Source: Bacteroidota bacterium (GTDB lineage Bacteria; Bacteroidota; Bacteroidia; Flavobacteriales; Flavobacteriaceae). From it: 64,000 nucleotides of DNA. The stretch's first letter is position 1, and the number at the start of each line of letters is the position of its first letter. Made by a program: the position numbers and the translations under genes. Of this stretch, positions 1 through 64,000 are shown piece by piece. A model generated the notes under the pieces. That model was given only the letters and a program-made list of their open reading frames with translations, had not been told where the DNA came from and did no database searches. Location of the stretch: NCBI GenBank assembly GCA_043778045.1, contig JAYWGW010000059.1, positions 552 through 64,551 on the forward strand. The letters are read 5' to 3'.

Positions 1-71
1 ACAAAGTGTGTTGCGTACTGTTACTGCATATCACTATTTTTATTTACATTTACAAAAATAAATTAAATCTA

Positions 72-683
72 ATGAAAATCATCTGCATTGGTCGCAATTA
101 CGTAGATCATATATCTGAATTAAACAACGATCGGCCAGCAGAACCTGTAGTTTTTCTAAAGCCAGATTCAGCAGTTTTACTAAAGCAACAGCCATTTGTT
201 ATTCCAGCTTTTTCAGATGATATTCACCACGAAATTGAAGTAATCGTTCGCATAAACAAAGTCGGAAAACACATTGATGCGAAATTTGCACATAAATATT
301 ATGATGAAATAGGCGTTGGCATAGATTTTACCGCCAGGGATTTGCAAGAGCAATTAAAATCTAAAGGTTTGCCATGGGAAAAGTGTAAGGCATTTGACGG
401 GTCGGCAGTTATCGGCGATTTTATTTCAAAAACGGATTTACCAGCCATCGATAATTTAAATTTTGAGCTTAAGACAAATGGCATTTCGGTTCAAAAAGCA
501 TCTACAAAGCTTATGTTGTGGAATATTGATGCTTTAATTTCTAATGTTTCTCAATATTTTACACTCAAAATTGGTGATATTATTTTCACAGGAACACCCG
601 CAGGAGTAGCTCGGGTATATCCAAATGATAGTTTGGAAGGCTATCTTGAGGGACATAAACTATTTAAAATTATAGTAAAATAA
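72..683 (+). CDS. Fumarylacetoacetate hydrolase family protein
   Basis: MKIICIGRNY..H..E, HHEIE, KAFDGSA and GDIIFTGTPAGV motifs; ATG at 72 preferred over the ORF-track start at 6. Confidence 0.9.
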   Translation: MKIICIGRNYVDHISELNNDRPAEPVVFLKPDSAVLLKQQPFVIPAFSDDIHHEIEVIVRINKVGKHIDAKFAHKYYDEIGVGIDFTARDLQEQLKSKGLPWEKCKAFDGSAVIGDFISKTDLPAIDNLNFELKTNGISVQKASTKLMLWNIDALISNVSQYFTLKIGDIIFTGTPAGVARVYPNDSLEGYLEGHKLFKIIVK

Positions 684-687
684 TAGC

Positions 688-1029
688 ATGGCACTACATT
701 ATAATTTAGCAAAAGTTTACGAAATTTCTGAAAATGACCAAGAGTTTGTGCTTCAAATTGCAAATTTGTTTGTTTATGAAATTCCGCAAGATATGATTAT
801 ACTAAAAAAAGGAATAAATGATAAGGACTATAGCACTGCTCATGCCTATGCACATAAAATCAAACCAACACTTGATCTATTGGGAATGAAAGTTGGAGTA
901 GAAGAAATTATTTACATAGAAAATTGGGCTAAAAAAGAGGGCAAGAGAAAAGAAATTATTGAAACCTTCAAAAGTTTAGAAGAACGAATTGGCAAAGCAT
1001 TAAAAGAAATTTCTAAAGATTTATTATAA
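688..1029 (+). CDS. Stand-alone Hpt (histidine phosphotransfer) domain protein
   Basis: 113 aa helical protein with AHKIKPT (H-box-like AHxxKxx). Confidence 0.75.
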   Translation: MALHYNLAKVYEISENDQEFVLQIANLFVYEIPQDMIILKKGINDKDYSTAHAYAHKIKPTLDLLGMKVGVEEIIYIENWAKKEGKRKEIIETFKSLEERIGKALKEISKDLL

Positions 1030-1127
1030 ATAGTTTATATAATATTCAAAGAAAAATCTTTCACAAAAAGCATTTTTGGAGGTAATGTGACAAATAAAAG
1101 AAGATGCTCCAACGTAAATAAATATTC

Positions 1128-2381
1128 ATGAAAGCAGCAGTAGTAACTATCGGCGACGAAATACTAATCGGACAAATTGTAGATACCAATTCAGCGTTTA
1201 TTGCTTCAGCATTAGATAAAATAGGCGTACAAACAAATGAAATACTTTCTATTTCCGACGATAAAAAGCACATTTTAGATACATTCACTTCGCTTCAAAA
1301 TAAAGTCGATTTAGTGATTATTACAGGCGGACTTGGACCTACCAAAGACGATATAACAAAACACACAATTGCAGAATATTTCAACGATGTTTTAATCAGA
1401 AATCAAGCTGTTGAAGATCATGTTGTTGCGCTATTTGCAAACACCTTAAAGTTGCAAGCCAGCCAAGTCAATAAAGATCAGGCCTTGGTTCCATCGCAAT
1501 GTCAAATCTTATTTAACGCCGTTGGTACAGCCCCAGGCATGTGGATTAAAAAAGAAAATACGGTTTTTGTTTCCATGCCTGGCGTGCCTTATGAAATGAA
1601 ACATATCGTTGAAAATCAACTGATTCCAAAAATTGTGAAAGAATATGAGCGTCCTTATATTGTTCATAAAACAATTTTAACATACGGTCAAGGAGAAAGC
1701 ATTATTGCGGAACGCATTGTGGATTTTGAAAATAATTTACCCGAATTCATAAAATTGGCCTATTTGCCCAGTCCAGGTCGCGTACGCCTACGTTTAACAG
1801 GGCGAGGCACCGACAAAATTGTTTTAGAAAACGCTATCGAAGATTTAGTTCGAGAACTCGATATATTAATAGGAGACATCATCATTGGCTACAACGACAA
1901 CGAAACCATCGAGGTGATGCTTGGCAGACTTTTAACTCAAAAAAACTTGACAGTTTCTACTGCGGAAAGTTGCACAGGCGGAAAAATCGCTCAAAAATTT
2001 ACCAGCATAATCGGAAGTTCGGCCTATTTTAAAGGCAGTATCGTAAGTTATGCCACACAAACCAAAATTGACGTTCTTAAAATTCCGTCCGAGTTAATCC
2101 AAAAGCATAGCGTCGTTAGTGCACAAGTCGCAACTGCCATGGCACAATCTGTTCAAATACTTATGAAAACGGATTATTGCATTTCCACAACGGGCGAAGC
2201 AGGACCAACTCGTGGCGATAGCAACGCAACATTAGGTACCGTTTTTATAGCAATTGCAACGCCAAAAGACGTGTTTGTGGAAGAGTTTACCTTCGGTCAA
2301 CCGCGCGAAAAAGTAATTGACAGAGCCGTAAGCAAAGCATTTGAAATGCTACATAAAGAAATTTTAAAAAATGGCAAATAA
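1128..2381 (+). CDS. cinA: Competence/damage-inducible protein A (MoCF-binding domain + PncC/NMN deamidase domain)
   Basis: [26 protein letters not shown] and TAESCTGG motifs. Confidence 0.93.
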
Positions 2382-2450
2382 AATTTTGCATAATCATAAA
2401 AATTTCCTTTCTTTGCACCCTCGAATTGAATAACGATAAAAGATAAGATA

Positions 2451-2687
2451 ATGTCAAGAGTGTGCGACCTTACAGGTAAAAGAGCAATGGTAGGAAACAA
2501 TGTTTCGCATGCCATGAACAAAACCAAAAGAAAGTTTTCTGTAAACTTACTAAAAAAACGTTTTTACCTTGCAGATGAAGACCGTTGGATAACCCTTCGT
2601 GTGGCCGCATCAACAATAAAAACCATCAACAAAAACGGAATCGCTGCAGTTTTGAAAAAAGCGCAACAACAAGGATTTATTAAATAA
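2451..2687 (+). CDS. rpmB: 50S ribosomal protein bL28
   Basis: [10 protein letters not shown]...[15 protein letters not shown]. Confidence 0.97.
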
Positions 2688-2721
2688 TTGTTCCCTTCTT
2701 GGGATTATAATATTCATCAAA

Positions 2722-2904
2722 ATGGCTAAGAAAGGCAATAGAATACAAGTTATTTTAGAATGTACCGAGCACAAAACAACAGGTGTTGCAGGAACTTCTC
2801 GATACATTACAACCAAAAACAAAAAAAACACACCAGATAGATTAGAAATTAAAAAATTCAATCCAATTTTGAAGCGTGTAACCGTTCATAAAGAAATTAA
2901 ATAA
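2722..2904 (+). CDS. rpmG: 50S ribosomal protein bL33
   Basis: [22 protein letters not shown]...HKEIK. Confidence 0.97.
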
Positions 2905-2913
2905 AAACATACC

Positions 2914-3066
2914 ATGGCAAAGAAAACCGTAGCATCGTTGCAAACAGCTTCAAAAAGATTATCAAAAGCTATAAAAATGATTAAGTCACCAAAAACAGGT
3001 GCTTATACTTTTGTAGAGTCAATCATGTCACCAGAAGCCGTTGATGAATTCTTGAAAAAGAAATAA
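2914..3066 (+). CDS. DUF4295 family small basic protein (probable ribosomal protein bL38); below the ORF-track cutoff
   Basis: Manual translation MAKKTVASLQTASKRLSKAIKMIKSPKTGAYTFVESIMSPEAVDEFLKKK*, directly after rpmG and before a terminator. Confidence 0.85.
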   Translation: MAKKTVASLQTASKRLSKAIKMIKSPKTGAYTFVESIMSPEAVDEFLKKK

Positions 3067-3086
3067 TTCGTACCTTATCAATATAT

Positions 3087-3120
3087 AAAAGCTACTTTCA
3101 TTCGGAAGTAGCTTTTTTAT
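3087..3120 (+). terminator. Intrinsic terminator of rpmB-rpmG-DUF4295
   Basis: aaaagctactt-tcattcgg-aagtagctttt inverted repeat followed by a T tract. Confidence 0.85.
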
Positions 3121-3124
3121 TTTT

Positions 3125-3132
3125 TATATTTG
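3125..3132 (+). promoter_or_regulatory. Bacteroidota -7 promoter element (TAnnTTTG) upstream of ftsY
   Basis: TATATTTG just after the terminator. Confidence 0.5.
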
Positions 3133-3174
3133 CTAAAGATTAATATGAATTATTTTTTTAAGTAATGATTTTTT

Positions 3175-3281
3175 GGAGCTTTTTCCCGCTATCCGCTATA
3201 TCTTTTTGGCCATTCCCAATGCCGTCGAGAGGCCAAAAAGGACATGTTCGCCGCAGGTTAATACCGCTTCTATCGGGGCTA
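3175..3281 (+). repeat. REP/MITE-like modular palindromic element, copy A
   Basis: ggagc..cccgctatccgctatatc-tttttggcc..ggccaaaaagga..taccgcttctatcggggct; same architecture as 43713, 48791, 56308 and 62834. Confidence 0.75.
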
Positions 3282-3455
3282 TTCTAATGTTGGATTTTAT
3301 CTTTAAGATGGGGTTTGTTGAAGTAGTTATAAGTAATCAATAAAATAAATATAATAACAGGAAAATGTATAATTGATATTTCCACGAATCAAATTATAAT
3401 TGTTCAGCACATAACTTTCAAACTTTAGACTTTCCAACTTTAAGACTATTAAAAA

Positions 3456-4409
3456 ATGAGCTTTTTCAAAAAACTATTCTCTTCCGAAAAAAAAGAAACT
3501 TTAGACAAAGGTTTAGAGAAAAGCAAAACCAGTTTTTTTGGAAAACTCACTAAAGCCGTTGCCGGAAAATCCAAAGTTGACGAAGATGTGCTTGACAATC
3601 TTGAAGAAATTCTTATAGCATCAGACGTGGGCGTAAACACCACACTCAAAATCATCAATCGCATAGAAAAGCGCGTTGCCGACGATAAATATGTTGGAAC
3701 AGACGAATTAAACAACATTCTTAAAGAAGAAATTGCCAGTTTACTTTCAGAAACCAATACAGGCGAAGCCACAGAATTTGACATTCCAAAAACCTCGAAA
3801 CCCTATGTTTTGATGGTCGTAGGCGTAAACGGCGTTGGAAAAACCACCACAATTGGCAAACTTGCAAGTCAATTCACAAAACAAGGATACAAGGTTGTGC
3901 TTGGTGCCGCAGACACGTTTCGTGCTGCCGCAATTGATCAATTGCAAGTTTGGGCTGATAGGACGGGGGTTCCGCTCGTGAAACAACAAATGGGAAGCGA
4001 TCCGGCATCCGTAGCTTTCGATACTTTGCAAAGTGCCGTTTCTCAAAATGCTGATATTGTGATTATTGACACTGCAGGTCGATTGCACAACAAAATTAAC
4101 CTCATGAACGAGCTTACGAAAGTAAAACGCGTGATGCAAAAAGTTGTTGCCGATGCGCCACACGACGTCATGTTAGTCCTCGACGGATCCACAGGTCAAA
4201 ACGCTTTTGAGCAAGCCAAACAATTTACCGTAGCGACGGAAGTAACTTGCCTTGCTGTAACAAAATTAGACGGGACAGCCAAAGGTGGAGTTGTAATCGG
4301 AATTTCAGATCAATTTCAAATTCCAGTAAAATATATTGGAGTAGGAGAGGGCATTGACGATTTGCAAGTCTTCAACAAACACGAATTCGTAGATTCCTTC
4401 TTTAAATAA
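3456..4409 (+). CDS. ftsY: Signal recognition particle receptor FtsY
   Basis: GVNGVGKTTTIGKLA, DTFRAAA, DTAGRLH and TKLDGTAKGG motifs. Confidence 0.97.
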   Translation: MSFFKKLFSSEKKETLDKGLEKSKTSFFGKLTKAVAGKSKVDEDVLDNLEEILIASDVGVNTTLKIINRIEKRVADDKYVGTDELNNILKEEIASLLSETNTGEATEFDIPKTSKPYVLMVVGVNGVGKTTTIGKLASQFTKQGYKVVLGAADTFRAAAIDQLQVWADRTGVPLVKQQMGSDPASVAFDTLQSAVSQNADIVIIDTAGRLHNKINLMNELTKVKRVMQKVVADAPHDVMLVLDGSTGQNAFEQAKQFTVATEVTCLAVTKLDGTAKGGVVIGISDQFQIPVKYIGVGEGIDDLQVFNKHEFVDSFFK

Positions 4410-4414
4410 ATCGC

Positions 4415-4582
4415 ATGAATTTACTCAAAAATACATCGGCGATTACATTTTATTTCGTGAGCATGATTTGCTTTTTGATTGGATACCTGATAAAAAGCAC
4501 GCAACCTATTTTTTACGTTATCGCCATGATTCTTGGTGTCATTCTACTAATCGTAGGTTTCTTGAGACGAACAAATAAATAG
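4415..4582 (+). CDS. Small two-TM membrane protein (55 aa), not in the ORF track
   Basis: MNLLKNTSAITFYFVSMICFLIGYLIKSTQPIFYVIAMILGVILLIVGFLRRTNK*; starts 5 nt after the ftsY stop. Confidence 0.6.
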   Translation: MNLLKNTSAITFYFVSMICFLIGYLIKSTQPIFYVIAMILGVILLIVGFLRRTNK

Positions 4583-4589
4583 GGTGGAA

Positions 4590-4745
4590 GCTTTTAGCTT
4601 TTAGCGATTTGCTTTTAGCAATTAGCAGTCAGCGGTTACGGATCAAATATGTACTGAGCACCGCAAAACAATCGTTAATTAATAATCTTCATTCGTTAAT
4701 TGATAAAAATCAAAAATCAAAAATCAAAAATCAACATTCAAAAAT
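4590..4745. repeat. Degenerate heptamer arrays between convergent genes
   Basis: gctttta-like units at 4590-4633; four perfect aaaatca copies at 4706-4733. Confidence 0.75.
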
Positions 4746-5546
4746 CTAAAACCCTCGTTGTCGTTTCGCCTCAAACACTAATATTGCAGTCGCAACAGAC
4801 ACATTCATCGAGTCTATAGTGCCTTGCATTGGAATTATAATGTTTTGCTTGGCAACATTTCGCCATTCGTTGGTCAGTCCAGTTGCTTCTGTGCCAACAA
4901 CCACAGCAGTTGCCGCTGTGAAATTTTGCGTGTGATACGGTACAGAATTTTGCAAAGTTGCTGCGTAAATATCAATGTTTTTTGACTTCAAATAAAAAAT
5001 GATTTCCGCATTAGTTCCCACCGCAATTTGATTCGTAAACAAACACCCAACGCTCGACCTGATAAGATTTGGATTATACAAATCTGATTTTGGATTGGCA
5101 ATAATCACCGCGTCAATGTTAGCAGCATCTGCCGTCCGCAAAATGGCACCAATGTTTCCAGGCTTTTCCAAAGATTCTAAAACTAAAACAAGTGGATTTT
5201 GTGGAAGTAGGAGATTTTTAAGTTCGTGGGTTTTACTTTTTGCAATAGCGATAATACCTTCTGTTGTATCTCGATAAGCGAGTTTTTGATAGACTTCTTT
5301 GGAGATTTCTATAATTTCAGCAACATTTTGAAACTCTTTTATATTATCAACATCAATAAAATTGGCACAAAACAGCATTGTTTCAATTTCATATTTGCCC
5401 GCAATTGCCAGTTCAATTTCGCGTTTGCCTTCAATCAGAAACGTACCAGTTGTTTTTCTAATTTTTGATTTCTCTTGCAAAAGCAAAATTGATTTTATAA
5501 ATGTATTCTGAACCGAACTGATTTGTTTCATGCGATTTTTGTTCAA
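4746..5546 (-). CDS. TrmH/SpoU family RNA 2'-O-methyltransferase
   Basis: EKPGNIGAILRTADAA, GTEATGL and IIIPMQGTIDSMNVSVA motifs; real start may be MKQISS at 5531. Confidence 0.92.
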   Translation of the reverse strand: MNKNRMKQISSVQNTFIKSILLLQEKSKIRKTTGTFLIEGKREIELAIAGKYEIETMLFCANFIDVDNIKEFQNVAEIIEISKEVYQKLAYRDTTEGIIAIAKSKTHELKNLLLPQNPLVLVLESLEKPGNIGAILRTADAANIDAVIIANPKSDLYNPNLIRSSVGCLFTNQIAVGTNAEIIFYLKSKNIDIYAATLQNSVPYHTQNFTAATAVVVGTEATGLTNEWRNVAKQNIIIPMQGTIDSMNVSVATAILVFEAKRQRGF

Positions 5547-5575
5547 AATTAAGAAATCAAAACTATCAAAAACAT

Positions 5576-6502
5576 TTATTCGTCAGTTTTTAAAGTATTT
5601 TCTGCTGCAATTTCCTCAGTTTTTGGTTTTGTAACTTCTTGATTTTTATTTCCAAAAAAGAATTTCTTAACGGCGGCAAAAGCAGCGATTATTCCAATGA
5701 CGATAAACTTACCGAATTTAGCAATAATTGCAAAAAAACCAACTTTAGCTAACACTTTTCCAGCTACCAAACCGCCTATTGTCCAAGCAGCAACACTATC
5801 TGTGCTTGAATCGAAATTAGCATATTTTTCGCCTTCATTATATTGTATACTTGTCAAAACATTGGAGATACTTTTTTTAATCTCTGGCAATTGTTTTATA
5901 GATCCTACTGCTGACAGCACATAAACGCCTTTTCTTCCTAAAACTCTTAAGTCATAGTTTAGCGTATTGATGGAATCTTTGTTGAATTTCAGTTCTTTTG
6001 CCCAATGTAAAACCTTTAATTTTTCGTCATAAAATGGTTTTGAAGCCCAGCCAACAAGTTGCATCGTTCCATATCCAGCCTTTTCGCGTTCAACGCTTTG
6101 TGCGCTAATGTCAGTTTTCATTTCTGTAAGCAATTCTTCATAATTTACGTCTTTCGCATCGTCGTCTTTTACAAATCCCATTGGATCAAAACTTATCGTA
6201 AACAACCAGCAATCAGAGTAAGTAATTCCTGTGTTTTCGGGAACGATTGCGCCTTGAATGCTTGCATCTTCAGGATTTCCCCATAAATCGTGAAGCACAT
6301 ATTGCGCTTGTTTTGCATCAATAAACTTAAATCCTTTTGGCACATTTAGTGATGCGTTTCCAGCTTCAAGTTTGATAACGCCAGTTTGATACACCATTGA
6401 TTTTTCAACTTTTTCAAAATCAATCTTAGTTTCTTTTTCATCTTGTGCAAAAAACGTTGTTGTGAAAAATAATGTAAATAAAAATTGTAGTAGTTTTTTC
6501 AT
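5576..6502 (-). CDS. DUF2167 family membrane-anchored protein
   Basis: Signal peptide, LWGNP, GWASKPFYD..LHWAKEL, LNYDLRVLGRKG and C-terminal WTIGGLVAG TM segment. Confidence 0.85.
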   Translation of the reverse strand: MKKLLQFLFTLFFTTTFFAQDEKETKIDFEKVEKSMVYQTGVIKLEAGNASLNVPKGFKFIDAKQAQYVLHDLWGNPEDASIQGAIVPENTGITYSDCWLFTISFDPMGFVKDDDAKDVNYEELLTEMKTDISAQSVEREKAGYGTMQLVGWASKPFYDEKLKVLHWAKELKFNKDSINTLNYDLRVLGRKGVYVLSAVGSIKQLPEIKKSISNVLTSIQYNEGEKYANFDSSTDSVAAWTIGGLVAGKVLAKVGFFAIIAKFGKFIVIGIIAAFAAVKKFFFGNKNQEVTKPKTEEIAAENTLKTDE

Positions 6503-6636
6503 TTTGTCTGTATGGATTAAACGTTTGGTTAATTTTAGTAAACGTATTAAATTGTAAACAACTTTCCAAATTTGGATATAAATGAATTGTTATATTCAAA
6601 AAACCATATTTCATTTCCCACATTGGTTTATAATAT

Positions 6637-6644
6637 TATATTTG
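6637..6644 (+). promoter_or_regulatory. -7 promoter element upstream of dapD
   Basis: TATATTTG about 20 nt before the ATG at 6666. Confidence 0.5.
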
Positions 6645-6665
6645 TATGCAAATACTCTAAAATTT

Positions 6666-7481
6666 ATGGAAGCTCTCAGAATCATTATAGAAAATGCATG
6701 GAACGATAGGGCTTTGCTTCAAACCGCGCATACCACAACCGCAATTCGCGAAGTCATTGATTTGTTAGATTCAGGAACTTTGCGTGTTGCTGAACCAACA
6801 CTAAACGGTTGGCAAGTAAACGAATGGATCAAAAAAGCAGTTGTTCTTTATTTTCCGATTCAAAAAATGGAAACTTTTGAGGTTGGAATTTTTGAATATC
6901 ACGACAAAATTCCACTTAAACGAAACTATGCTGAAAAAGGAATTCGTGTCGTTCCAAATGCGGTTGCCCGCCATGGCGCATACATTTCAAAAGGTGTAAT
7001 TCTGATGCCAAGCTACGTCAATATTGGTTCGTACATTGACGAAGGTACAATGGTCGACACCTGGGCGACCGTTGGCAGTTGCGCACAAATTGGCAAAAAC
7101 GTACATCTTAGTGGCGGCGTTGGCATCGGTGGCGTTCTCGAACCTTTGCAAGCCTCGCCAGTTATTGTGGAAGATGGCGCGTTTATTGGCTCGCGTTGCA
7201 TCATTGTAGAAGGTGTTCGGATTGAAAAAGAAGCCGTTTTGGGTGCAAATGTCTGTCTGACAGCATCCACAAAAATTATTGATGTAACGGGCGACACAGC
7301 AGTAGAATATAAAGGTTATGTGCCGGCACGTTCAGTTGTTATTCCGGGAAGCTACACAAAGCGTTTTCCTGCAGGCGATTTTCAAGTACCCTGCGCTTTG
7401 ATTATCGGACAACGAAAAGCGTCCACAGATCTGAAAACCAGCCTTAATGATGCGCTTCGCGAATACGATGTTGCGGTATAA
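6666..7481 (+). CDS. dapD: 2,3,4,5-tetrahydropyridine-2,6-dicarboxylate N-succinyltransferase
   Basis: WQVNEWIKKAVVLYF, MPSYVNIG.Y, MVDTWATVGSCAQIG; ATG at 6666. Confidence 0.96.
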   Translation: MEALRIIIENAWNDRALLQTAHTTTAIREVIDLLDSGTLRVAEPTLNGWQVNEWIKKAVVLYFPIQKMETFEVGIFEYHDKIPLKRNYAEKGIRVVPNAVARHGAYISKGVILMPSYVNIGSYIDEGTMVDTWATVGSCAQIGKNVHLSGGVGIGGVLEPLQASPVIVEDGAFIGSRCIIVEGVRIEKEAVLGANVCLTASTKIIDVTGDTAVEYKGYVPARSVVIPGSYTKRFPAGDFQVPCALIIGQRKASTDLKTSLNDALREYDVAV

Positions 7482-7534
7482 AACATGTTTATATTTTAAT
7501 TTTGTAAATAATTATATAGTTGATAAAAAAATAA

Positions 7535-8701
7535 ATGGCAAGTAATTTCTTTTTAAAAACCTTACAAATTTTCTTTTTTAATAAAAGAAATATAATCGGT
7601 ATGTACGTTGTTTTGGGAATTGTTACCGCAATCTTGAAATATACAAATAATACCTATAACAACTATTTGATATTTAGAAACGTATATCATCATTTTGTAG
7701 GGTCGACAAATTTATATTCGGAATACCCTTCACAATACTTTGACACCAATCATTATGGACCATTTTTTGCAATTATTATAGCGCCATTTGCGTTATTCCC
7801 AGATTGGTTAGGATGTGTTTTATGGAATGTATTTAATGTGTTGATTTTAATTCTTGCTATTTTTAAATTGCCATTAACTGAAAAGCACCAAAAAACAGTT
7901 GCCCTACTTTGTATAAATGAAGTTGCAACTGCACTGTTTTCTTATCAATTTAATGTTGCAATAACAGGAATGTTATTATTTACATTTATTTTTTTAGAAA
8001 AAAACAAACTTTTTTTGTCAAGTATAACAATCATAATAGCTACGTTGACAAAGCTTTATGGTGTAATTGGATTTGCTTTTTTCTTTTTTATAAAAAACAA
8101 ACCAAAATTTATAATGATATTTGTCATTACTTTGGTGTCTCTGATTTTTTTGCCTTCAATTTTATCGAATCCAACGTTTTTGTTACAAAGTTATATTGAC
8201 TGGAAAGTTTCTCTACTTGAAAAAGCTGATTTTAACACAACCAGCTCAATGGCAGACATTTCATTATTCGGACTTATAAGTGCTTGGTTTGGTTTAAAAA
8301 TTAACGTTTTATATGGTTTGCTAATAGGAGCGTCGGTGCTTGCCATTGCGTTGTTGAGAAAAAACCAACATGATTATTTAATTTATAGGATATTGATTTT
8401 ATGCAATACGTTACTTTGTATCGTACTTTTTAATACTAATGTTGAATCACCGACATTTGTTATAGCATTTTTAGGAATTGCAATTTGGTACGTAACTGTG
8501 CCAAAAACAAATTGGATTAATTTTTTATTGATTTTTGCTATTGTTCTTACAAGTTTGTCGGCTACTGATTTGTTTCCAAAAGTTTTAAAAACCATGTATA
8601 TTCAGCCTTTAAAATTAAAAGTTTTGCCTTGTATATTTATTTGGATTGATATTTCATGTAGATTAATAAAGCATGAATTTTCAAAGTATCCTGTTAATTA
8701 A
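7535..8701 (+). CDS. GT-C fold membrane glycosyltransferase (GT87/DUF2029-like)
   Basis: Multi-TM protein with YNNYLIF, NLYSEYP, HYGPFFAIIIAPF and TKLYG motifs. Confidence 0.75.
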   Translation: MASNFFLKTLQIFFFNKRNIIGMYVVLGIVTAILKYTNNTYNNYLIFRNVYHHFVGSTNLYSEYPSQYFDTNHYGPFFAIIIAPFALFPDWLGCVLWNVFNVLILILAIFKLPLTEKHQKTVALLCINEVATALFSYQFNVAITGMLLFTFIFLEKNKLFLSSITIIIATLTKLYGVIGFAFFFFIKNKPKFIMIFVITLVSLIFLPSILSNPTFLLQSYIDWKVSLLEKADFNTTSSMADISLFGLISAWFGLKINVLYGLLIGASVLAIALLRKNQHDYLIYRILILCNTLLCIVLFNTNVESPTFVIAFLGIAIWYVTVPKTNWINFLLIFAIVLTSLSATDLFPKVLKTMYIQPLKLKVLPCIFIWIDISCRLIKHEFSKYPVN

Positions 8702-8709
8702 CGAATAGT

Positions 8710-9444
8710 ATGATTGAATTAAAAAAAGATATTGAATTAAAAAACTGGAATGTTTTTTGGGAAAAATCTCCAGATGGATTTAACGAAATTATGCAAAAGT
8801 CAACCGCTTTTGTTGGAAAAAAGTTATTAGATTTGAAAATTGTAGATAGCAATAGTGCAATTTTGGATTTTGGTTGCGGACCTGGTTTTTTGGTTGATTG
8901 TATAAAAGATAGCGCGAAATCAATTGTAGGAATTGATATTTCGGAAGCTTATATCGATATTTGTAAAAACAAGTTTAAGACTAATAATAACTTAAGTTTT
9001 GAAGTTATAAAACCTTATGATGTTACAAAATTATCAGAAATTATTCAAAATAAAAATGTTGATACCATAATAATATTAAGTACTTTACAATATTACAACA
9101 CTGAAAAAGATGTTGAAAATTTGATATTATCCTTGAAGAATGCATCTGACAACCAAAAATTCAGTTGTATTATTGCAGATATCATCCCAAAAAAACATTC
9201 TTTTCTTTCAGATGTAAAAGATTTAATTTTGTATTCAACAAAAAAAGGCTTTTTAAAAATCCTGTTTAGATTTATATTGTACACTTTCAATTCTGAATAT
9301 AGCAAATACAAAAAGAAAGGACTTTTAGAACTGGACTATTCATTTTTTGAAAAAGTGGCATTTGAAAATAATATTACAGTTACCAAAATGCAACAAATAA
9401 CTATTCATTCGAAAAGATACAGTATTTGTTTACATTTTAACTAA
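8710..9444 (+). CDS. Class I SAM-dependent methyltransferase
   Basis: ILDFGCGPG, GIDIS and LSTLQY motifs. Confidence 0.8.
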   Translation: MIELKKDIELKNWNVFWEKSPDGFNEIMQKSTAFVGKKLLDLKIVDSNSAILDFGCGPGFLVDCIKDSAKSIVGIDISEAYIDICKNKFKTNNNLSFEVIKPYDVTKLSEIIQNKNVDTIIILSTLQYYNTEKDVENLILSLKNASDNQKFSCIIADIIPKKHSFLSDVKDLILYSTKKGFLKILFRFILYTFNSEYSKYKKKGLLELDYSFFEKVAFENNITVTKMQQITIHSKRYSICLHFN

Positions 9445-9511
9445 ATGCATTATTTAATTATTTTGAAAACTTTAGATCAATCCAAAATTTAAATTCTGAA
9501 TTAAAATAAAT

Positions 9512-10453
9512 ATGAATCAAAAATTAGTAAGTATTTTAATTCCTTGTTTTAATGAAGAGCAAAACATTAAAAAAATTACCGATGAAATTGCTGTTGTATT
9601 TAAAGATACTGACTTATTGTATGAAATTATTTTTATCGACGATGGAAGCAATGACGGATCAATTACGATTATAAATGAAATCGTTTTGCAAAACAACAAT
9701 ATTAAATTTATTGAATTCTCTCGAAATTTCGGAAAAGATTTTGCGTTAAAAGCAGGTGTGGATTTTTCAAATGCAGACGCTATTGTAATGATAGACGCCG
9801 ATATGCAACATCCACCAAAATTAATTTTGCAAATGATTGACAAGTGGAACGACGGCTTTGAGGTTGTCTACGCGTTTAGAAGTATAAACAACCCGGACGC
9901 AAATTTTATCAACCGATTTTTTTCTAAAACATTCTACAAGTTAGTTAATTTACTGTCAGATATTAATTTAGAGAATGGCATTGCGGATTATAGATTAATT
10001 GATAGAAAAGTAATCAACTCATTAAAAAAAATTGATGAAAATGAACTTTTTTTACGAGGTATGGTAAAATGGATTGGTTTCAAACAAGTTGGTATTCCTT
10101 ATAAACCTGAACAAAGATTAAATGGCGAGACTACATATTCCACAAAATCATTGTTTAAATTAGCAATTCACGGATTAACATCTTTTAGCACAAAGCCTCT
10201 CTATTTATCAATAGTTTTAGGGTTGTCTCTCTCTTTTATTGCGTTTATTTTGTATGTGTTTTATGTTTTTTACAGTGTTTATTTCGATCTCGCGATCTCT
10301 GGATGGGCATCGGTTATTTTCACAATTGTACTTTTTGGTGGTTTAAATCTTATCGTTTTAGGAATCATTGGTGTGTATGTTGGCAAACTTTTTATGCAGT
10401 CGAAAAATCGTCCAAACTATATTGTCAGAAATACAAATATCCAAAAATTATGA
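9512..10453 (+). CDS. GT2 polyprenol-phosphate glycosyltransferase (GtrB/ArnC-like)
   Basis: IPCFNEE, IDDGSND, SRNFGK, DADMQHPP and DYRLIDR motifs; two C-terminal TM helices. Confidence 0.88.
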   Translation: MNQKLVSILIPCFNEEQNIKKITDEIAVVFKDTDLLYEIIFIDDGSNDGSITIINEIVLQNNNIKFIEFSRNFGKDFALKAGVDFSNADAIVMIDADMQHPPKLILQMIDKWNDGFEVVYAFRSINNPDANFINRFFSKTFYKLVNLLSDINLENGIADYRLIDRKVINSLKKIDENELFLRGMVKWIGFKQVGIPYKPEQRLNGETTYSTKSLFKLAIHGLTSFSTKPLYLSIVLGLSLSFIAFILYVFYVFYSVYFDLAISGWASVIFTIVLFGGLNLIVLGIIGVYVGKLFMQSKNRPNYIVRNTNIQKL

Positions 10454-11229
10454 TATTACTTAGTTTTGATATTGAAGAATTTGACATGGCTTTCGAATAT
10501 GGGAGAGACATTTCTTTTGAAGATCAAATTGCAATTTCTCGGGAGGGCACCATTATAATTTTGGATTTATTGCAAAAGCACAAGGTTCAAGCCACTTTTT
10601 TTAGTACCGCAATTTTTGCTATTGCAGCACCGGATTTGATAAAGAGATTAGTAGCTGAAGGCCATGAATTAGCATCTCATACTTACTATCATTCCGATTT
10701 TAAAAACGAAGATTTACTACTTTCACGTCAGAAACTTGAGGAAATATCTGCATCACGTGTTATTGGACTTCGCATGCCAAGAATGTATCCTGTTGATGAT
10801 ATGGAGGTAGAAAAAGCAGGTTATCTTTACAATTCGTCCATAAATCCAACTTATTTACCAGGGAGATATAATCACTTTGATAAGCCTCGAACATGTTTTA
10901 AAAAACAAAAAGTATGGCAAATTCCAGCGTCAGTAAGTCCAATTATTCGGTTTCCATTGTTTTGGCTGTCATTTCATAATTTGCCATTATGGTTGTATAA
11001 AATGCTTTGCGTGTGGACTTTGAAAAAAGATAAATACTTAAATATATATTTTCACCCATGGGAATTTACGGACTTGAAAGACAAAAATCGCTTCGGTTTT
11101 CCGAATTATGTTTCCAAAAATTCAGGTTTAGATATGAAAGTTCGTTTGGAAAATTTAATTATTTGGATGAAAATAAAAAATTATAATTTTTGCGATTTTA
11201 AAGATTTATTAGTTACTTTTAAAATTTAA
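10450..11229 (+). CDS. Polysaccharide deacetylase family protein (DUF3473-like C-terminus)
   Basis: LSFDIEEFD, ATFF, GHELASH and YFHPWEF motifs; ATG at 10450 overlaps the upstream TGA. Confidence 0.85.
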   Translation: MILLSFDIEEFDMAFEYGRDISFEDQIAISREGTIIILDLLQKHKVQATFFSTAIFAIAAPDLIKRLVAEGHELASHTYYHSDFKNEDLLLSRQKLEEISASRVIGLRMPRMYPVDDMEVEKAGYLYNSSINPTYLPGRYNHFDKPRTCFKKQKVWQIPASVSPIIRFPLFWLSFHNLPLWLYKMLCVWTLKKDKYLNIYFHPWEFTDLKDKNRFGFPNYVSKNSGLDMKVRLENLIIWMKIKNYNFCDFKDLLVTFKI

Positions 11230-11277
11230 TTTTGGTTATAATTTGTTTAAAGCAAAAACTGCAATATATTTTTTTGA

Positions 11278-13188
11278 ATGAATTCACTACCAAAAATTTC
11301 AGCTTTAGCCATCGTTTTGAACGAAGAATATAACATTCGAGATTATTTGGGAAATATGTCTTTTGCAGACGAAATTATAGTTGTAGACTCGTTTAGCACG
11401 GATCAAACTTTAGACATAATCAAAAATGAATATCCTAAAGTAAAGGTTTTTAAAAAAAAATTTAACGATTTTTCAAGTCAACGAAACTACGCTATAAATC
11501 TTGCAAGCAACGATTGGATTGTTTTTTTTGATGCCGACGAAAGAATAACAGATAAAGGCATACAAGAAATTAAAAAGGCAGTTTTAAACAAACAAAAAAT
11601 AGATGCTTTTTGGGTGAGACGTATTTTTTATTACGGTAAAAAACCAATGCATTATGGCGGAAAAAACCAAGACAAAGCCATTCGTGTTTTTCGAAAATCT
11701 CGTTGTCGATATTCTAACAAATTGGTTCACGAGCAGCTTATTGTACGCGGAAAATGTAGTGTTTTAAAAGAACATTGCCATCATTATTCTTTTCGAAATA
11801 AAGAAGATTTTCTTCTGAAAAGGTTGCAATATTCAAGACTTAAAGCCACAGAATTATATGCAAAAGACAAAAAACCCACTCTTTTTCATTTTTATTTTAA
11901 ACCGACCTTTCGTTTTTTTAAGCATTATTTTATTGAGCTTGGCGTTTTAAATGGCAGAAACGGTGTTGATTTGTCGCTGATTATGGCAAAACATGTGAAA
12001 ATGCGTTACGTGTATTTGCGCGAAATGCATCAAAACCACAAGTTGTTTACACACGATAAAACATCAATACAAAGCAAAAATATTGGCTACGAAGCTAAAA
12101 GGATTTTTCATAATGGCACTGGACTTGGAAATTACAGCAGAGATTTAATTCGTATTTTGAGTACATATCACAATCAAAACAGCTATTTTCTATACAATCC
12201 GAAACCAGCCGATATTGAACGATTTACAACAAACGAAATTAATGTTTTTGAGCGTTTGCCTGTAAGATTTCTAAGCAGAATTTTTTACAACGTTTGGAGA
12301 CAATTCACGATTATAAAAGATTTAAAAGCAGATAAAATTAATATTTTTCATGGACTTTCGGGCGAATTACCAACGGGCTTAAGAAAAGCTGGAATAAAAA
12401 GTGTAGTTACCATTCATGATTTAATCTTTATTCGATATCCGCATTTTTATAGTTTTTTTGACCGCAAAATTCATTTTTATAAATTTAAGAAAGCTGCTAA
12501 ATCAGCGGATAAAATTATTGCGATTAGCCAACAAACAAAAAAAGATATCATAAAATTTTTGCATGTTCCAGAAAGCAAAATTGTTGTCGTTTACCAAGGT
12601 TGTCACGATGTTTTTAAAACGCAATATTCGCTGCAAGAAACGCGAGATGTTGCGGAAAAATACAACTTGCCAATCGATTTTATTTTAAATGTTGGAACTA
12701 TTGAAATTCGTAAAAATGTGCTTGCAGTGGTTAAAGCTATTGAAAAAATTGACACTTATTTGGTTATTATTGGTGCCGATACAGCCTATAAACAAGAAAT
12801 ATTGGACTATATTCAAGAGCACAATATTCATCAAAAAATATTTTTTGTTGCGGGATTATCTTTAAAAGAATTGGCAATAGTATATCATTTAGCAACAATT
12901 TTTGTTTATCCATCGCTATTTGAAGGGTTTGGCATTCCAATAATTGAAGCGCTATATTCAAAAACACCTGTTATAACTTCTTATTCCGGAGTGTTTCCCG
13001 AAGCGGCTGGACCAAACAGTATTTATGTAAATCCTACAGATATTGCCGAAATAAAACAAAATATAGAGCTACTTTTGCAAAATCCTGATTTGAGACAATC
13101 TATTGCAGCAAAAGGCTTTGATTTTGTGCAAAAATTTAATAATGAAAACATCTCAAAAAATATAATGGATGTTTACGAAAACCTATAA
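11278..13188 (+). CDS. Bifunctional GT2 + GT4 glycosyltransferase fusion
   Basis: N-terminal half VVDSFSTD, WIVFFDADE and VHE (WaaE-like GT2); C-terminal half IGYEAKRIFHN.TGLGNYSR, VTIHDLIF and PSLFEGFGIPIIEA (GT4). Confidence 0.88.
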   Translation: MNSLPKISALAIVLNEEYNIRDYLGNMSFADEIIVVDSFSTDQTLDIIKNEYPKVKVFKKKFNDFSSQRNYAINLASNDWIVFFDADERITDKGIQEIKKAVLNKQKIDAFWVRRIFYYGKKPMHYGGKNQDKAIRVFRKSRCRYSNKLVHEQLIVRGKCSVLKEHCHHYSFRNKEDFLLKRLQYSRLKATELYAKDKKPTLFHFYFKPTFRFFKHYFIELGVLNGRNGVDLSLIMAKHVKMRYVYLREMHQNHKLFTHDKTSIQSKNIGYEAKRIFHNGTGLGNYSRDLIRILSTYHNQNSYFLYNPKPADIERFTTNEINVFERLPVRFLSRIFYNVWRQFTIIKDLKADKINIFHGLSGELPTGLRKAGIKSVVTIHDLIFIRYPHFYSFFDRKIHFYKFKKAAKSADKIIAISQQTKKDIIKFLHVPESKIVVVYQGCHDVFKTQYSLQETRDVAEKYNLPIDFILNVGTIEIRKNVLAVVKAIEKIDTYLVIIGADTAYKQEILDYIQEHNIHQKIFFVAGLSLKELAIVYHLATIFVYPSLFEGFGIPIIEALYSKTPVITSYSGVFPEAAGPNSIYVNPTDIAEIKQNIELLLQNPDLRQSIAAKGFDFVQKFNNENISKNIMDVYENL

Positions 13189-13190
13189 AC

Positions 13191-14072
13191 ATGAAAGTTG
13201 CAGGATTTACATTTATTCGGAATGCAGTCCAAAATGACTACACAATCGTTGAGGCCATTTTGTCTATATTGCCTATTTGCGATGAATTTATTGTCGCTCA
13301 TGGAAATTCATCTGATGAAACTTTGGCATTAATTCAAAGTATCAAATCCGATAAAATTAAAATAATTCAGACTATTTGGGACGATACGCTTCGCGAAGGT
13401 GGGCGAACATTTGCACTTGAAACCGATAAGGCCTTTCAGGCGATTTCGACAGATGCAGATTGGTGTTTTTATATTCAGGGAGACGAATGTGTGCACGAAA
13501 AATATTTGGAAACCATAAAATCTGAAATGCAAAAATGTCTTTTACATGCAAAAATTGAAGGATTGCTCTTTAAATATAAGCATTTTTATGGCTCTTATGA
13601 TTTCTTCGCACATTCCCGACGTTGGTATCATAGAGAGATTCGTGTTGTTAGAAATTTACCTGAAATACACTCTTATAAAGACGCGCAAGGTTTTAGAATT
13701 AATGATAGAAAGCTGAATGTGAAGTTGATAGATGCTTACATTTATCATTATGGTTGGGTGAAACCTCCAAGCGGATTGACTAATAAAGTCAGAAATTTCA
13801 ATAAATTTTATACAAAAGATGACGCTCTTATTGAAGAAAAATATCCTGAAACCTCAGATTTTGACTATGGAAATGCCGATCAATTAATGAAGTTTGAAGA
13901 AACACACCCAAAGGTTATGCTTGATCGCATAGCAAAATCGAATTGGAAATTTTCTATTGATCCAACGAAAACCAACAAAAAATTGCCACTAAGAAGAAAA
14001 TTTTTAGCTTGGATTGAACAAAACACTGGCATAAGATTGTTTGCATACAAAAATTATAAAATCATTGCATGA
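13191..14072 (+). CDS. GT2-like glycosyltransferase
   Basis: GFTFIRNA, DWCFYIQGDE and YHYGWV motifs. Confidence 0.8.
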   Translation: MKVAGFTFIRNAVQNDYTIVEAILSILPICDEFIVAHGNSSDETLALIQSIKSDKIKIIQTIWDDTLREGGRTFALETDKAFQAISTDADWCFYIQGDECVHEKYLETIKSEMQKCLLHAKIEGLLFKYKHFYGSYDFFAHSRRWYHREIRVVRNLPEIHSYKDAQGFRINDRKLNVKLIDAYIYHYGWVKPPSGLTNKVRNFNKFYTKDDALIEEKYPETSDFDYGNADQLMKFEETHPKVMLDRIAKSNWKFSIDPTKTNKKLPLRRKFLAWIEQNTGIRLFAYKNYKIIA

Positions 14073-15064
14073 ATGCAAACGTAAGGTATAGTATTTCTGT
14101 TGTTTTGCCAAATTATAATGGCAAATCGCTTATGGAACAGTACATTCCATCGATTTTAGCCGCGCTGAATTTTTCGAAAATTGACTATGAATTTATTATT
14201 ATTGACGATTTTTCCACGGATGATTCCGTAAATTTTATAGAAAAAACGTATCCAAATATTTTATTGCTTAAAAACGATGTAAATAGTGGCTTCTCTAAAA
14301 CTTGCAATAACGGCATTTTCAAAGCGAAAAAAGATTTGATTTTTTTGGTAAATTCAGATGTGAAATTAACTGAAAACTATTTTGAAAATCAGTTGCAATA
14401 TTTTGATGACATCAATGCATTTGGCGTTATGGGTTGCATCATGAATTTTGACGGAAAAAAAATTGAAGACGGCGCAAGAATGCCTCGATATAAAGGTGGA
14501 AAATTTAAAGCCAATAAATTTTATTACTCAGAAAACCCACAAGATAAAATATACACTACTTATCTTTCAGGCGCAAATGCGCTAATTAAAGCTGATAAAT
14601 TGAAGCAAATTGGAGGTTTTTCAGAACTTTATTCGCCGTTTTATTTTGAAGATTTTGATCTCGGTTTGCGCGCATGGCAAATGGGATGGACTTGTTTTTA
14701 TGACCATCAATCGGTTTGTTACCACCGAGTTAGCGCATCGACCAATAATATGAACAAATCTAATTTTGTTAAAATCACCTACAATCGGAACAGTTTCTTT
14801 TTGCAAGCGATACATTTACAAGGACTTAGAAGAATCGTTTGGCTCTGTCAATTATTTACAACAACATTGTTTTCTCACTTATTGAAAGGTGATTTTTGGA
14901 TTTTAAAAAGTTTGCGCGATTTTGTAAACTCATATTCAGTTGTAAAGAAAGCTCAAAAAGATTTAAATTTATTAAAATCTAAATTCAACAGCGATGTTAA
15001 TTTAGATAAAATAGTCAATATTATTACAAAGTCCATAGAAAATAAAGACATTAATTGGCTGTAA
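14069..15064 (+). CDS. GT2 family glycosyltransferase
   Basis: VVLPNYNG, IDDFSTD, NSGFSKTCN, VNSD and EDFDLGLRA motifs. Confidence 0.88.
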   Translation: MNANVRYSISVVLPNYNGKSLMEQYIPSILAALNFSKIDYEFIIIDDFSTDDSVNFIEKTYPNILLLKNDVNSGFSKTCNNGIFKAKKDLIFLVNSDVKLTENYFENQLQYFDDINAFGVMGCIMNFDGKKIEDGARMPRYKGGKFKANKFYYSENPQDKIYTTYLSGANALIKADKLKQIGGFSELYSPFYFEDFDLGLRAWQMGWTCFYDHQSVCYHRVSASTNNMNKSNFVKITYNRNSFFLQAIHLQGLRRIVWLCQLFTTTLFSHLLKGDFWILKSLRDFVNSYSVVKKAQKDLNLLKSKFNSDVNLDKIVNIITKSIENKDINWL

Positions 15065-15074
15065 AATCAAACAA

Positions 15075-15884
15075 ATGGAGCAATCGATAAAAATTGAAAA
15101 AGATATAATGTATGAATATGAATTTTCGATATGTACGCTTGTTACTCGTAAGCAAGAATATACGGAAATGATGCAATCGTTTGTAAAAAAAGGTTTTACA
15201 TCTGATTGCTGTGAATATTTATATATAGATAATTCCGAAACTACAACCTTCGACGCTTATCAAGGTTTGAATGTTTTTTTACAAAAAGCAAAGGGTAAAT
15301 ATGTTATTTTGTGTCATCAAGATATTATTTTGCACGATAAGGACATTCATGATTTATCTAAAATGATTGCTGAAGTTGAACAGAGAGACTCAAAATGGGC
15401 GGTTTTAGCAAATGCAGGTGGCGTTAATTTGAAATGGATTGCGACACATATTACTCAAAATTCGGGACGAATTATTGAAGAAAATCATTTGCCACTTCAA
15501 GTAAAAACGGTTGATGAAAATTTTATCGTCGTAAAAAACAGTGCCAATTTATCGTTGTCAAATAACTTAAAAGGTTTTCATTTTTATGGAACCGATTTGT
15601 GTTTAATAGCAGATATTTTAGGATTTAATAGCTACGTTATTGGTTTTAATTTGACTCATAAAAGTAATGGAAAAATCGATCAAAGTTTTTATGAAAGTAA
15701 GAAAGCAATAGAAACTAAATATAAAATGGCACTTAGAAAACGTTTCGTTACGACAACTTTTTCAAGGATTTGTTTCACAGGGAATTCACTTCAATACTAT
15801 TTTTATAATGCAGCAATTGTATTGTTTTTAGTTCGACAATACTACAAATTTTTCACTAAAAAGAAAGATTATCAGCTGAAATAG
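15075..15884 (+). CDS. GT-A-like hypothetical protein (possible glycosyltransferase)
   Basis: YVILCHQD (DxD-like), GFHFYGTDLC; position in the glycan operon. Confidence 0.55.
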   Translation: MEQSIKIEKDIMYEYEFSICTLVTRKQEYTEMMQSFVKKGFTSDCCEYLYIDNSETTTFDAYQGLNVFLQKAKGKYVILCHQDIILHDKDIHDLSKMIAEVEQRDSKWAVLANAGGVNLKWIATHITQNSGRIIEENHLPLQVKTVDENFIVVKNSANLSLSNNLKGFHFYGTDLCLIADILGFNSYVIGFNLTHKSNGKIDQSFYESKKAIETKYKMALRKRFVTTTFSRICFTGNSLQYYFYNAAIVLFLVRQYYKFFTKKKDYQLK

Positions 15885-15887
15885 ATG

Positions 15888-16688
15888 TTAATTTTTATAG
15901 TCATTCTCAAAACCTTTATTATTTAAATTACCTTTTTCGTCTGTTTTCCACGAACTTGACAAATTGGTTGTTTTGATGTAATATTTTTGTTCGTCAGTAA
16001 GATTTTCAAAATCAATATACCATCCTCCATGATAGGCTTGATAGGGTTCGTCCGTACGAATTGCTTTGTAAAATCGCTTATTTTTATATGTATAATTTGG
16101 CTTATACAGTGCAAAAGTAGTGTCAGTTGCGGATTTAAATTGTCCATTGGTGATTTTTTTTTGCCAAAATTGAGATTCCCATTTTACAATTGCCGTTTTG
16201 TTTGGATTGGTATCAGGAATATCATCTATTTTTAAGCTTAAACCTGCTTTTGTAATACGACTGTTTTGGTTTAAAACTGTCATTAATTTTTTGACAAAAT
16301 TTATGGGACAGCTTTCTATTGGCAATATATCTGCATCAGTGACAATGTAATAGCCTTTAGAATACATCTCGAAAATTTCTTTTTTCTTCCAAAAAACCAT
16401 GTGACCGATATTGTCTGTAAGTTTGTGTATTTTAACCTGATTTTGTATCGTAGTAAAATATTTCAATAATGGCGGGTAAGTCGAATTATTATCAATTATT
16501 ACAATATTTTTGTACTCATATTTTAATAGTAATGACACCAATTTTTCCAAATAAAATAGTTGATTGAAACTTATAATTATGATTGGAATTGATTGATAAT
16601 CAGCAATTTGCTTATAAGCGTAATTATTTGAAAAAAATAAAAATATTTTATAAAAGATAGCAAAAATAATTTTCAAATAGGTTTTCAT
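15888..16688 (-). CDS. GT2-like glycosyltransferase
   Basis: IIIISFNQ, IIDNNSTY and YIVTDAD motifs. Confidence 0.75.
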   Translation of the reverse strand: MKTYLKIIFAIFYKIFLFFSNNYAYKQIADYQSIPIIIISFNQLFYLEKLVSLLLKYEYKNIVIIDNNSTYPPLLKYFTTIQNQVKIHKLTDNIGHMVFWKKKEIFEMYSKGYYIVTDADILPIESCPINFVKKLMTVLNQNSRITKAGLSLKIDDIPDTNPNKTAIVKWESQFWQKKITNGQFKSATDTTFALYKPNYTYKNKRFYKAIRTDEPYQAYHGGWYIDFENLTDEQKYYIKTTNLSSSWKTDEKGNLNNKGFENDYKN

Positions 16689-16698
16689 ATTAAAAAAT

Positions 16699-17544
16699 CT
16701 ATGACAATTTTGTAAAAACAGGTTTTGTATAATTTACTTCCTTCGTATTTACAAAGGTTGATAATATTGCTTTCAAAAATTTCCATCTTATTTTTTGTGT
16801 TGCTACATAATTCAATTGTTGCAGGCGTTTTGTTTTAATATTTCTAACCCAATTTACTTCTGAGAGAAACATGGGAAAATGATTTTCGAAAACCTTATCT
16901 TCTTCGGCAATAATTTTTTGTTTATTATCTTTTAAACTCGATAATCCATTATTATCAAAATCAGAAATTGTTATATTAATATGTTGGTATGACTCGTTTT
17001 GCTTGCAAATGCAATAAATAAAAAATTCCCAATCGGCAACAATTTTTAAAGCTTCGTTATACAAAAAATAAGTATAAAACAGCTGACGTTTTATGAAAGT
17101 TGCGGGATGCGGAAGCGAATTTGTGACAAAATATGAAAAATCTAATTTGGTTGGCGTGATCAATTTTGATATTCTGACATCGTTTTTCGACAAAAACATA
17201 TTACCATATACAAAGCTATGTTGGGTAGTAAGGTAAGGTAAAGTGTGTTCTAAAACATTGTTGTCTGCAAAGCAATCTCCACTATTTAGAAAAAGCAAAT
17301 ATTCTCCCGTTGCCTTTTTAATGCCTTTATTCATGGCATTGTATATTCCCGTATCTTTTTCGGAAATCAAATAGTCAATATTTTTAGCATTTTCTGCAAT
17401 GTAATCTGCGCTTCCATCTGTGCTTCCACCATCTATAACAATATACTCAAAAAATTTATTGGTCTGTTGTACAACGCTTTGCATTGTTTTTCGCAAACCT
17501 TCTAAATTGTTATAATTTATCGTTATGATGGAAATTTTATTCAT
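16699..17544 (-). CDS. GT2 glycosyltransferase (WcaE-like, putative deoxysugar transferase)
   Basis: ISIITINYNN, VIDGGSTDGS, EKDTGIYNAMNKG, FLNSGD and LPHPATF; start at 17544 just after the fcl stop. Confidence 0.88.
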   Translation of the reverse strand: MNKISIITINYNNLEGLRKTMQSVVQQTNKFFEYIVIDGGSTDGSADYIAENAKNIDYLISEKDTGIYNAMNKGIKKATGEYLLFLNSGDCFADNNVLEHTLPYLTTQHSFVYGNMFLSKNDVRISKLITPTKLDFSYFVTNSLPHPATFIKRQLFYTYFLYNEALKIVADWEFFIYCICKQNESYQHINITISDFDNNGLSSLKDNKQKIIAEEDKVFENHFPMFLSEVNWVRNIKTKRLQQLNYVATQKIRWKFLKAILSTFVNTKEVNYTKPVFTKLS

Positions 17545-17545
17545 G

Positions 17546-18466
17546 TTACAAAAATTTTTGCTTGTAAACCATTTCAATTCCTTCGCGTAAATCAATGGAA
17601 TGTTTCCAACCCAATTGATGCAATTTTGAGACATCGGTAAGTTTTCTGGGCGTTCCATCAGGTTTAGAATGGTCAAAAATAATTTCGCCTTCAAAACCTA
17701 CAATATCTTTAATCATTGATGCCAATTCCAAAATGCTAATTTCAATTCCAGTGCCAATATTTACAAATCCTTGTTCAGAAAAATGCAGCATCAAATATAC
17801 GCAGGCGTTTGCCATGTCCGTTGCATGCAAAAATTCGCGTAGTGGCGTTCCAGTTCCCCAAACGGTTACATTAGGCGAATTATTGGTTTTTGCTTCATGA
17901 AATTTTCGTAACAATGCGGGCAAAACATGAGATTTCTCTAAATCATAATTATCATTAAAACCATATAAATTCGTTGGCATTACTGATATAAAATTTGATC
18001 CATATTGCGCTCGAAAAGCATCGCACATTTTTATTCCTGCAATTTTTGCAATAGCATAAGGCTCGTTTGTTTCTTCTAAAATGCCTGTTAAAAGCGAATC
18101 TTCTGACAAAGGTTGTGATGCAAATTTTGGATAGATGCAAGACGATCCTAAAAACATCAATTTTTTTACAGCATGTTTATGACATTGAAAAATAACATTA
18201 CTTTGAATCATCAGATTCTCATAAATAAAATCTGCTCTGTACGTATTGTTCGCCACAATTCCACCAACTTTGGCTGCAGCCAAAAAAACATATTCGGGTT
18301 TTTCTGTTTCGAAAAAATGTGCAACCGCATGCTGATCAATCAGATTTAATTCAGATGATGTGCGAGATATTATGTTATTATAACCTCTTTTCTGCAAGTC
18401 CGCAACAATGGCACTACCGACCATGCCTCGGTGTCCAGCTACATATATTTTAGAATGTATATCCAT
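17546..18466 (-). CDS. fcl: GDP-L-fucose synthase
   Basis: [39 protein letters not shown] and SHVLPAL motifs. Confidence 0.95.
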
Positions 18467-19558
18467 TTACTTTTTGTAGTTTTTTAGATATTTTTCTTTC
18501 TTGAAAATCTCTAAATCCGATTCCATCATTTCTTTTACGAGCATGTCTAAAGTATATTTTGGGCTCCACCCTAAGTTTTTCTTAGCTTTTGAGTTGTCGC
18601 CAATCAAAAGTTCCACTTCCGTCGGTCGGAAATATGTTGGATCAATTTTCACAACTTCTTGACCAATTTCAAAATGATAGTCAGCATTTGATGATGAAAC
18701 TACAGTTGCAATTTCGTTGATTCCTGTTCCATTAAATGCAAGTTCTACGCCAACTTCTTTAAAAGCAAGTCGAATGAAGTCGCGCACACGAGTGGTTACG
18801 CCTGTTGAAATCACGTAATCTTCGGGCGTGTCTTGTTGCAACATTAGCCACATGGCTTCGACGTAATCTTTGGCATGACCCCAATCTCGTTGCGAATCAA
18901 TGTTTCCCATAAACAAAACGTCTTGCATGCCGAGCGCCATTTGAGCAACTGCACGCGTGATTTTTCGGGTAACAAATGTTTCGCCACGGCGTGGACTTTC
19001 ATGATTGAACAAAATTCCGTTGCATGCAAACATTCCGTAGGCTTCGCGATAGTTTACGGTTATCCAAAAGGCATACATTTTCGCAACCGCATAAGGCGAA
19101 CGCGGATAAAATGGCGTTGTTTCTTTCTGTGGGATTTCTTGCACCAGTCCATAAAGTTCTGATGTCGAGGCCTGATATATTTTAGTTTTTTTGGTCAGTC
19201 CCAACAAACGTACGGCATCAAGAATCCGTAATGTGCCAATTCCGTCAGTGTTTGCGGTATATTCAGGCACGTCAAAACTCACTTTCACGTGGCTCATCGC
19301 GCCAAGATTATAAATTTCGTCTGGTTGCGTTTCTTGAATGATTCTTATCAAATTCGTGGAGTCGCTTAAATCGCCATAATGCAACTTAAAATGTTGATTT
19401 TCAATGTGTGGATCTTCATAAATGTGGTCAATTCTTTGCGTGTTGAAGAGTGAACTTCTGCGTTTTATGCCATGAACCATATATCCTTTTGAGAGCAAAA
19501 GTTCTGCTAAATAGGCACCGTCTTGTCCTGTTATTCCTGTTACTAAAGCTACTTTCAT
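18467..19558 (-). CDS. gmd: GDP-mannose 4,6-dehydratase
   Basis: [32 protein letters not shown] and [16 protein letters not shown] motifs. Confidence 0.97.
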
Positions 19559-19606
19559 TACTGTATGTTTATTAATTTCTGCAGTTGGTAAAAATTTTAA
19601 ATTTTG

Positions 19607-20770
19607 TTAAAAGAATTTCGGAATTGCAACTTCTTTAAATCTATCTGTAACAAATTTTATTTTTTCTTCATCTAAATATAAATGATTTGGAAGATAAAGC
19701 CCAAAATCATGAATAATATCAGCTACTTTTAACGGCGTATGTCCATATTTTTTGATCCAAAAAGGTTGCTTGCCCATACTTCCACAAATCAGCGGTCGAA
19801 CTTCAATATTGTGTTTTTTTAGATGATTGAAAACTTCAATTCTGTTTTCTACAATTGTTCCAAATGCAAAACTTGATAATTCGTCAAAATCACTTTGCTG
19901 GCTCCAATATTTACCCTCCAAAAATTTGTTGTAAAATTCAAAGTTTTTCTGCCTTACTTGCGTTATTTCGTCCATTTTGTCCAATTGCGAAATACCAATA
20001 AATGCGTTCAGATCAGTGGAACGCAAGTTAAATCCAGGATAATAGAAGGTATAATATTCTCGAACATCGTCGATATTATATTCATCTTTCCATTCTTTTT
20101 TGTAATTTTCATCAACGTCTCTTGACCAGCCATGTGAGCGAATAGAGAGCATCAAATTATATAATTTCGTGTCATTCGTTACGACCGCACCGCCTTCTAT
20201 TGTTGAAATATGATGCCCATAATAAAACGAAAATGATCCTGCGGTAGACAAATTGCCAGCTTTCTGTTTGCTCGGATGAGATGTTCCGAGTGCTTCGCAA
20301 GCGTCTTCAATAAGCACAACATCATATTTTGTGCACAGTCTATGAATTTCGTCCATGTCGTTTAGATGTGCCAAAACATGAACAATAATCAGAAGTGCAG
20401 GTTTCTCTTTGATGAAAAGTTCTTCTAATTTTATAGTATCAACGCCTAAATTTCGATTGTTGCTATCACACAAAATAACATCAAATCCAAACTGCATAAA
20501 TGGCGAAAGTGTTGTTATCCAACTTATTGCGGGAACCACAACTTTTTTGTTTCGCAGATATTCACCTTCTAAAAGCGCATATGCCATCAGCAAATTGGCA
20601 GACGAACCGCTGTTTACCAATACGCAATGTTTCGAGCCAAGATATGTGGCAAATTTCTTTTCAAATTCAATAACTAACGGACCTTTTGTGAGTTGTAACG
20701 TCGTTGGAATCCATTGGCTAAGTGCCAAAAGTTCTTCGTGTGTTATAGTGTTTTCTGCTAATCTTATCAT
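19607..20770 (-). CDS. DegT/DnrJ-superfamily PLP enzyme, ColD-like GDP-4-keto-6-deoxy-D-mannose 3-dehydratase
   Basis: VNSGSSANLLM, PAISW.TT, EDACE, SFYYGHHISTIEGG (His at the usual Schiff-base Lys position), IRSHGWSR and PGFNLR. Confidence 0.8.
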   Translation of the reverse strand: MIRLAENTITHEELLALSQWIPTTLQLTKGPLVIEFEKKFATYLGSKHCVLVNSGSSANLLMAYALLEGEYLRNKKVVVPAISWITTLSPFMQFGFDVILCDSNNRNLGVDTIKLEELFIKEKPALLIIVHVLAHLNDMDEIHRLCTKYDVVLIEDACEALGTSHPSKQKAGNLSTAGSFSFYYGHHISTIEGGAVVTNDTKLYNLMLSIRSHGWSRDVDENYKKEWKDEYNIDDVREYYTFYYPGFNLRSTDLNAFIGISQLDKMDEITQVRQKNFEFYNKFLEGKYWSQQSDFDELSSFAFGTIVENRIEVFNHLKKHNIEVRPLICGSMGKQPFWIKKYGHTPLKVADIIHDFGLYLPNHLYLDEEKIKFVTDRFKEVAIPKFF

Positions 20771-20772
20771 GG

Positions 20773-21576
20773 TTATTTTTTCTTGATTAATAGTTTTCTG
20801 AATAATTTACTTTGTAATAATTTTTTGTTGAATTTAGTCAGAAAATAATATAAACGGGCATCTTTGTATGCTTTTGCAATTTTTAAAGTTTTTGTCTTAT
20901 CGTTCATTGCATTGATAGTAATTGAATTTTCATGCGCTCGAAAAACGGCTAAGGGTTCGTTTACATATCCATATTTTGGATAATCAATTGTCGCCATCAA
21001 AGAGAAAAGAATGTCGGGACCGACGCCATGATAGCTATTTTGAGAAAAAGGAACGCTTCCAACAAACAAGTTGTCTATCAAAAGTTGCTTTCTAAACGTT
21101 CCTGCGCATGGTGATGTTAAACTATTGTAGTTAAATTTCGCCAATTCTTCTGATTTAAAAATCCCTGTTGTATTTTGAAAATTAAATCCAGAACCTTCAA
21201 AACGATTTTCACTTTCAAAGTATATTTTTGCATCCGTAAACACGCACCCAACTTCATCAGTAAAAAGTTTTAAACTTTTTTCAATAAAAGTTGGTTCAAT
21301 CCAATCATCATCAAAATTTAGGTGAACCAAATCATTTGTTGTGTGTAAAATTCCGTCCAACCAACAAAAATGAACGCCAGAGTCAAGCTCGCGACGGACG
21401 TATTTTATTTTGTCTCCATATATTTTCACTGCCTCGGGCGTATTGTCGGTGCTTCCGTGGTCGCAAACAATAATTTCGCATGCCACCGTCTGTTTTAAGC
21501 AAGAATCTATGCATTCCATCAGATATTTTGCTCTGTTGAAAGTAGGTATAACAATGGAAATACTCTGATTAGTCAT
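20773..21576 (-). CDS. GT2 family glycosyltransferase
   Basis: IVIPTFNR, VCDHGSTD and LNFDDD motifs. Confidence 0.85.
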   Translation of the reverse strand: MTNQSISIVIPTFNRAKYLMECIDSCLKQTVACEIIVCDHGSTDNTPEAVKIYGDKIKYVRRELDSGVHFCWLDGILHTTNDLVHLNFDDDWIEPTFIEKSLKLFTDEVGCVFTDAKIYFESENRFEGSGFNFQNTTGIFKSEELAKFNYNSLTSPCAGTFRKQLLIDNLFVGSVPFSQNSYHGVGPDILFSLMATIDYPKYGYVNEPLAVFRAHENSITINAMNDKTKTLKIAKAYKDARLYYFLTKFNKKLLQSKLFRKLLIKKK

Positions 21577-22357
21577 TATTTAAAATGGATTTTAATACAC
21601 TTATATCGGCATTTAGATGATTTTGTTTTTCAAAATGATCGTATGTAAAGTCTAATTTTTTCGGAGCAATGCTTTGAACAAATTCCATAATTTTTTGTGA
21701 TTTTCCTGATGCAATATTGATTGTTCCTATTGTATTTTTTTCAACAAGTTTAATTATGATGTCACAAACTTCGTCAGCATTCAAAAAATCTCGTGTCGAT
21801 AAAGCTCCAAATAGTTGAAATGGTTTTGTCAAATCTTCGTTTTGAAACCTTTGTATTAGGTTAGGATATAAAAAAGGTGGCTTTTGCGTTTCATGATAAA
21901 AACTAAATATTCTACCAATGCATAAATTAAAATTAGAATTATTTTTTTCATAATCATTCAAAACCAACTCACTCATATATTTCGTCAGTCCATAGGAATT
22001 TATTGGCGCTACTGCGTCATTTTCCTTCAGTGGATTTTCAGTGCTTTTATAAACATGACTGCTACTTGCATAAAAAAAATAAATGGGTCTGTTCAAATGC
22101 GAAATTGCCTTTATTAAATTTATTGTACCCGAAACATTCACTTCATAAGCAGTTGGTAAGTTATTTTGAACGTCTTTTACAGCAACTTTCGAAGCAAGAT
22201 GAATGATTTTTGATATTGGATTTTCGGTCAGCCAATTTTTTATATCGCCAGAATTTGTAATGTCGCCATCAAAAACAGAGACGTTGATGTTGCTTTCTAA
22301 AAACTTAGTTACTAATATTTTGCCTAAAACACCATTTCCGCCTGTAATGCCAATCAT
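21569..22357 (-). CDS. Short NAD(P)-dependent sugar epimerase/reductase (extended SDR)
   Basis: ITGGNGVLG, IIHLAS, YASSSHVY and YGLTK (YxxxK) motifs. Confidence 0.85.
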   Translation of the reverse strand: MIGITGGNGVLGKILVTKFLESNINVSVFDGDITNSGDIKNWLTENPISKIIHLASKVAVKDVQNNLPTAYEVNVSGTINLIKAISHLNRPIYFFYASSSHVYKSTENPLKENDAVAPINSYGLTKYMSELVLNDYEKNNSNFNLCIGRIFSFYHETQKPPFLYPNLIQRFQNEDLTKPFQLFGALSTRDFLNADEVCDIIIKLVEKNTIGTINIASGKSQKIMEFVQSIAPKKLDFTYDHFEKQNHLNADISVLKSILNND

Positions 22358-22399
22358 TAATATGAAATATTAAAAGTATCTTTTTTATAACCTGATATG

Positions 22400-22407
22400 C
22401 AAATATA
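22400..22407 (-). promoter_or_regulatory. -7 promoter element of the leftward glycan operon
   Basis: caaatata = TATATTTG on the minus strand, with a TTTG (-33-like) about 12 nt further upstream. Confidence 0.55.
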
Positions 22408-22478
22408 AGTTAATTTGGCAAAAAACGTAGTAGTCATTTTTAAAACATTTTATATGCTAAACAAAATTATAAAGTCAA

Positions 22479-22486
22479 TATCTTTG
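22479..22486 (+). promoter_or_regulatory. -7 promoter element of the Sua5/YrdC gene
   Basis: TATCTTTG 17 nt before the ATG. Confidence 0.55.
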
Positions 22487-22503
22487 CTAAAAATTTTCTA
22501 TTA

Positions 22504-23070
22504 ATGGACATCAACACTGAAATTCACAACGCATACGAAGTTATCAAAGAGGGTGGTATTATTCTCTACCCAACCGATACGGTGTGGGGCATTGGTTGCG
22601 ACGCTACAAACGAAGAGGCGGTTGCAAAAATTTATGCGCTTAAACAACGTGCCGAAACGCAAAGCATGATTTGCCTGATGAATGGCGAAAAAATGATATA
22701 TAATGTGTTTGCCTCCATTCCAGAAGTGGCATGGCAAATTTGGGATTTGTCCGAAAAACCAACAACTTTAATTTTAGACAAACCAAGAAACATTGCCAAA
22801 AATATCATCGCAACTGACAATACTTTGGGTGTTCGTTTGGTAAAAGAACCATTTTGTTTTAAGTTGATGGAACGTATGAAGCGTCCGTTGGTTTCCACAT
22901 CGGCAAACATTTCGGGACAACCAACGCCCAAAAATTTTGCAGAAATTAGTCCAGAAATCAAAAACGGAGTGGATTATATTGTGAATCTTCATCAAGAAAA
23001 AACAGAAGGAAAACCATCAACGATTATAAAAATTGCATTGGACAATCAAGTGAAGGTGATTAGAAAGTAG
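22504..23070 (+). CDS. Sua5/YciO/YrdC family (L-threonylcarbamoyladenylate synthase-like) protein
   Basis: YPTDTVWGIGCDA, IYALKQR and PLVSTSANISG motifs. Confidence 0.92.
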   Translation: MDINTEIHNAYEVIKEGGIILYPTDTVWGIGCDATNEEAVAKIYALKQRAETQSMICLMNGEKMIYNVFASIPEVAWQIWDLSEKPTTLILDKPRNIAKNIIATDNTLGVRLVKEPFCFKLMERMKRPLVSTSANISGQPTPKNFAEISPEIKNGVDYIVNLHQEKTEGKPSTIIKIALDNQVKVIRK

Positions 23071-23103
23071 TAGGTATTAAGTATTTAGTATCAAGTAGTA
23101 AGG
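23066..23103 (+). repeat. Heptamer array (gtattaa-like), left half
   Basis: gtagtaggtattaagtatttagtatcaagtagtaagg; continues in the same orientation at 25717-25790. Confidence 0.65.
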
Positions 23104-23172
23104 CAGACGTTGGTAAAAATGCAACCGAAAAACTAAAAATAACCAAATATTTAAAAGTCTATTTTTATAAAA

Positions 23173-23913
23173 ATGAATGAAATAAATCCTTCAATAAAAC
23201 ATCAGTTGACAATTGGAATTTTTATCAGTTTTTGGTGTTTCATTTTCGCATATTTTATCAAACCATTTGATGATGGATCAATCAGTTTAACGCAATGGAT
23301 TCTCATAAGTGTTGGTTTTAGTCTTATTTCATTTCTATGTTATGCATTAATTGCAGTAATTCAGAAAAATGTTTACGAAAAATTATTAAAATGGAATATT
23401 GTTTTTGAAATAATAATACTTCTAATTTTTAATTTACTTTTTCTAATATTAACCTATTTATATTATAAATGTCCAATTCTAAATGGAGGATTTGGCTTTT
23501 TGAAATTTTTACAAGTAATCATTCTTAAATCTGCTTTAATTTCAACTCCAATTATAGTTTTAGCAAGGATATATGCTGTTAAGTTAATTCCAATACAAGA
23601 CGAAAATATAATTATTAGAGGAGAAAACAAGATAGACTTTTTAAAAATAAGAAAAAGCGACTTGGTTTGTGTGTCTAACTCTCAGAATTATGTAGAAATC
23701 TTCTATATGGAAGAGAGCCAAATAAAAACAAAATTAATTCGTAGTACACTTAAAAAAGTTCAAAAAGATTTTGATTTTTTAGCTCAAATCCATCGCTCAC
23801 ATTTGATAAATCCATCTCATTTTAAAGCTTGGAAAAATCAAGAAACTATATTTTTGACTCAAATTGAACTTCCTGTTTCTAAAAATTACAAGGAGCATTT
23901 ATTATCCTTATAA
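23173..23913 (+). CDS. Membrane-anchored LytTR-family transcriptional regulator (no receiver domain)
   Basis: Four hydrophobic N-terminal segments, then a LytTR domain (SNSQNYVEI, RSTLKKV, QIHRSHLIN, LPVSKNY). Confidence 0.85.
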   Translation: MNEINPSIKHQLTIGIFISFWCFIFAYFIKPFDDGSISLTQWILISVGFSLISFLCYALIAVIQKNVYEKLLKWNIVFEIIILLIFNLLFLILTYLYYKCPILNGGFGFLKFLQVIILKSALISTPIIVLARIYAVKLIPIQDENIIIRGENKIDFLKIRKSDLVCVSNSQNYVEIFYMEESQIKTKLIRSTLKKVQKDFDFLAQIHRSHLINPSHFKAWKNQETIFLTQIELPVSKNYKEHLLSL

Positions 23914-23918
23914 TTTTC

Positions 23919-23992
23919 ATACCTAAAACGACATACTTTATACCTAATATCTCATTACTCACTATACATCGGTGGTTTCTCATCTATTTTTG
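23919..23992 (+). promoter_or_regulatory. Putative LytTR tandem operator plus -7 element
   Basis: atacctaa at 23919 and 23940 (exact 21-bp period); TATTTTTG at 23985-23992. Confidence 0.55.
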
Positions 23993-24018
23993 CATCTCAA
24001 ATCAAAATTAAAAAAATC

Positions 24019-25527
24019 ATGAAAAAGGTGTTATTTAGGAGATTGCTGTCTGTTGGTATTGTATTGTTTTGCATTTTTTTTTGGTCTTGTAGCGAACTAA
24101 CAAAGGTTTTAGGAAAGTCGACAAAAGTTATTGATATTGGTTCAATTGTTAATCCAACTCAACTAATTCAAATAAAAAATGTAAATATACTATCAGAAGA
24201 TTGTGGTTATTTCATTAAAAATCAAAACGTAATTCTTAAAAATGGCATTATAATTAATTTAGGAGAAAACCTACAAATGGATAGTACCGCTACCATTATT
24301 GACGGAACAGATAAATATTTAATTCCTGGTCTTATTGATTCTCATGTTCATATAAAAGAGAGTAAAAACGATTTATTTTTATATTTAGCAAATGGCGTAA
24401 CATCTATTAGAGAAATGGCTGGAAGACCAATTGCATTAGAATGGAAAAAAGAACTACAAAAGAACGGTATTGGACCAAGAATGTTTGTGGCATCGCCACC
24501 AATATATAGTTTTAGTGGATTAAAAGGTTATTTTTATCAATGGTCAAGACAGTCTGTCAATTATTCTAATAAAGCAGAAGCTGAAAAAAAGATAAAAAAA
24601 TTAAAAGATCAAGGATATGACGCACTCAAAATGTACGGTTTTGTGAATCCAGAAATGTTTAAAACAACAATAGCGATTGCTAAAGATTACAATATCGCTG
24701 TTATTGGTCATATTCCATTAGTGGATTTAGAAACATTTTATATATCAGGTCAAAAAGAGGTTGCTCACATTGAAGAATTAACAAAAATAATAATTGACAA
24801 TTTTGGAAAATCAATTAAAAATAATCCGGAGGAATTTCTCACTTACTTAAAAATACGTTCAGATGAAATTGCAAAAAAACTAAAGGCGAACAATATTAGT
24901 GTTACTACAACTGTTTGGTTATGTGAGAGTTTTTTGAATCAAAGATTTGACTTAAAGTTAAAACTTAAAGAAATAGAATTAAAATATGCCAATCCAAAAA
25001 TTATTGAAGGAACGCCACTTTACAAATTGGGCTGGTTACCAGGTAGAAACGGATATGAATATGATGGAAAAGACGACCCTAATGCAAAAAAATTATCATT
25101 AATTTATTGGAACACTTATGCAGAAGCCATTCATATTATGACAAAAGCTCTTGTCGATAATAACGTTGCCGTTATGGCTGGAACAGATGCCAATGTAGCG
25201 ACTGTTGTACCTGGGTTTTCATTGCACAATGAATTAGAATCTTTATCTAAATCTGGAATGACCAACTCACAAGCAATCTATTCGGCAACGGTTGAACCAA
25301 GCATTTGGATGAAACGGAATACCGGAAAAATAAAAGTTGGATACAATTCAGATTTAGTGCTACTATCAAAAAACCCATTAGAGGATATGAAAAATACAAA
25401 AACAATTGAATATGTTTTTTTTGACAAAAATATGATTGATAAAGTTCAAATCACAACTATTTTGAAAGCAATAGAAGAAGCGAATAATGAAAATAGAAGT
25501 GTAAAAATTGATGAATATATTAAATAA
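24019..25527 (+). CDS. Amidohydrolase family protein, probable lipoprotein
   Basis: Hydrophobic leader ending FWSC; IIDGTDKYLIPGLIDSHVH, GTDAN, LHNELE and SDLVLL..NP motifs. Confidence 0.85.
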   Translation: MKKVLFRRLLSVGIVLFCIFFWSCSELTKVLGKSTKVIDIGSIVNPTQLIQIKNVNILSEDCGYFIKNQNVILKNGIIINLGENLQMDSTATIIDGTDKYLIPGLIDSHVHIKESKNDLFLYLANGVTSIREMAGRPIALEWKKELQKNGIGPRMFVASPPIYSFSGLKGYFYQWSRQSVNYSNKAEAEKKIKKLKDQGYDALKMYGFVNPEMFKTTIAIAKDYNIAVIGHIPLVDLETFYISGQKEVAHIEELTKIIIDNFGKSIKNNPEEFLTYLKIRSDEIAKKLKANNISVTTTVWLCESFLNQRFDLKLKLKEIELKYANPKIIEGTPLYKLGWLPGRNGYEYDGKDDPNAKKLSLIYWNTYAEAIHIMTKALVDNNVAVMAGTDANVATVVPGFSLHNELESLSKSGMTNSQAIYSATVEPSIWMKRNTGKIKVGYNSDLVLLSKNPLEDMKNTKTIEYVFFDKNMIDKVQITTILKAIEEANNENRSVKIDEYIK

Positions 25528-25534
25528 ATGCACG

Positions 25535-25718
25535 TCTGCCAACAGCGGTTTGCTTCGCCTGTTCGCTCCTTCGGGCTCGGGTGTCGCAACTGGGGTTTGA
25601 GGCAATTCGCCGCGGCAAATGGTTTTATTTTACCGCGGCGAATGGTTTTTTATTCGATATATTAGGCTAACCACACCCCTTTGCATAGGCGGAACGCCAA
25701 GCCAAGAGACGGTGTATG
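25535..25718 (+). mobile_element. attC-like long imperfect palindrome ending the LytTR-amidohydrolase unit
   Basis: tctgccAAC-agcggtttg...gccaagccaagagacggtgt, starting 7 nt after the stop codon; nested inverted repeats and an internal 23-nt tandem duplication. Confidence 0.5.
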
Positions 25719-25790
25719 TATTAGGTACGAAGTATTAAGTAGAAGGTATTAAGTAATAGATCTTATGCATTAAGTTTTAGGTATTAATTA
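25717..25790 (+). repeat. Heptamer array (gtattaa-like), right half
   Basis: gtattaggtacgaagtattaagtagaaggtattaagtaatag...ggtattaa. Confidence 0.65.
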
Positions 25791-25828
25791 AAAATTAAAA
25801 AGTTGCAGTCTACAAATTTATCATATTG

Positions 25829-25877
25829 AAATCCAACAATCTAAAAATCCAACAGTCTAACAATCCAACAATCCATT
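25829..25877. repeat. Octamer array (aatccaac-like) after the mazG stop
   Basis: aatccaac aatctaaa aatccaac agtctaac aatccaac aatccatt. Confidence 0.7.
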
Positions 25878-25878
25878 C

Positions 25879-26652
25879 TCAAATCTTCTTCGCTTCATTC
25901 CAAAAAACATCCATTTCAGCGAGTGTCATGTCCATCAGCGGTGTGCCTAATTGGTCTGCTTTAGACTCCAAATATTGGAAACGTTTAATAAATTTTTTGT
26001 TGGTTCGTTCCAGTGCGTCTTCAGGATTTATATTTAAAAATCGTGCGTAATTTATCAGCGAAAAAAGGACATCGCCAAATTCAGCTTCCATTTTTTCTGG
26101 GTTTTTGGCATCAACTTCATCTTTAAATTCTTGCAATTCTTCTTGAACTTTTTCCCAAACTTGCTCAGAATTCTCCCAATCAAATCCAACTGCTTTTGCC
26201 TTGTCTTGGATGCGACTTGCTTTTACGAGCGCGGGCAGACCTTTCGGAACGCCTTCCAAAACTGATTTTTTACCTTCTTGAAGTTTTAGTTTTTCCCAGT
26301 TTTGTTTGACTTCATTTTCGTCATTTACAGTAACATCACCATAAATGTGAGGATGACGATGAATCAGTTTTTTACAAATCTCGTTGCAAACATCTGCTAT
26401 GTCAAACGAATTTGTTTCAGATCCAATGCGCGCATAAAATACGATATGCAACAATAAATCGCCTAATTCTTTTTTAATTTCCGTTAAGTTATTGTCTAAA
26501 ATAGCGTCGCCAAGTTCATAGGTTTCTTCAATTGTCAAATGCCGAAGCGACTGCATGGTTTGCTTTTTGTCCCATGGACATTGCTCACGAAGCTCGTCCA
26601 TAATGTTTAGCAATCTTCCAAAGGCTTGCAATTGATTGTCTTTATTTTGCAT
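25879..26652 (-). CDS. mazG: Nucleoside triphosphate pyrophosphohydrolase MazG
   Basis: LREQCPWDKKQT, EETYEL, ELGDLL, KLIHRHPH and EFGDVLF motifs. Confidence 0.96.
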   Translation of the reverse strand: MQNKDNQLQAFGRLLNIMDELREQCPWDKKQTMQSLRHLTIEETYELGDAILDNNLTEIKKELGDLLLHIVFYARIGSETNSFDIADVCNEICKKLIHRHPHIYGDVTVNDENEVKQNWEKLKLQEGKKSVLEGVPKGLPALVKASRIQDKAKAVGFDWENSEQVWEKVQEELQEFKDEVDAKNPEKMEAEFGDVLFSLINYARFLNINPEDALERTNKKFIKRFQYLESKADQLGTPLMDMTLAEMDVFWNEAKKI

Positions 26653-26680
26653 GATGTATGAATTTTAGTTATAAAAATAT

Positions 26681-26711
26681 CAAAAAAATCCTATCAAAAA
26701 ATTGATAGGAT
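26681..26711 (-). terminator. Intrinsic terminator after the DUF5606 gene
   Basis: atcctatcaa-aaaa-ttgataggat stem followed by a T run on the minus strand. Confidence 0.75.
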
Positions 26712-26733
26712 AAATGTTTACATTTTCAAAAAA

Positions 26734-27159
26734 TTACTGCTCCGTTTCTACTTCAACTTCTTCTTTTATTGGTGTTTCTTTTGAGACTAATCCTTTGGCT
26801 TGCAAAATATTGTACCAATTTATAATTTTTTTAATATCAGAAGCATAAACGCGATCTTGATCATAATCAGGCAAAACTTCAAGAAAATATGCCATAAGTT
26901 TTGCATTGTCTTCTTTGTGAGAAATCGCAGAACCTTCATTTTCCTTTACGGCAATGTTTCTAAGCACTTCTGAAAGTGGTTTTTCTTCCGTTTGTGTATA
27001 AACAGAAATTTCAGATAGTAAACTCACATTGCTACGCAGCCCTACTGTGATTTTTTTTCCATCTAAAAAAGATTCGGCTACAAATCCAGTTCTTGTTTGA
27101 ATTTTCAAAGAATAAAGTCCAGGTTTTCCTGCAATTGCTAATATTTTTTCTACGTTCAT
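26734..27159 (-). CDS. DUF5606 family protein
   Basis: ILAIAGKPGLY, LSEISVYT, PDYDQDRVYASDIKKIINWYN; start MNVEK at 27159. Confidence 0.85.
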   Translation of the reverse strand: MNVEKILAIAGKPGLYSLKIQTRTGFVAESFLDGKKITVGLRSNVSLLSEISVYTQTEEKPLSEVLRNIAVKENEGSAISHKEDNAKLMAYFLEVLPDYDQDRVYASDIKKIINWYNILQAKGLVSKETPIKEEVEVETEQ

Positions 27160-27410
27160 TTTTTTTTGTTTAAAGTTTAAATTTGTTTCAAGTTTCAAGT
27201 TGAATAAATTAGAAAATTGTTACAAATTATTTAAAATTTTCTGACTGAGAATTCACAATTATAAATTGTTTGCTAACATTTTTGTAAGTAACATGCGGCG
27301 ATCATTAAGTGCTATACTTTAGTAATTATAATTACCTTGTAAAAAATTGATTTAAATTTTAAGTAGTAATAAGACGTTTTAACTTTGTGACTTTACAACT
27401 TTCAACTTAC

Positions 27411-27998
27411 TTACCGTCCTTTTTTTGCAATATATTTCATTCGATAATCAGGGTTGGCCTTGCCTTCCATAATATTTTGCAACTTCTTTTTGATGAGTTG
27501 CTTTTTCAATGAAGAGATTTTGTCGGTAAATAATACGCCCTCAATATGGTCATATTCATGTTGTATTACGCGTGCAATAAGTCCATCAAAAACTTCGGTT
27601 TTTATCACAAAATCTTCCTCACAATATGAAATCGTTATGCGTTCATTTCTGTAAACATCTTCTCGCACATCAGGAATACTGAGGCAACCTTCGTTGAAGC
27701 TCCATTCTTCGCCTTCTTCTAAAACCATTTTGGCATTGATGAAGGTGCGTTTGAAACCTTTTAAAGTTTGCTGTTGTTCGTTTTTCAAGTCTTCATCATC
27801 AGCAAACGGCGATGTATCCACCATAAACATTCTGATAGCAAGCCCAATTTGTGGCGCAGCCAATCCAACGCCATTTGCATTGTACATGGTTTCATACATG
27901 TTGGCAACAATATCTTTTAAGTTCTCGTGCTCGGGACGAATTTCTTCGCAAACTTTTCTTAAAACAGGATCTCCATATCCAACTATGGGTAAAATCAT
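27411..27998 (-). CDS. def: Peptide deformylase
   Basis: GVGLAAPQIG, EGCLS and QHEYDH motifs. Confidence 0.97.
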   Translation of the reverse strand: MILPIVGYGDPVLRKVCEEIRPEHENLKDIVANMYETMYNANGVGLAAPQIGLAIRMFMVDTSPFADDEDLKNEQQQTLKGFKRTFINAKMVLEEGEEWSFNEGCLSIPDVREDVYRNERITISYCEEDFVIKTEVFDGLIARVIQHEYDHIEGVLFTDKISSLKKQLIKKKLQNIMEGKANPDYRMKYIAKKGR

Positions 27999-28195
27999 TT
28001 TTTATTTTTTTATTAAAACTTTTAAATTTTCAATCACAACGATGGCAAAAATAGTATATTATTTTTAAAATATCTTTGACTATATTGTTTCGGTTGTTAA
28101 AGTTTTGTTTAAAAATATCATTTTCAATACAAAATAAATGTTTATAAATTGTAAACTGAGTATTATGGGGAAATATTGATATGTAAAATTTATAG

Positions 28196-28690
28196 TTACA
28201 ATACAATTTTGCGCTTCATTGCTTCAACAATGCTATATACTGCTGGACAAATTGACAAATTTTGTAACGTTAAATCGGTAATTTGTTGAAATTTTTTTCT
28301 GTCCGTATGCGGAAATTCTCTACAAGCTTTTGGTCGAACATCATAGATTATACATTTATTTTCAGTATCTAAGAAAGAACACGGAACGCTTTGCAACACA
28401 TAATCTTTTTCCTCGTCAATTCGTAAATATGAAGCAATAAATTCCTGTGGTTTTTGACGCAAATATTTTGCAATTCGTTCAATATCAGATAATGTAAAAA
28501 GTGGTCCGGTGGTTTTGCAACAATTAGCACAATCTAAACAATTGGTTTTTTTAAATGTATTATCATGCAAATCTTGCATGATATAATCTAAGTTCTTTGG
28601 AGTTTTCTTTTTTAGTTTATCAAAATACTTTTTGTTTTCGATATGCTTATCTTTGGCAAGCTTTGGTAACAAGTTAATTTGATTTTGCAT
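28196..28690 (-). CDS. YkgJ family cysteine-cluster protein
   Basis: CLDCANCCK, C.FL, C.IYDVRPKACREFP motifs. Confidence 0.88.
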   Translation of the reverse strand: MQNQINLLPKLAKDKHIENKKYFDKLKKKTPKNLDYIMQDLHDNTFKKTNCLDCANCCKTTGPLFTLSDIERIAKYLRQKPQEFIASYLRIDEEKDYVLQSVPCSFLDTENKCIIYDVRPKACREFPHTDRKKFQQITDLTLQNLSICPAVYSIVEAMKRKIVL

Positions 28691-28752
28691 AAAGTTGATT
28701 ACGATGTTTTTGCAAATTTATACTATTCTTTATAAACTCAATTAATAATAAA

Positions 28753-29466
28753 ATGAAAGATTTGTTTGGCAAAGCCATGTTAGATTTTTATACAAATAAT
28801 AATTTTGAAAACATCATCACAGAAACCTCTATTTCTGAACCTGACGAAATGGAAATTGACTATATGTTTCGCAATTTTGCAGACATGCCATCAATTGAAC
28901 AAAGAGCACTTTCTTTGTGTTGCGGAAACGTTTTAGATGTTGGCTGTGGCGCGGGAAGTCACGCTTTATATCTGCAAAACAATAAAAAATTGAACATCAC
29001 GGCAATAGATTTCTCTGAAAATGCGATAAAAACCTGTAAGCTTCGTAGTTTGCAAAACGCCCATGTTGCAAATTTTTTCACCTTTCAATCCGACACTAAA
29101 TTTGACACTATTCTGTTATTGATGAATGGTACGGGAATATGTGGAAAACTTTGCAATCTGCCAAATTTTCTTCAAAAACTTAAATCACTATTGGCCGTAG
29201 ACGGACAAATTTTGATAGATAGCACCGATATTAGTTATATGTATGATATAGACAAAAACGGCGCAATTATTTTGCCTTTCAAAATGGAATATTTAGGCGA
29301 GTTAGAATTTTTTCTGAATTATAAAAATGAAAAAGAGTTTCCGTTTTATTGGCTTTATTTAGATTTTGAAACATTAAAGACGGCCTGTAAATTGCATGGT
29401 TTTTCTTGTGAATTGGTGTTAGAAGGAGACAATTCGACTTATTTGGCAAAAATTAAGTTGGCATAA
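28753..29466 (+). CDS. Class I SAM-dependent methyltransferase
   Basis: VLDVGCGAGSHALYL, AIDFS and FDTILLLMNG.GI motifs. Confidence 0.88.
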   Translation: MKDLFGKAMLDFYTNNNFENIITETSISEPDEMEIDYMFRNFADMPSIEQRALSLCCGNVLDVGCGAGSHALYLQNNKKLNITAIDFSENAIKTCKLRSLQNAHVANFFTFQSDTKFDTILLLMNGTGICGKLCNLPNFLQKLKSLLAVDGQILIDSTDISYMYDIDKNGAIILPFKMEYLGELEFFLNYKNEKEFPFYWLYLDFETLKTACKLHGFSCELVLEGDNSTYLAKIKLA

Positions 29467-29494
29467 AAAAACCCAAACTTTTCAGATTGGGTTT
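29465..29494 (-). terminator. Intrinsic terminator between convergent genes
   Basis: aaacccaa-acttttcaga-ttgggttt stem; T run on the minus strand. Confidence 0.6.
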
Positions 29495-29512
29495 CATAGA
29501 TTTTTTTAAAAA

Positions 29513-30766
29513 TTATAATTTTATAAGTCGTTCCGTTTTTACCAATTCGTTGTTTGAAAATAGTTTTAAGAAATATAAGCCCGCGCTCAGATCTGAAATG
29601 TTGATATTATTTGCTGTTTCAGAAACAATTTTAGTTGCGATTTTTTGCCCCAAATTATTGTAAATTTCAATAGTTTCAATCACAACATTTGGCGATAAAA
29701 TTGAAATAACGTCTGTGCTTGGATTTGGATAAATTTTGATAGCATTTGCGATTGCATAGGATTCTAATCCCAAAGCAATTGCACCTTGCGAAGTAAGTAA
29801 GCTCGCACGTGGACCGTTTAAAGCAATGATGACTCGAGTTTTTTGATCTGCCGTAAAAAATGCCATACAAGCATCATTAACGTAGTCCATATAATTCATA
29901 AACATTGCGCCATCCGTAGAATTTGTACAAGTATAGCTATTGTCTGGAAAAGTTGGACAGTCAATGTAAGGTCCCAATGTCGATGGCGTGTCTGCTACAT
30001 AATCACTATTGATATCAACTCCGCATTCAACAGTCGTACTGCCATCTCCCCATGGATGTTCCAAATTAAAATAATGACCAATTTCATGTGTTGCAGTTCG
30101 ACCTTTATCAATTGGCGCAATTGCAGTTCCAGTATTGCCAAAATACCGGTCTCCAATGCACAAACCATCATTTGGCGCACCAGCATTTGAAGGTAAATAG
30201 GCAAACCCAAGCAGAGTAGCACTTGCAAATCTACCAACCCAAATGTTTAAATATTTTGTTGGTTCCCAAGCAGGTAGACCACTTGCTGTAAAATAATTTG
30301 ATTGAAAATTAAATGAAGCATTCACTAATTTTCTTTCAATTCCTGTAGTAGGAAAATTGTCTATTGTTCGTTTTGCAAGCACAAATTGAATTTCTAAATC
30401 AGCGCCTAATGGTTGGAAAACGGCAGGAACAACGGTTGTAAAATCGGAATTCAACTTGCGAAAATCTGCATTTAGAATGGCAATTTGAGAATTAATTTGT
30501 GCATCACTAATATTTTGTGCATCATTTTTATAAATTACATGAACGACAACTGGGATAGTAACCACAACATTTGGAGATGCAACGCCGTTTTGACGAAAAC
30601 TTGAGTTATTGTGATATAATTTTTGTTCAAGCGCTTCGTGCCGTGCTTTATATACGGGATCTGATGCAAGTTTTGCTTTCATGATCTCGTCAGTACCGCA
30701 TTTTCGATGTTGTGCGTTTGATAAAAAACTAAAAAATATAAATGCAAAAATTATAGTTGTCTTCAT
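29513..30766 (-). CDS. M43 (pappalysin/cytophagalysin-like) zinc metalloprotease with T9SS type-A C-terminal sorting domain
   Basis: RKCGT propeptide Cys, HEIGHYFNLEH, Met-turn NYMDY and C-terminal IYPNP...GLYFLK..ERLIKL. Confidence 0.9.
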   Translation of the reverse strand: MKTTIIFAFIFFSFLSNAQHRKCGTDEIMKAKLASDPVYKARHEALEQKLYHNNSSFRQNGVASPNVVVTIPVVVHVIYKNDAQNISDAQINSQIAILNADFRKLNSDFTTVVPAVFQPLGADLEIQFVLAKRTIDNFPTTGIERKLVNASFNFQSNYFTASGLPAWEPTKYLNIWVGRFASATLLGFAYLPSNAGAPNDGLCIGDRYFGNTGTAIAPIDKGRTATHEIGHYFNLEHPWGDGSTTVECGVDINSDYVADTPSTLGPYIDCPTFPDNSYTCTNSTDGAMFMNYMDYVNDACMAFFTADQKTRVIIALNGPRASLLTSQGAIALGLESYAIANAIKIYPNPSTDVISILSPNVVIETIEIYNNLGQKIATKIVSETANNINISDLSAGLYFLKLFSNNELVKTERLIKL

Positions 30767-30772
30767 TTAAAT

Positions 30773-31162
30773 CTAATTTCTAATTGTAATTGGCAATTCC
30801 ATTTTTACGCGCACACGTTCACCTTCAACTTCTCCTGGAGACCATATTGGACAATTTTTTAAAACACGAACTGCCTCTTCGCCGGCGCCACCGCCGATGT
30901 CTTTAATAATCTTAATGTTTGTTACGCGGCCATTGATTTCAATCACAAATGCCAACTTTACAATTCCAGAAAGTCCTTCAACTTCTGGCGTTTTGTAATT
31001 TTCTGCAATAAACTTAATAAATTCATTGTAGCCACCAAGATATTCTGGCTTTATTTCAGCCTGATCATACGAAACAGTTTCAGATTGACCAGCATAAGTA
31101 ACTTGAGCTGATGTAAAGTGAAATCCGAAAAATAACACGACAATTATTAATTTTTTAATCAT
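30773..31162 (-). CDS. TonB C-terminal domain protein with signal peptide
   Basis: PEYLGG, V.LAFVIEING, GEEAVRVLK and W.PG....RVRV.MELPI motifs. Confidence 0.8.
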   Translation of the reverse strand: MIKKLIIVVLFFGFHFTSAQVTYAGQSETVSYDQAEIKPEYLGGYNEFIKFIAENYKTPEVEGLSGIVKLAFVIEINGRVTNIKIIKDIGGGAGEEAVRVLKNCPIWSPGEVEGERVRVKMELPITIRN

Positions 31163-31701
31163 GGGGAATATAGTAGTTTAAATTAATATATATAATTGCA
31201 CACTTTTCAATAATCATACCAAACTGAATATGCGTTGGTTATGTAAAAAAATAATTATTGTTAACTAAAAATATTTATCAATCATACTTTGCAATATTAA
31301 CAAATTATTAAGTATTAGCAAAAAATATATTGTTAAATAAGATGGTATTTTTAATTTATGCGTTTTTCAATCCTTAAAATTGATTTTAATCATAATAACG
31401 AATTATTTTTCAGCTGAATTATGAATTGAATATGCATTTATAACTAATTTATTTTGCAATTTACATTTACCTCTGAATTTACATCATTCATTTATATTGA
31501 TAATTTTCTAAGTTTTTACCAAAACCTATTAATTTTATGTATTACAACATTAATATTCTTAAATGCATTGTTATAAAAAATCGCATATTCATTTATAACA
31601 ATAGAAATATATGTTATTTATAATACGACCTATGTTTGCTCCTAAGCATTTTTAAACAGTAAATTAAGATATTCCGTTTTAAAAATAATAGCATATTAAT
31701 T

Positions 31702-32334
31702 TTAGGGTATATTCAAATATTTATGTGTTTGCAAAGAAATTTTCCATTTTGGATTTTGCATCACATAATCTACAATAATAGGTGTCATTTCTTCTTTTTT
31801 GCTCCACTCGGGTTGCAAATATAGAATGGCATTTTCATTAACAAGAGCAGCTTGTTCTTCAGCAAAAATAAAATCATGTTTGTTGAAAATGATAACTTTT
31901 AGCTCTTGTGCAGCTTCGTAAACGGACGTTGTAGGCAATTTGTTTTTTTTTGGCGACAAACAAATCCAATCCCAAATTCCAGAAAGCGGATAGGCACCAG
32001 AAGTTTCAATATGTATGCTTATGTTTTCACGTTTTAATGCTGCTGTGAGTGGCAACATGTCCCACATCAGTGGTTCGCCACCGGTTATCACAATTGTTTT
32101 GGCATGTTTTTTTGCATCTTCAACAATACTGTCAATATGCGTCGGTGGATGCAAAGCGGCATTCCAACTTTCTTTGACATCGCACCAGTGGCAACCAACA
32201 TCGCAACCGCCAATTCTGACGAAATATGCAGCCGTTCCCGTGTGATATCCTTCGCCTTGAATGGTGTAAAATTTTTCCATAAGCGGAAGCATGATACCTT
32301 TTTCTACCGCTTGTTGGATTTCTTTTTGTAACAT
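31702..32334 (-). CDS. queE: 7-carboxy-7-deazaguanine synthase (radical SAM)
   Basis: FYTIQGEG, GCDVGCHWCD (CxxxCxxC), ITGGEP, IETSG and SLQTHK motifs. Confidence 0.93.
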   Translation of the reverse strand: MLQKEIQQAVEKGIMLPLMEKFYTIQGEGYHTGTAAYFVRIGGCDVGCHWCDVKESWNAALHPPTHIDSIVEDAKKHAKTIVITGGEPLMWDMLPLTAALKRENISIHIETSGAYPLSGIWDWICLSPKKNKLPTTSVYEAAQELKVIIFNKHDFIFAEEQAALVNENAILYLQPEWSKKEEMTPIIVDYVMQNPKWKISLQTHKYLNIP

Positions 32335-32353
32335 TTTATTTTAAAAATTTATG

Positions 32354-32361
32354 CAAAGATA
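32354..32361 (-). promoter_or_regulatory. -7 promoter element of queE
   Basis: caaagata = TATCTTTG on the minus strand, about 20 nt before the ATG. Confidence 0.5.
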
Positions 32362-32414
32362 CGCTATAAGGTTCTATCTTTTTTTAATGATTTTATATTC
32401 GTCAAAAATCAATT

Positions 32415-33671
32415 TTAACTAAATCGAATGGCTTTGATGGGTGATATTTTTGTAATTAAGTATGATGGAATTATCATAATTATTAAACAAAAAACTATCG
32501 TTACGACATTCAATCCGATTACGTGCATAAGATTTATGACTACTGGTGCTCTTTCAACATTATAGTTTTCTGGATTTAGCTTCACGATTCCCGTATATTT
32601 TTGAAGCAACAATAAAGCAATTCCTATTAAATTTCCCCATAAAAGACCATTTCCAATTAGGTACGCAGCTTGATGCAAAAATATTTTTCTGATTGTCCAG
32701 TTGTTTGCGCCAATTGCTTTTAATATGCCAATGGTTTGCGTTCGTTCTAAGATTATAACCAAAAGTGCAACTGCCATATTGATTGTCGCCACCACAATCA
32801 TAATAATAATAATTGTCAAAATATTAAAATCAAAAAGTTTGAGCCATTCAAAAATAAAAGCATATTTCTGAACAATTGTGATGGTGTTTAACTTGGAGTT
32901 TGTTTCCTGATAAACTCGTTCGCCGACATGTTCAATTTTATCAAAATCATCAATAAAAACTTCAAAAGCGCCAACTTGTTCTGCAGTCCAACGGTTCATT
33001 TTTTGAACGTGTTGTATGTCACCTATTATATATGTAGCATCAAATTCTTGAAAACCAGAGTTATAGACTCCGACAATTTTGAAAACTCGCAAGTTTGGAA
33101 GTTTATTATTTGCGTCTTTTAAAAAAAAAGTATTGCAATTGTCGCCAACTTTTAATTGCAAACGTTTTGCAAGAACTTCCGATATCAAAATCTCTTTGCT
33201 CACTCCATCCATAAATTTCGGAAGCCTTCCGTCCACAAGATATTCTTCAAGATTATTCCAATGATAATCTGTGCCAACGCCTTTAAAAACAACACCTTCG
33301 AAAGCCGATTCTGTTCGGATTATTCCTGCTTTTGTAGCAACTGCTTGCACGTAGCTGATGCCGTTTACGTTTTTGAATTTTGGATAAAAATCTTGTTTTA
33401 AGGCAATAGGAACAACACTAACTTGAGATTGATTACTATCAAAATTTGATATGATTATGTGTCCGCTAAAAGCCGCAATTTTTTCGCGAATTTTTTGTTG
33501 CAATCCCACGCCTGTTGCAACTGAAACAATCATCATGATCATTCCAATTGCAATTGCGACCGTTGCAATTTTTATTATTGGCGAAGAAATACTATTTTTG
33601 CGCCCTTTGGATTGAATAAGTTTTTTAGAAATAAAAAATATAGTGTTCAAATCGGTTTTTATTTTGTTCAA
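32415..33671 (-). CDS. LolC/E-like ABC transporter permease (MacB/FtsX family)
   Basis: N-terminal TM, periplasmic domain, ILERTQTIGILKAIGA and KISPIKAIRF; alternative TTG start at 33650. Confidence 0.88.
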   Translation of the reverse strand: MNKIKTDLNTIFFISKKLIQSKGRKNSISSPIIKIATVAIAIGMIMMIVSVATGVGLQQKIREKIAAFSGHIIISNFDSNQSQVSVVPIALKQDFYPKFKNVNGISYVQAVATKAGIIRTESAFEGVVFKGVGTDYHWNNLEEYLVDGRLPKFMDGVSKEILISEVLAKRLQLKVGDNCNTFFLKDANNKLPNLRVFKIVGVYNSGFQEFDATYIIGDIQHVQKMNRWTAEQVGAFEVFIDDFDKIEHVGERVYQETNSKLNTITIVQKYAFIFEWLKLFDFNILTIIIIMIVVATINMAVALLVIILERTQTIGILKAIGANNWTIRKIFLHQAAYLIGNGLLWGNLIGIALLLLQKYTGIVKLNPENYNVERAPVVINLMHVIGLNVVTIVFCLIIMIIPSYLITKISPIKAIRFS

Positions 33672-33737
33672 AAATACATTTTTTTGGACTTTTTAAATAT
33701 TAAATTAATTTAAATTTATTATTTTATCTCTTACTTT

Positions 33738-35027
33738 ATGATTTTAGGTATGTATAATTGTGGACGTTTTATATTGATTAAGTTTGCAGATATCACTTCA
33801 ATGTGTCTTACTATTCTTGTTTTTATGCTTTTATTTTCTTGTAAATCAGTTCAGAAAGCCAAAGATTCTACTGTTCATTATTCTACAAATCCAAAAGTTG
33901 TTCAGCCTAAAGTTCCTATTGTCATCAATACGAAAGCGATAATTTTTAGTGCAGGTGCCGACAATTTTGAAGGTTTTTCTAAATATTTAAAAAACAAAAA
34001 AATTGGCGTTATAACCAATCAATCTGGTTTGCTTTTAGACAATGTGCATGTTGTTGATTTTCTGATTTCTAAAAAAATTGAAGTCGTAAAAATTTTTGCG
34101 CCCGAACATGGTTTTCGTGGCACGGCAGACGCTGGCGAAAAAATAATTGACGGAAAGGACTATAAAACTGGACTTCCGATACTTTCGTTATATGGCGATA
34201 ATCGAAAACCAAAAAGCCATCAAATTCAGGATTTAGATGTGTTGGTGTTTGACCTTCAAGATGTTGGCTCACGTTTTTACACCTACATTTCTACTTTGCA
34301 TTACGTTATGGAAGCATGCGCTGAAAATAACATCAAACTGATCATTCTTGATCGACCAAATCCGAATGGTGGAATCGTTGACGGGCCTATTTTAGAAAAA
34401 GAATTTACCAGTTTTGTTGGCATGCATCAAATTCCGGTGCTTCATGGCATGACAATTGGCGAATATGCACAAATGATCAACGGCGAAAAATGGTTAAATG
34501 ATGGCGTTTCTTGCACGTTGCAGGTCGTTGCATGTTCGGCATATAATCGAGAAATGTTTTATGATCTGCCTGTGAAACCATCGCCAAATTTGCCAAACGC
34601 ACAAGCAATAAATTTATATGCAAGTTTGTGCTTTTTTGAAGGAACAAACGTCAGTTCTGGGCGCGGTACAAATCAACAGTTTCAAATATATGGTTCACCG
34701 TTTCTTCCGAATATTGATTTTTGTTTCATTCCAATGCCAAACGAAGGCGCCAAAGATCCCATGCACAATGGCAAAGATTGCTTTGGCGAAGATTTATCTA
34801 AAATTGCGCGTGTCAATCAGTTGGAACTAAAATGGTTGATTAAAGCATACAATGAAACAAGTGTAAAAGCCAAATTTTTCAATCCGTTTTTCACAAAACT
34901 TGCTGGCACAAAAAAACTGCAACAACAGATAGAAACTGGAATTTCAGAAGAAGAAATCAGAAAAACATGGGTTGCGGATTTGGAAACCTTCAAAGAAATG
35001 CGAAAAAAATATTTGATTTACTTTTAA
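33738..35027 (+). CDS. Exo-beta-N-acetylmuramidase NamZ (DUF1343) family protein, probable lipoprotein
   Basis: LFSC lipobox-like, FAPEHGFRG, DLQDVGSRFYTY, LDRPNP and PSPNLP; true start probably downstream. Confidence 0.88.
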   Translation: MILGMYNCGRFILIKFADITSMCLTILVFMLLFSCKSVQKAKDSTVHYSTNPKVVQPKVPIVINTKAIIFSAGADNFEGFSKYLKNKKIGVITNQSGLLLDNVHVVDFLISKKIEVVKIFAPEHGFRGTADAGEKIIDGKDYKTGLPILSLYGDNRKPKSHQIQDLDVLVFDLQDVGSRFYTYISTLHYVMEACAENNIKLIILDRPNPNGGIVDGPILEKEFTSFVGMHQIPVLHGMTIGEYAQMINGEKWLNDGVSCTLQVVACSAYNREMFYDLPVKPSPNLPNAQAINLYASLCFFEGTNVSSGRGTNQQFQIYGSPFLPNIDFCFIPMPNEGAKDPMHNGKDCFGEDLSKIARVNQLELKWLIKAYNETSVKAKFFNPFFTKLAGTKKLQQQIETGISEEEIRKTWVADLETFKEMRKKYLIYF

Positions 35028-35111
35028 AAAGTCGAAAGTTTGAAAAGTCTTAACGTTTGAAAGTTATTGTAATGGCATATAATTTTTAATAGGTGTGTTT
35101 ATCTTAGCCTA

Positions 35112-35522
35112 TTATTTTCTATTCAAAAAAGATTGCAACATAATCGTTGCGGCAATTTCATCAATTAAAGCTTTATTTTGACGTTGTTTTTTTTTCAATC
35201 CTGACGAAATCATGCTTGCCGATGCCATTTTTGAAGTAAATCTTTCATCAACTTGAACAAGAGGCATTTCGGGGAAATTTGCTTGAAATTTTTCAATAAA
35301 TTTATTTACAATAAGCGCACTTTCAGATGGTTGTCCGTTCATTTGTAAGGGTTGCCCAATAATAACTTTCTCTACATTTTCTGTAGAAAAATAGGTTCGT
35401 AAAAATTCAATTGTTGCTTCTGACGCAACAGTCGTCAAGCCAGATGCAATCATTTGAAAATCGTCAGTTATGGCAATTCCCGTTCGTTTTTGCCCGTAGT
35501 CGATGGCTAATAATCTCGGCAT
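35112..35522 (-). CDS. ruvX: Holliday junction resolvase-like/16S rRNA maturation nuclease YqgF
   Basis: LAIDYGQKRTGIA, DERFTS and IDEIAATIMLQ motifs. Confidence 0.95.
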   Translation of the reverse strand: MPRLLAIDYGQKRTGIAITDDFQMIASGLTTVASEATIEFLRTYFSTENVEKVIIGQPLQMNGQPSESALIVNKFIEKFQANFPEMPLVQVDERFTSKMASASMISSGLKKKQRQNKALIDEIAATIMLQSFLNRK

Positions 35523-35656
35523 TATTTTTTAATTTTTTTATTATAACAATTGAAAATATACCTACGATAGCAATTTTGGTTATGCAAACCAATCAAAAAT
35601 CAAAAATTAAACATCAAAAATCTGCAATCGTTAATCTACACAATCGTTAATCCTAT

Positions 35657-36991
35657 TTACAAAATCCCTCTGGCTTTTATCTCCAGATATTTATTAATAG
35701 TATCTAAAGTAAGATTTTCGGGTTGTGTGAGAACAGCGTGTATTCCATATTTTTTGAGTTCGGCAATAATAAGTTTTTTCTCAAAAGCAAATTTTTCGGC
35801 AATAATTTTATCGTATAATTCTTGGATGTTTTCGGCTTTTTTGTCAATAAGTTGGTTCAATTCAGTATTACTAAAAAACACAACTACAAGCAAATGATTT
35901 TTCGCAATTGCTTTTAAATAAGGAAGTTGACGATGCAAACCTTCAAGTGTTTCAAAATTTGTGTATAAAAGTATTAAGCTTCGTTGGTTAATGTTTTTCT
36001 TTACGTCAACATACAATCGACTGTAGTCTGATTCAAAAAAATCGGTGCGAATGTTATATAAACTTTCCAATATTTTTTGCATTTGCGAGTTTCTTTTCTC
36101 TGCCACAACGCGGTTTTCTACTTTTTTGGAAAAGGCAAACATGCCTGCTTTGTCTTGTTTTTTTAGAATAACATTCGACAAAACTAATGTTGCGTTAATG
36201 GCATAGTCCAACAAACTCATTCCGTCAAAAGGCATTTGCATCACGCGTCCTTTGTCGATTGCCATATAGATATTTTGCGATTTTTCGTCTTGAAACTGAT
36301 TTACCATCAAACCATTTTTCTTGGCAGTTGCTTTCCAATTTAATGTGCGAATGTCGTCGCCCGAAACATATTCTTTAATTTGTTCAAATTCCATAGAGTG
36401 ACCAATCCGTCGAATTTTCTTCATTCCATATTGAAACAAGTTGTTTGAAAACGCAATTAAATCATATTTTCTGAGCTGAATATAAGACGGATAAGTTGGC
36501 ACCATTTGACCATTATCAAACAAAAATCTTCGACTTACAAGGCGCAATGGTGACATAACATATACATTCAAATTCCCAAAATGATATTCGCCACGTTCGG
36601 TTGGTCGCAAAAAATAAGCAATTTCAATTTTAGAAGAAGCCTTTATCTTTTTCTTTATTTCAAAGTTTCTTATCTGAAATTGAAACGGAATTTCGTCAAT
36701 AATTTTGGTTTGAATAGGGAAGGTATAAAAATTCTGCACGGAAACAGAAATGCTATTTTCATCGCCGTTAGAAAGTTTTTCTGGTGCAATTCTGTCGGCT
36801 TTTATACCTGTTTTTGTTGAGAATATTATCAAAATATCAAGAACTAAAAACGTTATCAAAACTAAAAACAAGTAAATTGTTGCGTTGTACAAAAACGGAA
36901 AAATAAACGCACAACAAAACAGCAGTCCTATGCAGACAAGCGCATAAAAAAATAAGTTATTGATGTAGAGTTGCTTTGTTTTTGAGAACAT
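35657..36991 (-). CDS. DUF58 domain (VWA-like) membrane protein
   Basis: N-terminal TMs, ERGEYHFG, GHSMEFEQIKEY..GDD.R.LNWKATA and IDKGR.M motifs. Confidence 0.9.
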   Translation of the reverse strand: MFSKTKQLYINNLFFYALVCIGLLFCCAFIFPFLYNATIYLFLVLITFLVLDILIIFSTKTGIKADRIAPEKLSNGDENSISVSVQNFYTFPIQTKIIDEIPFQFQIRNFEIKKKIKASSKIEIAYFLRPTERGEYHFGNLNVYVMSPLRLVSRRFLFDNGQMVPTYPSYIQLRKYDLIAFSNNLFQYGMKKIRRIGHSMEFEQIKEYVSGDDIRTLNWKATAKKNGLMVNQFQDEKSQNIYMAIDKGRVMQMPFDGMSLLDYAINATLVLSNVILKKQDKAGMFAFSKKVENRVVAEKRNSQMQKILESLYNIRTDFFESDYSRLYVDVKKNINQRSLILLYTNFETLEGLHRQLPYLKAIAKNHLLVVVFFSNTELNQLIDKKAENIQELYDKIIAEKFAFEKKLIIAELKKYGIHAVLTQPENLTLDTINKYLEIKARGIL

Positions 36992-37000
36992 TTTTTTAAG

Positions 37001-37204
37001 AGATTGTTAGATTTTTAGATTATTAGATTGTTGGATTTTTTAGATTATATACTGTAAAATAATATTCGCTTAAAATTAAATATTTGTCATTCAAATTCAA
37101 CATTTGACTTTTCAACATTTAACAGTAAGCTTTTCGACCCTCTACATTCGTAATTCGTATTTTGAAATTCGTAATTTGCAATTTGTAATTCTTAATTCGT
37201 AATT
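37001..37204. repeat. Heptamer arrays between MoxR and DUF58
   Basis: ttagatt-like units at 37001-37046; ttcgtaa-like units at 37146-37204. Confidence 0.7.
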
Positions 37205-37215
37205 GAAGTGTTTCC

Positions 37216-38208
37216 TTACCTCGGAACTTCAACCGTTTCCAAAATTTGTCGGATAATTTCCGTGCTTGATATGCCTTCCATTTCGCGCTCGGGTGTAACA
37301 ATAATTCTGTGTTGCAAAACAGGTAATGCAGCTTCTTTGATATCTTCTGGCGTCACGAAATCTCTGCCGCGAATTGCTGCAAAACCTTTGGACGCATTCA
37401 AGATTGCCAGCGATGCGCGAGGTGAAGCTCCAAGATATAGGAACGCATTTTCGCGCGTGTTTATAACAATTTTAGCGATATATTCAATCAGGTTTTGTTC
37501 TACTACAATTTGTTTAACCAAATGTTGATAGCTGATAATTTCGTGTGCCGAAAGAATGGCATTTATGTTAGACAGTTTATCGACATTTTGCAAAGAATGT
37601 TCTCGTTGAATAATGAAAATTTCTTCGTCTAATTTTGGATAATCAATGGATATTTTGAAAAGAAATCGGTCTAATTGCGCTTCTGGTAATCGATAAGTTC
37701 CCTCTTGTTCAATAGGGTTTTGGGTGGCAATAACCAAAAATAGCGCATCAAGCAAATATGTGGTTCCATCAATTGTGATCTGCCTTTCTTCCATCACTTC
37801 AAAAAGTGCAGCTTGGGTTTTTGCTGGCGCACGATTTATTTCATCAATTAAGATTAGATTTGAAAAAATTGGTCCTTTTTTAAATTCAAATTCTGATTTT
37901 TTAAGGTCAAAAATTGAAGTTCCCAAAATGTCCGACGGCATCAAATCTGGTGTAAACTGTATGCGACCAAAACCAATATTTAAAGTTTTTGACAGCAATT
38001 TCGCCGTGATTGTTTTTGCTACGCCCGGAACGCCTTCCAACAAAACGTGTCCGTTTGACAGAATGGCGACCAACAATTGGTCAATCATTTTGTGTTGTCC
38101 GACAATAACGGTTGACAATTCTTGTTTGATTTTTTCTATGCTTTCTTGCAGTTTTGATAAGTCTAATCGCGACTCAAAATTGATGTTTTCAGTTGAATTT
38201 TCTTCCAT
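37216..38208 (-). CDS. MoxR family AAA+ ATPase
   Basis: LLEGVPGVAKT, RIQFTPDLMPSD, DEINRAPAKTQAAL, ATQNPIEQEGTYRLPEAQLDRF and GASPRA motifs. Confidence 0.95.
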   Translation of the reverse strand: MEENSTENINFESRLDLSKLQESIEKIKQELSTVIVGQHKMIDQLLVAILSNGHVLLEGVPGVAKTITAKLLSKTLNIGFGRIQFTPDLMPSDILGTSIFDLKKSEFEFKKGPIFSNLILIDEINRAPAKTQAALFEVMEERQITIDGTTYLLDALFLVIATQNPIEQEGTYRLPEAQLDRFLFKISIDYPKLDEEIFIIQREHSLQNVDKLSNINAILSAHEIISYQHLVKQIVVEQNLIEYIAKIVINTRENAFLYLGASPRASLAILNASKGFAAIRGRDFVTPEDIKEAALPVLQHRIIVTPEREMEGISSTEIIRQILETVEVPR

Positions 38209-38231
38209 AATATATTCTTTCTACTTTAATG

Positions 38232-39431
38232 TTAAGCGTATAATTTTTCTATCAATCGATTCAGTTCCAACAAATCGTTTTCTATAGGTTCGTGAATTTT
38301 TTTTCGATGGTTGTTTATTTTCGCAACAATTTCTTCAATAAGCACAAGGTCTTTATCAGTTTTTTGTTGCAATCTTTTGATAAAGAATGCATCTAATTTC
38401 GTGGTGTCCATCAGATAATCTTGACGAAGTTTTTCAAGAAAATATATAATTTTTTTGTCCATCATATTGCCATAATCCGCTTCTTGAAAATATAAGTTTC
38501 CGATTGTTTTTGCGAAATCTACTGTAGTGTTTTGCAACGGTTTTATAATAGGAACAATCCGTTGGCGTCGTTTTGCATTAAAAAACATAAAGGCAATCAT
38601 ACCAAGCAAAAACAAATACCAAGCCCATTTCAGCGCTGGTTGAGATAAAATAAATCGAAAAGGTGAATTTGAAATTTGATCGCCATCTTGATTTTTCAAA
38701 AACCAGAAAATATTTTCTTTTGGCAAATATGAAAGTACATTTTCAGCATATTTGTAATGATTTTTTTTAAGCAAATGAAAGTTTGTAAAAGCCGTTGGTT
38801 GCGTGTGTAATAGAAAATGTCCATCGCCGAAAGGCACCTTAATAAAATTCACACGAGTAGAATCGCCAGTGTGAAACCCTAAAACTTGGGTCGTTAAAGT
38901 GTCAATTTTTGAAAAATATGTCGTACTAAAATCTTCTACTAAATTGTATTTGGCGGTATCTAAATTTTTGTTTGCAATCCAACAAAATAAGCTATCCTTA
39001 ATTTCAAATTCGCTGTTAATTTTAATTTTCAAACTATCCAAAACAATACTCGGAAAACCTTGCATGCTTAAAAAAACGGTGTTTCCACGTCTTGCAAAGT
39101 TAAAAAATTCTCGTGCCGATTGATCATCTATTTCGTTTAACTGGCTAATGTTTAAGAGCGTACCGTTGATTTTATAATTATCTACTAACGTATCATAATC
39201 ATATTCAGTTTCTAAAAATTCGTAGGGCGTACTGTTGATTTTTTTTATTTGTTGATTTTTAAATATTGTAGGCAATTCATTATCAAGAACATACAATCCA
39301 TAAGGAATTTTATCTTTTACATTATAGGTCGGCGTCCAATTTACAGGCTTCGGTTTGTTGATGTCAATAACTATAATCACCACCAAAAGTAGCAACAAAA
39401 ACATGATACAAAGTTTTATGGTTTTGTTCAT
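38232..39431 (-). CDS. DUF4350 domain membrane protein
   Basis: N-terminal TM, PYGLYVL, HTQP.AFTN, late TM, then KRRQR.VP and IGNLY. Confidence 0.8.
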   Translation of the reverse strand: MNKTIKLCIMFLLLLLVVIIVIDINKPKPVNWTPTYNVKDKIPYGLYVLDNELPTIFKNQQIKKINSTPYEFLETEYDYDTLVDNYKINGTLLNISQLNEIDDQSAREFFNFARRGNTVFLSMQGFPSIVLDSLKIKINSEFEIKDSLFCWIANKNLDTAKYNLVEDFSTTYFSKIDTLTTQVLGFHTGDSTRVNFIKVPFGDGHFLLHTQPTAFTNFHLLKKNHYKYAENVLSYLPKENIFWFLKNQDGDQISNSPFRFILSQPALKWAWYLFLLGMIAFMFFNAKRRQRIVPIIKPLQNTTVDFAKTIGNLYFQEADYGNMMDKKIIYFLEKLRQDYLMDTTKLDAFFIKRLQQKTDKDLVLIEEIVAKINNHRKKIHEPIENDLLELNRLIEKLYA

Positions 39432-40183
39432 CTTTTTAATTTTTGAATGGTGGTTTCAAAAGCAATTTTGGCTTTTTCGAAAGTGTCCATTTCCAAATCA
39501 AATTCGCCATACCAAATGTAATTGTATAAGTAAGACAAGTATGAAAATTCTTGTTTGAAAAGTTCGTCTTTTATTTCATAAACATAATCCGAATTGGTTT
39601 TCTCGATGTCCCATTCAATAATTTCTCGTTGCGACATAATTTTTAATAACCACAAATAATAATACCTAATTGACAATCGATTTTGCCCATTTTTGATTGA
39701 CTGTGCAATCAGTTTTTCAAAATTTACGGCTTGTAAGTTTTTTTCAACATCTTCATAATTGATGATGTTTCTATCTGAATTTCTACCAAAAATCCATTGT
39801 CCTTCATTGTTGAGAATACTTTTGACAATAAGATAAATCACAAAAATCACTAATAGAACGGCGATTGTTTGCACAACACCGCCAATTATGTTGCTTGAAG
39901 TATCGTTTATTCCAAAATCAAATAGTTGGCCAAGTTTAGCTTGCAACCAAGATATAAATCTGTCCCACGCATTTTTTTCGGCCTTTTTCGTTTCATAAAT
40001 AAAGTCATCATTGCTATATTTACTTTTAAACTTTTCATTAAAAGAGACTTTTGTGATGCTGTCCGAATCTATAATTATAGCTTTTTTAGCAAATTCACTT
40101 TTTGAGTCAGTTACACCTGCAAGATTTTGAGCGTAAAATACACTACAATATATAAGGAAGAAAAATTGTAAAAATTTATTCAA
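39428..40183 (-). CDS. DUF4129 domain protein
   Basis: Signal peptide, central TM, SIRYYYLWLLK, KTNSDY and YNYIWYGEF motifs. Confidence 0.8.
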   Translation of the reverse strand: MNKFLQFFFLIYCSVFYAQNLAGVTDSKSEFAKKAIIIDSDSITKVSFNEKFKSKYSNDDFIYETKKAEKNAWDRFISWLQAKLGQLFDFGINDTSSNIIGGVVQTIAVLLVIFVIYLIVKSILNNEGQWIFGRNSDRNIINYEDVEKNLQAVNFEKLIAQSIKNGQNRLSIRYYYLWLLKIMSQREIIEWDIEKTNSDYVYEIKDELFKQEFSYLSYLYNYIWYGEFDLEMDTFEKAKIAFETTIQKLKR

Positions 40184-40228
40184 TGCGGTATTTTAGTTTT
40201 TTTATTTGCAATAGCATTAAGTATGATT

Positions 40229-41200
40229 TCAGATCTTATTTTTATGAATTTTTTTGTAAACAATATATGGATAAACAAGATAGTAAAATGAGATGAGAAA
40301 CAATGTAAAAAGTATGATGGTCACGCTTGTATAATTTTCCATATCAACAGAAAACCTTGTGATATATCCTTCCAAAAATCCTGCAGCAATTGTAAATGGT
40401 GTTGTTGAAAGAAAAATTTTCAGACTTTTTTTGAATCCTATTTTAAAAGAATCTATTCTGGAAAAAGTTTTTGGAAACAATATAGACGCACCCAAAATAA
40501 ATCCCGCTGCAGATTCAATGACGATTGCAAAAATTTCCATCGAGCCATGAATCCAAATCCCACGAACACTTTCCCAAAAAACACCTTGCTGATAGAAAAA
40601 ATATTGAAAACTGCCCAGCATAATGCAATTTTGTAACAACGCCATAAAAGTGCCAATGCCAAGAAAGACGCCGTAAATGTAGCATCGCAATCCAACATAA
40701 AGGTTATTCATCGTAATGCCAATAAAGCTTCCCCATGTGCTTCCTGACTTGTAAACCGCCATTGGATTTCCATCTTTGATGTTGTCTAAAGTCATGTTAA
40801 CATACGAATCTCCAAGTATAAGTCGCACAAAACTATCATCATATTTTGCTGAAACAACGCCAATTCCGACTGCCATAAAAAACAGTAAAAAGGCATAGAG
40901 TACATATCTTTTATACTCAAAAACAATTAGCGGGACTTCGGTTTTAAAAAAATAAAGCAACCGATTGGTTTCTTGTCGTTTGGTTTTGTAGATTCGCTGA
41001 AAGATTTGCGAAGTCAGGTAGTTGAGGTAAACTACGGTTTTGCTTTTCGTGTAAAAAGTTTGGGCATAACTCAAATCGTTTACTAATTGAATGTAAAGAT
41101 TTGCCATTTCATCGGGGTTTTTTTTGGTGTCGCCAAAAATTGCCTTTTCAAATGATTGCCATTTTTCTTTGTTTTGTTTTATGAATGCCACTTCTCTCAT
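40229..41200 (-). CDS. Stage II sporulation protein M (DUF95) family membrane protein
   Basis: MRE.AFIKQN, DLSYAQTFY, YVNMT..NI, I..NN and IWIHG.MEI motifs. Confidence 0.88.
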   Translation of the reverse strand: MREVAFIKQNKEKWQSFEKAIFGDTKKNPDEMANLYIQLVNDLSYAQTFYTKSKTVVYLNYLTSQIFQRIYKTKRQETNRLLYFFKTEVPLIVFEYKRYVLYAFLLFFMAVGIGVVSAKYDDSFVRLILGDSYVNMTLDNIKDGNPMAVYKSGSTWGSFIGITMNNLYVGLRCYIYGVFLGIGTFMALLQNCIMLGSFQYFFYQQGVFWESVRGIWIHGSMEIFAIVIESAAGFILGASILFPKTFSRIDSFKIGFKKSLKIFLSTTPFTIAAGFLEGYITRFSVDMENYTSVTIILFTLFLISFYYLVYPYIVYKKIHKNKI

Positions 41201-41220
41201 CGAGTGCTAAAATATAAATT

Positions 41221-41964
41221 ATGTCGCAATTAACAATCAATACAACCCAAAATGTGAACATAAATTTCACAGCTGCATCGCTCGGACAACGTTTGCTATC
41301 TTTTATGACCGATTCGTTGATTCAAATAGCGTACATTATTGCAATATTATGGTTGGTTTTCAATATATTTGGAGTTGGCGATGTTATCAGAAATTGGGAT
41401 TCATGGTCGCAAGCAGCAGTTTATATTGTTGTTTTTTTGCCAATAATGTTTTATACTATCATTCAGGAAAGCATTTTTGAAGGTCAAACTTTCGGCAAAC
41501 GTTTATTGAAAATAAAAGTCGTTAAGATTGATGGCTATCAAGCAACTTTTGGAGATTATCTAATTCGTTGGTTGTTTCGAGTGATTGACATTTTTTCAAA
41601 CACAGGATTGGTGGCGTTAATAAGCATTATTGTATCAGACAAATCACAACGTTTGGGTGACATTTCAGCTGGAACAGCTGTGATTTCATTAAAAAATAAT
41701 ATATCAATAAACAGCACCATTCTCGAAGAAATTGATCAAGAATATCAACCAGTTTATCCATTGGTAATCAAGCTTTCAGACAATGATGTTCGTATTGTCA
41801 AAGAAACCTACGGCGATGCACGACGCGTAAACAATCCAGAATTACTGCATAAACTACGTCTAAAAATTGAAGAAGTAACAGGCATCAAAAACAAGTCAGG
41901 CAACAATCATGATTTTATAAAAACCATATTGAAAGATTATAGTTTTTACACGCAAAATATGTGA
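41221..41964 (+). CDS. RDD family membrane protein
   Basis: ASLGQRLLS..D, GQTFGKRLLKIKVV and QRLGDISAGT motifs. Confidence 0.9.
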   Translation: MSQLTINTTQNVNINFTAASLGQRLLSFMTDSLIQIAYIIAILWLVFNIFGVGDVIRNWDSWSQAAVYIVVFLPIMFYTIIQESIFEGQTFGKRLLKIKVVKIDGYQATFGDYLIRWLFRVIDIFSNTGLVALISIIVSDKSQRLGDISAGTAVISLKNNISINSTILEEIDQEYQPVYPLVIKLSDNDVRIVKETYGDARRVNNPELLHKLRLKIEEVTGIKNKSGNNHDFIKTILKDYSFYTQNM

Positions 41965-41967
41965 TTT

Positions 41968-42284
41968 AAGTCGAAAGTCGAAAGTCAAAAGTTGAAAGTC
42001 GAAAGTTGAAAGTTTTTGAAAGTTTCTGAAAGTTCATTAATCTAATATATTATTTTTCAAAATGATTATTTGTATTTTATTCAGTTAAAAACGTAGCAAT
42101 ATATAAGAGCTTTTTCTTTGTGGGCTTTGTGGCTTTGTAGCAAAATTGAGTAGCGTAAATTTTATGGATACAATATTGCACTAATAACATAAGGAATTTA
42201 TGATTTACAACCGAAAGACTTTCGACGTTCGACTTTACAACTTTCGACTTTTAAACTTTTAAACTTTTAAACTTTCGACTTTTA
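41968..42284. repeat. Inverted pair of heptamer arrays
   Basis: gaaagtc-type array at 41968-42034 and its reverse complement gactttc-type at 42218-42284. Confidence 0.8.
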
Positions 42285-42286
42285 CC

Positions 42287-42294
42287 TATATTTG
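42287..42294 (+). promoter_or_regulatory. -7 promoter element of the MATE gene
   Basis: TATATTTG 16 nt before the TTG start. Confidence 0.5.
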
Positions 42295-42310
42295 CAAAAA
42301 AAAATCCATC

Positions 42311-43702
42311 TTGAATTTTAAACAATACACAAACGAATTCCGATATAACTTCAAACTCGCTTTACCAGTAATTCTTGGAATGTTGGGGCATACATTAATA
42401 GGTATTGTCGATAATTTTATGGTCGGAAATTTGGGTTCCACTGAGCTTGCCGCCGTTTCACTTGGCAACAGTTTCATTTTCATTGGAATGTCCTTGGGAA
42501 TTGGTTTTTCAACCGCAATTACGCCACTTGTTGCCGAAGCAAATGCCGAAGGCGATACCAAAAAAATACGAAGTTGGTTCTTGCATGGGTTGCTTTTATG
42601 CACCATTTTGGGCATAGCTGTTTTTGCCTTAATTGTGCTCTCAAAGCCCTTGATGTTACTCATGAATCAACCTGCAGCCGTGGTTGAGATGGCAACGCCC
42701 TACATTGACTGGGTTGCGTTTTCGCTGATTCCCGTTATTATGTATCAGGGTTACAAACAATTTGCCGACGGACTTTCGCTCACCAAATATTCCATGTATG
42801 CCATTATTTTAACGAACGTTGTCCATGTTTTTTTTAATTATGTGCTCATTTATGGTGTTTGGGGTTTTCCAAAACTTGGCATTATTGGTGCAGCTTTAGG
42901 AACTGTAATTTCTCGAATCATGATGGTTGTTTTCATTCATTATCTGTTGAAATATAACAAACAAATTCAACCCTATTTTAAAAAATTCAGCTTTCGCGAA
43001 ATCAAAAAGTCAGCAATTAAAAAAATTGTTAATCTTGGACTACCATCTGCCATGCAAATGCTTTTTGAAGTGGCGCTTTTCACAGCTGCCATTTGGCTTT
43101 GTGGAAGCATCAGCAAAAACAGTCAGGCTGCCAACCAAATAGCGTTAACATTGGCTTCGGCAACGTTCATGTTTGCCATGGGTTTTAACGTCACTGCCAT
43201 GATTCGCGTGGGCAATGCCAAAGGATTGAACGACATAAAAGGTATGATTGTGCAGGCAAAATCCATTTTTCTGATGGCAATAATTGTAGAATCCTTCTTC
43301 GCAATTCTATTTATTATTTTTTATAAAATTTTGCCGCCTTTGTTTCTCAATATGTCCGATCCTGCGCAAGCAATTGACAATGTTGAGGTAATTGCCATTG
43401 CCGCGCAGTTGTTGATTGTAACTGCATTTTTTCAAATTTCAGATGGCATTCAAGTCGTAGTTATTGGAGCCTTGCGCGGACTTCAAGATGTAAAAATTCC
43501 AATGTACATAACCTTCGTGGCATATTGGATCATTGGTTTTCCAATTTCATATTATCTCGGATTGCACACCAATCTCGGTGCCGTTGGTGTTTGGATCGGT
43601 CTTTTAGCAGGACTCACCGCAGCCGCAATTTTCCTATTCATTAGGTTTCAAAACCTAACAAAAAAACTACTCAGACTGTCCATCGAAAGTGAAAATTATT
43701 AG
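42311..43702 (+). CDS. MATE family efflux transporter (NorM-like)
   Basis: About 12 TMs; DNFMVG.LG..ELAA, LGLPSAMQ..FE, RVGNA.G, QISDG.Q...GALRG.QD; TTG start. Confidence 0.92.
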   Translation: MNFKQYTNEFRYNFKLALPVILGMLGHTLIGIVDNFMVGNLGSTELAAVSLGNSFIFIGMSLGIGFSTAITPLVAEANAEGDTKKIRSWFLHGLLLCTILGIAVFALIVLSKPLMLLMNQPAAVVEMATPYIDWVAFSLIPVIMYQGYKQFADGLSLTKYSMYAIILTNVVHVFFNYVLIYGVWGFPKLGIIGAALGTVISRIMMVVFIHYLLKYNKQIQPYFKKFSFREIKKSAIKKIVNLGLPSAMQMLFEVALFTAAIWLCGSISKNSQAANQIALTLASATFMFAMGFNVTAMIRVGNAKGLNDIKGMIVQAKSIFLMAIIVESFFAILFIIFYKILPPLFLNMSDPAQAIDNVEVIAIAAQLLIVTAFFQISDGIQVVVIGALRGLQDVKIPMYITFVAYWIIGFPISYYLGLHTNLGAVGVWIGLLAGLTAAAIFLFIRFQNLTKKLLRLSIESENY

Positions 43703-43712
43703 TGAATATTTT

Positions 43713-43864
43713 GGGCGTTCCCTCGCACCCGCGATTGCTTCGTGCCTCGCAATAGCGGGAGCGGGCGGGCTTTTCGTTCCCAAACTTTTTGCCTTCAAAG
43801 TCATTGCGAGGGATGAAGCAATCTTTTCAACGGCAAAAAGGTTTTCCACTGCAATCCCTAACGC
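43713..43864 (+). repeat. REP/MITE-like element, copy B, with complementary hairpin loops
   Basis: gggcg..cccgc[gattgcttcgtgcctcgcaat]agcggg..cttttt gcc[..attgcgagggatgaagcaatc..]ggcaaaaagg ttttccactgcaatccctaacgc. Confidence 0.85.
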
Positions 43865-44047
43865 GGAAAAAAGTCATAAGTCACAAGTCGAAAGTCAAAA
43901 GTGAATTATGAAAAGCAAAAATTTGTAAAACGACTCATTTTACATTTTGCAGAAAACATATTACATCTTTCATCTATTTATTTCTATAAAAAGTTGTAAC
44001 TATTTCTGCTTTCCATCGTATAATAATTAAAATCTAAATTCCTAAAA

Positions 44048-44956
44048 ATGATACTATTTATAATCCTCGGAGCCATTCTATTTTTCGTAGGTTTCGCATT
44101 AAAAAGCAACTACAATAATCCGCTATCAAAATACGCCGACAAATTCAAAATTGCAGGTGTAGTAATTGCATTACTTGGCATTCTTTCAGGTATGTTCGTA
44201 CAAGTAAACGCTGGAAAAGTTGGCGTAAAATCCTTGTACGGAAGCGTGCAACCCGACATTTTAGAAAGCGGACTCAACATCGTAAATCCTTTTATGGACA
44301 TTACCAATTTCGACATTCAAACCCAAAACTACACCATGTCTGAAACGCACGACGAGGGCGACAAAGCAGGCGACGATGCCATTCGTGTTTTGTCAAACGA
44401 TGGATTGGAAGTTGTAATTGATTTAACGGTTTTGTATAAAATTTTGCCGTCCGATGCCCCAAAAATTTACAAGCAAATTGGCGAAGATTATTCAGAAAAA
44501 ATTGTGCGACCAATCACCCGAACACGAATTCGCGACAACGCTGTTTTCTATGATGCCGTGGCACTATATTCAACCAAAAGAAACGAATTTCAACAGCGAA
44601 TTTTCAAATCCATCGAAGCCGATTTCAAAGCTCGCGGATTGGTGCTTGAGCAACTTTTGATCAGAAATATCAATCTTCCCAAATCGGTAAAAACGACCAT
44701 TGAAAGCAAAATTAATGCCGAACAAGAAGCCCAAAAAATGACATTCGTGCTTCAAAAAGAAAAACAAGAAGCCGAACGCAAACGTGTCGAAGCGCAAGGA
44801 ATTGCTGACGCACAGCGCATCATTTCCACAGGACTTTCAGACAAACAATTGCAATACGAAGCCATCAAAGCGCAAAAAGAATTGGCGGCCTCGCCAAACA
44901 CTAAAATAATTTTTATGGGAAAAGGCAATGGTTCCGTAATTTTGTCGGATAAGTAA
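44048..44956 (+). CDS. SPFH/prohibitin (band 7) family protein
   Basis: N-terminal TMs, VLSNDGL, IRNINLP and KINAEQEAQKM..VLQKEKQEAERKRVEAQGIA coiled coil. Confidence 0.92.
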   Translation: MILFIILGAILFFVGFALKSNYNNPLSKYADKFKIAGVVIALLGILSGMFVQVNAGKVGVKSLYGSVQPDILESGLNIVNPFMDITNFDIQTQNYTMSETHDEGDKAGDDAIRVLSNDGLEVVIDLTVLYKILPSDAPKIYKQIGEDYSEKIVRPITRTRIRDNAVFYDAVALYSTKRNEFQQRIFKSIEADFKARGLVLEQLLIRNINLPKSVKTTIESKINAEQEAQKMTFVLQKEKQEAERKRVEAQGIADAQRIISTGLSDKQLQYEAIKAQKELAASPNTKIIFMGKGNGSVILSDK

Positions 44957-44969
44957 TTTTAAGTAAAAA

Positions 44970-45195
44970 GAATTACGAATTACGAATTGAGAATTACGAG
45001 TTAAGCAGTTTAAAAAAGAATCAAGAATCTATCAATGTATTTAAAATAATCAAGAATATAAAATTTTAAGGTATCTTATTTTTTAAATTTAATCATCTAC
45101 AACTTAATTCGTGTTCTTCGTAATTCACGATTCTCAATTCGTAATTCGTAATTCTCAATTCGTAATTTTTATCTCGTAATTCAAAATTCGTAATT
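44970..45195. repeat. Inverted pair of heptamer arrays
   Basis: gaattac-type array at 44970-45002 and gtaattc-type array at 45106-45195. Confidence 0.8.
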
Positions 45196-45228
45196 TTTCT
45201 CACACTTTACTAAAAACCTTTCACAAAC

Positions 45229-45459
45229 ATGGAACTACCAAAATTTTTATTAGGCGACAACACAGATTGTCCAGAAGATATTTTCATCATTCACCTTGAT
45301 TATCCTCGGTTTATCATTAATCTAAAAGACGACGAAGTTGAAATTATGGAAGATGCCGAAGACCTTGATGAAGCGGAACTAAATCAAGAAATGGAAGGTT
45401 TAATTTTATTAGCAAATGATTTCTACGACCGCGAAATGGAACGATACGAAGGAGAATAA
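45229..45459 (+). CDS. Small highly acidic hypothetical protein
   Basis: 76 aa ORF, MELPKFLLGDN..., 25 Asp/Glu versus 5 Lys/Arg. Confidence 0.75.
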   Translation: MELPKFLLGDNTDCPEDIFIIHLDYPRFIINLKDDEVEIMEDAEDLDEAELNQEMEGLILLANDFYDREMERYEGE

Positions 45460-45474
45460 TATTTGCAAATGATT

Positions 45475-46560
45475 TTAAATATTGGTTTTTTTCGTAAAAT
45501 ATGCATCGGTTAATAGTTTTGCGGCTAAAAATGGCGACAACAATCCATTTTTAACGTCAATTTCTTTCTCTTTCAACATATTGGAAAATTCCTGATTATT
45601 GTAAAAATGATTTTTCAGCGATTCATTTATGGTTTCCAACATCCAAAACTGATTTTGTTCCGCTCGATGATGTTCAAAATAGTCATTTGCCTTTGTAAGG
45701 TCAATATATTCTGTAATTATTGACCAAACATTTGCAATACCAATATTTTCTACCGCACTGCAAGTTGTTACTTTAGGCAACCAACCAGATTTTTTCATGG
45801 CAAAAAAATGTAATGCCCTGCCAATTTCCGTTGATGCTAATCGCGCTTTTGTGACGTTGTCGCCATCTGCTTTGTTGACAATCACAAGATCTGCCATTTC
45901 CATAATACCACGCTTTATACCTTGCAAACCATCGCCTGCTCCAGCCAAATTGAGTAATAGAAAAAAATCGACCATACTATGAACCGCTGTTTCGCTCTGA
46001 CCGACACCAACTGTTTCTATCAAAATAATATCAAAACCTGAGGCCTCACATAAAGTAATCGTTTCTCGTGTTTTTCGTGCAACGCCACCCAAAGTCCCAC
46101 CAGAAGCGGATGGGCGTACAAAAGCATTATTATCTTTAACTAATTCTTCCATGCGGGTTTTATCGCCAAGAATGCTTCCATTGCTGATGTTACTGCTCGG
46201 ATCGACTGCTAAGACCGCTACTCTTTTGCCAATGTTTGTTAGGTATTTTCCAAAAACTTCTATAAAAGTGCTTTTTCCAACGCCTGGAACACCTGTAATG
46301 CCAATTCTGATTGATTTATTGGCATGTGGCAAACACGCATCTACGATGTCATGTGCTACGGAAAAATGATTGTTGTTGGTACTTTCAATTAAAGTTATTG
46401 CCCTACTCAGTGCCGTTATATTTCTGTTCAGAATGCCATTAATCAATTCATTGGCATCGAGAATATTTTTACGCAATTGCCGAATTTTTGCAACTGAAAC
46501 AACACTCACAATTTCGGGTGACGCAATTCCATCATTCTCTGTCAAAGCAGACTTTTTCAT
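45475..46560 (-). CDS. meaB: Methylmalonyl-CoA mutase-associated GTPase MeaB/ArgK
   Basis: GITGVPGVGKST, AVDPSS..S.GSILGDKTRM, ETVGVGQSE, LQGIKRGIME and NKAD motifs. Confidence 0.95.
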   Translation of the reverse strand: MKKSALTENDGIASPEIVSVVSVAKIRQLRKNILDANELINGILNRNITALSRAITLIESTNNNHFSVAHDIVDACLPHANKSIRIGITGVPGVGKSTFIEVFGKYLTNIGKRVAVLAVDPSSNISNGSILGDKTRMEELVKDNNAFVRPSASGGTLGGVARKTRETITLCEASGFDIILIETVGVGQSETAVHSMVDFFLLLNLAGAGDGLQGIKRGIMEMADLVIVNKADGDNVTKARLASTEIGRALHFFAMKKSGWLPKVTTCSAVENIGIANVWSIITEYIDLTKANDYFEHHRAEQNQFWMLETINESLKNHFYNNQEFSNMLKEKEIDVKNGLLSPFLAAKLLTDAYFTKKTNI

Positions 46561-46974
46561 TTATAGATTGAATTTTAAACAAAACTACAAAAAAATAAAA
46601 CAATTAATTTTATTAGGCTATGGTCTAAAATATATATTTAAATTAATATTTTTTTTGTTACAATATTAAAGCATCACAAAGATTTAGAACTTATATTACG
46701 AAAAATCTGTGCAAATCAATATAATCTGTGGCAAAAATTATTTACATATATTAGATAGACTAATGACTTTTATTATAATCTCAAATTACGCAGTAGCAAT
46801 TTCTTCGCCAAACTTTAGCGTTGTACCAGAACTTTTCTTTGTTAACTTTCTGTCTCCGCCACGGCAGACAGGTTTGTGGCATAAATATTTTGATGATTTA
46901 TTGGTATAAAAACACAATCATTTATTGAATACATAAATGCCATACATCATACTTTAATATTAAAAACAAAACCT

Positions 46975-46982
46975 TACTTTTG
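46975..46982 (+). promoter_or_regulatory. -7 promoter element of trxB
   Basis: TACTTTTG about 30 nt before the ATG. Confidence 0.45.
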
Positions 46983-47013
46983 TATATTAAAAATCAAAAT
47001 TCATACATACAAA

Positions 47014-47961
47014 ATGTCTCAAGAAATAGAAAAAATAAAGTGTCTTATAATAGGTTCAGGACCAGCAGGATATACTGCAGCAATTTACGCGGCTCGTGCC
47101 AATATGTTTCCAGTTCTATATCAAGGAACGCAACCTGGTGGACAGTTGACAACTACAAATGAAGTCGAAAATTGGCCAGGAAACCCAGAAGGAATAACGG
47201 GTCCAGAAATGATGATTCAAATTATGGAACAAGCAAAACGGTTCGGAACCGATGTGCGCGATGGTTGGGCAACAAAAGTTGATTTTTCGGGCGATATACA
47301 TAAAGTTTGGATTAATGAAAGTAAAGAATTACACTGCGAAACCGTAATTATTTCCACAGGCGCAACTGCCAAATATCTTGGACTTCCGTCCGAACAACAC
47401 TATTTGCAAACAGGCGGTGGCGTTTCTGCATGCGCAATTTGCGACGGCTTTTTCTATCGAAACCAAGAGGTTGTGATTGTGGGTGCGGGAGATTCTGCTT
47501 GCGAAGAAGCGCATTATTTGTCGAAACTTTGCAAAAAAGTGACCATGCTTGTGCGCTCAGAAAAATTTAGAGCCTCAAAAATAATGGAAGCACGTGTGCG
47601 AAACACTTCAAACATCGAAATTTTAATGAACCACGACACAGTTGAAGTTTTGGGCGATGGGCAGGTAGTTACAGGCGTTCACGCACTAAACAAAACAGAC
47701 GATACGACTTTTGAAATCCCGGCAACAGGATTTTTCGTCGCTATCGGCCACAAACCAAACACCGATATTTTTAAAGAATATCTCACGCTCGACGAAACAG
47801 GCTATATCATCAACACGCCAGGCACATCAAAAACCAATGTTGAAGGCATTTTTGTGGGTGGCGACGCTGCCGATCATGTCTACAGACAAGCTATCACGGC
47901 AGCAGGAACGGGTTGCATGGCCGCCTTGGATGCCGAAAGATATTTAGCATCCAAAGAATAA
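47014..47961 (+). CDS. trxB: Thioredoxin-disulfide reductase
   Basis: IIGSGPAGYTAAIY, SACAICDG (CxxC), VGAGDSA and RQAITAAG.GC motifs. Confidence 0.97.
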   Translation: MSQEIEKIKCLIIGSGPAGYTAAIYAARANMFPVLYQGTQPGGQLTTTNEVENWPGNPEGITGPEMMIQIMEQAKRFGTDVRDGWATKVDFSGDIHKVWINESKELHCETVIISTGATAKYLGLPSEQHYLQTGGGVSACAICDGFFYRNQEVVIVGAGDSACEEAHYLSKLCKKVTMLVRSEKFRASKIMEARVRNTSNIEILMNHDTVEVLGDGQVVTGVHALNKTDDTTFEIPATGFFVAIGHKPNTDIFKEYLTLDETGYIINTPGTSKTNVEGIFVGGDAADHVYRQAITAAGTGCMAALDAERYLASKE

Positions 47962-47998
47962 TTAATAGCTTTCGTCTAATTTTTATGTGATTTATTTA

Positions 47999-48075
47999 GC
48001 CACAGATTACAAGGATTTTCACAGATTTTTATTATCATAACTTCTAAATCTTTTTTAATCTTTTTAATCTGTGGC
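47999..48075. repeat. Nonamer-based inverted-repeat element
   Basis: gccacagatta (47999) ... taatctgtggc (48075), 11-bp inverted repeat; solo right half at 46703-46737. Confidence 0.7.
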
Positions 48076-48156
48076 AAAAACTATACGAACTTAAATATAC
48101 ATTTTTGACCACAGTCTTGAAAAATAATAACCCACAACCTCAAACCACTTCAAATA

Positions 48157-48765
48157 ATGCTAATAATCGGAATCGCAGGCGGAACAGGATCGGGCAAAAC
48201 CACGGTCGTGCATCAAATCATGAACGAGTTGCCACAGACCGAAGTCGGCATCATTTCGCAAGATTCATATTACAAAGAGACAAACAATTTGGCTTATGAA
48301 GAGCGCGCACTCATCAATTTTGACCATCCACGCGCCATAGATTTTGAGCTTTTGGTGCAACATCTAAAAGAATTAAAAGTGGGAAATGTCATCAATCAGC
48401 CCGTATATTCGTTCGTCACACACAACCGTACCGACGACACCATCAGCACACATCCCCGAAAAGTGATGATTGTCGAAGGAATTCTCATCCTTGCGAATCC
48501 AGAGCTTCGCGAGCTTTTCGATATAAAAATCTACGTACATGCCGATTCCGACGAGCGCCTCATCCGTCGTCTAAAACGCGACATTGCAGAGCGTGGCAGA
48601 GACATGGAAGAAGTGCTCAATCGCTACCAAACCACACTAAAACCAATGCATCAGCAGTTCATCGAGCCCACAAAAGCCTTCGCCGACATCATCATTCCAA
48701 ATGATAAATACAACACTGTAGCCATCGACGTCGTCCGCGCCGTCATTAACCAGAAAATCTCTTAA
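48157..48765 (+). CDS. udk: Uridine kinase
   Basis: IGIAGGTGSGKTT, QDSYY, NFDHP, EGIL and RRLKRD..ERGR motifs. Confidence 0.96.
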   Translation: MLIIGIAGGTGSGKTTVVHQIMNELPQTEVGIISQDSYYKETNNLAYEERALINFDHPRAIDFELLVQHLKELKVGNVINQPVYSFVTHNRTDDTISTHPRKVMIVEGILILANPELRELFDIKIYVHADSDERLIRRLKRDIAERGRDMEEVLNRYQTTLKPMHQQFIEPTKAFADIIIPNDKYNTVAIDVVRAVINQKIS

Positions 48766-48790
48766 AAACAACTTATAAGCACAATATTTT

Positions 48791-48930
48791 GAAGCTATTC
48801 CTGCTCTTCGCTTCAATCTTTTTTCAAAAACCTTTTTTTCTTGGCTCAAAAAGGAGCTTCTATGGTCGCTCTTTTTGAACCAGAAAAAATAGTTTTTTTT
48901 CAAAAAGGCTTTCCACTACAATCAGGGCTA
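48791..48930 (+). repeat. REP/MITE-like element, copy C
   Basis: gaagc..cctgctcttcgcttcaatc-tttttt[long stem-loop]aaaaagg-ctttccactacaatcagggcta. Confidence 0.75.
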
Positions 48931-48963
48931 TGGCATCCATAACACATAAAAATATTTCTAAAA

Positions 48964-49296
48964 ATGAAAAAATTTTTCACATCAATAAAAGGAAAACCAC
49001 TATTGAAATGGTTCACAAATAAATATGTGTTGGTTTTCATTTTTTTTGCGGTTTGGATGCTGTTTCTCGACAACTATTCCTTCATTGAACATCGTGTTTT
49101 AAACAAACAAATCAACGAGTTAGAAGACAACAGAGACTATTATCAAACAGAAATCAACACCGATCAAAAGAAAATCAAAAACCTAAAAAACCCTGATAAT
49201 ATCGAAAAATATGCCCGCGAAAAATATTTCATGAAAAAAGATTCCGAAGACATTTTCATCGTAGAATATGAAGAAGATTCTATAAAAAATAAATGA
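48964..49296 (+). CDS. FtsB/DivIC family septum formation initiator
   Basis: One TM (NKYVLVFIFFAVWMLFLD), coiled coil and EKYAREKYFMK motif. Confidence 0.85.
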   Translation: MKKFFTSIKGKPLLKWFTNKYVLVFIFFAVWMLFLDNYSFIEHRVLNKQINELEDNRDYYQTEINTDQKKIKNLKNPDNIEKYAREKYFMKKDSEDIFIVEYEEDSIKNK

Positions 49297-49704
49297 TAAA
49301 CTGTTTCATAGATATTAAAAAACATTGGAACACCTCAAAAACTCAGTTATAAATAAATTCAAATCTTTTTAATTATGTTTTTAATAAATTACAATTAAGT
49401 TTATTGAGAAAATTCAGCAAGCAACGACTCAATGATCTTAATTTTCTTAATGGTTAACTTCATAAAAGTTTGATTTAGTTCTTAAGGTTTCCATCCTCAA
49501 ATTTCTCAGTTGAACGCAAATTTTAATACGTTGTTTGTTCGTGAAATTCTTTTTTAATTCATTTTTCTATGAATTCGTGAAATAGTAGCATTCTTACACG
49601 TCTAATATGTAGATCATTTGATTTTTAAAGTCCGTCGCAAAACAATATAAAAATGCAAAAAATATTAAAAACGAGGGCAAAAAATAAAAAAAGCAGTCAA
49701 TAAA

Positions 49705-51069
49705 ATGCAAAACAAACCATCTTTATTTTCAGAATTTTCCGAAATTTCCAGCAAACAATGGAAACAACAATTGCATTTTGAACTCAAAGGCGAAGACTAT
49801 AACGATGTTTTGGTTTGGAGCAGTCCCGAAGACATCAAAGTGCGACCATTTTATCATGCAGATGAAAACATTCCAGATTATTCAATCGCAACAAAAGTAT
49901 CTGAATTCAAAATTTGTCAAAACATTTTTGTTTTTGATGTAGAAAAATCCATAAATAAAACCAACGATTCGTTGCGCCGCGGTGCGGAATCTATTTCTTA
50001 TCATATCGAAAATGCAACAATTGACATTGAAAAATTATTAGACAATTCAAATCTAAAAAACATCACTGTTCATTTTAATCTAAATTTTATATCAGCTAAA
50101 TTTATTTCTAAAATTGAAAATATAGCATCTAAAATAGGAATTAAAATTTATTTAAATCTCGATCCAATTGGGCACTTGGCCAGAGACGGAAATTGGATGC
50201 AAACCGAGCACAAAGACAATTTTGAAAGCCTCAACAAGCTTTCAAATTCAAATCCGACCATTTCCATCGACGCAAGTCTCTACCAAAATGCAGGAGCAAA
50301 CATCGTTCAGCAATTGGCTTATGCCATGGCGCACACCAACGAATATTTTAATAGTTGCCCAAATATCAACAAAATCATAGTTTTAAAAGTAGCAATTGGC
50401 TCAAACTATTTTTTTGAAATTGCAAAACTTCGAGCCATACGAATGCTGTTTCAAACCATTTCGGCGGAATATCAGCCAGATTTTGAATGTTTCATTTTAG
50501 CAACACCATCAAAACGAAACAAAACAATTTACGACTATAACATAAATTTGTTGCGCACAACCACAGAAAGCACCAGCGCAATTTTGGGTGGCGCAGGTGC
50601 CATTTCAAACTTGGCTTACGATGCTATCTATCATAAAGACAATGAATTTGGCGACCGATTGGCTCGCAATCAGTTGCTAATTCTCAAACATGAATCGTAT
50701 CTTGATCAAGTCGACAATCCATCCGATGGCAGTTACTACATTGAAAGCCTGACGCAACAATTGGCAGAAAAAGCACTAATTTTATTCAAAGAAATTGAAA
50801 GCGCAGGCGGATTTATAAAACAACTAAAAGACGGAACAATTCAAAAAAAGATTGCAGAAAGTGCCCAAAAAGAACAAGATTTGTTCAACAGTGGCACAGA
50901 AATTTTAGTTGGAACTAACAAATATCCAAATCCAAACGACCACATGAAAAATGATTTGGAATTGTATCCGTTTATAAAAATAAACCCTCGCAAAACTTTA
51001 ATCATACCCATAATCGAAAAAAGATTGGCTGACAAAATGGAACAAGAACGATTAAAATGTGAAGTTTAA
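49705..51069 (+). CDS. mutA: Methylmalonyl-CoA mutase small (beta) subunit
   Basis: YNINLLRTTTE, DNEFGDRLARNQ and VDNPSDGSYYIESLT; MeaB and large subunit nearby. Confidence 0.85.
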   Translation: MQNKPSLFSEFSEISSKQWKQQLHFELKGEDYNDVLVWSSPEDIKVRPFYHADENIPDYSIATKVSEFKICQNIFVFDVEKSINKTNDSLRRGAESISYHIENATIDIEKLLDNSNLKNITVHFNLNFISAKFISKIENIASKIGIKIYLNLDPIGHLARDGNWMQTEHKDNFESLNKLSNSNPTISIDASLYQNAGANIVQQLAYAMAHTNEYFNSCPNINKIIVLKVAIGSNYFFEIAKLRAIRMLFQTISAEYQPDFECFILATPSKRNKTIYDYNINLLRTTTESTSAILGGAGAISNLAYDAIYHKDNEFGDRLARNQLLILKHESYLDQVDNPSDGSYYIESLTQQLAEKALILFKEIESAGGFIKQLKDGTIQKKIAESAQKEQDLFNSGTEILVGTNKYPNPNDHMKNDLELYPFIKINPRKTLIIPIIEKRLADKMEQERLKCEV

Positions 51070-51108
51070 ATAAAATATTGTATTATATTTACATGATAAA
51101 TTATTGCT

Positions 51109-51348
51109 ATGGAAACAATTTTTCAGACCGTAAAAGTGAGAAACAAACAAATTCTAATTACGCTACCCGATGATTTCGAAGGCGATGAAGTAGATATTGC
51201 AATTTCCGAGGTGATGTCAAATATTGAAATTTCTCAAGGGCAAATAGATGAAGTTCGAAAACGGCATCGGGATTATTTACAAAATCCAAGTTTAGCAACG
51301 GATATTACTATTTTTTTTAAAGAAATTGAACAGCATAATGAATTATAA
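51109..51348 (+). CDS. Putative type II antitoxin (addiction-module-like)
   Basis: 79 aa acidic ORF; C-terminal QGQIDEVRKRHRDYLQNP resembles addiction-module antitoxins; overlaps the toxin start. Confidence 0.6.
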   Translation: METIFQTVKVRNKQILITLPDDFEGDEVDIAISEVMSNIEISQGQIDEVRKRHRDYLQNPSLATDITIFFKEIEQHNEL

Positions 51349-51628
51349 ATTTTTGATTTTAAATGAAGCAAAAATTGATTTCAACGAAGCTTTCAATTAT
51401 TATAAAAATATAAATATTGCACTTGCAATAAGGTTTTTTAGTTCTTTTAAAGATGCTACAAAAATTATTAAAACAAATCCAAAACTTTTTCAAATAAGGT
51501 ATGATAATACTCGTGTAACACTTCTAAAGGGTTTTCCATATTTAATTCACTACAAGATTATTGATGAACTGATTATTGTCTATTTAATTTGTCATACATC
51601 GAGAGATAATAAATTGAATTCAAAATAA
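51338..51628 (+). CDS. RelE/ParE family type II toxin
   Basis: [29 protein letters not shown] and ICHTSR pattern; ATG at 51338. Confidence 0.78.
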
Positions 51629-51638
51629 ATTCATAAGA

Positions 51639-53759
51639 TTGAGAAAAAATCTACAACATATTAAAATTATACCTGCAAATAGTGAAGCCTATCAAGTGTC
51701 AGAAAAACCATTTGAAACCGCCGAAGGAATTGCCTTGAACAAAACATACTCAAAAATCGACGTTGAAAATTTTGAGCATCTAAACTTTGGTGCAGGGTTT
51801 TCGCCAAATTTACGCGGGCCGTATGCCAGTATGTATGTGCGTCGCCTGTGGACTATTCGGCAATATGCAGGTTTTTCAACCGCCGAAGAAAGCAATGCAT
51901 TTTATAGAAGAAATCTTGCCGCGGGTCAAAAAGGACTTTCTGTTGCTTTTGACTTGCCAACCCATCGTGGCTATGATTCTGACCACGAGCGAGTCGTTGG
52001 AGATGTTGGAAAAGCAGGTGTTTCCATCGATTCTGTGGAAGATATGAAAGTGCTTTTCAACCAAATTCCGCTCGATGAAATGTCAGTTTCCATGACGATG
52101 AATGGTGCCGTTTTGCCCATTATGGCATTTTACATTGTAGCCGCAGAAGAGCAAGGCGTGTCGCTTGAAAAATTGTCAGGCACCATTCAAAATGATATTT
52201 TGAAAGAATTTATGGTGCGCAACACCTACATTTATCCGCCAACACAATCCATGCAGATTATTGCCGATATTTTCGAATATACTAGCAAAAAAATGCCGAA
52301 GTTTAACTCGATTTCGATTTCGGGCTATCACATGCAAGAAGCAGGAGCAACTGCCGATATTGAATTAGCTTACACCTTAGCCGATGGTTTAGAATATATC
52401 CGAACTGGACTTTCTACAGGAATGAAAATTGACTATTTTGCGCCGAGATTATCTTTTTTTTGGGCTATTGGCATGAATCATTTTATGGAAATTGCCAAGA
52501 TGCGAGCTGGCAGAATGTTGTGGGCAAAATTAGTCAAACAATTCCATCCAAAAAATGAAAAATCTTTAGTATTGCGAACACATTGCCAAACAAGCGGCTG
52601 GAGTTTGACCGAGCAAGATCCTTTTAATAACGTGGCTCGAACGACAATAGAAGCCATGGCGGCTGTCTTTGGTGGCACACAATCTTTGCATACTAACGCT
52701 TTAGATGAAGCCATCGCATTACCAACAGAATTTTCAGCTCGAATTGCCAGAAACACGCAAATTTTTCTGCAAGAAGAAACTAAAATTACTAAAACAGTAG
52801 ATCCTTGGGGAGGAAGTTTTTATGTCGAAAGTCTAACGGAGCAGATCTCCAAAAAAGCTTGGGAATTAATTCAAGAAGTGGAGGCGCTTGGTGGCATGAC
52901 AAAAGCCATTGAGGCTGGCATTCCAAAAATGAGAATTGAGGAAGCTGCCGCCAAAAAACAAGCAAGAATAGATGCAGGAAAAGATATCATTGTTGGTGTA
53001 AATGCGTTTAAACTCGAAAAAGAAGATCCACTGCACATTTTGGATGTTGACAATCAAATGGTTCGAAAGCAACAAATCGAACAACTCGAAATAATCAAAA
53101 AAAATCGTGATGGCGAAAAGGTTGAAAAATCATTACAAGATTTGACTAATTGTGCAAAAACGAAACAAGGAAACTTGCTTGAAATTGCTGTTGAAGCTGC
53201 GAGAAATCGTTGCACTTTAGGTGAAATTTCAATGGCTTTAGAACAAGTTTTTGGACGTTACAAAGCACAAATTAAAACATTTAGCGGCGTGTATAGTAAA
53301 GAAATAAAAGACGACAAAAGTTTTGAATTGGCACGTCAAAAAGCCAATGATTTTGCGAAATCCGAAGGTCGCAGACCGAGAATCATAATTGCAAAAATGG
53401 GTCAAGATGGGCACGACCGTGGCGCGAAAGTGGTCGCAACCGGTTACGCCGACGTTGGCTTTGATGTTGATATAGGACCTCTATTTCAAACTCCAGCCGA
53501 GGCCGCCAAGCAAGCCGTTGAAAATGATGTACATGTTTTAGGTGTATCTTCGCTTGCGGCAGGACACAAAACATTAGTGCCGCAAGTGATTGAAGAACTA
53601 AAAAACTTGGGTCGACCAGACATCATGGTTGTTGTCGGTGGCGTAATTCCTGCACAAGACTATCAGTTTTTGTTTGATGCAGGCGCGGTCGCAGTGTTTG
53701 GACCAGGTACAAAAATCAGCGATGCGGCTATAAAAATGTTGGAAATTTTGCAAGGTTGA
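51639..53759 (+). CDS. scpA: Methylmalonyl-CoA mutase large (alpha) subunit
   Basis: [19 protein letters not shown] and B12-binding [16 protein letters not shown] motifs; TTG start. Confidence 0.96.
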
Positions 53760-53905
53760 TTTTTTAATAATTATCAGAAAAGTTTTGATCACTTATTAAA
53801 TGTAATATTCCTTCGATTATAAAATCTTCACAAGTACTTGATTGTAGGTAGTATAAACGGTCTTCATACTTTCATACTTTACAACATTTACACATTTTAA
53901 CTTAC

Positions 53906-54127
53906 CTATTGCATTTCAATCTTAAAATCGTCGATTATTTGATGTGCTTTGTTGAAATCTGTTTCTTGGATGAACACTTCTACGGCGAGATCTGTATTTC
54001 CAAATCCACCAAGTCGTGCGGATTGAATGTTGTCTTTCAAAACTGCTGAAATACCCTGTTCTTCAATTCTGCTTTGTAGGTTTTTTGCGAGAATTTCGCT
54101 ACCCGAAAATACTTTCATCAGTCCCAT
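53906..54127 (-). CDS. DUF2007-like small protein
   Basis: MGLMKVFSGSEILA..LQSRIEEQGI.AV.KD...AVEVFIQE; start at 54127. Confidence 0.7.
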   Translation of the reverse strand: MGLMKVFSGSEILAKNLQSRIEEQGISAVLKDNIQSARLGGFGNTDLAVEVFIQETDFNKAHQIIDDFKIEMQ

Positions 54128-54140
54128 GATATTTTTTTTT

Positions 54141-54788
54141 TTAGTTTTCTTGTTTTTCTTCAATTTTATCTTCGTCGTTTTCAAAGTCAAAAATGTAGGG
54201 TTCAATTAGCATTTTATCAGTTAAAACTTCCACTCTTTCCGAAAATATTTCTGCAAATACGATGCGTTGTGTTTTTGCAATGCTATTTGATATTCGCATA
54301 ATTTTGGTTTCATGACGCAATTTTAAAATGGCATCTGCATCGTCTAAAATAAACATTTTCAGTCTATTAACATTGTATCCAGCCGTGCTAAACATTTCGC
54401 TAAGTTTGTTTGGCGTTCCAATTAACACATCGATTCCTGTGGAAATGTAGTTTTTGTCAAATTCCGTATCGCCTTTGTCGTGGATTCCGTAAACTCGTAA
54501 GTTGGTATAATTTCCATATTTTTCAAACAGCGTTTCCATTTCCAAAACTTTCGCTTTATCTTCTACGATGATTAGTGCCCGTGGAGATTCTTCACCTTCG
54601 GCTTGCAGTTGTTGAATAACATTGAGAACAATTGTTGTGCTTTTTCCAGTTCCTGAAGGTGAAATAATCAGACAATCGCCACCACTCTTTATCGTCGAAA
54701 ATGTATCTTTTTGCAAAGAATTTGCATCTGTCAAACCATTTTCAGCCAATGCAGTTTTTAGATTTTCGTTTATTTTTTTTAAATTCAT
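54141..54788 (-). CDS. Truncated DEAD-box-like protein (RecA1 domain only)
   Basis: Q motif, SPSGTGKS, GTPNKL and LDDAD; no helicase C-terminal domain. Confidence 0.75.
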   Translation of the reverse strand: MNLKKINENLKTALAENGLTDANSLQKDTFSTIKSGGDCLIISPSGTGKSTTIVLNVIQQLQAEGEESPRALIIVEDKAKVLEMETLFEKYGNYTNLRVYGIHDKGDTEFDKNYISTGIDVLIGTPNKLSEMFSTAGYNVNRLKMFILDDADAILKLRHETKIMRISNSIAKTQRIVFAEIFSERVEVLTDKMLIEPYIFDFENDEDKIEEKQEN

Positions 54789-55058
54789 TTTTTTTAATTT
54801 TTAACCACATAGAGCTATAAGTTTTTAAACTTGATAAAGGCGTTTCACTTTAAATAGGGCAGATCATAGGTAAGTTAAACCAAGACCCGAGCGATCGCGA
54901 ATAGGCGACGCAATTGGTGTATGAAATACTTTTATTTTTATACTATTTGGTTTATTCTTAAATTTTATCAATTGCACCAAACGGGTTACAACTATATTTT
55001 TTACATTTTACAACTTTCTACAATAAACATTTAACATTTTAACATGTTAACTTTTCAA

Positions 55059-56222
55059 CTACTTTGATGCAAACAACTTCACATCACTTTCCGAAATTTC
55101 ATTGTTTCCCAAAATAATTAGTCGTTCGACCACATTGCGCAATTCTCTGATATTTCCTGTCCAGTCATAATTTTGTAATAATTTGATGGCATCATCAGAA
55201 AAACTTTTGATTGCATTTCCTTGTTCTGTGGCAATTTTATCAGCAAAATATTCGATTAACATCGGAATATCATCGCGTCTGTCGTTTAGCGAAGGTACTT
55301 TTATCAGAATAACTGCCAATCGATGGTATAAATCTTCACGAAAACGCCCTTCTGAAATTTCTAATTTCAAATCCTTGTTAGTTGCCGCAATAACCCTCAC
55401 ATTTACTTTGATGTCTTTATCGGCACCGACGCGCGTGATCATGCTTTCTTGCAAGGCACGCAGGACTTTCGCTTGTGCAGATAAGCTCATGTCGCCAATT
55501 TCGTCTAAGAATATTGTTCCACCATCGGCTGCTTCAAATTTTCCTGCGCGATCTTTTATTGCTGAGGTGAACGCTCCTTTTACATGTCCAAAAAGTTCAC
55601 TCTCAATAAGTTCTGATGGAATGGCTGCGCAATTTACTTCTATTAAAGGGAAGTTTGCGCGCTCACTTTGTTCATGCAGTTGATGGGCAACAAGCTCTTT
55701 TCCTGTTCCATTTGGTCCCGTAATCAAAACGCGAGCTTCGGTTTTTGCAACCTTTTCAATCATGGTTTTGATGTGGTTGATGGCATCGCTGTTGCCAATC
55801 ATCTCGTAGTTTTTGCTGACTTTCTTTTTCAAGATTTTGTTTTCAACCACAAGTTGTTTTTTGTCTAAAGCGTTGCGAACCGTGTTTAGCAGACGATTTA
55901 AATCTGGTGGTTTAGAAATATAGTCAAACGCGCCAAGTCGCATGGTTTGGATTGCGGTTTCCATGTCGCCATGTCCAGAAATCATCACGATTGGAATTTC
56001 TGGTTTTATTTTTTTAACTGCTTCGAGCACTTCCACGCCATCCATTTTTGGCATTTTTATGTCGCACAAAACAAGGTCGTAGTCGTTATTTTTAATTTTT
56101 TCATATCCCGAAAGCCCATCTTCTGCATCTTCCACAAGATAAGTTTCATTTTCTTCTGACAATATTTTAGTAAGCACACGACGGATGGCGGCTTCGTCTT
56201 CTATGATTAGGATTTTTTGCAT
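55059..56222 (-). CDS. NtrC/NtrX-like response regulator (REC + sigma54-type AAA+), apparently lacking a C-terminal HTH
   Basis: IEDE, CDIKMP, GPNGTGKE, ESELFGH.KGAFTSA, FREDLYHRL and W.GNIRELRN; ends about 25 aa later. Confidence 0.9.
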   Translation of the reverse strand: MQKILIIEDEAAIRRVLTKILSEENETYLVEDAEDGLSGYEKIKNNDYDLVLCDIKMPKMDGVEVLEAVKKIKPEIPIVMISGHGDMETAIQTMRLGAFDYISKPPDLNRLLNTVRNALDKKQLVVENKILKKKVSKNYEMIGNSDAINHIKTMIEKVAKTEARVLITGPNGTGKELVAHQLHEQSERANFPLIEVNCAAIPSELIESELFGHVKGAFTSAIKDRAGKFEAADGGTIFLDEIGDMSLSAQAKVLRALQESMITRVGADKDIKVNVRVIAATNKDLKLEISEGRFREDLYHRLAVILIKVPSLNDRRDDIPMLIEYFADKIATEQGNAIKSFSDDAIKLLQNYDWTGNIRELRNVVERLIILGNNEISESDVKLFASK

Positions 56223-56307
56223 TGATTAGTTTTTATGTACTGAGGCACTAAGAAGCAAAGGTAAGAAGTTTTCGTTCGCTTTTAGTTATCTTTTTTATAT
56301 GTGCTTT

Positions 56308-56394
56308 GCGTTAGGGATTGAGTGAAAATCCTTTTTGGCGATTTTTCTTCGCCAAAAAGATTGCAACGAAAGCCCGACCCGTAGGGAAACGCCC
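56308..56394 (-). repeat. REP/MITE-like element, copy D (minimal form)
   Basis: Reverse complement: gggcgtttccctacgggtcgggctttcgttgcaatc-tttttggcga..tcgccaaaaagg-attttcactcaatccctaacgc. Confidence 0.85.
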
Positions 56395-56419
56395 TAAACA
56401 TTCAGTTTAAATTTATTAA

Positions 56420-56468
56420 TTAGTATTTAATACCTAATACCTAATACTTAATAATTAACACCTAATAC
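56420..56468. repeat. Heptamer array (cctaata-like)
   Basis: taatacctaatacctaatacttaataattaacacctaatacctaata. Confidence 0.7.
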
Positions 56469-57803
56469 CTAATACTTCAGCCACTTATACAATTCTTTAT
56501 AAGTTGGTTTTTTGCCATACATCAAAATTCCGATGCGGTAAATTTTTGCCGCGAACCAAACGGTTGCCGTGAAAGTAGCGAAAAGTATTGACAGTGAAAT
56601 GGCAATTTCATACCACGGCACTCCAAACGGTAGGCGCATCATCATGACGATAGGCGAGGTGAGGGGAATCATAGAGAAAACCATGGCGACGGTGCCGTGT
56701 GGCTCGTTCAAAACGCTGAAAAATCCGACGTAAACGCCAAGCATAAGTGGTAAAATGATGGGCAAAAGAAATTGTTGTGAGTCGGTTTCAGAATCTACGG
56801 CGGCACCAATGGCGGCATATATGGAACTGTACAGAAAATAGCCACCAATGAAATAGAACAAAAATCCGACGAAAATTGTCCCAATTGGCAACTGTAGAAT
56901 TTCATTGAAATAAAGTTGAAGCATTTGCGTGAGTTCCGCAGATTTGCCGCCAATTAGTTGAGGTTCAATTGCTGACGATGCGCCAAGTTGCACATTGAAA
57001 ACAACTGAAAGTATGAAAAATAAAACCCCTCCCAAAAATGCCCAGATTAAAAACTGCAAAATTCCCGCCAGTGAATTTCCGATTATTTTTCCCATCATGA
57101 GTGTAAAAGGTTTTACGGACGAGATGATTATTTCTATAATTCGGTTGGTTTTTTCTTCGATAACGCTACGCATAACAGTGTTTCCGTAAATGATTATGAA
57201 CATCATAATAAGGTATCCGAACCCGAACCCAATTCCAATTTTGATGGCATTTAAACCTTTTACTGTGTTTTCGCCCGATGCTTTTTTGAGTTGAATATTA
57301 ACTTTTGATGTGGCAGAACTAATTGTTGCGGTGTCTATTCCAATTTTTTGGTAGTTTTCTGATGTGATTTTTTTTGCAATCGTTCGCTCAATGTTATTTA
57401 TAAAATCAAGACTCGGACTTTCGTTTGAAATGTATTCAATCTTAGATTCCAAAACACTATTTTCTGTGGTTTTCGGAATAAGAATCAGACCTTCAAAACC
57501 GTCTTTTGAAATGCTATCTTTTAATGTTTTGATTGGTATTTGCGAAAAATCTACATATTTATATGCCTCGGTTGATTGAAATGACTTTGCAAATTTTCCC
57601 GATTCGTCGTGAACGGCAATTGTTTTTAAGTCCGCTTTCATTGAAGCTAAGTAACCGACAAAAACTGCCAACGCTACAAGCAAAATCGGACTCAAAAACG
57701 TCATCACAATAAAAGATTTGTTGCGAACCTTGGCTGTGAATTCTCGTTTTATGATAAGTGGCAACATTTTTTTGTTGCTAAAATTTTTATTTTCTACTGA
57801 CAT
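56469..57803 (-). CDS. ABC-2 type transporter permease (NatB/YhaP-like)
   Basis: IIKREF..KVRNKSF, VIEEKTNRIIEIIISSVKP..LM.GKI and IPLTSPIVMMMR motifs. Confidence 0.9.
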   Translation of the reverse strand: MSVENKNFSNKKMLPLIIKREFTAKVRNKSFIVMTFLSPILLVALAVFVGYLASMKADLKTIAVHDESGKFAKSFQSTEAYKYVDFSQIPIKTLKDSISKDGFEGLILIPKTTENSVLESKIEYISNESPSLDFINNIERTIAKKITSENYQKIGIDTATISSATSKVNIQLKKASGENTVKGLNAIKIGIGFGFGYLIMMFIIIYGNTVMRSVIEEKTNRIIEIIISSVKPFTLMMGKIIGNSLAGILQFLIWAFLGGVLFFILSVVFNVQLGASSAIEPQLIGGKSAELTQMLQLYFNEILQLPIGTIFVGFLFYFIGGYFLYSSIYAAIGAAVDSETDSQQFLLPIILPLMLGVYVGFFSVLNEPHGTVAMVFSMIPLTSPIVMMMRLPFGVPWYEIAISLSILFATFTATVWFAAKIYRIGILMYGKKPTYKELYKWLKY

Positions 57804-57806
57804 GCG

Positions 57807-58733
57807 TTAAGATTTTTTGGTAACAGTTTGAATAAAAATATCATTTACGGTCGGAATTTTTTCCGCAAAATGTGTCATTTGACCGTAGCTTAAAATGCTT
57901 TCTATCAAAACATTTGGATGGCTATCGCCGATTTTAATTTCCAGCTTCAAATCGTTGTTCAACGATTTAAAATTTGCTGTGCCGACTTCAAATTTTTGCG
58001 TCAAATTATACATTAAACCTTCGACGTTTTCAGTCAAAACGCCAACCTCGTAAACGCCACTTCGGTTGCTGCGTTTTACATCGTCTAACTTGCCTTCAAT
58101 CAACTTGTTAGATTTATGAATCAGTGCAATATCGTCGCACAATTCTTCCACACTTTCCATTCTATGTGTAGAAAAAATGATGGTTGCGCCTTGTTTTTTG
58201 AGCTCTAAAATCTCGTCTTTAATAATGTTTGCATTCACCGGATCAAAACCAGAAAAAGGCTCGTCGAAAATCAGCAATTTTGGCTTGTGTAAAACGCAAA
58301 CCACAAATTGCACTTTTTGCGCCATTCCTTTGGATAGTTCTTGTATTTTTTTGTTCCACCAACCTTGTATTTCGAGCTTATCAAACCAGTAATCCAATTG
58401 TTTTTTAGCATCAGATTTCGACAAGCCTTTGAGTTGTGCCAAATACAAACATTGCTCGCCAACTTTCATTGATTTGTATAAACCACGTTCCTCAGGTAAA
58501 TACCCAATATGTTGAACATCATCGGGTTTAAGGTCGATTCCGTCCAACAAAATGCGTCCGTTATCAGGCAACGTAATCTGATTTATAATCCGAATCAGTG
58601 ATGTTTTTCCTGCGCCATTTGGGCCTAAAAGCCCGTAGATACTGCCACGAGGCACCGTAAGCGACACGTTGTTCAATGCCGTATAATCGCCGTATGTTTT
58701 CACCACGTTTTGAACCTCAAGAATATTGCCCAT
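57807..58733 (-). CDS. ABC transporter ATP-binding protein (NatA/YhaQ-like)
   Basis: GPNGAGKT, LSKGMAQK and IFDEPFSG motifs. Confidence 0.93.
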   Translation of the reverse strand: MGNILEVQNVVKTYGDYTALNNVSLTVPRGSIYGLLGPNGAGKTSLIRIINQITLPDNGRILLDGIDLKPDDVQHIGYLPEERGLYKSMKVGEQCLYLAQLKGLSKSDAKKQLDYWFDKLEIQGWWNKKIQELSKGMAQKVQFVVCVLHKPKLLIFDEPFSGFDPVNANIIKDEILELKKQGATIIFSTHRMESVEELCDDIALIHKSNKLIEGKLDDVKRSNRSGVYEVGVLTENVEGLMYNLTQKFEVGTANFKSLNNDLKLEIKIGDSHPNVLIESILSYGQMTHFAEKIPTVNDIFIQTVTKKS

Positions 58734-58859
58734 ATTTTTAAATAATAATTGCTGTACGTTTAGACATAAAAATCGGTTTATTGTTACATCTTTTTACTTA
58801 GTATTTTTACGAATATTAAATAATTTCACAGTAAATTATATGCGTTGACATAGATTTTT

Positions 58860-59447
58860 TTATTCTTTCAAAACCATGTCAATACACATTACGGCCGCCA
58901 AAATCAAAGGTCTGACATTGTCGTTTTCCGCAACATTTTCATTAATACTCAAAACGTAATTATCTGCAGAAGTAAAAAATTCTTTACCAATTCCAGCCCA
59001 TTTTTTACTGACGTGTGCCAATTCTTTTTCGCCAACCATAAATTTATAGTCCCAACCAGTCCATTTTCCTTGCAAGGTGCAAATCACATTTCCCGACACA
59101 TCCAAAATTTCAAATTTGCCACCAAATGACAGCATTCTTTGGCGAAAAGTGCCCAGCAAAATATTTTTTTCATCAAAAACTTCTACCACTGACCGAAAAA
59201 AAGTAAAACCACGTCGCACACTTAAAATTAATTTTCCTTCTGTGGTTGAGATTTGAATATCAAAAGGTGTCAATCTTTTATATTCTGTAAATCGAAAAAT
59301 TTTTGTGAAAATTCCCAGATTTGGTTCCCTACAATTTAAAATGTGTTGGTTTTTTTCTGCATCAAAAATATTGAAGTTGTTTGCGGCTTTGAACATGCCA
59401 ATTTGTTCTTTGATAAGAAAAAGATTTTTGTTAAGAAGTGCGTTCAT
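58860..59447 (-). CDS. Phospholipid scramblase/LURP-one (Tubby-like) related protein
   Basis: Repeated beta-strand pattern, G..TGWDY, SKKW.G..KE.FT.ADNY and LAAVMCID. Confidence 0.75.
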   Translation of the reverse strand: MNALLNKNLFLIKEQIGMFKAANNFNIFDAEKNQHILNCREPNLGIFTKIFRFTEYKRLTPFDIQISTTEGKLILSVRRGFTFFRSVVEVFDEKNILLGTFRQRMLSFGGKFEILDVSGNVICTLQGKWTGWDYKFMVGEKELAHVSKKWAGIGKEFFTSADNYVLSINENVAENDNVRPLILAAVMCIDMVLKE

Positions 59448-59896
59448 AATTTTACTGATTTATTTTTAGTAAAATTAATATTTCAAATTTGAAAATAGCG
59501 ATAAAATTCCTAAAATCATGATTTTCTCTATTGATATAAATGTAATTAAAAGGTTGGAGGCGATTTTACATATGCCAGATTTAAACCACAAATTCCACAA
59601 ATTGGCTCAAATTTTTATTATAATTGAATTACACAAATCATAACCGCCCACTATATTAGTGAAATTCATTTTAAATTTCTTTTTCTTAAAATTCGTGAAA
59701 CAATATTTGCATATTAATGAAATAAGTAAGCCAATATTTGTGCTGATTTTTGTTTTACAATCTTATAATTTATATGCTGCATCAAAAATAAGTACACACA
59801 ATATATGCTATATACAGTAGCTATTAAAAATCATATTATTTTATTTATACTTTTTGCCATTCAAAATTTATTTCGTATTTTTCGTAATCCAATATA

Positions 59897-62125
59897 ATGC
59901 AGATGATTGACATTGACATCGAAGCCGAAAACAAAGCCATTGCCCACGAATACAAAGAGTTACTGCGCATTAGTTATCAAACTTTAACTACCGACGACAA
60001 AAAACTTATTCGTAAGGCATTTGATGTAGCCGTTGATGCGCATAAAGATCAACGACGCAAATCGGGCGAAGCGTATATTTTTCATCCGATTGCGGTGGCA
60101 AAAATTGTTGCATCTGAAATTGGTTTGGGAGCCACGGGAATTGCCGCAGCATTGATGCACGATGTTGTGGAAGATTCGGAAATCACGGTGCAAGACATTG
60201 AAAAAATGTTCAACCCAAAAGTGGCGCAGTTGGTGGAGGGTTTGACAAAAATATCTAAGGTTCAAAAAGATTTGAACGTGTCTATGCAAGCCGAAAATTT
60301 TCGTAAAATGCTTTTCACATTAAACGATGATGTGCGTGTTATCCTTATCAAACTTGCCGACAGATTGCACAATATGCAAACCATGGATTCGATGGTGGAA
60401 TACAAACAAACAAAAATTGCGTCCGAGACCTTATATATATATGCGCCACTTGCGCACCGTTTGGGTTTATATAATATCAAAACTAAGCTTGAAGATTTAG
60501 GTTTAAAATACACAGAGCCAGTAATTTATAATGATATTGTTTCTAAAATAAAAGAAACAAAAGAAGAACAAGACGCCTATATCAAAAACATTTCCGACGT
60601 TCTCAAAAAATCGCTTGATATTGAAGGTGTGGAATATACAATAAAGGGCAGGCCAAAATCCATTTATTCAATTCGCCGAAAAATGAAAGCGCAAAATGTG
60701 AGTTATGACGAGGTTTATGACAAATTTGCGCTACGAATAGTGTACAAAGCCAACCCGCACGACGAAAAATTTTTAGCTTGGAAAATATATTCTATTGTAA
60801 CGGACAACTATCGACCGAGTCCAAGCCGATTGCGTGATTGGATATCATCCCCAAAATCAACAGGTTACGAAGCGTTGCACATTACCGTAATGGGTCCGCT
60901 CGGGCGTTGGGTCGAAATTCAAGTACGTTCAGAACGCATGGACGAAATAGCCGAAAAAGGATATGCGGCACACTATAAATATAAAAACGGTGCCACCGAA
61001 GAAAGTGGACTTGATGTTTGGTTGAATTTGTTGAAGGAAGCGTTAGAAAACCAAGAAACGAACGCCGTGGATTTCGTCGAAGATTTCAAAATGAATCTCT
61101 ATTCAAAAGAAATTTTTGTGTTTACGCCAAAAGGCGAGATAAAATCATTGCCAAAAGGCGCCACGTCACTTGATTTTGCATTTAGCATTCACTCGGCAGT
61201 GGGCGTTCACACACGCGGTACGCGCGTAAATGGGAAATTGGTTCCACTTAATTTTGAACTTAAAAGTGGCGATCAAATTGAAATTATCACTTCGCCAAAT
61301 CAAAAGCCAACCATGCATTGGCTTGATTATGTGACGACTGCCAGAGCAAAAAATAAAATTAAAAATGTGCTGAATGAAGGTACAAAAAAAATTGCCGAAG
61401 ATGGCAAAGAATTGCTTACAAGAAAATTGCGCCATCTGAAAGTGACACTTAGTGAAGCTGTTGTAAACGAACTGGTAGTACATTTCAAACTGAAAACCAG
61501 CTTAGATTTGTTTTACAGAGTGGGCATGGGAACCATCGAAAATGGACAATTGAAAGAGTTTGCTGCGCTGAAAAGCAACTCAATCATGAATTTTTTTAAG
61601 AATAAAATCAAGCGTTCGCCGACTGTCGCGCCAACAGAGCAAATTCATAAAAACGAAATCAGTAACAATTTCGATTTATTGGTGTTTGGTGGTGAGCAAG
61701 ACAAGTTGGACTATAAACTTTCAAGCTGTTGCAACCCAATTCCGGGCGACGAAGTTTTCGGGTTTGTGACCATCAATGAAGGTATAAAAGTGCACAAAAA
61801 AGACTGCCCAAACGCTATCAGCATGCAATCAAACTACGCGTATAGAATTATAATTGCAAAATGGATTGACTCATCTCAGCAAGAGTTTAAAGCCATTCTG
61901 AACATCACAGGAATGGACAGCATGGGACTTACAAATGAACTCACGAAAGTGATTTCGGGCAATATGCATGTTAACATCCAAAGTATTTCACTCACCACAG
62001 ATGCAGGAATTTTTCAAGGAACCGTCGCAGTTGTTGTGCGAAATAACGCCATTTTAAAGCGTTTGACTGACAATATCAAGAAAATTGATGGCATTGAAAA
62101 AGTAACTCGCGTGTATAATAATTAA
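59897..62125 (+). CDS. relA: Bifunctional (p)ppGpp synthetase/hydrolase (RelA/SpoT)
   Basis: HD domain (ALMHDVVED), KLADRLHNM, GRPKSIYSI, TGYEALH, EIQVR, TGS (FTPKG) and ACT domains. Confidence 0.95.
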   Translation: MQMIDIDIEAENKAIAHEYKELLRISYQTLTTDDKKLIRKAFDVAVDAHKDQRRKSGEAYIFHPIAVAKIVASEIGLGATGIAAALMHDVVEDSEITVQDIEKMFNPKVAQLVEGLTKISKVQKDLNVSMQAENFRKMLFTLNDDVRVILIKLADRLHNMQTMDSMVEYKQTKIASETLYIYAPLAHRLGLYNIKTKLEDLGLKYTEPVIYNDIVSKIKETKEEQDAYIKNISDVLKKSLDIEGVEYTIKGRPKSIYSIRRKMKAQNVSYDEVYDKFALRIVYKANPHDEKFLAWKIYSIVTDNYRPSPSRLRDWISSPKSTGYEALHITVMGPLGRWVEIQVRSERMDEIAEKGYAAHYKYKNGATEESGLDVWLNLLKEALENQETNAVDFVEDFKMNLYSKEIFVFTPKGEIKSLPKGATSLDFAFSIHSAVGVHTRGTRVNGKLVPLNFELKSGDQIEIITSPNQKPTMHWLDYVTTARAKNKIKNVLNEGTKKIAEDGKELLTRKLRHLKVTLSEAVVNELVVHFKLKTSLDLFYRVGMGTIENGQLKEFAALKSNSIMNFFKNKIKRSPTVAPTEQIHKNEISNNFDLLVFGGEQDKLDYKLSSCCNPIPGDEVFGFVTINEGIKVHKKDCPNAISMQSNYAYRIIIAKWIDSSQQEFKAILNITGMDSMGLTNELTKVISGNMHVNIQSISLTTDAGIFQGTVAVVVRNNAILKRLTDNIKKIDGIEKVTRVYNN

Positions 62126-62223
62126 ATTTTTAGATGATTAGATTTTTAGATTGTTACACGATTCGATTGTACAAAACTTAATTATAATAGAAAACAAATT
62201 CGAAATACTTATTCATTTTTATT

Positions 62224-62231
62224 TATATTTG
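62224..62231 (+). promoter_or_regulatory. -7 promoter element upstream of fur
   Basis: TATATTTG. Confidence 0.45.
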
Positions 62232-62362
62232 CAATTATGTCATATCGGTTGTTAGATGTGGTTTTTCATTACTTATAAGTATCATGTAAACAATTAGTTT
62301 TTAGATGTTTGTATCAATACAAAACCTTTCAACTTTATGACTTTCAAACTTTCGACTAACCT

Positions 62363-62824
62363 ATGACACTCATTTCCGCAAACAACCCAAAAAATCAGGA
62401 TATTGTAAAAAATGTTTTTACAAAATATCTTGAGCAAAAAGGCCATCGAAAAACGCCCGAACGATATGCCATTTTGCAAGAAATATATGATAGCGAAGAG
62501 CATTTTGATATAGAAAATCTTTACACCAAAATGAAAGACAAAAACTATCGTGTCAGTCGCGCCACGCTATACAATACCATTGAATTGCTTTTGGATTGTG
62601 CCTTAGTGCGCAAACACCAATTTGGACAAAATCAGGCGCATTACGAAAAATCTTATTTCGACAAAAATCACGACCATATCATCATGACCGACACGGGCGA
62701 AGTAATGGAATTTTGCGACCCACGCATTCAAACCATAAAAAAAACCATCGAAGAGATTTTTGATATCGACATCACAAACCACTCACTATATTTCTACGGA
62801 CAAAAAAGAAATACAATAATATAA
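62363..62824 (+). CDS. fur: Fur family transcriptional regulator
   Basis: [25 protein letters not shown] and HDHII motifs. Confidence 0.9.
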
Positions 62825-62833
62825 TAATATTTT

Positions 62834-62992
62834 GGGCGCATCCCGCCGATTGCTTCGTGCCTCGCAATGGCGGGTCGGGCTATACGTTCCCAAACTTTTT
62901 GCCTTTAAAGTCATTGCAAGGCACGAAGCAACCTCTTGAAAGGCAAAAAGGTTTTCCACTGCTACTTGTCCGCCGGGGCGGATCCCTTGCGC
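62834..62992 (+). repeat. REP/MITE-like element, copy E, with complementary hairpin loops and an extra mini-palindrome
   Basis: Close relative of copy B; identical 21-mer gattgcttcgtgcctcgcaat; extra tccgcc-gg-ggcgga at 62969-62982. Confidence 0.85.
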
Positions 62993-63035
62993 AACCCACA
63001 TTACATATAAAAATACCCACAAAAAAATACAAAAA

Positions 63036-64000
63036 ATGACCGCAGATTTACTATTAGGCCTTCAATGGGGCGATGAAGGAAAAGGAAAAATTGTAGACGT
63101 ACTTACCTCTAAATACGACATCATTGCTCGTTTTCAAGGCGGACCAAACGCAGGACACACACTTGAATTCGACGGAATAAAACATGTTTTGCGAACCATT
63201 CCATCGGGAATATTTCATAAATCGTCAATCAACATTATAGGAAACGGCGTGGTTATCGATCCCGTAGTTTTTCAAAAAGAATTGGAGGGATTGGCAAAAT
63301 TTGATATCGACATTCAGTCCCGATTGCTTATTTCGCGTAAAGCGCACCTTATACTTCCCACACACCGCTTGCTCGACGCGGCATCTGAAACTGCAAAAGG
63401 CAAAGCCAAAATTGGTTCGACACTTAAAGGAATTGGACCAACATACATGGACAAAACTGGTCGAAACGGTATTCGCGTAGGCGATATCGAAATGGACGAT
63501 TTTAAAGACCGATATCGTGCCTTGGCAGACAAACACGAGGCCATGATTGCGTTTTATGATGTTGCCATTCAATACAATTTGACCGAAATGGAAAAAGAAT
63601 TTTTTGAAGCAATCGACCAGCTCAAAAAATTGGAATTCATTGATAGCGAAGAATATCTTTATAATGCGCAGATAGAAGGAAAATCTATTCTTTGCGAAGG
63701 CGCACAAGGATCTTTATTGGACGTAGATTTTGGAACATATCCGTTCGTAACCTCTTCGAACACAACGGCGGCGGGCGCCTGCACGGGACTTGGCATTGCC
63801 CCAAACAAAATCAAGGAAGTATATGGTATTTTCAAAGCCTACACCACCAGAGTGGGAAGTGGCCCGTTTCCAACAGAACTTTTTGATGAAGATGGCGAAA
63901 CAATGGCAAGTGTTGGCAACGAATTTGGATCGGTTACAGGTCGTAAGAGACGTTGCGGTTGGTTGGATTTAGTAGCTTTGAAATATGCCGTTCAAATCAA
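63036..64000 (+). CDS. purA: Adenylosuccinate synthetase (runs off the window end)
   Basis: Manual translation MTADLLLGLQWGDEGKGKIVD..., GGPNAGHT, EGAQG.LLD.DFGTYP.VTSS and G..TGR.RRCGWLD. Confidence 0.97.
   Translation, partial: MTADLLLGLQWGDEGKGKIVDVLTSKYDIIARFQGGPNAGHTLEFDGIKHVLRTIPSGIFHKSSINIIGNGVVIDPVVFQKELEGLAKFDIDIQSRLLISRKAHLILPTHRLLDAASETAKGKAKIGSTLKGIGPTYMDKTGRNGIRVGDIEMDDFKDRYRALADKHEAMIAFYDVAIQYNLTEMEKEFFEAIDQLKKLEFIDSEEYLYNAQIEGKSILCEGAQGSLLDVDFGTYPFVTSSNTTAAGACTGLGIAPNKIKEVYGIFKAYTTRVGSGPFPTELFDEDGETMASVGNEFGSVTGRKRRCGWLDLVALKYAVQI

Follow-up and report, generated by a model that had tools for sequence, protein, structure and literature searches.

Among surface sugars, 3,6-dideoxyhexoses are strongly immunodominant, and to our knowledge the described bacterial routes to them number only two. 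The CDP route employs the Fe-S-type E1/E3 enzymes (RfbH/AscC with AscD) and leads to abequose, paratose, tyvelose and ascarylose, and the GDP route employs ColD and ColC and leads to colitose, made as GDP-L-colitose in Escherichia coli O55/O111 and Yersinia pseudotuberculosis. In the GDP-3,6-dideoxyheptose pathways of Campylobacter jejuni HS:5/HS:11, separate C4-reductases of differing stereochemistry act after ColD-type dehydratases (PMC10440746).

In the window, which is the whole stretch of 64,000 nucleotides analysed here and comes from a freshwater Flavobacterium, five intact ORFs are tightly packed on the minus strand (22357-17546), exactly where the earlier note had placed them, in the order SDR, GT2, DegT-fold enzyme, Gmd and Fcl (Table 1), so that an SDR-GT2-dehydratase cassette adjoins gmd and fcl. 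The profile matches of the five-gene run are strong, and chance patterns are ruled out. The 262-aa SDR (SDR262) heads the run, as the earlier note had stated, and upstream of it lies a match to TAnnTTTG, which we take to be the Bacteroidetes -7 promoter consensus. The conserved unit also includes the GT2, which that note did not mention; its gene lies between those of the SDR and the dehydratase and shares an 8-nt overlap with the SDR gene. No gap separates the gmd stop from the fcl start codon, and 1 nt past the fcl stop begins a WcaE-like GT2 gene, whose probable start is Met51, as the Pfam GT2 domain begins at residue 55 and the homologue in locus L055 starts at the equivalent Met; its homologues stand after the ColD-like gene, or after fcl if present, in all close relatives. 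The run ends with a gene for a 266-aa protein that has no Pfam or NCBIfam match and is convergent with a plus-strand glycosyltransferase block (7535-15884). A ManC-like gene is also present in the genome, which encodes Wzm and Wzt elsewhere. Read from sequence and gene order, the region is most likely a GDP-linked 3,6-dideoxyhexose make-and-transfer cassette inside a surface-glycan locus.

Table 1. Features of the minus-strand gene run in the window.
Feature	Coordinates	Strand	Details
Candidate promoter TATATTTG	22400..22407	-	42 nt 5' of the SDR start codon; pattern match to TAnnTTTG only
SDR262	21569..22357	-	262-aa short extended SDR; Pfam Epimerase and GDP_Man_Dehyd matches
GT2 glycosyltransferase	20773..21576	-	267 aa; Pfam PF00535, 80 bits
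Putative ColD-type 3-dehydratase, clade A	19607..20770	-	387 aa; PF01041, 225 bits, residues 13-377; His186
Gmd, GDP-mannose 4,6-dehydratase	18467..19558	-	363 aa; TIGR01472, 591 bits (cutoff 415)
Fcl, probable GDP-L-fucose synthase	17546..18466	-	306 aa; NF047922, 490.1 bits (cutoff 500)
WcaE-like GT2	16699..17544	-	Probable start Met51 of the listed ORF, ATG at 17544
266-aa protein	15888..16688	-	Last gene of the minus-strand run

The 387-aa enzyme contains FSFYYGHHISTIEGG, of which the first His, His186, was aligned by HMMER to His188 of E. coli O55 ColD; in the wild-type ColD chain 2gms the sequence is FYSHHIATMEGG, and this is the very column at which the H188N and H188K mutant chains depart from it. 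No Lys stands at the catalytic position, in agreement with the earlier claim that His here replaces the Schiff-base Lys, and this His is invariant across clades A, B and C of such enzymes. Among solved relatives, ColD 2gms scored highest (214 bits, E 3e-62), with E1 (135 bits) and perosamine synthase (119 bits) scoring lower; the ED, HGWxR, NxR and ExRP motifs are kept, and PLP- and NDP-binding motifs are kept in all dehydratase clades. Compared with E1/E3, the enzyme has the same fold and is likewise of the His-type 3-dehydratase kind, but it is 50 residues shorter and is linked to gmd rather than to a CDP-glucose 4,6-dehydratase gene. The E1 stretch CYCAPGCDNTC, presumably its Fe-S cysteine segment, aligned to a gap, which bears out the earlier observation that the extra length of Fe-S E1/RfbH enzymes is missing; no CxC motif was found among the five Cys residues (49, 101, 146, 158 and 329), and no ferredoxin-reductase (E3-type) gene in the window's cluster. 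The top NCBIfam match was RfbH at 200 bits, under its cutoff of 423, and in the tree E1 falls among the Lys-type aminotransferases.

With ColD the enzyme has in common the DegT fold, the His for Lys, the lack of an Fe-S cluster and of an E3-type reductase partner, and the linkage to gmd. It differs in being only about 35% identical to ColD (32-36% between its clade and classical ColD), in belonging to a separately supported clade (clade A, support 98/96), and in carrying Gly at the position of ColD Ser187, where clade A has Gly and clade C has Ala or Gly; Ser187 is not conserved among dehydratases according to the literature. Given the 35% identity and the separate clade, the enzyme, though probably ColD-like in its working, is no orthologue of the characterised ColD of E. 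coli or Y. pseudotuberculosis; the earlier description of it as ColD-like thus held for its His and its closest solved relative, but not in the sense of orthology. True ColD orthologues with diverged ColC-like partners occur in other Flavobacteriaceae (L023 and L024, one of them in the window's genus), their dehydratases being 66% identical to E. coli ColD and grouped with it in the tree. The C. jejuni dehydratases, at 62-67% identity to ColD, also belong to the classical clade. The comparison also sorts the His-type dehydratases that carry 'aminotransferase' or 'CDP-…-3-dehydrase' annotations into at least three deep ColD-like clades, whose partner enzymes differ. The assignment of the 387-aa enzyme as a putative Fe-S-free ColD-type 3-dehydratase acting on the Gmd product, GDP-4-keto-6-deoxy-D-mannose, is supported by its catalytic His, by the lack of the Fe-S insert, by its closer match to ColD than to any other solved relative and by the adjoining bona fide gmd; the gene linkage to gmd points to this predicted substrate.

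We therefore propose, at a probability of roughly 60%, a pathway in which Gmd, the ColD-like 3-dehydratase, SDR262 as 4-reductase and the GT2 would act in succession, with Fcl as a side branch to GDP-fucose. Gmd, a demonstrated member of its family and the sole full Gmd of the genome, would convert GDP-mannose to GDP-4-keto-6-deoxy-D-mannose. The 387-aa enzyme would then strip the 3-OH via a Schiff base between PMP and the sugar, His186 serving as the acid/base, to give GDP-4-keto-3,6-dideoxy-D-mannose, as suggested by its homology, the His, the absence of an Fe-S site and the linkage to gmd. Reduction at C4 with NAD(P)H, yielding the final GDP-3,6-dideoxyhexose, would fall to SDR262 and not to Fcl, as its invariant synteny suggests, and the adjoining GT2 would move the sugar onto the growing glycan. 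In parallel, Fcl, the sole Fcl of the genome, would take the same Gmd product to GDP-L-fucose for the same glycan. The GDP specificity of this predicted pathway is read from gene linkage. The scheme resembles the C. jejuni route in its GDP-linked 4,6-dehydratase, its ColD-type PLP C3-dehydratase and its separate NADPH C4-reductase that sets the stereochemistry, but differs from it in that the latter has a heptose substrate, a separate cupin C5-epimerase gene and larger reductases (PMC10440746); no cupin gene was found in the window's cluster or in the related modules of a Caldisericia genome.

The locus comparison indicated which genes belong together. The SDR-GT2-ColD-like triad was present in 18 of 18 close loci, and gmd-fcl followed the ColD-like gene in only seven of the 18, one of the seven being decayed; in five relatives a single fcl-gmd pair lies on another contig. 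Flavobacterium cheonanense JCM 17069 carries an intact copy of the cassette. Distant SDR262 homologues (49-55% identity) had an adjoining GT2 and His-type DegT gene in all seven cases looked up, these dehydratases including members of clade C only 33% identical to that of the window, and GT2 homologues of 46-77% identity adjoined the SDR in every locus examined. The constant partners of the window enzyme are thus a dedicated GT2 and an SDR unrelated to ColC/Fcl beyond the superfamily, unlike those of ColD. Furthermore, a Caldisericia MAG carries two Gmd-ColD-like-SDR modules, with Gmd scoring 601 bits, and no Fcl orthologue was found in it (best Fcl-like match 25% identical), although this is the only Fcl-free case and, being a MAG, may be incomplete. 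These patterns are best explained if the SDR-GT2-dehydratase cassette is a rare, conserved, horizontally moving unit, with gmd-fcl as optional passengers.

In an alignment of the SDR262 family (A1, 27 sequences), GxTGxxGxxG, H101, Y122, K126, R149, S152 and H155 were invariant and position 99 was S or T; the window protein carries the Rossmann motif GITGGNGVLG with S99, Y122 and K126, and the Rossmann motif and the Ser/Thr-Tyr-Lys triad were conserved in all 27. The invariant His101 corresponds in position to Cys109 of Fcl and to the Glu of STSELY in Gmd. No NCBIfam model matched SDR262 at its cutoff, the best being galE (83 bits, cutoff 262) and rmlD (56 bits, cutoff 224), and by curated score it is not a member of a characterised reductase family; its best PDB sequence match had an E of 6e-13. 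The AF2 model (pLDDT 95) gave as top Foldseek match the GDP-4-keto-6-deoxy-D-mannose 4-reductase Rmd (2pk3, TM 0.87, 21% identity), the lead over other extended SDRs being marginal. Rmd is likewise a short extended SDR and the closest solved fold (2pk3 and 6x3b, TM 0.85-0.87), but SDR262 is 40-60 residues shorter and has the invariant His101. SDR262 is proposed as a putative GDP-4-keto-3,6-dideoxyhexose 4-reductase with possible C5-epimerase activity. Depending on the C4/C5 stereochemistry, the product may be colitose, tyvelose, the D-lyxo isomer or the L-ribo isomer. More tentatively, and at somewhat less than even odds, SDR262 may be the founder of an uncharacterised GDP-4-keto-3,6-dideoxyhexose reductase family with a product other than colitose. 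This could be GDP-tyvelose (D-arabino) or the D-lyxo isomer, or else the L-ribo isomer should His101 support epimerisation at C5; each would be a GDP-linked 3,6-dideoxyhexose new to bacteria, and the cassette's own GT2 would transfer it.

The earlier note had left two candidates for the last step, Fcl doubling as ColC or the SDR reducing C4. In the former case, which we consider unlikely, Fcl would epimerise C5 and reduce C4 as in the classical colitose route to make GDP-L-colitose besides GDP-L-fucose, and SDR262 would have some other task, for instance making another C4 epimer or acting on another sugar that the GT2 next to it would use. Fcl abuts gmd downstream of the dehydratase in the window and six to seven relatives, and every cassette-bearing Flavobacterium has an Fcl somewhere in its genome. 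Across distant hosts, the Fcl proteins travelling with the cassette share 65-81% identity, for which reason Fcl may be a functional part and not a bystander. Moreover, the protein retains GSSCIYP, YAIAK and SHVLP, corresponding to Ser107/Cys109, Tyr136/Lys140 and His179 of E. coli Fcl, all of which we take to be catalytic, and Cys109 and His179 are residues that ColC-type epimerase/reductases would need. With these five residues conserved, 394 bits against E. coli Fcl 1bsv and a profile score just under the cutoff, it appears, judged by sequence, to be a canonical GDP-L-fucose synthase, as had been noted before. It does not resemble a ColC in the sense of a diverged Fcl-like protein beside ColD: identity to the ColC-like partners of classical ColD was 36-41%, and in the Flavobacteriaceae these scored 302-306 bits on the Fcl model, and the Fcl-like partners of clade-C dehydratases 390 bits, against 490 for the window Fcl, so that the partners of other ColD-type clades, where present, are diverged and not canonical. 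Related clusters also contain GT10 fucosyltransferase genes, which suggests a separate job for Fcl, and no other role is apparent for the SDR. Since the SDR and the GT2 are the invariant neighbours, whereas Fcl is an occasional one and is absent from the Caldisericia genome with its two modules, SDR262 is favoured over Fcl as the finisher of the pathway.

It is improbable that the clade-A enzyme serves another NDP-4-keto-6-deoxy sugar (dTDP-, CDP- or UDP-linked, or a heptose) with gmd nearby incidentally, for fucose only. Its low identity to ColD would allow this, rmlA/rmlB adjoin the cassette in two related clusters (L069 and L070), the first of which has no gmd within the retrieved 8-kb flanks, and the conserved Arg of ExRP also occurs in the CDP-specific E1, so that no GDP-specific residue is demonstrated. 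However, gmd lies directly beside the gene in the window, in six close relatives and in both modules of the Caldisericia genome, and it is found inside the cluster in L077-L079; the linkage of any other 4,6-dehydratase is less consistent. That the DegT-fold enzyme is an aminotransferase making a perosamine-like GDP-4-amino-4,6-dideoxy sugar is highly improbable, for despite the fold shared with perosamine synthase, which would use the same substrate, and the Gly at position 187, His replaces the Lys in every clade A, B and C member, the triad has no N-acyltransferase, and a His at the catalytic position is the hallmark of dehydratases, transamination by ColD having needed changes at both Ser187 and His188 (10.1101/2021.09.04.459008).

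A compact cassette with an unrelated short SDR in place of ColC would provide either a new sugar nucleotide or, for a sugar already known, a new enzyme; it would also provide a matched glycosyltransferase for glycoengineering. The distinction of at least three ColD-like clades with different partners should be useful for annotating O-antigen clusters in metagenomes. If the product is other than colitose, the cassette would represent a second route to such sugars, GDP-based and Fe-S-independent, carried as a mobile three-gene unit across Bacteroidota, Caldisericia and possibly archaea.

The window's putative 3-dehydratase belongs to a run of seven tightly packed minus-strand genes spanning 22357-15888, with a promoter-like TAnnTTTG motif 42 nt upstream of the start of its leading gene, SDR262. 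The WcaE-like GT2 gene most likely starts at the ATG at 17544 (Met51), 1 nt past the fcl stop. The run is convergent with a plus-strand glycosyltransferase block (7535-15884), and the locus as a whole lies between tsaC/sua5 (22504) and dapD (6582). Positions 7535-11229 encode a GT87-like membrane transferase, a methyltransferase, a GT2 and a polysaccharide deacetylase; synteny for the GT87-like, GT2 and deacetylase genes is kept in small-genome relatives.

Genes of the minus-strand run, in order of transcription
Feature	Position	Strand	Remarks
SDR262	21569-22357	-	262 aa
GT2	20773-21576	-	8-nt overlap with the SDR gene
DegT-fold enzyme	19607-20770	-	387 aa; PF01041, 225 bits
Gmd	18467-19558	-	TIGR01472, 591 bits (cutoff 415)
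Fcl	17546-18466	-	abuts the gmd stop; NF047922, 490 bits (cutoff 500)
WcaE-like GT2	16699-17694 (listed ORF)	-	TTG start; 149-nt overlap with fcl as listed
266-aa protein	ending at 15888	-	last of the run; without family match

Searches against solved structures identified ColD of E. coli O55 as the best relative of the 387-aa protein (214 bits, E 3e-62), with 135 bits for E1, the Fe-S 3-dehydratase of the CDP route, and 119 bits for perosamine synthase. When aligned with the ColD sequence taken from PDB, its FSFYYGHHISTIEGG paired with FSSFYSHHIATMEGG of ColD, and the column of its His186 was exactly the one in which the chains of the ColD mutants H188N and H188K differ. The E1 segment CYCAPGCDNTC, which we take to be that of the Fe-S cysteines, lay opposite a gap. 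These profile scores, the His186/His188 column and the gap bear out in all particulars the earlier note's observation of a ColD-like His enzyme with gmd, fcl and an extra SDR; the GT2 between SDR and dehydratase was absent from its title. The Arg of the ExRP motif was considered as a GDP-specific residue and dropped, because the CDP-specific E1 has the same conserved Arg.

Pairwise identities and a maximum-likelihood tree separated the ColD-like proteins into three clades, which are only 32-36% identical to one another and whose branching order the tree leaves unresolved. Clade A comprises the window's enzyme and its relatives (66-100% identical among themselves), always with SDR262 and GT2 alongside. 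Clade B is the classical ColD (66-80% identical) of E. coli and two genomes of Flavobacteriaceae, one from the window's genus, and has as neighbours gmd and a gene for a candidate ColC, Fcl-like but diverged. Clade C occurs with gmd as well, together with an Fcl-like protein in two Flavobacterium genomes and with an SDR262 homologue and a GT2 in Caldisericia and on a contig also encoding an STT3 protein. The HH, ED, HGWxR, NxR and ExRP motifs are kept in all three clades, and E1 clusters in the tree with Lys-type aminotransferases from the same genome as the window. The position of ColD Ser187 is Gly in clade A; this position varies among dehydratases (preprint, bioRxiv 10.1101/2021.09.04.459008). 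On the STT3-encoding contig (Logan SRR8146599, L077:1-12777), the clade C triad adjoins a 903-aa STT3/AglB-type oligosaccharyltransferase, a radical-SAM B12 enzyme and a GT10 fucosyltransferase, a setting that may represent an N-glycosylation locus of an archaeon or candidate phylum using the same dideoxy sugar.

The distribution of the cassette was then surveyed. The genus is evidently Flavobacterium, the named relatives being freshwater Flavobacterium MAGs and F. cheonanense JCM 17069, the latter with an intact cassette including gmd-fcl. The dehydratase is rare in the family, with a match in 1 of 200 other genomes (one per genus, E<=1e-60), which was a classical ColD; within the genus, clade A was present at 85-86% identity in 5 of another 200 genomes, and a sample of 400 other genomes from the phylum contained no member of the SDR262 family. 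A widespread occurrence in the family or phylum was thus rejected on the family, phylum (SDR) and genus samples. The SDR-GT2-dehydratase order was kept in all 18 close loci recovered. All seven distant SDR262 homologues looked up (49-55% identity) adjoin a GT2 and a His-type DegT gene, in the order SDR-GT2-DegT or DegT-SDR-GT2; wzm-wzt lie directly upstream in three of these loci, which suggests an ABC-transporter-dependent polysaccharide, and GT10 fucosyltransferase genes occur in two. At the window's locus no flippase, polymerase or ABC exporter gene was found; Wzm and Wzt homologues are encoded on other contigs of the genome, which also has a ManC-like gene. Directly after the gene of the Wzm homologue comes that of an SDR262 paralogue with 30% identity (G000:C19:42454-44206, outside the window); the Wzt homologue is encoded elsewhere, on contig C73. 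In the cultured Flavobacterium sp. I-STPP5a (L055:8001-10900, NZ_VHLM01000050.1), an IS1595-like transposase gene (298 aa) cuts the dehydratase after residue 318, and the downstream gmd and fcl are reduced to short fragments, making this strain a natural knock-out of the cassette.

Two enzymes of the locus could reduce C4 of the dehydratase product, Fcl or SDR262. The earlier note had called the Fcl canonical, and the Fcl-model score together with the retained catalytic motifs supports this call at the sequence level: the window's protein reached 490 bits, compared with 302-306 bits for the ColC-like proteins beside classical ColD and 390 bits for the Fcl-like proteins beside clade C, and it matched E. 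coli Fcl structures with 394 bits. It retains the motifs matching Ser107, Cys109, Tyr136, Lys140 and His179 of E. coli Fcl, residues to which we ascribe catalytic roles. The own assembly (3.1 Mb, 93% complete) encodes one Fcl and one full Gmd, and a search of it for a second Fcl or a ColC returned only a 28%-identical generic SDR. The main rival explanation, that Fcl doubles as ColC, gains from the finding that cassette-travelling Fcl proteins are 65-81% identical to one another across distant hosts, so that Fcl may be more than a bystander. The gene linkage argues for the second alternative of the earlier note, in which the SDR finishes the pathway. In all 18 close loci and all seven distant ones the SDR accompanies a dehydratase of this type, and gmd-fcl follow the dehydratase in only 7 of the 18, one of these, that of I-STPP5a, decayed; in five small-genome relatives the single fcl-gmd pair sits on another contig. 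The most telling case among the loci compared is the Caldisericia MAG GCA_018054005.1 (1.5 Mb), in which the Gmd-ColD-like-SDR module occurs as two paralogues, each on a contig of its own (L075:236-2789 and L066:4091-8001), with Gmd scoring 601 bits, and in which no Fcl orthologue was found, the best Fcl-like match being 25% identical. A Chitinophagales MAG lacking Fcl was set aside as uninformative, since gmd is missing too and the assembly is probably incomplete. On this evidence the SDR alternative is the better supported of the two, and a dual role of Fcl appears unlikely.

The SDR262 family has no characterised or named member, and no papers on it or on 3,6-dideoxyhexoses in Flavobacterium were found in a search of literature outside subscription journals. 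In an alignment of 27 members, the Rossmann motif, S/T99, Y122, K126 and His101 are invariant, as is the block CIGRIFSFYH, which contains R149, S152 and H155. His101 lies opposite the Glu of the Gmd STSELY motif and, by spacing from the catalytic Ser, also at the position of Fcl Cys109, the residues with which Gmd and Fcl abstract the C5 proton. Where Fcl has His179, the family has Phe or Tyr; it thus has one, not both, of the residues expected of a GMER-like epimerase, and His101 is the sole support for reading it as an Fcl-like epimerase/reductase. The AlphaFold model was confident (pLDDT 95), and its top Foldseek match was Rmd, the GDP-4-keto-6-deoxy-D-mannose 4-reductase (TM 0.87, 21% identity), in a comparison in which many extended SDRs score nearly alike and which separates reductase, epimerase and dehydratase folds poorly. 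A role as 4,6-dehydratase was rejected because His replaces the Gmd Glu, where a dehydratase requires an acidic side chain, and because there is always a true Gmd at hand.

Collectively, the family memberships, the catalytic His, the absent Fe-S site and the gene linkage lead us to favour, with a probability of about 0.6, a pathway running from Gmd through the clade A dehydratase and SDR262 to the cassette GT2; its substrates, the sequence of steps and the part played by the SDR are inferred. Gmd would convert GDP-mannose to GDP-4-keto-6-deoxy-D-mannose, from which the dehydratase would form GDP-4-keto-3,6-dideoxy-D-mannose via a Schiff base with PMP, His186 serving as acid/base and glutamate regenerating the PMP as it does in ColD. 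SDR262 would then use NAD(P)H to reduce C4, yielding a GDP-3,6-dideoxyhexose, which the GT2 would transfer to a glycan, and Fcl would turn the same Gmd product into GDP-L-fucose. The genome further encodes a Gmd-like protein of ~320 aa, 35-41% identical to Gmd and near another SDR (G000:C65:29771-33197, outside the window), which is possibly an Rmd-type GDP-D-rhamnose reductase and might be a third enzyme that draws on the Gmd product. Four products are possible and are not told apart by sequence: colitose (L-xylo), the L-ribo isomer, tyvelose (D-arabino) and the D-lyxo isomer. In the work on the C. jejuni heptose, all four configurations arose in vitro from the products of ColD-type dehydratases, depending on the C4-reductase and on whether C5 was epimerised beforehand (PMC10440746). 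The locus thus brings together a deep ColD-like clade, a reductase family that lacks a characterised member and a transferase dedicated to the pathway, and these three move as one cassette.

Follow-up and report, generated by a model that had tools for sequence, protein, structure and literature searches.

A two-gene block between sua5 and mazG is likely to be a mobile cassette of an integron-like gene-capture system of Flavobacterium

A block of 2602 nt in the window (the whole 64,000-nt stretch of DNA analysed here, from a member of the Flavobacteriaceae) is likely, with a probability of about 0.8, to be one mobile cassette of an integron-like gene-capture system that is common in Flavobacterium. 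The block (23110..25711, + strand) lies between sua5 and mazG and within 2.6 kb carries a membrane LytTR regulator, a secreted amidohydrolase and a 3' folded-type DNA site. Its GC content, ~0.27, is below that of the genome (0.34) and of the flanks (0.37-0.39). The left flank is a gene of the Sua5/YciO/YrdC family (threonylcarbamoyl-AMP synthase-like, 22504..23070, + strand; Pfam PF01300, 161 bits) with a GC content of ~0.39, and the right flank is mazG (nucleoside triphosphate pyrophosphohydrolase, 25879..26652, - strand; Pfam PF03819, 129 bits); both are housekeeping genes.

Close relatives were identified through proteins 89-91% identical to Sua5 and MazG. In five of their metagenome contigs (L145, L146, L147, L149 and L150) the block was missing; sua5 and mazG were 24-215 nt apart, with no cassette genes and no trace of the 3' element between them. 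In a sixth metagenome contig, L148, a different gene occupied the corresponding spot, behind ...taagaa|GTTGGCAG. The spot is thus vacant in some close relatives and differently occupied in another; the first-pass annotation had proposed looking for an empty site in this interval. When Sua5 and MazG were searched as exact proteins, only the arrangement of the window was recovered, and the species representatives of the genus gave no empty site, sua5 and mazG being divergent and 8-25 kb apart in the 13 with both genes on one contig. Comparison with the empty sites placed the insertion point inside a tract of heptamers. The intergenic tract was too diverged from that of these relatives (Sua5 89-91% identical) for breakpoints to be located at the level of the base, and it is by inference that the crossover is assigned to a particular base and that the event is read as insertion here and not as loss elsewhere.

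The left part of the heptamer tract (23067..23109, + strand) reads gtagtag gtattaa gtattta gtatcaa gtagtaa ggcagac g; it contains five GTAnnnn units (23067-23101) and is homologous to the start of the tract in the empty-site relatives (gtatcaagtaNtaag). The right part (25712..25790, + strand) reads gtgtat gtattag gtacgaa gtattaa gtagaag gtattaa gtaatag ..., with six units on the same strand as the left at 25718-25759 and a degenerate continuation to about 25790. The 3.1-Mb genome has only five tracts of at least five GTAnnnn units, where ~0.01 would be expected; the cassette is flanked by two of them. The left register is 23067+7k, with a heptad starting at 23109, and the right is 25711+7k; the two coincide, and deletion of 23110-25711 therefore restores one in-phase tract. 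An intact tract without interruption would read ...gtagtaaggcagacGGTgtatgtattag..., the expected sequence of a naked site.

The left junction reads gcagacGTTGGTAAA, with G at 23109. The left cassette boundary was assigned to an R'-like core, GTTGGTAAAAATGC (23109..23122, + strand), with the crossover inferred after G23109. Homology to the orthologous cassette of another species, G013, starts at ACG|TTGG, and the corresponding left boundary in G013 and in a further species, G164, reads (A/G)AC|GTTG directly behind the preceding element. At the other end, the amidohydrolase stop codon TAA (25525-25527) is followed by TCTGCCAAC at 25535-25543, in an R''-like inverse core, GCACGTCTGCCAAC (25530..25543, + strand). 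This core is conserved after the orthologous amidohydrolase stop, where G013 has the same TCTGCCAAC and G164 has CCTGCCAAT. R' pairs with R'' through 10 Watson-Crick pairs and 1 G-T pair over 14 positions. The right junction is G|GT, not G|TT, which counts against the cassette reading, and no target-site duplication was seen at either junction. All four sequence observations of the first-pass annotation held, namely the same-orientation arrays on both sides, the left junction, the sequence 7 nt after the last stop whose complement matches that junction, and the palindrome that it opens. The junction match is present (7/9 for the complement of TCTGCCAAC), yet alone it is no better than background: the cassette's own R' and R'' match at 7/11 in the core, and unrelated element pairs typically match at 7/11.

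The first gene of the block (23173..23913, + strand) encodes a LytTR-family one-component regulator of 246 aa (Pfam PF04397, 30.7 bits), in which ~140 hydrophobic N-terminal residues precede a C-terminal LytTR DNA-binding domain; judged by eye, the N-terminus is likely to contain four membrane helices. The second (24019..25527, + strand) encodes an amidohydrolase-superfamily protein of 502 aa (Pfam PF01979, 57 bits, and PF07969), the substrate of which is unknown, with an N-terminal signal and a lipobox-like ...FFWSC. NCBIfam gave weak matches only; the best, Xaa-Pro dipeptidase, scored 64 bits where the cut-off is 500. The spacer between the genes (23918..23992, + strand) contains direct repeats 21 bp apart, CATACCTAA (23918) and TATACCTAA (23939), and then TATTTTTG (23985-23992), and was kept in all five genomes (5/5) with the gene pair. 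LytTR sites are spaced 21 bp, and the -7 motif of Bacteroidota is TAnnTTTG. The spacer is probably the amidohydrolase promoter and the target of the LytTR regulator. Of 200 other genomes of the genus, 9 encode the amidohydrolase at 70-79% identity, and there are three additional distant matches at 30-39%. Orthologues of the LytTR regulator (76-84% identity) adjoin the amidohydrolase in four other species; the pair lies inside same-strand element arrays in two of these (G013 and G164), and no recognisable element was found beside it in the other two (G081 and G023). The pair is a conserved two-gene cassette. The cassette carries a regulator together with its presumed target gene, a complete sensor-effector module and not a promoterless gene; the first-pass proposal that a cassette-type site-specific system had placed such a module here held and was largely right.

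The attC-like element that closes the cassette (25539..25711, + strand) is 173 nt long, GC-rich and a member of a multi-copy family (model R1, 139 bits). It consists of a 5' box AACAGCGGTTTG, a nested extra module of 31 nt that is also found elsewhere in the genome, a GC-rich hairpin and then a T-run, a central box TTCGATAtATTaGGCTAACCA and a 3' box CGCCAAGCCAAGAGACG. The imperfect palindrome was confirmed (AACAGCGGTTTG ... CGCCAAGCC..GACG), and within the element the 3' box offers AGACGT as a possible pairing partner for ACGTCT of the R'' flank. The coding strand has an 11-bp GC stem followed by the T-run; a terminator scan of the element found no intrinsic terminator. Folding z-scores were weak, at -2.3 for the top strand and -2.9 for the bottom strand. 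No covariation above shuffles was detected among 14 copies from the genome, on which hand-drawn helices gave 72-76% pairing without covariation and RNAalifold predicted no consensus structure from a gappy alignment. As these copies show no compensatory changes, the fold is supported by the consensus and the array flanks only. A search of 22000-27000 in the window against Rfam 15 gave only a chance miRNA match (E = 0.24). The genome has ~18 copies of the element, diverged and decayed-looking, 17 of 18 of which sit 10-30 nt downstream of a co-oriented ORF (GC 0.22-0.30). Copies of the palindrome thus lie at gene ends genome-wide, as anticipated, and in arrays in relatives.

The element family was detected in at least 86 of 121 Flavobacterium genomes (a lower bound, from model R1), often in long one-strand arrays. 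In the complete genome G050, an array of at least 23 same-strand elements extends over 30 kb and begins ~1.3 kb after a 345-aa homologue of the recombinase described below, and similar arrays were found in G054 and G016. An alignment of element copies (A1) and the copies from G054 both have the form nnnnnnnAAC-AGCGGTTTGGCG ... CGCCAAGCCACGAGAC-GTTnnnnnnn. GTT plus 7 nt was compared against 7 nt plus AAC of neighbouring elements; 9-10 of 11 positions matched in 41 of 53 consecutive pairs, while the mode was 7 for 689 non-consecutive pairs (Mann-Whitney p = 6e-25). Integron-style chain complementarity between neighbouring elements is thereby shown for arrays, and the window's own cassette is at background. 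DNA folding of a G054 site with its cognate R' predicted two stems, R (16 bp) and L, and an asymmetric bulge of 4 nt that reads TCTC on the bottom strand.

Gene-end polarity, arrays and chain complementarity of the element family are joined by linkage to a recombinase, which was also shown. Contig C80 of this genome carries an Xer-like tyrosine recombinase together with its own first cassette; the order is recombinase, NusG-like gene, GTTGGCAGAT at 14256, two genes and an element with R'' ATCTGCCAAC (11/12 match). Across the 121 genomes, recombinase and elements were both present in 62, the recombinase only in 10, elements only in 24 and neither in 25 (odds ratio 6.5, p = 1.4e-5), and the recombinase lies just upstream of elements, on the same strand, in eight genomes (G000, G050, G112, G044, G105, G042, G074 and G006). 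Homologues were present in 35 of 69 sampled genera. The protein is a third recombinase alongside housekeeping XerC/D-level paralogues (~31% identity) and has an extra N-terminal stretch of ~78 aa. Its best PDB match is Pyrococcus XerA, and its catalytic domain and SAM-like N-domain are Xer-like; integron integrases are among its best NCBIfam and PDB matches. Against TIGR02249 it scored 178 bits, with a cut-off of 265 and only model positions 7-178 and 242-315 matched, and its alignment to VchIntIA (2a3v) skips residues ~202-249 of VchIntIA; the criterion of an IntI-specific domain is therefore not met. The first-pass annotation had termed the unit integrase-less and had suggested a search for an IntI-like recombinase. 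The unit is indeed far from any integrase, but the genome is not without one, and the dedicated tyrosine recombinase on C80 is not an IntI. That a recombinase of this type is the catalyst is an inference; neither recombinase activity nor an excised circle was observed.

In the parent system, an Xer-like tyrosine recombinase heads one-strand arrays of cassettes. Each cassette starts with TT and ~7-10 nt complementary to the bases just before AAC of its own element, and an excised circle would therefore carry a complete hairpin site. By inference, the recombinase excised the present cassette from an array and inserted it at a secondary site in the sua5-mazG heptamer tract, the target having read roughly ...GGCAGACG|GT... 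before insertion. This step parallels the placing of cassettes at genomic attG sites by integron integrases. Recombination as a folded single strand is likewise inferred.

Three other explanations were weighed. The block may be the remnant of a small local array or ancestral hot spot, with the relatives having lost their cassettes, or may have come by homologous recombination with its flanks, without a fresh recombinase-mediated insertion at a naked site. A second, different cassette does occupy the spot in L148, the 7 nt before GTT (gcagac-g) resemble element 3' ends (GAGAC-G, CAAAAC-G, CATGAC-G), and the decayed appearance of the genome's element copies would fit. Against this stand five independent empty sites without a trace of an element, a heptamer tract that is in phase across a clean deletion, and the sequences to the left of other cassettes that stand alone or first (C73, C80 and L148), which do not resemble element ends; this account is considered unlikely. 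Less likely still is that the element spreads to gene ends by itself, as a MITE/REP-like repeat or a 3'-UTR module (RNA or terminator), and that the gene island was acquired by an unrelated route. The element is modular and mosaic, with its nested 31-nt module recurring elsewhere in the genome, and the GC stem with its T-run and the lack of covariation also speak for this view. However, consecutive element flanks are complementary in a chain, which independent transposition could not produce, R'' accompanies the amidohydrolase gene in each of three species, and the empty sites lack both genes and element; nor were target-site duplications, an Rfam match or a terminator by scan found.

The remaining alternative, raised in the first-pass annotation, is a transposon bounded by the 9-bp terminal inverted repeat GGCAGACGT (23102) / ACGTCTGCC (25532). 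The repeat is real and perfect, and is GC-rich in an AT-rich setting, with a chance probability estimated at roughly 0.01 for two short windows. It fails as a transposon boundary. The unit contains no transposase, and its 173-nt element is not enclosed by the repeat, the right arm being upstream of it; excision bounded by the repeat would leave behind an element of which the empty sites have none; the repeat is also partly explained by the resemblance of the left flank to the constant AGACG|T box. The criterion for a MITE or TIR transposon, a repeat that brackets the DNA missing from empty sites, is not met, and this explanation is all but excluded.

The cassette reading was compared with known systems. 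Sedentary chromosomal integrons and CALINs (IntI, attI, attC; for example the Vibrio superintegron) share long arrays in which the cassettes lie on one strand, are low in GC and mostly hold a single gene; each cassette closes with an imperfect palindrome (...AAC 5', GTT... 3') and has first bases complementary to its own site. They also share element sequences that are homogeneous within a genome and a tyrosine recombinase at the array head. They differ in that the Flavobacterium recombinase lacks the IntI-specific insertion (VchIntIA ~202-249) and falls under IntI cut-offs, and is co-oriented with the array here, not divergent, with a NusG-like gene after it in this genome. At 130-190 nt, the sites contain conserved internal boxes, and an asymmetric spacer of 4 nt takes the place of classical extrahelical bases. 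The window cassette brings a regulator of its own, conserved boxes of repeats and a TAnnTTTG-type motif, whereas integron cassettes are promoterless with a common Pc. SALINs and attG insertions (bioRxiv 10.1101/2022.09.11.507474) share a single cassette with one attC-type site, far from an integrase and between ordinary chromosomal genes, and a target that is barely att-like beyond a short G-N-T core. The criterion for such stray cassettes (single cassette, no nearby integrase, empty site in relatives) is met here; the recombinase family is different, the inferred target triplet is GGT rather than GWT, and the spot holds another cassette in a relative, suggesting a preferred rather than a random site. 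Among Xer-type recombinases and elements integrating at Xer sites (XerC/D, archaeal XerA), the recombinases share the Xer-like catalytic domain and SAM-like N-domain, but the Flavobacterium recombinase is linked to cassette arrays and not to dif.

Surveys with IntegronFinder report hardly any integrons in Bacteroidota (PMC9024848), and cassette recombination is regarded as requiring the IntI-specific domain; a widespread Flavobacteriales cassette system contradicts both views. It would broaden what counts as integron-type gene capture and explain why standard surveys have missed these arrays. No description of a Flavobacterium cassette system was found in the limited collection of literature searched. 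A bolder reading, to which the balance of the evidence leans by a narrow margin, is that Flavobacteriales have their own lineage of integron-like platforms, whose Xer-like recombinase never had, or has lost, the insertion thought to be needed for a folded attC, and that the cassettes moved by these platforms carry their own regulation, may even be multi-gene, and can be dropped at favoured secondary sites, of which the tract behind sua5 is one. One spot that is empty in some relatives and holds two different cassettes in others is direct comparative evidence of cassette movement, and if the bolder reading is true the locus is a natural three-state example (empty, cassette A, cassette B). The gene cca, the usual downstream neighbour of sua5, sits on a separate contig in this genome.

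The sua5-mazG locus is likely (probability about 0.8) to hold a stray cassette of two genes that regulates itself and belongs to an integron-like system with a recombinase other than the integron integrase, IntI. The source genome is a 3.1 Mb draft with a GC content of 34%, assigned to Flavobacterium by the names that homologous proteins bear; its contig C59 holds the window at 552-64551. Here, a LytTR-domain protein gene (23173-23913, + strand) and an amidohydrolase gene (24019-25527, +) lie between a sua5-like gene on the left (22504-23070, +) and mazG on the right (25879-26652, -). The amidohydrolase gene is followed by a GC-rich non-coding stretch (~25530-25715) holding an attC-like imperfect palindrome of ~170 nt, here termed the element (25539-25711). 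GC is ~0.27 in the two middle genes, compared with 0.37-0.39 in the flanking genes. The first-pass annotation had described a cassette-like unit splitting a heptamer tract and had inferred placement by a site-specific system; all the features it listed were found in the window, so its observation held, and its interpretation was supported, with corrections.

In-phase runs of at least five GTAnnnn units occur five times in the whole genome against ~0.01 expected, and two of these five long tracts flank the unit on the same strand; the claim of heptamer tracts on either side was upheld above chance by this count. Heptads start at 23067+7k left of the unit and at 25711+7k right of it. These registers coincide, therefore exact removal of 23110-25711 gives one unbroken in-phase tract. 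Two further claims needed qualification. The left junction does match the complement of TCTGCCAAC at 7/9, but no better than unrelated elements match each other, and the palindrome folded only modestly better than shuffled sequences (z = -2.3 and -2.9).

Proteins 89-91% identical to the window Sua5 were used to locate empty sites on metagenome contigs from close relatives. These contigs had the same upstream polysaccharide genes and a convergent mazG, the cassette was absent, and the sua5-mazG gap was 136 nt in L145 and L146, 120 nt in L147, 215 nt in L149 and 24 nt in L150. The empty-site tracts start as in the window (gtatcaagtaNtaag) and diverge further on, so the breakpoints could not be fixed to the base. 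On L148, which encodes a Sua5 identical to that of L147, ...gtatcaagtattaagaa is followed by GTTGGCAGTAATTTT and then a different ORF, representing a second cassette occupying the same spot. In the 13 species representatives with sua5 and mazG on one contig, 8-25 kb separates the two genes, which are divergent; convergent adjacency is therefore a sub-clade feature. This rearrangement is older than the cassette, being already present in the empty-site relatives. In many of the 13, sua5 is followed by cca, which in the source genome comes after a 675-aa gene on contig C20. Many Flavobacterium species (L036-L064, L145-L150) have heptamer-periodic tracts 3' of the sua5 stop, their unit sequence and length changing fast, from none in L150 to ~19 units in the window.

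BLAST and an HMM made from 13 seeds recovered ~18 element copies in the source genome, mostly between convergent conserved genes, with short arrays on three contigs. The 5' part reads nnnnnnnAAC-AGCGGTTTGGCG-CAATTGGGGTTTTAGGCAA, followed by one or two variable GC hairpins with T-runs after them; the 3' part comprises TTCGATACATTTGGCTAAYCAAATCCC, a variable hairpin and CGCCAAGCCACGAGAC-G. All but one of the 18 copies follow a co-oriented ORF of GC 0.22-0.30 at a distance of 10-30 nt. No match to the element was found in Rfam. The covariance model of the family, R1, detected it in at least 86 of 121 Flavobacterium genomes, a lower bound because just 23 candidates per genome were scored.

The complete genome G050 carries at least 23 elements on a single strand over ~30 kb, the array starting ~1.3 kb past a gene for a 345-aa tyrosine recombinase. 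A low-GC ORF lies shortly 5' of each element, and two-gene cassettes are among them. Within arrays, the sequence that follows GAGAC-GTT in one element is the reverse complement of the one that precedes AAC-AGCGG in its successor, as with GTTACCTGCT and AGCAGGTAAC. This match reached 9-10 of 11 positions in 41 of 53 consecutive pairs from three genomes, compared with a modal 7/11 in 689 non-consecutive pairs (p = 6e-25). Such chain complementarity is the signature of integron cassettes, in which each cassette starts with the core's 3' half and has the matching inverse core in its own site.

Of 200 other Flavobacterium genomes, only nine had amidohydrolase orthologues (70-79% identity), and in four of these the LytTR gene precedes at the same spacing. 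In two species, G013 and G164, the pair is within same-strand arrays of R1 elements. An element of G013 ends 98 nt 5' of the LytTR start (...CCAAAAC|GTTGGCAC), and the G013 and window sequences are homologous from exactly ACG|TTGG onwards; the left boundary in G164 is at the equivalent place (...CATGAC|GTTG). Past the amidohydrolase stop, ATCTGCCAAC is kept in G013 and CCTGCCAAT in G164, each heading a diverged element. No recognisable elements were found beside the pair in G081 and G023, which the cassette model does not explain. In the spacer between the two genes (23918-23992), two CATACCTAA boxes spaced by 21 bp come before TTATTTTTG, an arrangement conserved in all five genomes with the gene pair. 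Boxes at this spacing with a following motif fit a LytTR activator site and a -7 box of the Bacteroidota type, and from these it is inferred that the cassette regulates itself. TATTTTTG accompanies the two boxes and is conserved in the five species. TTAGGTA, the reverse complement of the box, is found in the right flanking tract as well, at 25720 and 25779, so the regulator might possibly bind outside its cassette too.

Contig C80 of the source genome carries a platform (C80:12176-16286; L001 covers 11501-14722) consisting of a 353-aa Xer-like tyrosine recombinase, a protein of 178 aa that has an N-terminal NusG domain (54 bits) and the boundary GTTGGCAGAT at 14256. A two-gene cassette follows, encoding an HTH protein and another protein of 387 aa, then an element flanked by ATCTGCCAAC at the contig end. 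Possibly the dedicated NusG paralogue keeps transcription going past the hairpins and T-runs of an array. The G050 recombinase is 41% identical to the C80 protein; element-free genomes hold only XerC/D-level paralogues (~31%). Among the 121 genomes, recombinase and elements occurred together in 62, recombinase alone in 10, elements alone in 24 and neither in 25 (odds ratio 6.5, p = 1.4e-5), and at least eight genomes have the recombinase gene just 5' of elements and co-oriented with them. Across the order, homologues at E <= 1e-45 came from 59 of 201 genomes, representing 35 of 69 genera. Many recombinase homologues are listed with one in-frame TAA within the aligned stretch, which may be either the natural stop near the C-terminus or a recurrent internal one.

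The C80 recombinase scored below the cut-offs for the archaeal XerA/"integron integrase" family (196 bits, cut-off 220) and IntI (178, cut-off 265), with XerD and XerC also among its best matches. It aligned with Pyrococcus XerA in a single piece, but with Vibrio IntIA (2a3v) in two, skipping the integron-integrase-specific insertion (IntIA residues ~202-249). By appearance, the latter alignment contains putative catalytic Arg, His-x-x-Arg, His and Tyr motifs (GLRVSE, HSLRHSFATH, LGH, LLYT). The system is therefore integron-like in working, but fails the defining integrase test.

The simplest account is excision followed by insertion. A cassette would leave an array as an excised circle, its site assembled from the inverse core R'' (GCACGTCTGCCAAC), the element and the starting core R' (GTTGG...), and a C80-type recombinase would swap strands after the core G with chromosomal ...GGCAGACG|GT..., with ...GACG|TTGG... 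as the resulting left junction and ...GAGACG|GT... as the right one. When a site of G054, another Flavobacterium, was folded as DNA together with its cognate R', the result was an R stem of 16 bp, an L stem and, on one side only, a bulge of 4 nt; this bulge may conceivably stand in for the extrahelical bases of attC. Integron integrases are known to insert cassettes at attG sites of the genome, whose core is GWT, generating single-cassette SALINs (10.1101/2022.09.11.507474), to which the window locus is a parallel case. In Bacteroidetes, IntegronFinder 2.0 reported only integrase-alone elements and one Salinibacter integron (PMC9024848), and no description of this Flavobacterium system was found in the full-text literature searched.

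The alternative offered by the first-pass annotation was a 9-bp terminal inverted repeat. The repeat, GGCAGACGT (23102-23110) and ACGTCTGCC (25532-25540), is real and perfect, overlapping the left junction at one end and the R'' flank at the other. It was rejected as a boundary of mobile DNA because the element falls outside it and is nevertheless missing from empty sites. Part of the repeat is explained by the likeness of the left flank to the constant AGACG|T box; the remainder may be chance, target mimicry or the trace of an earlier resident. As a whole, the repeat was accounted for by no model tested.

A module of 31-34 nt (TTGCTTCGCCTGTTCGC..loop..GCTCGGGT) is nested in three copies of the element, including that of the window (25552-25583), and stands solo at six further places outside elements; its other positions are C52:21211, C90:553, C67:3019, C29:14952, C66:23749, C38:15117, C72:314 and C20:6637. 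As it also occurs alone, the module is a separate small repeat family.
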